Below, in pieces: positions 1 through 29,383 of a stretch of 29,383 nt of DNA. Location of the stretch: contig JAZSJR010000222.1 in the NCBI GenBank assembly GCA_045534415.1, forward strand, positions 1 to 29,383. The letters run 5' to 3'. Position 1 is the first letter of the stretch. The number at the start of each line of letters is the position of its first letter. Both the position numbers and the translations under genes were made by a program. The stretch is from Clostridia bacterium. GTDB lineage: Bacteria > Bacillota > Clostridia > UBA1381 > UBA9506. The notes beneath the pieces are model-generated. The model ran no database searches and was not told where the DNA came from. It saw only the letters and a list, made by a program, of their open reading frames with translations.

Positions 1-37
1 ACGATCCGACTTATGCCTGTGGGTTCTCCTTTAATAC

Positions 38-206
38 GGGCTGTCGAGGACGCCAGCCCCTACACATTTACATTGGGCATTAACAATGGTAATGTTTGTA
101 GGGGACGGCCTCCCGGACATACCACAACCTAAACCGGAACGACACACAGGTCGTTCCCTACGGCGCTATTATCATTCTTGTAGGGGAGGGCCTGTGTGCC
201 CTCCCG
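38..206. repeat. Cluster of four REP-like GTAG-tailed palindromes in alternating orientation
   Basis: Units: 38-63 (rc GTAG-GGGCTG..CAGCCC), 98-123 (GTAGGGGACGGCCTCCCGGAC, degenerate), 136-161 (rc GTAG-GGAACGAC-ctgtgt-GTCGTTCC) and 180-206 (GTAG-GGGAGGGC-ctgtgt-GCCCTCCC). A GTAG tetranucleotide followed by a hairpin is the REP/BIME architecture linked to RAYT Y1 transposases. Confidence 0.8.
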
Positions 207-215
207 CAAATAGAA

Positions 216-244
216 AAAAGCACCTGACATTGTCAGGTGCTTTT
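216..244. terminator. Intrinsic terminator, probably bidirectional, downstream of the minus-strand operon
   Basis: Perfect inverted repeat AAAAGCACCTGACA-t-TGTCAGGTGCTTTT with A/T tails, lying just 3' of the 266-421 ORF. Confidence 0.85.
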
Positions 245-265
245 ATTAAATCATTAAATTAATGA

Positions 266-421
266 TTAGTTGATAGAACCAGTGTTTGTTAAAGCGATAA
301 GATTGGAGTGTACAGTAACTGCCCCACGTTCTCTGTCATAGGACCAAGTTGCATTAGCTGCCAGATTTTCGCTAACTCTGATTTCGCGAACCTCTAATTC
401 GGGTTTCATGTATTCTTTCAT
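266..421 (-). CDS. Unannotated 51-aa small protein with a YxxPxL leader-like N-terminus
   Basis: Hand translation: MKEYMKPELEVREIRVSENLAANATWSYDRERGAVTVHSNLIALTNTGSIN*. A strong SD (AAGGAGGGTG) lies 9 nt before the ATG and overlaps the TAA of the upstream gene. A terminator follows. Confidence 0.85.
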   Translation of the reverse strand: MKEYMKPELEVREIRVSENLAANATWSYDRERGAVTVHSNLIALTNTGSIN

Positions 422-438
422 TTCTCTCTGCACCCTCC

Positions 439-1440
439 TTAATTCAAATCAAAAGAATCATCGCTAAGATCTAATTTACCATTGGCCAAAGCATAGACTT
501 TAGCTTCATAAACAGTACCACTAACGAAGAATCGTTCACTTGTATCATCAATTTGGATTACAAACTGACCTTCTGCAGTTGCACCTAATGCAGGAAGCCT
601 AATGATTTCCTGATTTTCTGTATCGCCTTCAGTTAAAGTTTCTAAAGTAGCAACATCAGGAACAGCAGCCGCAAAATCATAATTGCCTTCAGCAGGCTTT
701 ACAGCAACCAGAATGCCATATTCGGTAGCATCAGTAGCAGTTGCAACAACACTAGCAATTCTGTTATTTGCATCAACCTTTGTTACCTCGCCGACTTTGC
801 TAGCAGCAGGGGTAGCATCAGTAGCAATTTCCTTTGTTGCAAAAGTAAAGGTATACTCTGTATCATCAGTAACATCAAAAGCAATCTTATCCTTGCTAAC
901 CAATTCACCCTTACCAGTAACAGAAACTAATTCGTCACCAGGTGCAGCAATAACATAGAACGTTACTTTGTTTTAAACATTAACAGATTTCGCATTCGTA
1001 TCAATGTCATCTGTCTCATTAGCAACAGCTGTAACAATGGATTTGCCACTACCACCTGTTACTTTCCAAGTAACAGTGTAGTTCGGCAAAGTAATTGATT
1101 GTTCTACAAAATTACTTGCTGCTAAAGAAGTAGTACCAACCTTAACAGTTGCCCCTTTTGCACCCTCAGCTGCATCCGTAAAAGTAGAAGAAGCATTACC
1201 GCTACCATCAGCAGTCTGCTGGTCAATCCAAATGATGTCATCCTCTTTCTGAACCAAAAAAGCAACCTGCTCATTAGGATTTGCAACAACACTAGTGACT
1301 ACCCGTACTGTGTCTGCCTCAGCAGTTGTGTAAGTTGTTTCCACCACAATCGGAGTAGCAGCAAAAGCAACCATGCTCATGCAGAAAAGCATCGAGATAG
1401 CCACAACGGCTGACAGCGCTCTCAATAAACCTTTTTTCAT
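439..1440 (-). pseudogene. Secreted/cell-surface protein (about 333 aa) interrupted by one in-frame TAA at 973-975
   Basis: ORFs 973-1440 and 439-903 share one frame. The gap reads KSVNV*NKVTFYVIAAPGDELVSVTGKGELVSKDK with no other stop. It has a Sec-type signal peptide (MKKGLLRALSAVVAISMLFCMSMVAFAA) and Thr/Ala/Val-rich beta-type sequence. The TTG at 903 has no properly spaced SD. Confidence 0.8.
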
Positions 1441-1494
1441 TAATCACACCCACTTTTCTTAAAATTGATAGTCTTTTATCATGATCCTACAACA

Positions 1495-1523
1495 ATTTTA
1501 CTACAAAAAAAACTTGTTGTCAA
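1495..1523 (-). promoter_or_regulatory. Near-consensus sigmaA promoter for the surface-protein/small-peptide operon
   Basis: On the minus strand TTGACA (1523-1518), a 17-nt spacer, then TAAAAT (1500-1495), 55 nt upstream of the ATG at 1440. Confidence 0.75.
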
Positions 1524-1691
1524 TAATAAAAATTGAAAAAAAACCTTTTTTTATCGGTTTTGGCAATTTAAACAAAGACACCAACACTTATTTGTGAAAT
1601 CGGTCAATCCTTTATGCAATATTACAGAGATATACACTAAATATAGTTTCTCGGTCTGTATATATTTTTACAGTAAAAAAACAAAAAAACC

Positions 1692-1720
1692 TTGCTTTTA
1701 CCCTCAAAGTCTGCTATAAT
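1692..1720 (+). promoter_or_regulatory. sigmaA promoter of tRNA-Val
   Basis: TTGCTT (1692-1697), a 17-nt spacer, then TATAAT (1715-1720) with an extended -10 TG, 17 nt before the tRNA. Confidence 0.75.
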
Positions 1721-1737
1721 TTGTTATGCTGATTTAT

Positions 1738-1814
1738 GAGGGTATAGCTCAGTTGGTTAGAGTGCTTGCTTGACATGCAAGAGGTCGATGGTTCAAGTCC
1801 ATTTATCCTCACCA
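1738..1814 (+). tRNA. tRNA-Val (anticodon GAC)
   Basis: Cloverleaf: acceptor GAGGGTA/TATCCTC, D arm GCTC..GAGT, anticodon arm CTTGC-TTGACAT-GCAAG, T arm GATGG-TTCAAGT-CCATT, and an encoded 3' CCA. Confidence 0.97.
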
Positions 1815-1824
1815 AACACGGTTT

Positions 1825-1862
1825 AAAAGAGAGGCAACAGAAACATCTGTTGCCTCTCTTTT
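1825..1862. terminator. Bidirectional intrinsic terminator between the tRNA and the ABC operon
   Basis: Perfect 17-bp inverted repeat AAAAGAGAGGCAACAGA-aaca-TCTGTTGCCTCTCTTTT between convergent transcripts. Confidence 0.9.
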
Positions 1863-1883
1863 TATTCTTTATTAAGGTAATAA

Positions 1884-3470
1884 TTATTTAATATTCTCAT
1901 TCAATTCCGCTTCAATTGCTTTTGCATCAGCTTCAATTGCAGCGATCTGAGATTGCCATTCGGCTTCGGGATTACCAGCCATAACAACATCCAAAAGAAT
2001 TTCGTGGGTCTTAACCTTTGCATTGAATTTAGAAAGTGCATCAGAGCTGTAGAACTGAACGCCCAAGTCAACCATGCTAAAGGCTCTATCACCATTCAGT
2101 TTTGCAAGACCCAGCTCGTTTAAAGAACTCATGCTTGCCATGTCAAGACCATCTTTGGGAATATATTTTTTGTCAGCAAAGTTACTGCTAATTAAAGAAT
2201 TAAAAATGCCGATTGAAGGATACTTGTCAGCCATCTTATAGCCACCCTCTTCATCAGTGGGCGGAATCAGACGAGTAATGGTATCACCTTCCATTTTATA
2301 GTCAACACCTTCAAGACCATAGTTCTTCAGCATTGCACCATCATTACCTGCAATATAATCCATAACGGTTAGCAGTCTGTCAAATTTTTCATCGCTCATA
2401 GCCGGACTATAATAAGAGCATTCCCAGAAGTCAGTATTTTCACGACCATGAATCTTGCCGTCCGGTGAAGTAAACCAACACAAACCTAAAACATCATCTG
2501 CTTCAAGACCGGGATTGGATTCTTCAAACAGCTTTTTAAGGTTCTTAAATGCATTGACACCGCTCCAGTTTTCGTAGTAAATACCAGCTTTACCGGTTAC
2601 AAACAGGCTCTTAACGTTATCTAACTTATGTGCAAAGAAGTTAGGATGCAAAATGCCTTCTTTGTAAGCCTTTGCATACTCTAAAACACCGTCTTTGGTT
2701 GCCGGATCGGTCATACCGTAAACATACTTGCCGTCTGCACCTTTACGGAACATATTATAGCTGCTGTTATAAGCAGTTACAAAAATGTTGGGTGCCTCGG
2801 TGTAATGTACAGCAATACCAACAACGTTGTCTTTGCCTACACCACCTAAGTCTGCTTCTTTAAACTTTTTAGCAGCAGCCATTAAATCTTCATAAGGCAT
2901 AACAGTAGAAAATTCAATCCCCAGCTGCTCTGCCCAGTCTTTTCTGTAAACAAAACCATACATATCAACGTTTACGTCAAAGCCTTCTTCGTAAACTTTC
3001 GTGCCAAAACCATAACCGGGAATGAATGTATAAATTTTACCATCGTTAGATTCTTTTAATTTGTCCCAGGTTTTGTTATTTTTCATAACATTCGCAATAT
3101 TGGGGTATTCTTTTTCTAAATTATCAGGTAACGCCCTTACAACACCCTGGCTTGCAAATTTCATATAATCCTTATAGTTAAATGCCCATTTGATAATATC
3201 AGGCATATCGCCGGATGACAGCCAGATATTATTCTTTTCTGACCAGTTTTCATAAGAAACACCCAGAGGTTCAAAGGTTACTCCAAATTTTTCAGAAATC
3301 ATCTGATACAAAGCATCGCTGGTGATATCATCTTTAGGATTAACCATTGCAATACGGTAATTGTAGGTTCCGCCTTCGCTCACTTCCGTAGTTTTGCCAC
3401 CACAACCAGCAAGCATACCGACGGCAAGCACAGCAACCATCAGAAATGCCAAAGCTTTTTTTGCTTTCAT
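1884..3470 (-). CDS. Carbohydrate ABC transporter substrate-binding lipoprotein (family 1, LplA-like)
   Basis: 528 aa with a lipobox LAGC after a basic/hydrophobic leader, the SBP-like motif LSSGDMPDII and YRKDW, a strong SD AAGGAGG, and a position downstream of two sugar permeases. Confidence 0.92.
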   Translation of the reverse strand: MKAKKALAFLMVAVLAVGMLAGCGGKTTEVSEGGTYNYRIAMVNPKDDITSDALYQMISEKFGVTFEPLGVSYENWSEKNNIWLSSGDMPDIIKWAFNYKDYMKFASQGVVRALPDNLEKEYPNIANVMKNNKTWDKLKESNDGKIYTFIPGYGFGTKVYEEGFDVNVDMYGFVYRKDWAEQLGIEFSTVMPYEDLMAAAKKFKEADLGGVGKDNVVGIAVHYTEAPNIFVTAYNSSYNMFRKGADGKYVYGMTDPATKDGVLEYAKAYKEGILHPNFFAHKLDNVKSLFVTGKAGIYYENWSGVNAFKNLKKLFEESNPGLEADDVLGLCWFTSPDGKIHGRENTDFWECSYYSPAMSDEKFDRLLTVMDYIAGNDGAMLKNYGLEGVDYKMEGDTITRLIPPTDEEGGYKMADKYPSIGIFNSLISSNFADKKYIPKDGLDMASMSSLNELGLAKLNGDRAFSMVDLGVQFYSSDALSKFNAKVKTHEILLDVVMAGNPEAEWQSQIAAIEADAKAIEAELNENIK

Positions 3471-3517
3471 AATATTTTCCTCCTTGCTTTTATTCCTTTT
3501 TAATTTTATATATTATA

Positions 3518-4390
3518 TCAGCCCTTTACAGCGCCAATCATAATACCTTTAATAAAATATTTCTGCATAAAGGGATATACGCACATAATGGGAACCATAG
3601 TAACAACAACAGTTGCCATTTTTACACTTTGAGAGAATGTTTCCACCCCAAGCTGTTCATCTGACAAAGAACCGGTATTGACTTTGTTCGCAACCTCATT
3701 GATGGTTTCACGAAGTGCAAGCTGCAGGGGCCACTGCTTGGTGTCAGTAATAAACAACAGGGGAAAATACCATTCATTCCACTTACCAACCACACAGAAC
3801 AGCAAAATAGTTGCCAAAATTGGTTTTGCCAAAGGCAGATAAATTTGGAAACAGATTCTGATATCATTTGCACCATCAATTCTTGCGGATTCTTCCAAGG
3901 AATCAGATATGCCATAAAAATAATTCTTTACCAAAATCATATTATATGTACTCATAGCACCAATTAAGATAATCGGCCACAATGTGTTTAACAAGCCCAG
4001 ATTTTTTACCAGGATATAAAGCGGAATAATACCGCCACCAAAGTACATCGGCAAAACAAAAAAGTTGTTAATCGCATTTCTGAGCGGGAACCGTTTACGG
4101 CTCATTGCGTAACCTGCAGTTGCCGTCAGAAACAGGCTGAGGGGTGTATACGCAGCAACAATAATTAAAGAATTTGCAAACCCTCTGGGTATCTTGCTGT
4201 TGGCAAAAATTGCTTTATACGCATCAAAGGTCACATGTTTTACATAGAAGGAGAAAGGATTCTGCATATACTCAGCTTCCGTCATAAAAGATGTGAGAAC
4301 TGTATTATAGAAGGGGTAGAAAATAGCAAATCCCCATGCAATCATCGCCGCTGCTATAATAACATCGGCAAGTGTAATTCGTTTTTTCAT
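3518..4390 (-). CDS. Carbohydrate ABC transporter permease (LplC/MalG-like)
   Basis: 290 aa, multiple TM segments and the EAA loop ESARIDGANDIRICFQIYLPLAKP. Confidence 0.95.
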   Translation of the reverse strand: MKKRITLADVIIAAAMIAWGFAIFYPFYNTVLTSFMTEAEYMQNPFSFYVKHVTFDAYKAIFANSKIPRGFANSLIIVAAYTPLSLFLTATAGYAMSRKRFPLRNAINNFFVLPMYFGGGIIPLYILVKNLGLLNTLWPIILIGAMSTYNMILVKNYFYGISDSLEESARIDGANDIRICFQIYLPLAKPILATILLFCVVGKWNEWYFPLLFITDTKQWPLQLALRETINEVANKVNTGSLSDEQLGVETFSQSVKMATVVVTMVPIMCVYPFMQKYFIKGIMIGAVKG

Positions 4391-4392
4391 CT

Positions 4393-5349
4393 TTATTTAC
4401 CCCCTTCCAGAACGCCGACACCTTGTACTTTCTTCGAAAATACATTGGCAACAGTGAGTAACATAAAGTTAATAACTGAAGTAAACAAGCCAATCGCTGT
4501 TGTGAATGAGAAGCTTCCGCCCTGCAGGAACGTATAATTGTAAATATATACATCCAGGGTTTCAGCAACCTCAGAAATAGCAGGGTTCTGCATATTAAAT
4601 ATCTGATCAAAGTGACCGCTGATTAAACTACCAATTTTCAAAACAAGCAGCATACTGATGGTGGTGCTGATACTGGGAACTGTGATATAGAACATTTTCT
4701 GCCAACGACTTGCGCCATCAAGCTCTGCCGCTTCATAAAGCTCTGCATCAATACCGGCAATCGCAGCCAGATATACAATACTGCTCCAACCAGCACTCTT
4801 CCATATCTCTGTTATAATCAAAACAGGAATAAAAAGTTTTTTCTCACCCAGGAACGTAATTCTGTCCATACCGAAGAAATTTATAACGGCATTGATTGGA
4901 CCGTTAAAATCTAAAAAGTTGATAAAAATACCGGACAGAATAACCCAGGATAAGAAATGAGGAAAGGTGTAAACTGTTTGCAGGGTTCTTTGTAATTTGC
5001 TACTACGCAGCTCATTAAAGAACAACGCAATCAAAATCGGCATAGGGAAAGTAAAAATAATAAACAAAAAGCTGATTTTAACCGTATTCCAGAACACATA
5101 CCAAAAATGTGAATCTGTTACAACCTGCTCAAAAATGTCAAATCCAACCCAGGGGCTCTTCAAAATACCAAGTCCCGCATTGAACTCCTTAAACGCAAGG
5201 AGCAAGCCATAGAGCGGGCCGTAACAAAACAGACCAATCATCAAAACACTCGGAAGCAGTAACAGATATAAATATCTTGACTGCCACATTTCCTGACCGA
5301 GTCTGCGTCTCTGTACACGCAATTCTTCTTTTCCTACTTTCGCTTTCAA
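4393..5349 (-). CDS. Carbohydrate ABC transporter permease (LplB/MalF-like)
   Basis: EAA loop LYEAAELDGASRWQKMFYITVP and the motif PHFLSWVI typical of LplB-like permeases. Start moved from 5370 to the TTG at 5349, which follows SD AGAGGTG. Confidence 0.93.
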   Translation of the reverse strand: MKAKVGKEELRVQRRRLGQEMWQSRYLYLLLLPSVLMIGLFCYGPLYGLLLAFKEFNAGLGILKSPWVGFDIFEQVVTDSHFWYVFWNTVKISFLFIIFTFPMPILIALFFNELRSSKLQRTLQTVYTFPHFLSWVILSGIFINFLDFNGPINAVINFFGMDRITFLGEKKLFIPVLIITEIWKSAGWSSIVYLAAIAGIDAELYEAAELDGASRWQKMFYITVPSISTTISMLLVLKIGSLISGHFDQIFNMQNPAISEVAETLDVYIYNYTFLQGGSFSFTTAIGLFTSVINFMLLTVANVFSKKVQGVGVLEGGK

Positions 5350-5391
5350 TGTAACATCACCTCTAGTCATTGTTCATCAATATTTTATTCT

Positions 5392-5460
5392 ATTATAAAT
5401 AATTCTTATGAAATAAGATAGGGAAAATCCTAGGATATTTATGTCATATCCTAGGATTTT
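5392..5460 (-). promoter_or_regulatory. Activator-dependent promoter of the ABC operon with a tandem operator candidate
   Basis: TATAAT at 5397-5392 with a poor -35 (TATCTT, 5420-5415). Two palindromic ATCCTAGGAT boxes at 5427-5436 and 5448-5457 (21-bp period) lie immediately upstream and together form a 14-bp inverted repeat (5424-5460). Confidence 0.65.
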
Positions 5461-5469
5461 GCATACATT

Positions 5470-7182
5470 CTATATGGAAAGCTGTCTGACCGTAATAAGA
5501 ATTTCCGTCCCCTCTCCTACTTTACTGAAGACAGAAAGCCCGCAACCATCACCATAGGTCAATTTTAATCTGGTGTGTACATTTAAAAGACCATAATGGT
5601 CCCCTGCGTCATCCTTAACGCTGGCTGCGTTATTTTCTAAAAGAGATGATTGTATTTTTGCAAGCGTTTCAGGTTCAATGCCCCGACCGTTATCCTTAAC
5701 CGAAATTTCTACATAGCCGTCATCTCTGATTTTTCCATCCAACTCCAGCACACCGTCTGCACCCAGGTCTCCGTGCTTTAAGGTGTTTTCAACAAGAGGC
5801 TGAAACACCATTTTAATAATACTCTGTTCCATCACCTCTGGCGGTATGTGGATGTCGAGCCGGATGGGGTTCCCGCGCCTTGCGTTTACTACATTAAAAT
5901 ATGACAAGGCATAAAACAAATCTTTCCTCACCGTTGCTTCTCTGCCGGCATCCATGTTGTACCGGAAATTCTGGGACAAGACGCTGGTGATATCAGCAAT
6001 TTTTTCTACACCGTGTTCTTGAGCAACACCTTTTATATATTCCATAGAATTATATAAAAAGTGCGGGGAAATTTTTTCTTGCAGTTGCTCTATCTGCGCC
6101 TCTAACTGCAAAAGCTTCGCCGTGTGAACTTCCTCCTCCATCACCTGATTTTTATGAATTGTTGCCTCATACTCATCCAAAAGCTTATTGAAACTTTTGG
6201 CAATGCTGTTAATTTCATTATTACGCTTATAGCGGATTCTGTGACCCCACTGGCCGCCACAAATGACGCCAATTTCTTCTTCAATATCTGAAATAGATTC
6301 AGATATATTTTTAATCAGAATTTTAATCAGCACAGTTAAAAGCATAATATTTAAAAGAATTACCACCGCCATGAACATAAAAAATGTGCTTTGGTCAGAG
6401 CCAATGCTGGTTTTGGGGACTGAAAAACAAAGCTTCCATTTCGGTTTTGTCATGGTAACCATTTTGCACCAGGAATCTGCTGCATGAACATCCTCAGAAA
6501 AGGTCTGTCCAAATTCCCCTTCGTGGCCTGATAGTAAAATAGTGTCGTTATAATTCAAAACACGAAGGGTGAATTTTTTACGGTCAAAAACCGGTTCTAA
6601 GTAGTTTTCCACTTCCCCCACCTCAAACATAATCACAACGTAATAAGGCAGGTCATTTTGCCGAAAATCATTCAAGGAACGAATCCGGCTGACATAAGCA
6701 AAACAGTTCGTGTCCTGATACTGATACGCTTTTACAAAGCTTTGCGTGGTCAGTTCAACCGGAATATCTTGTTTAACCTGATCCAGCACCGAAAGTGAGC
6801 GAATCATATCCGTTCCCTGCGATACATTTAAAAGAATATTTTTACCATCTAATAATGCAACGTATTTAATGTCCTTATTGGCAAAAATAATGGAGGTTAT
6901 ATTGTTTAAAATCAAATTATAGTTTTCATATGTCCTGTTTACCTGAGGTTCAAACAAATAGTCCAGCACATAAGAATCGGTCATAATGTTAATGGAGACA
7001 TCCTCTACGCTTTTATAAAGCTCCACTACCCGCTCCGCCGTTTGGTTGGCTGTTGCCTCAATTAACGAATCACGCATATTCCTGTTCCAGCTCTGAAACA
7101 GAAAAAAGAAACATAATTGAATTAGTAAAAACAAACTGAATGTTCCTGCAATAATCCAGGTAAACCAGGTTTTAATCTTCAT
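5470..7182 (-). CDS. YesM-like membrane sensor histidine kinase
   Basis: Two TM segments flank an extracellular domain, followed by a HAMP-like region, H-box EKISPHFLYNS, N-box QPLVENTLKHG, G1 DNGRG and G2 HYGLLNV. Start chosen at ATG 7182 (after SD GGGG), overlapping the regulator stop. Confidence 0.93.
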   Translation of the reverse strand: MKIKTWFTWIIAGTFSLFLLIQLCFFFLFQSWNRNMRDSLIEATANQTAERVVELYKSVEDVSINIMTDSYVLDYLFEPQVNRTYENYNLILNNITSIIFANKDIKYVALLDGKNILLNVSQGTDMIRSLSVLDQVKQDIPVELTTQSFVKAYQYQDTNCFAYVSRIRSLNDFRQNDLPYYVVIMFEVGEVENYLEPVFDRKKFTLRVLNYNDTILLSGHEGEFGQTFSEDVHAADSWCKMVTMTKPKWKLCFSVPKTSIGSDQSTFFMFMAVVILLNIMLLTVLIKILIKNISESISDIEEEIGVICGGQWGHRIRYKRNNEINSIAKSFNKLLDEYEATIHKNQVMEEEVHTAKLLQLEAQIEQLQEKISPHFLYNSMEYIKGVAQEHGVEKIADITSVLSQNFRYNMDAGREATVRKDLFYALSYFNVVNARRGNPIRLDIHIPPEVMEQSIIKMVFQPLVENTLKHGDLGADGVLELDGKIRDDGYVEISVKDNGRGIEPETLAKIQSSLLENNAASVKDDAGDHYGLLNVHTRLKLTYGDGCGLSVFSKVGEGTEILITVRQLSI

Positions 7183-8650
7183 ATTCAACATCCCCTACGT
7201 GCTTTTTTCGATACTGATAAGGGGTAACACCTACGTATTTTTTGAAAATTTTATTAAAATAACAATAATCACCATAGCCGACAGATTCTGCAATGTTCGA
7301 AATGTTCAGCCTTGTGCTTCTGAGAAGCTCTTTCGCTGTTTCAATGCGAATATCTGCCAGATATTCAATAATGGTTTTATGGGTCAGAGTTTTGAAAATA
7401 TCGCTTAAATATGCCTCACTGATATAAAACATAGAGCCCAGTTCTTTAATTCGGATTTTTTGAACGTAATTTTTCTCAAGATATTCCTTCACTTGCTGGA
7501 CAATCTCGGCAGAATTAACCTTTGCTTTTTCAGAAACAAATTCATCCTGATTCTCCAAAATTGCCCCGAGAGCCTCATTCAAGGCATGACACATATTCAA
7601 AACATCCGGATATTCATTCAATAACTCTTCAAAAGATAAAATATAAAGAAAGTCTTTTTTACCTTTTTGCCGCAACAACGAATTTAAGCGGATGACAAAC
7701 GCATTGTGGAAAAAAACTACCTGTTCCATTGTATAATTTTTTTGAACAGCCCGCTCCGGTAACGATTTCAGCAAGTTATATAGTGCTTCAAAATCCTCCC
7801 GCTCAAAGGATTGTTCCATGGTGTTCATCAAGCTGTCAAAATCCTTTTCCACGCCTTCTTCAATTTTATAAACCCCAAAACAACCGTTGATAAACGTGCC
7901 ATAGGCAAGCATATTCGCCTGCTTGAATCCGGAATAAATTTCTTCTGCAGCGCTCACAACATCGCTGATGCCCAAGGCCATATTGCTGAAGCTACTGAGG
8001 TTTTCCAGCAAAATCATACTGTTTTCGCTTAAAGGCTCTTTGACCACCAGTAAGTATTTTTTGCTGCCAATTTTATATCGCTTAACAAGTTTCTCCTGCA
8101 GACACAAATTAAGGGATTCAAGACTGGCCTTTTCCATACAGCTGACAACAAACCGATATCTGCCGGGGAAGGTAATGCCACTCTCCAGCATAAAATCCTG
8201 AAATTGCTGTCTGCTTGACAAAAAGCTGTTAATATCATTCAATTGCACGCCGGTTGCATCACCAAACCGCACATTTAATTCGTTCATCAGTTTTTCAGTT
8301 GTCACATCCACTTCATATTCCGTAAAAGGCTTCAGCAGGTAATATACCACATCCAGCCTGATAGACACACGGGCATATTCAAAATTATTGTGCCCGCTGA
8401 TAATGACAAACAACGTCTTAGGAAGCAGGCGTCTGCATTCTTCAATCACCTGCAAGCCGGACACAATGCCCATTTCAATATCAATAAACACAATGTGGGG
8501 GTTTTCCTGCACAATCCGGTCCACAAGACCATGAGGGTCACTGATTTTTACAATGTCACGCACATGTAAACTGTTCCAGTCAAAGGCACTGTAAACACTT
8601 TCAACTGCCTCAATTTCATCATCAACAATCAGCGCTTTGTACATATCCAT
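7172..8650 (-). CDS. YesN-like response regulator (receiver domain plus AraC HTH)
   Basis: N-terminal LIVDDE and phospho-acceptor FIDIEM, YLLKPF, and a C-terminal AraC signature (YLSDIFK...IAESVGYGDYCYFNKIFKKYVGVTPYQYR). The start may be the ATG at 8644. Confidence 0.94.
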   Translation of the reverse strand: MDMYKALIVDDEIEAVESVYSAFDWNSLHVRDIVKISDPHGLVDRIVQENPHIVFIDIEMGIVSGLQVIEECRRLLPKTLFVIISGHNNFEYARVSIRLDVVYYLLKPFTEYEVDVTTEKLMNELNVRFGDATGVQLNDINSFLSSRQQFQDFMLESGITFPGRYRFVVSCMEKASLESLNLCLQEKLVKRYKIGSKKYLLVVKEPLSENSMILLENLSSFSNMALGISDVVSAAEEIYSGFKQANMLAYGTFINGCFGVYKIEEGVEKDFDSLMNTMEQSFEREDFEALYNLLKSLPERAVQKNYTMEQVVFFHNAFVIRLNSLLRQKGKKDFLYILSFEELLNEYPDVLNMCHALNEALGAILENQDEFVSEKAKVNSAEIVQQVKEYLEKNYVQKIRIKELGSMFYISEAYLSDIFKTLTHKTIIEYLADIRIETAKELLRSTRLNISNIAESVGYGDYCYFNKIFKKYVGVTPYQYRKKHVGDVEYED

Positions 8651-8748
8651 CCCACCCCCTTATGTATTTCAAAATGTAATTGTTCCTTTGCCAACCCAAT
8701 ACAAATTTTCCAAGTGGCAAAAAACTACCATATAACAATTCTTCTATT

Positions 8749-8778
8749 ATTATACTATAACCACGACTGCAAAAGCAA
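8749..8778 (-). promoter_or_regulatory. Putative sigmaA promoter of the two-component operon
   Basis: TTGCTT (8778-8773), an 18-nt spacer, then TATAAT (8754-8749) on the minus strand. Confidence 0.45.
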
Positions 8779-8982
8779 GCTTTCTGTTTCTGTAACCATT
8801 AACAATTTTATCCATATTTATCTTCTTACGGTTAAACAGCAAAGCGGCATCGCCGGTTATAAAATGACGATGCCGTTTGAACTCGTTATCGTTATTGTAA
8901 CAAAGGCACTATGGTTTGTCTATGTCTAATCCTATGATTTTTTATGTCAAATTCTTGGAATATGCACAAACAAAATTAAGCA

Positions 8983-9020
8983 AACCCTGCAGATAGCACA
9001 AGCTACATATCTGCAGGGTT
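8983..9020 (-). terminator. Terminator-like hairpin downstream of deacetylase remnant A
   Basis: Inverted repeat AACCCTGCAGATA..TATCTGCAGGGTT about 40 nt after the remnant's TAG. The U-tail is weak. Confidence 0.6.
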
Positions 9021-9057
9021 CTTGCGTTGTCTCTTTTTTCAAGTACAAAATCGCTGT

Positions 9058-9195
9058 CTACTCTTCTTTTTCTGCTTCGCTTTTTTGCAACGCCTTTTGG
9101 GTTCCCTGGTGGTTAATCTCCGTCGGTTCAGGAAGTAAAAGCTCTGTTGCTTTTACAAACTTGTAACCCTCTGCCTGCAGTTTTTCAATTACTTG
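9058..9195 (-). pseudogene. Remnant A: 3' end (45 codons) of a polysaccharide deacetylase gene
   Basis: Translates QVIEKLQAEGYKFVKATELLLPEPTEINHQGTQKALQKSEAEKEE*. The first 33 aa are identical to those encoded at 28654-28752. There is no ATG. Absent from the ORF track. Confidence 0.9.
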
Positions 9196-9452
9196 TCTCC
9201 TCCTGCTTTTTGTATAGAAATGGCATTATATCCTTTATTATATTATAAAGCATTTTTTCTTCCGCAAGTAGCAAAACCACGCTTTTATTGATTTTTTGAA
9301 CATTTTATCGGCAAACGAAAAAAATGCTTCTGTACAAGGTGATACTATTGCTAAACTTCTCTCCTTAAATCCTGAAAAAACCACCCTTTTTCTCCCATAT
9401 TTAAAGAATTATTCCTCAACAATGTTTCGTCCATATAAATGTGTTTACTACA

Positions 9453-9482
9453 TTTACAATAATTGTGCTAAATTGTTATAAT
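9453..9482 (+). promoter_or_regulatory. Putative promoter of the catabolic operon
   Basis: TTTACA (9453-9458), an 18-nt spacer, then TATAAT (9477-9482) with an extended -10 TG, upstream of SD AAGGAG and ATG 9536. Confidence 0.5.
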
Positions 9483-9535
9483 TTTTTTAAGAATATCAAT
9501 TTATAATAATTAAAAATTACCAAGGAGTAAAGCAC

Positions 9536-10252
9536 ATGAAAAGAAAAATCAGAACTCCCTATTTTGAAATTGGGACAAAAAATTACATATATGGCGATAC
9601 GGTTTTAGAATATGCTATCGCAGCAGATAAAGCCGCTGAAAAATATGACATTGATGTTTTGTTTATCTGCCCGGCTGTTGAAATCAGACGGGTGGTTGAA
9701 AACACCAAACATCTGATTGTTTTAGCACCTTATATGGATACCCTGCGCCCCGGTCGCGGCATGGCAGACATTCTGCCTGAAGCATTAAAAGCAGCCGGTG
9801 CAGAAGGCGTTGTTGTAAACCACTGCGAAAAGCCCATGAGCCTGCCCCAGATCAAGGCAACCATTGACCGTGCCAACGAACTTGACATGCTGGTGTTTGC
9901 CTGTGCTGACTCTGTTGCAGAAACAAAAGCAATTGCCGAACTTCACCCTGACATTATTAACCCCGAACCCTCTGAACTCATCGGCGGCACTGGAGGCGGT
10001 GTTTCTGATATGGGTTATGTTGTGGAAGTTATCCGCGAAATCAGAAAAATTGATCCGGATATTTTAATTGAACAGGCTGCCGGCATTACAAACGGCCAGC
10101 AGGTGTATGATTTCATTATGGCGGGTTCTGAAGCAGCCGGTGCTGCCTCCGGTATTATGAATGCCGAAGATCCCCTTGCGATGATCGACGAAATGATTGC
10201 CGCAACAAGACGGGCAGCCGATGATTTAAAACATCAACAGGAGGGTAAATAA
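9536..10252 (+). CDS. Archaeal-type triosephosphate-isomerase-family protein, probably a sugar-phosphate isomerase rather than glycolytic TpiA
   Basis: 238 aa. Motifs LPEALKAAGAEGVVVNHCE (catalytic His), EPSELIG (catalytic Glu), AAGI and AASG match short archaeal-type TIMs. The N-terminal motif is GTK rather than N-x-K. Confidence 0.85.
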   Translation: MKRKIRTPYFEIGTKNYIYGDTVLEYAIAADKAAEKYDIDVLFICPAVEIRRVVENTKHLIVLAPYMDTLRPGRGMADILPEALKAAGAEGVVVNHCEKPMSLPQIKATIDRANELDMLVFACADSVAETKAIAELHPDIINPEPSELIGGTGGGVSDMGYVVEVIREIRKIDPDILIEQAAGITNGQQVYDFIMAGSEAAGAASGIMNAEDPLAMIDEMIAATRRAADDLKHQQEGK

Positions 10253-10253
10253 T

Positions 10254-10748
10254 ATGATATACAGAGAATCTTTTAAAGTTCAGTCAAGAGACAGAGCCAT
10301 TTCCTTTCACGATGTAACCTCCCAGGCGAGAGAAATTGTGAAAAAAAGTGGCGTGAAAGAGGGCATCTGTGTGGTATATTCACACCACACCACCTGCTGC
10401 GTCATCACTCAGGAATGTGCTTTTGATATGTCAATGACCGGCCTTGAAACCCTGCAGCAGGACCTTGTTAATGTAATGGATAAAATGGTACCTGAATGTA
10501 AATATGAAGGCATGTATCTCCATCCCGGTCCGAAAGCATTAAAATTTGCCGAAGAGCACGATGAAGATGCCTGGGGTTGCCACAATACCGACGCACACCT
10601 GCGCTCCTCCATCATCGGCAGAAGCGAAACCATCGTCATTGAAGATGGCGAAATGGATTTAGGCGAATTTGGTTTTATTCACTTTATTGATTTTGATAAC
10701 ACCCGTGCAAGACAAAGAACTGTACAGGTTATGGTTATCGGTGAATAA
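10254..10748 (+). CDS. YjbQ/UPF0047-family protein
   Basis: 164 aa with HTT, N-x-DAHLRSSIIG-x-SETI, DLG-x-F and a C-terminal FD..R.RTVQVMVIGE, all typical of UPF0047. It starts 1 nt after the TIM stop. Confidence 0.9.
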   Translation: MIYRESFKVQSRDRAISFHDVTSQAREIVKKSGVKEGICVVYSHHTTCCVITQECAFDMSMTGLETLQQDLVNVMDKMVPECKYEGMYLHPGPKALKFAEEHDEDAWGCHNTDAHLRSSIIGRSETIVIEDGEMDLGEFGFIHFIDFDNTRARQRTVQVMVIGE

Positions 10749-10760
10749 GGAGAAAATGGC

Positions 10761-12110
10761 ATGGAATATTTACTTGGTTTAGACATCGGCACCTCCTCTG
10801 TGAAAGGTGTTTTAATGACAACAGAGGGAAAGGTTATAAAAACTGCCAAGGGTGTTTTTGATTACAGAATCCTTGAAAACGGCGGATTCGAGATTGATGC
10901 AAAGGCTTTTTCCTCCGTCTGTTTGGCTACCATTCGCGAGCTCGCACAAAGCACAGATGCAAAAATCTGCGGTGTCTGTGCAGCTTCTGCCAGCGGTAAT
11001 CTACTGATTTTAGATGAAGATAATCAGCCCGCCACACCAATTTATAACTGGCAGGATCATCGCGTTACAACAGAAACCCAGGAAATTTTAGGTCCTATGG
11101 ATTTGGATGCGTTATATCGGCGTATGGGTTGGCCCTTTAGCTATAAAGGATTGCCACTTGCTCTTTTATGTTATGTAAAAAAACATCAGCCAGAAGTTCT
11201 AAAAAACAGCAAAATGGTGTGTATGAGTACGGAGTATCTGTACTACCTCTTAACCGGTAAATGGGGCATCAGCACCTCGGCCGGTACACCTTTTTACCTG
11301 ATTGACCAACAAACAGGGCAATACATTCCCGAAATCCTGAATGCTTTAGAAATCACCGAAGAACAGCTGCCACCCATTCTTCCCTGTGGCAGCGTTTTGG
11401 GCGGTGTTCTCCCCGAAATGGCAGAGATTTGCGGTCTGCCTGCTGAAACCCCCGTGGTGTTAGGCACCTTTGACCATCCCTCTGCGGCCCGCGGAGTTGG
11501 TGTTTTAAATGAAGGCGAGGTTCTGCTTTCCTGCGGCACTTCCTGGGTAGGTTTCTTCCCCATTAAAGACAGAAACAAAGCCGCAGATGCCAAGCTTTTG
11601 CTTGACCCCTTCTTAACCGCCGACGGCGGATGCTGGGGTACAATGGTTTCTGTTGCCTCGGTTGCAAACCGCATTCAGTTATATGTGCACCGTTATATTG
11701 ATGATTCTGACCAGGCATACAGCATTTTGTCTGAGCTTGCCGCGAAGAGCACTCCCGGTGCTGGCGGGCTCACCATTTGTCCCAATGACGAGCCTGACGA
11801 TGCTAAAATTAAAAGCTATAAAAAAGAAGATATTGCCCGTGCCATTATGGAGGGAACAGTTCACCTGCTTCAAAAACAACTAAGCCGCGTGAAAAATTTA
11901 GGGATTGACTTAAGCTCTGCCGTTATGGTTGGCGGCCCTTCTGTTGACCCCCTGTGGCACAAACTGATTGAAGAAATCTGCGGCGTCACGGTTCGTGTTT
12001 CCCGTGGGGCAAATGCCGGTGCTGTCGGTGCCGCTATGATGGCAGGAATCGGCACTGGATTATTTAAAAACGAGTTATCGGCTTATAATGCTTGTAGCAA
12101 AGGAGAATAA
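10761..12110 (+). CDS. FGGY-family carbohydrate kinase
   Basis: 449 aa with phosphate-1 motif LGLDIGTSSVKG, WQDHR, GTFDH, SCGTS, RAIMEG and GAVGAAMMAGIG. Confidence 0.92.
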   Translation: MEYLLGLDIGTSSVKGVLMTTEGKVIKTAKGVFDYRILENGGFEIDAKAFSSVCLATIRELAQSTDAKICGVCAASASGNLLILDEDNQPATPIYNWQDHRVTTETQEILGPMDLDALYRRMGWPFSYKGLPLALLCYVKKHQPEVLKNSKMVCMSTEYLYYLLTGKWGISTSAGTPFYLIDQQTGQYIPEILNALEITEEQLPPILPCGSVLGGVLPEMAEICGLPAETPVVLGTFDHPSAARGVGVLNEGEVLLSCGTSWVGFFPIKDRNKAADAKLLLDPFLTADGGCWGTMVSVASVANRIQLYVHRYIDDSDQAYSILSELAAKSTPGAGGLTICPNDEPDDAKIKSYKKEDIARAIMEGTVHLLQKQLSRVKNLGIDLSSAVMVGGPSVDPLWHKLIEEICGVTVRVSRGANAGAVGAAMMAGIGTGLFKNELSAYNACSKGE

Positions 12111-12115
12111 TAACG

Positions 12116-13147
12116 ATGCTTAAATTTGTTGTGAATGACTACGACCGTCTTGTTTACGAAAAAGAGATTATCCCCTTTTTGCCTGATGCCTTTATTGATT
12201 TTCACACGCATATAAACAAACTTTCCTTTGAAAGTTGGGGGCAGCATAATGGCGGTTCATCCTGGACAGGACTTGTGTACGACGAACTGCCCACAGAAGA
12301 TTTAATAAAATGCTACGACCTGCTTTTTCCGAAGCATAAGGTAACCCCTCTCATTTTCGGCGGTTGCCTCTGCGACATTGACGCGGTCAATGATTATGTG
12401 CGTGATGATGGTCGTAAGTACAGCTTTCCCACTCTTTACAGAACCTCTTACGATATGCCGGCAGACGAACTGGAAGAAAGAGTTAAGGCAGGCGGTTTTC
12501 TGGGCTTAAAGCCTTATCTCAGCAACTGCCCCCCTTATCTGCCTGTAAGCGAGATTCGTATTTACGACTTTTTACCAAAGGAACATTTAGAGGTCGCAGA
12601 CAAAAATGGGTGGATTGTCATGTTGCACATTCCCCGCGCTCTGCGCCTTAAAGACCCTGTGAACCTGGCTCAGTTATTGGAGATTGAAGAAAAATACCCC
12701 AATCTGAAACTGGTTGTTGCACACATCGGCAGAGCCTATTCAAAAGAAGATATCGGAAATGCCTTTGACCTTTTGGGTAAAACAAAAAACATGTATTTTG
12801 ACTTTACCGCAAATGTTTGCGATGACGCCATTCGCGCCTGCATCGAGGCAGTTGGACCTGACCGTTTAATTTTTGGCTCCGATCTGCCGATTGCTACCAT
12901 GCGTATGTACCGCATTGTTGAAAACGGCGTTTATTATAATGTTGTTCCCCGCGGCCTGTACGGAGATGTTGACGGCCAGCCACATATGCGTGAATCTGAT
13001 GAAGAAAACATCACCATGATGTATTACGAACAGATTCTCGCCTTAAAGCGTGTTGCAAGTCAGTTAAAACTAAAGGATTCTGACATTGAAAACATTATGG
13101 CAGGTAACGCCAAGCGCTTACTCAAAGAAGCAAACTTTATTTTATAA
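12116..13147 (+). CDS. Amidohydrolase-superfamily metalloenzyme (Amidohydro_2-like)
   Basis: 343 aa with metal ligands DFHTH (HxH), MLHIP, VAHIG and FGSDLP, plus GLKPY. Confidence 0.88.
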   Translation: MLKFVVNDYDRLVYEKEIIPFLPDAFIDFHTHINKLSFESWGQHNGGSSWTGLVYDELPTEDLIKCYDLLFPKHKVTPLIFGGCLCDIDAVNDYVRDDGRKYSFPTLYRTSYDMPADELEERVKAGGFLGLKPYLSNCPPYLPVSEIRIYDFLPKEHLEVADKNGWIVMLHIPRALRLKDPVNLAQLLEIEEKYPNLKLVVAHIGRAYSKEDIGNAFDLLGKTKNMYFDFTANVCDDAIRACIEAVGPDRLIFGSDLPIATMRMYRIVENGVYYNVVPRGLYGDVDGQPHMRESDEENITMMYYEQILALKRVASQLKLKDSDIENIMAGNAKRLLKEANFIL

Positions 13148-13169
13148 ACCCAATAGCAGAAAGATTAAG

Positions 13170-13198
13170 TTTACATTATTTTTGAATTTTATTATATT
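13170..13198 (+). promoter_or_regulatory. Putative internal promoter for the AraC gene
   Basis: TTTACA (13170-13175), a 17-nt spacer, then TATATT (13193-13198) in an AT-rich gap. Confidence 0.4.
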
Positions 13199-13219
13199 TA
13201 ATGAATTCAGGTGATGCCA

Positions 13220-14091
13220 ATGTTATATCTTATTCTGAAATTAAAATCCATTCCGGAGCCGGTGTTTGCTCATGTTTACTCCTGCCCGGAATACAAATGC
13301 CACTTTAAAGAAGCGGTGCCCAATTTAGAAATTCTATATGTAATCAGCGGAAATCTGACCGTAAACATTTTAGGCAAAACCTATATGGTAAAAGAAAAAA
13401 GTTTCTTACTGCTGCCTCACAAATATCCGCTATATATGGAAGTTCAAAAAGATGAAACCTATGTGCACTACACCGTTTCGGCTATGGTGGATGCAGATAC
13501 CCGGCTCATTGAAGGAATGCCCGATGTTCTGGTACCCGATGAAATCTGCGTTCCGTTTTTTTGGAACCCTGCGACCAAACCGAAGAGATGGTCTTTCTTT
13601 TAAAAAAAGCGGTGCAGGAATATCAGAATGCAGACCCGATCAGCAAACAAAAGTGCGGCATTTATTTTGTAGAACTGCTGTGTGATATTGCAAAAACGAC
13701 CAAAACAGAAAAAGAAACAAAAATCAGCAAAATGCAAGATATTTTAGACAGCCGCATCAAACTTTATATTGAAAAAAATATCAGCCAGAAAATAGCATTG
13801 GGCGACATCGCTGAAGCCATTGGCAAAAACGCTAATTACCTGAACCAGGTTTTTAAGAAAAAGAACAATATGCCGATTATTTCTTATATTAACCTTGTAA
13901 AAATGAAAAAGGTTGCTTCCTACATTAGCAGCGGAAACATGACATTAAAGGAAGTGGCAAAAGAAGTGGGTATCACCGATACCAGTTATCTTTCCAGGTT
14001 ATTTAAGAAAAAAATGGGTATGAGCATTTCAGAATTTAAAAACTGCTCGGCTGATATTACATTCACTTTAAATGACCTCGATAAAATTTAA
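13220..14091 (+). pseudogene. AraC-family regulator split by a frameshift in a T7 run (13556-13562)
   Basis: ORF 13211-13603 has a cupin-like sensor (LEILYVISGNL). ORF 13561-14091 has the AraC HTH (NANYLNQVFKK, EVGITDTSYLSRLFKKKMGMS). One added T joins them as ...VPFFLEPCDQ.... The likely start is ATG 13220 after SD AGGTG. Confidence 0.88.
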
Positions 14092-14136
14092 CAACTTTAA
14101 ATAAAGAAGATACCGAAAATTAACGGAGGGAGAGGT

Positions 14137-16878
14137 ATGATGTTAAAACATTTTAAAAAGGCAGTATCGCTGTTTTTGGCCGTTTGCCTGATTCTCAGCT
14201 TTGGCGCCATCGCCGGGGCAGAAGGCTTTGACCGCGCCCGGTCACAGCTTGAGGGGCTCGGTCTGATGCAGGGCTATGAAGATGGCACGTTTGGAGAAAA
14301 CGATGCACTCACCCGGGCTCAAATGGCCGCCATCGTAGCCAGAATTTTACAGGTTGAGGGTCTCAATGTTGGCTCGAAGAGTTTTTCGGATGTTTCTGAA
14401 GACCATTGGGCTTATGGGGTAATCACCATCTTGAGCGATATGGACATTTTAAACGGCATGGGTGACGGAACCTTTATGCCGGACAAAGATGTAAACTGCT
14501 TTGAAGCACTGAAAATGATTGTGACCGTTTTGGGCTATGAACAGTTTGCACAAGAACTGGGTGGTTATCCTTCGGGTTATAGCATCCAGGCAGGAAAAAT
14601 GGGTCTGTTAAAGGGCGTTAGCGCTGAAGAAGGCACCATCACCCGTGGCGATGTTGCAACCATTTTATACAATGCGTTGAGCGTTAAGCCCCTGGGCGGT
14701 TATTTTATGCAGAACTATTCTGCCGCTACCTACACCTTGTATGATATTCTGACCGAAAACAAAGAACTTGTCCGTTTCACCGGTATTCTTACCGAAACCG
14801 CAAATGCGAGCCTGACGGCAACCGAACCGGCCTTAAAAGACGGATATGTGATGGTCGGCGGCACCAGACTCAAAACAAAAACCGCAATGGATGCATACCT
14901 GGGCTATGAGCTGATTGTTTATGCACAGGTAGATGGAGACGGAAAACCTGTTGAGATTAAGAATTTCATGGTAACTGCTAACACAACCATTACTGAGGCT
15001 GATGCAGAAAACGTAACCTGGTCCGGTGATACGGCAACCGTAGAGGATGCTGACGGCAAAGAAGATGAAGTGGATGTGATTGGCGGTGTTCCGACTTTAT
15101 ATAATGGTCGGTTGACATCTGTTCCTGCCGGCAGCCGGGATATTTTCTATGGCTCTTATACCTTTATTGATAATAATGGCGATAGTGTAGCAGATGTTTT
15201 ACGGATTGATGAAGCCCAGAGCTTTATCGTTGACAAGGTCAATGCCGAAAAATTAACCGTTTACTTTAAAAATAATGCAACCTTAAATGGCAAACGAGCT
15301 GTCGTTTTAGATGATTCCATTGATGAAAAGACGGTTACCATTTTAGACGCAGAGGGTAACACGGTTCCTGTTTCCGATATTGAATCCGGAGATGGCATTG
15401 CCATTTTTGTGTCATCAGATTCCAATTTTGTTAAGGCTGTTATCAGTAAAGAATCCGTTTCCGGTAAAATAACCGCCACTTCAACACAGGGTATCTGGAT
15501 TGATGATGTAGAGTATCAGGTGGCAAAGAAACCTGATGGTTCTGATAACTTTACAGCCAAAATTGGCGAAAACGCCACTTATGCTTTAGATTGCTTTGGC
15601 AAGGTGATTGGCAGCTCCGATGTTGTTGTCGGAAACTACCAATATGCTTATGCTATTGATGCAGGTCGTATTGGAGGTATAGACAAGACCCTGTTCCTGC
15701 AGACAATTTCCGGCACCGAGCCTCGGAAAGAGGTTACAATCTCCGGCGATACCGAAAAAGTAACCTACTATTTCCAGAACGAAACCGTAAAAGTTTATGA
15801 ATGTGCTGAAAGCCTGATTTATCACAACAAATCAGAAGAGGTGATTGACCCCGAAAATCCCGTAATTATCCGTGGTACTCGTGTTAAGTCAATAGACCTT
15901 GACCTGACACAGCTCTCCCGCTGTATCATCGCTTTCCGCACAAACGCTGATGGAAAAATCGTTGAATTACATACTTATGATATCAGCCGTTCCGTTTCCT
16001 TAAGACGTGAACATACCCTCAATGCCAGAGCCATGACCTTCGGTGGCGAAGGCTTACTCCGTGGCTATGCAACAGACGAAAATACCAAATTTATCTGTAT
16101 TCCCTCCAGTAATGACGCAGAAATTTCTGAATACTATGTTCAGGTTGGCATAGCCGATGCAAGTACACAAAACTTGGTTGACGGAACCATATTTTTCCCC
16201 AACCTTGACTATACAGACCCCAATGCAGAGCCTGTTGACGTTCTTTTGATTCAGTCCGACATGGTTCCACCGGTTCCCAGCTCCACTGACGATATTTGTA
16301 TTGTTGGCAGCGTGAACAAAGCCATCGGCACCACCAGTGATGATGCAGGGGCTATGGTTTATGAAATTGAGCTGTTAAACGGCACAAATCTTGTCAAGAT
16401 TGCAACTACATCCAGCGGTGAGGCCTATAATGTCGCAGCAACCCTCCGCAAGGGTGACCTGATTCGCTACATCAAGGACGGCTTTGGCAGAATTTCCGGT
16501 ATTAAGAAAATCTATTCTGTTCAGGGCCTTGAAAACAATTTCAACAATAATATCTACACAGAAACTGGCGAACCCGGTATGTATGGTTATATTTACGATG
16601 TCATTACAGATTCTTACGATTCTGAAATGAACGATTATATTGATAAACTCTACCTGAGCTTTGAAGAAGATGGTGGCGACCGCGAAACACCTTCTATGCA
16701 GCGTGCGCCCAAGCTTAACGGTCCGCCGGTTTATCACTATGACCGTTCCTCCGGCTGGATTACTCCCGGCTCTTTAGAAGATGTTACAGCTTCTGCCTAT
16801 GCAGGAGAAGAAGCTTCAAAGGCCTTTATCTTACTTGATTCCGGCAAGGTTACTGCGATTGTTATTATTGAAGATTAA
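14137..16878 (+). CDS. S-layer-like protein with N-terminal SLH domains
   Basis: 913 aa with a signal peptide ending in AGA, SLH motifs (GLMQGYEDGTF..LTRAQMA; FSDVSEDHWAY..GMGDGTFMPD; a degenerate third ITRGDVATILYNAL) and a long acidic beta-rich body with no catalytic motif recognised. Confidence 0.88.
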   Translation: MMLKHFKKAVSLFLAVCLILSFGAIAGAEGFDRARSQLEGLGLMQGYEDGTFGENDALTRAQMAAIVARILQVEGLNVGSKSFSDVSEDHWAYGVITILSDMDILNGMGDGTFMPDKDVNCFEALKMIVTVLGYEQFAQELGGYPSGYSIQAGKMGLLKGVSAEEGTITRGDVATILYNALSVKPLGGYFMQNYSAATYTLYDILTENKELVRFTGILTETANASLTATEPALKDGYVMVGGTRLKTKTAMDAYLGYELIVYAQVDGDGKPVEIKNFMVTANTTITEADAENVTWSGDTATVEDADGKEDEVDVIGGVPTLYNGRLTSVPAGSRDIFYGSYTFIDNNGDSVADVLRIDEAQSFIVDKVNAEKLTVYFKNNATLNGKRAVVLDDSIDEKTVTILDAEGNTVPVSDIESGDGIAIFVSSDSNFVKAVISKESVSGKITATSTQGIWIDDVEYQVAKKPDGSDNFTAKIGENATYALDCFGKVIGSSDVVVGNYQYAYAIDAGRIGGIDKTLFLQTISGTEPRKEVTISGDTEKVTYYFQNETVKVYECAESLIYHNKSEEVIDPENPVIIRGTRVKSIDLDLTQLSRCIIAFRTNADGKIVELHTYDISRSVSLRREHTLNARAMTFGGEGLLRGYATDENTKFICIPSSNDAEISEYYVQVGIADASTQNLVDGTIFFPNLDYTDPNAEPVDVLLIQSDMVPPVPSSTDDICIVGSVNKAIGTTSDDAGAMVYEIELLNGTNLVKIATTSSGEAYNVAATLRKGDLIRYIKDGFGRISGIKKIYSVQGLENNFNNNIYTETGEPGMYGYIYDVITDSYDSEMNDYIDKLYLSFEEDGGDRETPSMQRAPKLNGPPVYHYDRSSGWITPGSLEDVTASAYAGEEASKAFILLDSGKVTAIVIIED

Positions 16879-16885
16879 CAATATT

Positions 16886-16931
16886 GGGATGCACAGCATC
16901 CCTCTCCATCTCTCAGAACCAGAGAGATGGA
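16886..16931 (+). other. Two adjacent GC-rich stem-loops in the SLH-gene 3' UTR
   Basis: GGGATGC-aca-GCATCCC (16886-16902) and TCCATCTCTC-agaacca-GAGAGATGGA (16905-16931). There is no immediate U-tract. Confidence 0.7.
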
Positions 16932-16979
16932 ACAAAATTTTTTCATGATCCAAAAATAAAATGAAAAGGTGGTAAAAAG

Positions 16980-18485
16980 ATGAAAAATGCAAAAAAACTT
17001 TTAGCGTTGATTCTTGGCATTATCCTAGCCATGGGCTGCCTGTCCGTTTCAGCGGCAAGCAGCACTCTTGTTGTCGAAGAAGCGCCTGCAAAAATGGTTT
17101 ACGAAAATGATTTTTCAGGACAAACTGTTGACACCGAGCATATTGCGTTGCCTGACGGCGGCGCAACCGTACAGTCTGACGGTCTTTTGACAGCCGACAA
17201 CATTGTGGATGTTAAATTTGGAACATTTTACGCAGCAAAAGAGGGCATTCCTGAACCGGTTTATTTTGAATTTACTCTTTCAAACGTCGGACTTACCCGT
17301 TATTCAACTCCCTATGTGCGTATTTACCTTTTAGGAAATGGAAATACTGACAACGATATAGTCGGCGATATTCGTTGGCTTGGTGGTAGTCAGAAATTGC
17401 GTATGGTAAGTGCCAACACCTCTGTGGCAAATCACATAGATGTACCATGTGGCAACACTATCCCTGTTAAAGTTAAAATGAACCCGGCTACAGATGCTTA
17501 TGCAGTTTGGGTTAACGGGGAGGAAGTGCTTTCGGAAGATGCCGGCAAGAACTATGCAAAGGATGATTTTGACCGAGTTACAGGCTTCTATATTTCCATG
17601 AGCGGAGCACTGGAAAAATTAACAATGGATAACCTTAAAATTTATACCGAACAGGCAGCAAACATTCCTGCTCTTTGGGAAGAGATTTCACACGAAGACT
17701 TTGAAAATGATATGACAACAGCTCAAAATCATGGAAAAGTAACTCTCCATAGTGCATCCGGAGTAAGCCATTCATGGAAAGATGGTAAGATTACATCCAC
17801 ATCAAATGGAAAAGCATGGGACTATGCTTTAACAGATGATAACGGCGATGCAATAACCGGTGAATATGTCGTGGAAATTAGTTTACCGAAAGATTCATCA
17901 AGTACCAACAGACATCGTGTATATTTATATGAGAACATGTATATTGCTTGGACATCTAATTCCACTTATGGCGGGATTATGGTTAGACATTGGGCTCCAA
18001 ATGATGATCAATACCAGATTGGTACTAATAACGCACAATTCAACGCAGAAGACACTCTTAAAATAACCGCACTTATCAACACAACAACTGCTAGCATTAA
18101 GTTTTGGTTTAACGATATTTATGCATACGAACATACATTTAACGATACTGTTATGACAAGTGCAAACAGTAAAATACGTTTTCAACCATACGGTACAGCC
18201 AGCGTTGGCGACATTCGTGTTTACAGACCTGTTAAGGGCTTGATGAAAGCAGAAACCGACAACACCGTTAAGTTTGCAGCAGACAGCGCAAAAACCGGCC
18301 GTCTGTACTTTGCAACCTACACCGGTGCAGATGAAACAAAATCCTTAGCCAACCTGGGTACAGCCGCTATGAGCCTGACCCCTGGCAAGGTTTACACTGT
18401 TTCCAAGGCAGATTGGGAAGGTGCAACGGTATTCTACTGGGACAATGATTTAAAACCCATTGTTGATTCCTGGACCATTCAGTAA
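16980..18485 (+). CDS. Secreted 501-aa protein with two putative jelly-roll/lectin-like domains and a short C-terminal domain
   Basis: Signal peptide ending in VSA. Both domains align by eye to the first two domains of the 2535-aa protein. The C-terminus is RLYFATY...VFYWDNDLKPI. The fold assignment is inference. Confidence 0.8.
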   Translation: MKNAKKLLALILGIILAMGCLSVSAASSTLVVEEAPAKMVYENDFSGQTVDTEHIALPDGGATVQSDGLLTADNIVDVKFGTFYAAKEGIPEPVYFEFTLSNVGLTRYSTPYVRIYLLGNGNTDNDIVGDIRWLGGSQKLRMVSANTSVANHIDVPCGNTIPVKVKMNPATDAYAVWVNGEEVLSEDAGKNYAKDDFDRVTGFYISMSGALEKLTMDNLKIYTEQAANIPALWEEISHEDFENDMTTAQNHGKVTLHSASGVSHSWKDGKITSTSNGKAWDYALTDDNGDAITGEYVVEISLPKDSSSTNRHRVYLYENMYIAWTSNSTYGGIMVRHWAPNDDQYQIGTNNAQFNAEDTLKITALINTTTASIKFWFNDIYAYEHTFNDTVMTSANSKIRFQPYGTASVGDIRVYRPVKGLMKAETDNTVKFAADSAKTGRLYFATYTGADETKSLANLGTAAMSLTPGKVYTVSKADWEGATVFYWDNDLKPIVDSWTIQ

Positions 18486-18496
18486 CCTGTCCTCCG

Positions 18497-18659
18497 TTTC
18501 CGGATGCATAACCTACTGTGCACCGGAAAAGTATATACATATCACGCGCCCTCCCAACGAGGGAGGGAGCAACCTTATGTTAAAGAGAGAGCCCACGCAC
18601 AAACAGAAATACATTCTTATGTTTTTCTGTTTGCCTCCAAAAAGGGGACAAACAGAAAA
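18497..18659 (+). promoter_or_regulatory. Structured 226-nt intergenic leader upstream of the giant lyase
   Basis: Hairpins at 18497-18529 and 18549-18567, plus two overlapping, mutually exclusive hairpins at 18600-18633 and 18623-18659. Confidence 0.55.
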
Positions 18660-18711
18660 GCAAAAGAAATAAACGCTTTCTATAGCTTTCATATTTTTCA
18701 GGAGGTACATT

Positions 18712-21700
18712 ATGAAAAAAACCATTTATAGGCTATGTTTAGAATTTCTGGCTTTGGCACTTTTGTTGCCTATGGCTTTTGCTCTGCCCGTCTCGGCAGA
18801 AAACCAAAAGCCTGAGGTTTATCTTGCCCAATATGAAGATGATTTTACTGCCGACACTCCCAATGAGCGCATTGAACTTGGAGCTAGCGCAGTTTATGGT
18901 GGTGGAAAAATTGCTGCAAGTGGCGCCGAGGCAGCTGACCGCTGGTTTAAAATCCACTTAAACCGGAACAAGGCTGCAGCGGTGGGTAATATTGTAACAG
19001 AATACACCATTAAGCAGACCGGTCTGATGTCCTCCTCTGATGGACAGATTCAAATGTTCCTTTTATCTGCTGCCGACAGCATCATCGCCGATATCCGCTG
19101 GCGCAAAACCAGTCATACAAGCGCAGATATCAGAATCGGTGCTACCAGCGGTGCATTGTCTCTGCCTATTGCTACCGACACTTCTGAACTGACAATTACA
19201 ACACAGTATAACACCGTTACCGAAACCCTTTCCGTTTGGGTGGGGGATGAAAAAGTGATAGATGACAGCTCTGATTATGTCAAGGTAACGCAGGGCAATG
19301 CTGCATGTGTATCTTTTAAAACAACTACCGAAATGACCATTGAAGTGGAAAGCTTCAAATGGTATTATGCAGAAGCGGAAGGTCTTCCTAAAGTGCAGAG
19401 AACTCTGGTACACGAAGACTTTGAAACCGATGATGAAACCCCCGAATCAACCGATACTGTAACCATCGGCACTGCCGGAGTTAGCTATATAACCGAAGAG
19501 GGTGCTTTAAAAACCTCTACCGCCGAAACCGGCGGAAAAACCGCCTTCACCCTTAACCTGACAGAGGACGGCTCTGCCCTTACAGGCGAATATGTCATCG
19601 AGGTGCTTCTGCACAACGCAGACGGTGGGGAAAACTCTCACAGACTTTGGTTTGACTCTAATATGTATCTTGCCTGGAACCCGAATCTCTCCGGCCTTAG
19701 ACTCGATTACTGGGATGCCGGCGGCAGACATCAGAACGATTTATCCCCCAAAACCATTAACGATTTTGGTGCAACAGGAAGCGCCCTGAAAGTAACTGCA
19801 AAATTTAATACAGAGGAAGGAACGGTCAAACTCTGGCTCAACGACAGGGAAGCCTGGGAACATACCTACCCCGCAGCTGATGCCTCAACTTATACCTCCA
19901 TCTCTACTGTAAAACTATCACTTTATAAAGGTAGTGTCGAACTGGCTGATTTTCATTGCTATCGCCCGGTACCGAAGCCCATGACTGACGAAGAGAAAAT
20001 TCAAAAAGTTGCCGACGGGCTTGCTGATACTGTTTTTTATGGACCTCTAACAGCAAACGGCTATCTGGTTGATGACTTAAACCTAATTGAGTCCGGTGCC
20101 AACGATGTTGACATCACCTGGTCCTTATCTGACGGTGCTGACCAGTTCATTGACCTCTCTACCGGCTATGTGACCCCCGGCGAGACAGAGGCAAATGTAA
20201 CCCTGACAGCAACGCTAGAATCAGGAAGCACCACCGTTACCAAACCCTTTACCTTTAAAATTCCGGCATTAGGTGCTTCTGTTGACGGAACACCGGCTTT
20301 CTTAACCATGGCCCGCCGTGAAGAATTTGATGCGTTTGATGCCGATACCATGGCATTTACAAACGGTGCGGTTGGTCATGTTGAGGTGACAGACGGCAAG
20401 CTGAATATTTCTACCAGTGCTTCAGATTCTTCTGCCACAAAAGCCAACATTTATCTCACCAAAGAAAAGCGTGAGATTACCGGCAAATTTGCTATGGACT
20501 TTGTTATGGAAAAGCCCTCCACCTGCGAGGGACCGCAGGCAACTCTGACAAATGAAAGCGGTGCCTGGCTGAGTTATTTGCGTTGGTACACAAACGGTAT
20601 GGTCAGATTTTTCTACCCCAATGAAGAAGGCGCGAGAGCCTATACAGACTTTGCGGCTGCAGATTTTGGAATCACCAATAAGGTTAAGGTTACCATAAAG
20701 GTTGATACCGAAGCCGGCCTGATGACTTTATTGTTAAACAACAAGGTTGCCGCAGAAAATTATAAATTTATGACTGCAGGGCCGATTTCCAATGTGCTGT
20801 TTCTTAAAGATAACGCAGTGTTCTCTTCTCAGATTGAACATCTACGTTTCTATTACACCACAACAGATGATGAGCGTGCTGTCCGTCTTGATGCGGCTGA
20901 TTTAACCTATGATTTACTGTTTAAGTCAGAAGAAATTTTAGACGGTGTTATTGCCTATGATGTGGACCTGCCCACAAGAGGTATGCGTGGCACTACCATT
21001 ACATGGGATTCTTCACATCCCGAGATTCTCTCTAACGACGGCGTTGTAACAAGACCTGACGTTGACACTGAGGTAACTTTGACAGCCCTGGTAGAGGCGG
21101 GAGAGGAAGATGAAACAGTTCAGATTAAGGTTACGGTTCTTCGCAACGGAGAGGGTGACCTGGTCATTTTAAAAAAGGACTATGATACCCTTACCTTAAA
21201 AAGCATTTTAACCGGCTCTTTAGTGGGAACGGACTTAATCAGCGATGACCTTGATTTATACACCATAGGCCCCTATGGCAGCACTATTAGCTGGGCAACA
21301 AATGACGATACTTTAATCAAGGCAGATGGTACGGTTATCAGACCTGAAAATCAGGAGGGTAACATCTATACAACCATTACCGCAACGGTCATAAACGGCG
21401 ATTACAGCCTGTCAAAAGAATTCCGTTTGGGTGTTCTGCCTGAAACCTATACCTTTGATAACATTCCTCTGCCGGAGCGGTACGAAACCGTTTATAAAGC
21501 AGAATATACCACCCATACAGACGGCTGGTCCTCCAGCTCAGAAGAAACATCCATCTCCGGCTACTTCGTTGACGATTGGGCAACCTGCCGTGGTTGGGGC
21601 GGCCGCATTGTTGAGCATGACGGTTATGTTGAAATGACCAGAGAACGAGTGCCCGCAGAGGGTCAGGCAACCAGATTTATCTATCCCCTGCAGCCCTCGG

Positions 21701-24700
21701 CTCAGGCTATTGGCGACCTGGCGGTTGTGCAGTACTCTATGACTAAGGAAGGCACCGGCGAAATCAAACAGCAGTTTGACGGCGGTAGCACCCAGATATA
21801 CTGGCAAAATAATAATACCTTCAGAATTCGTCACAGAGATGATGAGGGCAATTTAACTGAATCCTTTACATCGGCTTATACCGGTACGGTTCAGGTAACC
21901 TTTATGACCGATGAAAAATCGAGAACCGTAACCCTGTGGCTGAATGATGATTGTGTTTTATACGAAGCAAAGCCTTATAGCGCAACCGCTGCAGCAATGC
22001 TCAGCCGAATCACCACAGATATTGAAGGCAGCAATTTCCTGACCCTTAAGTTAACAGAATATGATACCTTTACCACCTATCCCACCGCTCATAAAAGACC
22101 GGAGCAGGATAAAATCTGGCTGACAGAAGATTTGATTCGTGACGGTGTTCCCGCACCGGCATCCGGCAAGCTTGCCAGCGATTTAAATCTTGTAACCGAA
22201 GGTAAGTACGGCAGCACCATCACCTGGGAAAGCTCTAATGAGGACTACATCACAAATGAAGGTATTGTAACCCGTCCTCCCAACTGGCCCAACGAAGAAG
22301 AGGTTACCATGACGGCAACCATTTCTTATGGTTGCTTCGCTGCAATCAAGAAATTTACCTTTAATGTTATGCCCTATTACACAGAAGACGAAACGATTGC
22401 CGAAAAAGATGACGAGTTCCTTTGTGCAGAAAACTGGAATTTCTTAACCTTTAACGATACCAGTTTTGATGCCGTAACCACCAGCCTGAATCTTTTGGAT
22501 AAAGGTCCTTACGGCAGTACTTACTTATGGAAAACCAACAATTCAAAGGTGATTACCGAAACAGGCCGTGTTATCCGTCCCTATTGGGATGGTTCTCCCC
22601 AAACAGTTACCATGACGGCAGTCATTGTTTATGGTACAGCGGTCAGAACCAAAGACTTTACCTTTACTGTTCTGCCGGATGAAATGCTTTATGACCCCAA
22701 ACACATGAGCGATGAAGATTTCCTCGGCGTATGGGACGGAAGTGACTGGTCAACAGAGGGTAAAATCGACTATGGCTACGGCAGAAACCTGGGCAAGGTA
22801 GAAGCAGCAGCCAAAGCAGGGGATTATACCCTTGCAAAAGAAGAGCTTCTTGCTTATATGAAGAATCGTTCCGCAAGCTTTGCGTCGAAGCCTCTCACCC
22901 GTAACTCCGCGTATACGGAAGCCTTTATTATGAGCGGTATTCGTGATAGTGAGAACCACAATCATTTTGCAACAATTGGACCGGTTACCTCTCACGAATA
23001 TAAGGAACACATCTTCTCCCTGAAAAACAGCGTTGTAAAAGGTGCTGTTACAAACTATAAGGTGGCAGCCCGGTATAATGAAAAGTCAACCGCTTTAGTG
23101 CTTTCTTCTGAGTACCACATGGAAAATATGCGTCCCAGAGTAGAAGTCATTGTTAATGGTTCAAAGAGAACCTATTACACCTGCGGTGACACCGTTATCC
23201 GTGGCGGTCAGTATGAATATACAAATTTCTCTGACCTGACTGAGATGCCTGTTACCTATTTCGGAGACCTCCAGAGTGAAGGCTTATCTGACCTTTTATT
23301 GCAGTTTGACTTTACAGACATTAAGCAGACTGACGATGTAACGGATGTATATTTGTACTTATATGCAAAAATTGACGAACCCTATGCAAACTCCAAGGAA
23401 CTGGTTGTTTGCCGCGAAGGTACTGACTGGAATGCTTCAACCGTTACCATGAGAAGTATTACCGAATATACATTTAACTATAACGGTCTTCCCGGCAAGG
23501 ATACCTGGAGAAACGTAGGGAATGCAGAAAGTGAATACATTCTGCAGAGTGCCCGTTTCAGCAACCACTCAAATGCAGCGGCAGAATATGCCTACACCGG
23601 TAACGAAAAGTATGCTTACACTGTTATCTGGGACTTAATGGACTTTATCATTGATACTCAGGGCCGATTTGTATATAACGAAGAAGTCAGAGCCGGCAGA
23701 GTCCCCAGCTCATTAGACTGGGAAGATTTAGGTGATGTTGTTCGCTATGGTGCATATCCCCGTGCGCTAGATTTGGGTCTTAAACTAGAGAGCATTGTGA
23801 ATATGTTCGACGTTCTGAAAAAGAGCCGGTATATGACACCGGACGCTTGTACAGCTATTTTAAAGAATCTGTGGCACGGTGCCAACGAACTTGATATTTT
23901 CTTAAATGACCCGGCCAACGCCGGTTTGGGTGCAAACCAGAAGATTCTGGAAGCTGAATGCTATTCCACAGCCGCAGCCTTTATGCCGGAATTTTCTGCC
24001 TCAAAGGATTTCATTAAAAACTCTATTGAGATTACCCAAAACCTGATGGAAGCCAGCTTCTTCCCCGACGGTTCTTACATTGAAGGTTCTGACGGTTATA
24101 CCTCAATGGCTCTTGACCAGTTCTATCAGTTCTGGGAAAAGATTTTAATTCTGGGCTATGACTACACAGACGAAGCCAAAGAGCTTCTTTCCAAGGCAAC
24201 CCGCTATGTGGCAAACCTTGGCTCTAACGGCGGTGTCAGCATCGCCTGGGGTGATAACGGTAAGTCAAGAACCCGTATCACTGAAAAAGGACAGAACTAT
24301 TATGATTTGACCCATGATGAGATTACATATTTCATTAATACCTATGGCAGAAAGGGAACAATGCCTGACTGGACATCTCAGTTCTACGAAGGCAATATGC
24401 TGGCCATTATGCGTTCTGACTGGTCAGATGACGGCACCTATCTCTTTATGCCAAGCAGTAGCTTCCAGACTCATAGCCATTCAGATGCAAACCAGCTTAT
24501 TTTAAACGCTTATCAAAGAGCGTTGCTTATCGACGGCGGTTATTATAACTATGACGGAGGTCCGGAACGCGATTTTGTAAAGAGTACCCGCGGTCATAAT
24601 ACCGTTGAAATTGACAATACCTCACAGGCTCTTGTATCGGGTATGGGTACTAGCATCCTGACGCTTCTGAGCGAGAAAAACAGTTGGGTCAGCAATGCGA

Positions 24701-26319
24701 ATTACGACTTCTGTAGTATCACAACTCATTCTAACAAAGCACAGGCCGCTGATGACTTAAATAACTGTGTTGACCACAGAAGAACAGTTACCTTCTTAAA
24801 ACCCAATATCATCATTGTATCTGACCGGATGTCGCCGGATATGTCTATTCCGGAAGAAGCAGCAAAGCCCCATAGCTATAAACAGCTTTGGCATATGTCT
24901 GCACAGGCCACCCAGGCAGCAGACGGTAGCATCAACAGTAATGCAGAAAAACGCCAGTTCTTCTCAGACTTTACCTCTGGTGCTCAGATTAAAATCGCAT
25001 CAGCGGATACCGATGCTGAAATGATGAAAGCAATGGGCTATGACACAGAAGCATGGGGCGTTGGTTCTGTGGCTCCCTATGGGTATTACAGCAAGGAAAA
25101 CATCTTAGGTCCTGAAACTTTTGACACTGTACTCCTTCCTTATAAAAACCAGGGAGATGTAGTTGCTGAACACATCAGTTTAGGCGATGACATCGAAAAT
25201 CACGATGCGACCGCAATGAAGATTACGGTCACTATTGATGACGAGGTCAATTACATTTACTATATGCTGGATTACGGTCACACAACCGGCGGAGTTCACG
25301 CCTTTGCTGACTACACCTCTGATGCAGAGATGGCTTTGGTGAGAACTTCAGAAGATGGCGAAATTTTAGAAACTATTCTCTATAACGGCAGCTATATCAA
25401 GACAACCAGCGACGAAACCCTGCTTTCTGCCGGTGCTCAGGTAGAGGCTTTGTCCAGCACTATTGTAGGAAGTAGCGCTGAGATTTATACCTCCAACGAT
25501 GTCAACATTGAGAATGTTTCTATTAAGACCGGTAACAGCATTCAAACCGTTCTCTACAACGGCAAAACGGTAGAATTTGAAATCACCGACGGAATGCTGA
25601 CTCCAAGCAACCAAGAATCCAATGAGGTTAAAAACGACCCTAGCGCCGACAAGGGCGGCGTTATGGGTGGTAGCGGCGGTGCAGCCGGCGGCGGTTCTGA
25701 AAAGCCCGGAGAGTCGGAAGAGCCAGGCAAAACGGAAGAGCCGGGAACCGTTGGCGGCGAAGGAATCGGAAAAGCAGTCTTTGATGATATTGATAACCAT
25801 TGGGCAGAAAAAAGCATTACCAGAATGGCAGAAGCGGGCATTGTTAAGGGCGATGGGGAAACCTTCCGTCCCGATGAATCCATCAGCCGTGCAGAGCTTG
25901 TCACGATGGTTGCCAGAGTGTTGAAGCTAGAGATTGACAGTACGGAAACAGAATTTTCTGATGTGCCGGCTGAAAGCTGGTATGCGCCGTATGTAAAAGC
26001 GGTGCTTGATATGGGAATCATTTCAGCGGATACCCATTTCCGCCCCAATGACTCCATTACCCGTGAAGAAATGAGTAAAATTCTTTCGGCTGCAAGTGCT
26101 TTAATGACAGGTGCCGATATGAAGGTCCCCGAAGATTTCAGCACAACCTATCAAGATACAGATGCGATCAGCGAATGGGCAAAACCCTTCGTTCAGTACG
26201 CAAGTTATAAAGGCCTAATGAACGGTATGGACGGCGGTAATTTTGCACCCCGTCAAACCGCAACAAGAGCACAGGTTGCTACCGTGCTTGACAGAATGCT
26301 TTCAAGCAAAACAAACTAA
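18712..26319 (+). CDS. Giant SLH-anchored modular polysaccharide lyase, heparinase II/III (PL12-like)
   Basis: 2535 aa: a signal peptide; four putative lectin-like domains; five Ig-like repeats (G..G..I.W.S....I...G.V.RP....VT.TA); a DNRLRE/CBM96-like segment (GDTVIRGGQY..TNF..LQFDF..YLYLY); lyase motifs GANQ, DGSYIEGSDGY, HSHSD..LLIDGG..Y..STRGHNTVEIDN; a Gly/Pro/Glu linker; and three C-terminal SLH domains. Confidence 0.88.
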   Translation: MKKTIYRLCLEFLALALLLPMAFALPVSAENQKPEVYLAQYEDDFTADTPNERIELGASAVYGGGKIAASGAEAADRWFKIHLNRNKAAAVGNIVTEYTIKQTGLMSSSDGQIQMFLLSAADSIIADIRWRKTSHTSADIRIGATSGALSLPIATDTSELTITTQYNTVTETLSVWVGDEKVIDDSSDYVKVTQGNAACVSFKTTTEMTIEVESFKWYYAEAEGLPKVQRTLVHEDFETDDETPESTDTVTIGTAGVSYITEEGALKTSTAETGGKTAFTLNLTEDGSALTGEYVIEVLLHNADGGENSHRLWFDSNMYLAWNPNLSGLRLDYWDAGGRHQNDLSPKTINDFGATGSALKVTAKFNTEEGTVKLWLNDREAWEHTYPAADASTYTSISTVKLSLYKGSVELADFHCYRPVPKPMTDEEKIQKVADGLADTVFYGPLTANGYLVDDLNLIESGANDVDITWSLSDGADQFIDLSTGYVTPGETEANVTLTATLESGSTTVTKPFTFKIPALGASVDGTPAFLTMARREEFDAFDADTMAFTNGAVGHVEVTDGKLNISTSASDSSATKANIYLTKEKREITGKFAMDFVMEKPSTCEGPQATLTNESGAWLSYLRWYTNGMVRFFYPNEEGARAYTDFAAADFGITNKVKVTIKVDTEAGLMTLLLNNKVAAENYKFMTAGPISNVLFLKDNAVFSSQIEHLRFYYTTTDDERAVRLDAADLTYDLLFKSEEILDGVIAYDVDLPTRGMRGTTITWDSSHPEILSNDGVVTRPDVDTEVTLTALVEAGEEDETVQIKVTVLRNGEGDLVILKKDYDTLTLKSILTGSLVGTDLISDDLDLYTIGPYGSTISWATNDDTLIKADGTVIRPENQEGNIYTTITATVINGDYSLSKEFRLGVLPETYTFDNIPLPERYETVYKAEYTTHTDGWSSSSEETSISGYFVDDWATCRGWGGRIVEHDGYVEMTRERVPAEGQATRFIYPLQPSAQAIGDLAVVQYSMTKEGTGEIKQQFDGGSTQIYWQNNNTFRIRHRDDEGNLTESFTSAYTGTVQVTFMTDEKSRTVTLWLNDDCVLYEAKPYSATAAAMLSRITTDIEGSNFLTLKLTEYDTFTTYPTAHKRPEQDKIWLTEDLIRDGVPAPASGKLASDLNLVTEGKYGSTITWESSNEDYITNEGIVTRPPNWPNEEEVTMTATISYGCFAAIKKFTFNVMPYYTEDETIAEKDDEFLCAENWNFLTFNDTSFDAVTTSLNLLDKGPYGSTYLWKTNNSKVITETGRVIRPYWDGSPQTVTMTAVIVYGTAVRTKDFTFTVLPDEMLYDPKHMSDEDFLGVWDGSDWSTEGKIDYGYGRNLGKVEAAAKAGDYTLAKEELLAYMKNRSASFASKPLTRNSAYTEAFIMSGIRDSENHNHFATIGPVTSHEYKEHIFSLKNSVVKGAVTNYKVAARYNEKSTALVLSSEYHMENMRPRVEVIVNGSKRTYYTCGDTVIRGGQYEYTNFSDLTEMPVTYFGDLQSEGLSDLLLQFDFTDIKQTDDVTDVYLYLYAKIDEPYANSKELVVCREGTDWNASTVTMRSITEYTFNYNGLPGKDTWRNVGNAESEYILQSARFSNHSNAAAEYAYTGNEKYAYTVIWDLMDFIIDTQGRFVYNEEVRAGRVPSSLDWEDLGDVVRYGAYPRALDLGLKLESIVNMFDVLKKSRYMTPDACTAILKNLWHGANELDIFLNDPANAGLGANQKILEAECYSTAAAFMPEFSASKDFIKNSIEITQNLMEASFFPDGSYIEGSDGYTSMALDQFYQFWEKILILGYDYTDEAKELLSKATRYVANLGSNGGVSIAWGDNGKSRTRITEKGQNYYDLTHDEITYFINTYGRKGTMPDWTSQFYEGNMLAIMRSDWSDDGTYLFMPSSSFQTHSHSDANQLILNAYQRALLIDGGYYNYDGGPERDFVKSTRGHNTVEIDNTSQALVSGMGTSILTLLSEKNSWVSNANYDFCSITTHSNKAQAADDLNNCVDHRRTVTFLKPNIIIVSDRMSPDMSIPEEAAKPHSYKQLWHMSAQATQAADGSINSNAEKRQFFSDFTSGAQIKIASADTDAEMMKAMGYDTEAWGVGSVAPYGYYSKENILGPETFDTVLLPYKNQGDVVAEHISLGDDIENHDATAMKITVTIDDEVNYIYYMLDYGHTTGGVHAFADYTSDAEMALVRTSEDGEILETILYNGSYIKTTSDETLLSAGAQVEALSSTIVGSSAEIYTSNDVNIENVSIKTGNSIQTVLYNGKTVEFEITDGMLTPSNQESNEVKNDPSADKGGVMGGSGGAAGGGSEKPGESEEPGKTEEPGTVGGEGIGKAVFDDIDNHWAEKSITRMAEAGIVKGDGETFRPDESISRAELVTMVARVLKLEIDSTETEFSDVPAESWYAPYVKAVLDMGIISADTHFRPNDSITREEMSKILSAASALMTGADMKVPEDFSTTYQDTDAISEWAKPFVQYASYKGLMNGMDGGNFAPRQTATRAQVATVLDRMLSSKTN
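19987..22677 (+). repeat. Five diverged Ig-like domain repeats inside the giant gene
   Basis: Approximate units: 19987-20268, 20866-21144, 21150-21441, 22096-22374 and 22385-22677. They share L.L...G.YGS/T.I.W..G.V.RP..VT.TA..F.F.V.P at protein level. Confidence 0.8.

Positions 26320-29383: not shown

Follow-up and report, generated by a model that had tools for sequence, protein, structure and literature searches.

A widely conserved sugar-breakdown gene set of gut-type bacteria pairs a triose-phosphate-isomerase paralogue with a YjbQ-family protein

We describe a widely conserved, unstudied sugar-breakdown gene set of gut-type bacteria, analysed here in a 29,383-nt stretch of DNA from a Clostridia bacterium (the window). 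The operon consists of two joined modules that are newly recognised here: a trio encoding an AraA-like aldose-ketose isomerase, an FGGY-family kinase, and an Amidohydro_2 protein, and a pair encoding a triose-phosphate isomerase (TIM)-like protein and a YjbQ/UPF0047 protein. On balance we favour the reading that the two modules build an uncharacterised, non-oxidative, phosphorylative sugar-catabolic route.

Four plus-strand open reading frames lie in a row at positions 9536 to 13147, separated by gaps of 1, 12, and 5 nt. A sequence-only reading of the window had described these as four tightly coupled genes behind one promoter; the coordinates are confirmed, and the promoter is no more than a consensus match. 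The features are as follows.

9453 to 9482, plus strand: sigma-70-type promoter-like site (TTTACA, 18 nt, TATAAT with an upstream TG)
9536 to 10252, plus strand: TIM-like isomerase, 238 aa, an archaeal-type triose-phosphate-isomerase paralogue
10254 to 10748, plus strand: YjbQ/UPF0047 protein of the TIM-linked subfamily, 164 aa, 1 nt past the TIM-like stop codon
10761 to 12110, plus strand: FGGY-family sugar kinase, 449 aa, without equivalog assignment
12116 to 13147, plus strand: Amidohydro_2 metal-dependent hydrolase-fold protein, 343 aa
13211 to 14091, plus strand: AraC-family regulator, split into two overlapping ORFs (13211 to 13603 and 13561 to 14091)
26984 to 28357, minus strand: AraA-like aldose-ketose isomerase, probable start at 28351

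The putative promoter matches the consensus at 11 of 12 positions and lies 54 nt 5' of the first ATG. An Rfam search found no riboswitch upstream of the operon. The AraC-family gene is broken by a frameshift near T7 and A7 runs; an intact AraC-type regulator adjoins the cluster in relatives, and the split gene is likely the local regulator. Relatives of the AraA-like protein align from the third residue of its ORF, which fits the end coordinate of 28351 that had been read previously. The proposed scar-bounded block was also confirmed, with repeats of about 100 nt at 9097 to 9195 and 28654 to 28752 that both lie on the minus strand, share roughly 87% identity, and code for one and the same peptide. 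A protein of 2535 aa that is SLH-anchored and contains heparinase II/III domains is also encoded on this island.

The TIM-like protein is distinct from the housekeeping TpiA. A canonical TpiA is encoded elsewhere in the genome (contig C70, 323 bits), and the genome has three extra paralogues, among them the window copy. The TIM-like protein is therefore not the glycolytic enzyme; behaviour as an ordinary glycolytic TpiA was what the sequence-only reading had named as counting against its proposal. The protein matches PF00121 (39.9 bits) and passes the archaeal-type model PRK04302 (149 bits versus a cut-off of 132), and it falls below the equivalog TIGR00419 (63.3 versus 130.6 bits). The nearest solved structures are archaeal TIMs only (1hg3, E value of 8e-32), the ESM Atlas matches are confined to clusters named "putative triose-phosphate isomerase," and the family gives weak ThiG matches. 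Alignments show that K15, N95-H96-x-E98, and E144 are retained, comprising the TIM Lys/His/Glu machinery, as are the phosphate-gripping loops. The TIMs of Pyrococcus woesei (1HG3) and Methanocaldococcus jannaschii (2H6R) are the best sequence matches; they are similarly short, and their catalytic Lys, His, and Glu (K15, H96, and E144 against 1HG3) and phosphate loops align with the window protein. However, Gly (G13) replaces the substrate-polarising Asn that in TIM lies two positions ahead of the catalytic Lys, and the full Asn/Lys/His/Glu set is therefore not present. Retention of the catalytic residues together with G13 speaks for our preferred explanation; the confinement of G13 to one TIM-like subfamily, with aldolase-linked members retaining Asn, counts against it. 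In further contrast to the archaeal enzymes, the TIM-like protein is bacterial, is extra beside TpiA, and is always paired with YjbQ and always found in sugar operons.

The YjbQ protein passed both family models (PF01894, 98.5 versus 27 bits; TIGR00149, 84.5 versus 67.75 bits), and its NCBIfam name is secondary thiamine-phosphate synthase. Its structural model aligned to 2p6c with a Z score of 18.4 and an rmsd of 1.7 over 136 residues. The model matched YjbQ-family structures only (Z of 15 to 18), and a wide fold search with it found nothing outside its own family (next best Z of 4.2). Family membership and fold place it with E. coli YjbQ, B. subtilis YugU, and TM0723. It keeps the H-x-T and N-x-x-x-H core, and its invariant residues are H45, T46, T47, C48, E54, D70, H90, P91, N111, and H115, together with D146, D148, R151, R153, and R155. 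In contrast to the canonical YjbQ of the same genome, the TIM-linked members have two insertions bearing an invariant Y-x-H-P-G motif. UPF0047 proteins occur in E. coli, B. subtilis, archaea, and eukaryotes and have several crystal structures, and we know of no physiological role for them. The published record of the family consists of promiscuous activities only, namely thiamine-phosphate synthase activity and suppression of a pdxB deletion (PMC3010111). A complex prediction for the TIM-like and YjbQ proteins scored 0.00 and carries no weight for binding or against it.

None of the five proteins reaches the equivalog cut-off of a characterised enzyme. The kinase has both FGGY domains (FGGY_N, 127 bits; FGGY_C, 45.4 bits), is below all 13 equivalog models (best, XylB at 197 bits versus a cut-off of 380), and is 53 to 67% identical to the trio kinases of relatives. 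Its regiochemistry and the size of the substrate are not readable from sequence, which counts against the preferred explanation. The AraA-like protein scores 98.6 bits against the AraA equivalog NF002795 (cut-off of 622), and its Pfam central and C-terminal domains alone exceed their cut-off. Its E294, E317, H332, and H430/H431 are invariant in 18 sequences and align with the 7CX7 motifs GEGD, ME, HM, and HH, which we take to be the AraA active-site residues (two Glu and two His). The gene is the sole copy in the genome and is 56 to 60% identical to isomerases located within the operon in relatives. Because relatives carry the gene inside the operon, the remote gene is the cognate isomerase, displaced by 14 kb, and its earlier linkage to the cluster is upheld.

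The Amidohydro_2 protein scores 76.3 bits against PF04909 (cut-off of 26.4), and its metal ligands H30-x-H32, H171, H203, and D256 are invariant in 27 sequences. With its predicted model (pLDDT of 93), Foldseek returned distant, functionally mixed matches (TM of 0.5 to 0.62, 13 to 18% identity), including L-fucono-1,5-lactonase, LigI, and gamma-resorcylate decarboxylase, and a PDB sequence search gave only marginal LigY matches (E value of 0.002). Sugar lactonases are among its relatives (TM of 0.58 to 0.62, 13 to 15% identity), as is a galactarolactone isomerase, but decarboxylases and hydratases score alike. The matches of the predicted model are too distant to pick among lactonase, decarboxylase, hydratase, and C-C hydrolase, and this again counts against the preferred explanation.

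The pair recurs widely. The recurrence set comprised 80 species-level loci from Clostridia, Paenibacillus, Treponema, Kiritimatiellia, Verrucomicrobia, and Actinomyces, and TIM-YjbQ order could be evaluated in 75. YjbQ was downstream of the TIM-like gene in all 75, from different species and several phyla; the two genes are immediate neighbours in 72, an extra gene intervenes in 1, and the ORF calls overlap in 2. This adjacency is far above chance. The TIM-like and YjbQ proteins are about 95% identical to those of relatives, whereas third codon positions at identical residues match at only 46 to 58%, indicating an old divergence under very strong constraint. Near-saturation of synonymous positions led us to reject recent horizontal transfer as the cause of this high identity. 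YjbQ still comes directly after more distant TIM-like proteins (45 to 53% identity) in other contexts, one a phosphotransferase system (PTS) with a class II aldolase and another a 2-oxoacid-dehydrogenase complex with an aldo-keto reductase. In one case, the TIM-like domain is naturally fused to a class II aldolase, and YjbQ comes next in the same PTS operon. The suggestion that YjbQ probably acts on a sugar-phosphate intermediate, made earlier from the sequence, fits all the contexts seen.

For the 40 loci flanked by 5 kb or more on each side, neighbours were counted within 8 kb of TIM-YjbQ. An FGGY gene was present in 31 of the 40 loci; Amidohydro_2, AraA-like, and long YjbQ genes were each present in 22, and an SIS gene was present in 21, with gene orders shuffled among loci. 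All five, including the longer YjbQ paralogue and the SIS isomerase, are usual neighbours across loci, and in 7 loci a fructose-6-phosphate-aldolase/transaldolase (TAL/FSA) gene lies beside the SIS and long YjbQ genes. The genome that the window comes from holds a second cluster of TIM-like, SIS, long YjbQ, and FGGY genes, in which the SIS protein is arabinose-5-phosphate-isomerase-like. A second operon type (DeoR, TIM-like, SIS, long YjbQ, FGGY, hydrolase, FucI-like isomerase, and TAL/FSA) has the same logic built from non-orthologous parts.

We infer the reactions, step order, and substrate of the route as follows. The Amidohydro_2 protein would perform a preparatory hydrolysis; the compound opened in this step is most likely a lactone or else some other form that is cyclic or acylated. 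The AraA-like isomerase would convert an aldose to a ketose, and the FGGY kinase would phosphorylate it. The TIM-like protein probably moves the carbonyl of a phosphate-bearing alpha-hydroxy-ketone longer than triose phosphate, and its YjbQ partner probably carries out a neighbouring epimerisation or isomerisation. The product would be an aldose phosphate, e.g., erythrose 4-phosphate, passing to central metabolism via an aldolase or transaldolase.

By analogy, this carbonyl shift most likely resembles the EryH/EryC/EryI relay of erythritol catabolism, in which EryH, a TIM paralogue, converts 3-tetrulose 4-phosphate to erythrulose 4-phosphate. The Brucella/Rhizobium pathway comprises the FGGY kinase EryA, EryB, the racemase EryC, EryH (TpiA2), and EryI (RpiB), and in Brucella the last three yield erythrose 4-phosphate, for which Tal and Fba provide the entry into metabolism (PMC11508834). 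Both systems have an FGGY kinase, a non-glycolytic TIM-family isomerase, and more sugar-phosphate isomerases, and both are linked to a transaldolase or class II aldolase as the way out. However, the window is without the EryB dehydrogenase, the EryC AP_endonuc_2 barrel, and the EryI RpiB; two RpiB-family genes lie elsewhere in the genome, and among the related operons a single one contains an AP_endonuc_2 barrel. Unlike the bacterial TpiA2, the TIM-like protein is a short paralogue of archaeal type. It is partnered by YjbQ and SIS proteins where EryH has an AP_endonuc_2 barrel and RpiB, and the proposed route begins with an AraA-like aldose isomerase and an amidohydrolase, not with a polyol. 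Mycolicibacterium smegmatis reportedly uses erythrulose kinases and erythrulose-phosphate isomerases for threitol and erythritol, with similar phosphorylation of a ketose by an FGGY-type kinase and stepwise isomerisation to erythrose 4-phosphate, but apparently with other isomerase families. The araBAD, xylAB, and fucIK pathways also pass from an AraA/FucI-fold aldose-ketose isomerase to an FGGY kinase, but they have no counterpart of the TIM-like, YjbQ, and Amidohydro_2 proteins, and the cluster has no AraD/FucA-type enzyme. L-Ascorbate (Ula/Sga) catabolism shares the EIIC-GAT PTS family with related operons, some of which have a metallo-beta-lactamase-fold hydrolase and an AP_endonuc_2 barrel, and it has a similar overall logic of a hydrolase followed by sugar-phosphate epimerisations. 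However, the window has no PTS, and the annotated neighbours included neither a UlaD-type decarboxylase nor a UlaF-type epimerase.

A more specific and rather doubtful proposal is that TIM-like, YjbQ, and SIS proteins together are a non-homologous replacement for EryC/EryH/EryI, with YjbQ as a new class of metal-dependent sugar-phosphate epimerase/isomerase. If this were true, UPF0047, present in all domains of life, would gain its long-sought physiological function, and gut and rumen anaerobes would use C4 or rare sugars, e.g., L-erythrulose or L-threose from ascorbate breakdown, delivering erythrose 4-phosphate to an aldolase or transaldolase. Free tetroses are rare in nature, the window contains no C-C cleaving enzyme or dehydrogenase, and a search of sequencing runs for expression listed no RNA run carrying the sequence, all of which count against the preferred explanation. 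No transaldolase was found in the genome, although it is only 93% complete. A role for TIM-like/YjbQ in filling a pentose-phosphate-pathway gap is unsupported; one class II aldolase-fold gene is present in addition to the two RpiB genes.

The earlier view of these genes as one pathway holds in that the set recurs but not in its unity, as the set splits into the trio and TIM-YjbQ. In two genomes (G375 and G081), the trio is contiguous and there is no TIM-like match at E values of ≤1e-40, indicating that the TIM-YjbQ back end is not obligatory for the front end. In a third (G224), the trio and TIM-YjbQ are on separate contigs, and TIM-YjbQ also occurs with unrelated front ends. All of this would suit two independent functions that are merely co-transcribed, with a self-sufficient trio making a central metabolite and TIM-like/YjbQ serving another substrate or the salvage or repair of a reactive phosphorylated triose- or tetrose-like compound. 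We consider this unlikely: 16 of the 17 class genomes with the TIM type of the window also have the AraA-like gene (1.3 expected; at the genus level, TIM-like in 30, AraA-like in 21, and both in 14), the modules are contiguous or divergent in most loci with enough flank, and the second operon type remakes the combination with non-orthologous parts.

It is less likely still that the substrate is a sugar acid or amino sugar, e.g., an unsaturated uronate product or hexosamine derivative, from a polysaccharide cut by the neighbouring heparinase II/III-type lyase. That lyase is no recurring neighbour in the 80 related loci, nearby glycoside hydrolases vary by locus (GH4, GH9, melibiase, and GH20), and KduI/KduD/KdgK-type genes are absent from the window. 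The lactonases and galactarolactone isomerase related to Amidohydro_2 are consistent with such a substrate, as are the class III aminotransferase, GFO/IDH/MocA oxidoreductases, NagA-like amidohydrolase, and GH20 that adjoin trio-only loci, but the genome has no match to that aminotransferase or those oxidoreductases. An ordinary explanation, in which a redundant glycolytic TpiA accompanies a thiamine-related YjbQ or the genes form a known araBAD/xylAB/fucIK-type pathway, is disfavoured by the evidence and highly improbable. The archaeal-type TIM model, the NCBIfam name of YjbQ, and the ThiG matches point in its direction; the canonical TpiA, the low equivalog scores (AraA, XylB, and TIGR00419), and the lack of an upstream riboswitch do not, and all contexts seen are sugar operons with DeoR, AraC, or LacI regulators, a PTS, or ABC transporters.

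The sequence-only reading did not recognise the set as a named pathway, and our results agree: it is described by no family model or solved structure, nor by any paper searched; the literature search covered YjbQ, apulose, erythrulose phosphates, and the enzyme combination outside subscription journals. For the orphan YjbQ family, the analysis identifies the TIM-like isomerase as a genomic partner that never varies and that is under extreme purifying selection. Many bacteria of the gut, the rumen, and digesters carry this pair inside sugar operons. The YjbQ hypothesis is thereby narrowed to a sugar-phosphate isomerisation step, and the named proteins and candidate substrates offer a concrete way toward YjbQ function. 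The finding further suggests that many uncultured fibre-degrading Clostridia can use a carbohydrate missing from current pathway maps.

The window makes up an entire contig of 29.4 kb. The genome carrying it, that of an uncultured Clostridia-type bacterium, is 1.54 Mb in 231 contigs and 93% complete. The four tightly spaced genes described in the sequence-only reading were borne out by ORF calling, with intergenic gaps of 1, 12, and 5 nt, and the single promoter placed ahead of them corresponds to a promoter-like site at 9453-9482, by consensus match only.

Features of the operon and its surroundings in the window
9536-10252, plus strand: TIM-family ORF (PF00121, 39.9 bits; PRK04302, an archaeal-type subfamily model, 149 bits versus a cut-off of 132)
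10254-10748, plus strand: YjbQ/UPF0047 ORF (family score, 98.5 bits)
10761-12110, plus strand: FGGY kinase ORF (best named model XylB, 197 bits versus a cut-off of 380)
12116-13147, plus strand: Amidohydro_2 ORF (family score, 76 bits)
13211-13603 and 13561-14091, plus strand, downstream of the operon: two overlapping ORFs of an AraC-family regulator (ligand-binding domain and HTH)
26984-28357, minus strand: AraA-like isomerase (family assignment)
9058-9225 and 28606-28932, minus strand: duplicated gene-end ORFs (about 87% nucleotide identity over about 100 nt)

The gene set recurs across taxa. A scan with one genome per species yielded 489 relatives, and the best 80 loci, which were analyzed, span Oscillospiraceae, Acutalibacteraceae, Christensenellaceae, Lachnospiraceae, Paenibacillus, Treponema, Kiritimatiellia, Verrucomicrobia, and Actinomyces. 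TIM-YjbQ was present in all 75 evaluable loci; the YjbQ gene starts between −60 and +400 nt from the TIM-like stop codon in 72 of these and likewise lies downstream of the TIM-like gene in the remaining three. Among the 40 loci flanked by 5 kb or more on each side, neighbors within 8 kb included FGGY kinases (31 loci), Amidohydro_2 (22), AraA-like isomerases (22), a longer YjbQ paralogue (22), SIS sugar isomerase-type proteins (21), and DeoR (17), shuffled in order and orientation among loci. A relative from a JGI metagenome encodes in a single row SIS, long YjbQ, TIM-like, YjbQ, AraA-like, FGGY, and Amidohydro_2 proteins, with 89% (TIM-like), 56% (AraA-like), and 53% (FGGY) identity to those of the window. 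A 320-amino-acid protein without a Pfam family directly adjoins TIM-YjbQ in 11 loci (for example, L068, 5577-6539), and a 40%-identical copy lies on another contig, C51, of the window's genome. At one locus (L092, 2888-4203), the TIM-like and YjbQ frames share a long overlap that could reflect either a fusion or a frameshift in the MAG.

The TIM-like protein is distinct from the glycolytic enzyme. The genome's canonical TIM, scoring 323 bits, is encoded on contig C70, and the window protein falls below the TIGR00419 cut-off (63 versus 130.6), so that the earlier view of it as something other than an ordinary TpiA holds. It is one of three short TIM paralogues in the genome, with one each on C15 and C152; the C152 gene adjoins a LacI regulator. 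Among solved structures, its best relatives are exclusively archaeal TIMs (1HG3, E = 8e-32), with which K15, N95-H96-x-E98, E144, and the phosphate-binding loops align. Two residues ahead of the catalytic Lys, Gly replaces Asn; this replacement is limited to the window's TIM-like subfamily, and Asn is retained in other YjbQ-linked members.

The TIM-like and YjbQ proteins are about 95% identical to their nearest relatives, yet where residues are identical, only 46 to 58% of third codon positions match, and for this reason the pair must be an old one, kept under exceptionally strong purifying selection. The same third-position match rules out a recent transfer of the pair. The FGGY, AraA-like, and Amidohydro_2 proteins of the same loci are 54 to 69% identical. 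As a subfamily, the TIM-linked YjbQ proteins are marked by two insertions and an invariant Y-x-H-P-G motif, and they retain the family core H-x-T and N-x-x-x-H together with three invariant arginines. The canonical 138-amino-acid YjbQ of the genome is encoded directly 5' of a DUF4432 (mutarotase-like) gene, the two genes lying in the interval 1441-2952 of L005 (contig C34), and DUF4432 also occurs near TIM-YjbQ in six related loci.

The AraA-like gene is the sole copy in the genome, and its divergence from in-operon isomerases is similar to that of the kinase and hydrolase from their counterparts. On these two grounds, it is the cognate isomerase of the operon, moved away by rearrangement. The protein retains residues aligning with AraA active-site motifs. 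The scar said to bound the block is real: a 33-residue gene 3' end is duplicated at about 9097-9195 and about 28654-28752, and the two copies flank a 19-kb block comprising the operon, surface-protein genes, and the AraA-like gene. No Pfam family was found for the right-hand gene-end ORFs. Within the block, the reading frame of the AraC-type regulator (13211-14091) is split by a frameshift close to T7 and A7 runs; either the gene is a pseudogene or the assembly is in error here. Beyond it are three surface-protein genes, one encoding a 2,535-amino-acid heparinase II/III-domain protein with SLH anchors. The left scar separates the operon from divergent minus-strand genes upstream (1884-8650) for a 528-amino-acid putative binding protein with no Pfam match, two ABC permeases, a histidine kinase, and an AraC-type response regulator. 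A tRNA gene (1738-1811, plus strand; Rfam, 69.6 bits) lies among minus-strand genes at the left end.

The operon consists of two modules, the AraA-like/FGGY/Amidohydro_2 trio and TIM-YjbQ, each of which also occurs separately. In 399 genomes of the class, TIM-like matches (E ≤ 1e-40) were found in 46 and AraA-like matches (E ≤ 1e-50) in 31, with both in 21 versus 3.6 expected. At the genus level, both occur in 14 genera, TIM-like in 30, and AraA-like in 21. Where the TIM is of the window's type (at least 78% identity), 16 of 17 genomes also carry an AraA-like gene. All these figures overstate significance because related genomes are not independent. Ten of the 399 genomes have the AraA-like gene without a TIM-like match at E ≤ 1e-40. 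Two of these, G375 and G081, carry a contiguous trio 62 to 73% identical to the window proteins and preceded by a 512-amino-acid class III aminotransferase; the two regions are L099, 3987-11773, and L101, 3049-13488. Nearby genes encode GFO/IDH/MocA oxidoreductases, a NagA-like enzyme, and GH20; two of the oxidoreductases belong to one locus, and an enolase-superfamily protein, an RraA-like aldolase, an SDR, and GH20 to the other.

Apart from the trio, TIM-YjbQ was found in three contexts: one pairs it with a class II aldolase and an EIIC-GAT-family PTS, another with an aldo-keto reductase and a 2-oxoacid-dehydrogenase complex, and in the third a natural aldolase::TIM-like fusion gene precedes YjbQ. 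The fusion operon also encodes a PRD regulator and PTS EIIA, EIIC-GAT, and EIIB. A second operon type assembles the same logic from different components. In it, DeoR is followed by TIM-like, SIS (KpsF/KdsD-like), long YjbQ, and FGGY genes, and these by a hydrolase whose fold varies, a FucI-like isomerase, and a fructose-6-phosphate-aldolase/transaldolase gene. This type is represented in the window's genome on contig C15. A partial FucI-like gene lies on contig C203.

Fusion and paralogous cluster
L095, 4532-6043: class II fructose-bisphosphate-aldolase::TIM-like fusion (protein P0174), YjbQ next
L008, 1-4738, on C15: paralogous cluster of TIM-like (truncated at contig end), SIS, 206-amino-acid YjbQ, DeoR, FGGY, and a 206-amino-acid protein without assignment

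In the best-supported reading, the isomerase and kinase (a PTS in other operons) would yield a ketose phosphate, the TIM-like enzyme would shift the carbonyl within a hydroxy-ketone that carries a phosphate and is longer than DHAP, and YjbQ, plus SIS where encoded, would carry out an adjacent epimerization or aldose-ketose step. This three-step reading is a gene-based proposal that shares its logic with the EryC/EryH/EryI relay of Brucella, where 3-tetrulose 4-phosphate is isomerized by a TIM paralogue, and Tal and Fba bring erythrose 4-phosphate into metabolism (PMC11508834). A class II aldolase or transaldolase would then consume the product; the strongest hints of this exit are the aldolase fusion and the TAL/FSA neighbors. 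The hydrolase slot is filled, depending on the operon, by Amidohydro_2, metallo-beta-lactamase-fold, creatininase-family, or unassigned proteins, a variety compatible with a ring-opening or deacylating step, and the structural matches of Amidohydro_2 are distant and do not decide the step type. A pdxB deletion is suppressed by overproduction of Escherichia coli YjbQ, which apparently forms a C4 keto-acid phosphate (PMC3010111); as a lead only, this is consistent with the sugar-phosphate reading.

The set is similar to the erythritol and threitol pathways and to araBAD-type isomerase-kinase entry logic, yet it is a member of none of these. Its description as no recognized named pathway stands, since no equivalog model or solved structure among those searched assigns it and the literature search found no paper that does so. 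As a system type, it is classed with isomerase-kinase sugar operons in which sugar-phosphate isomerases would act as a relay, and its chief value lies in giving YjbQ a first firm functional context.
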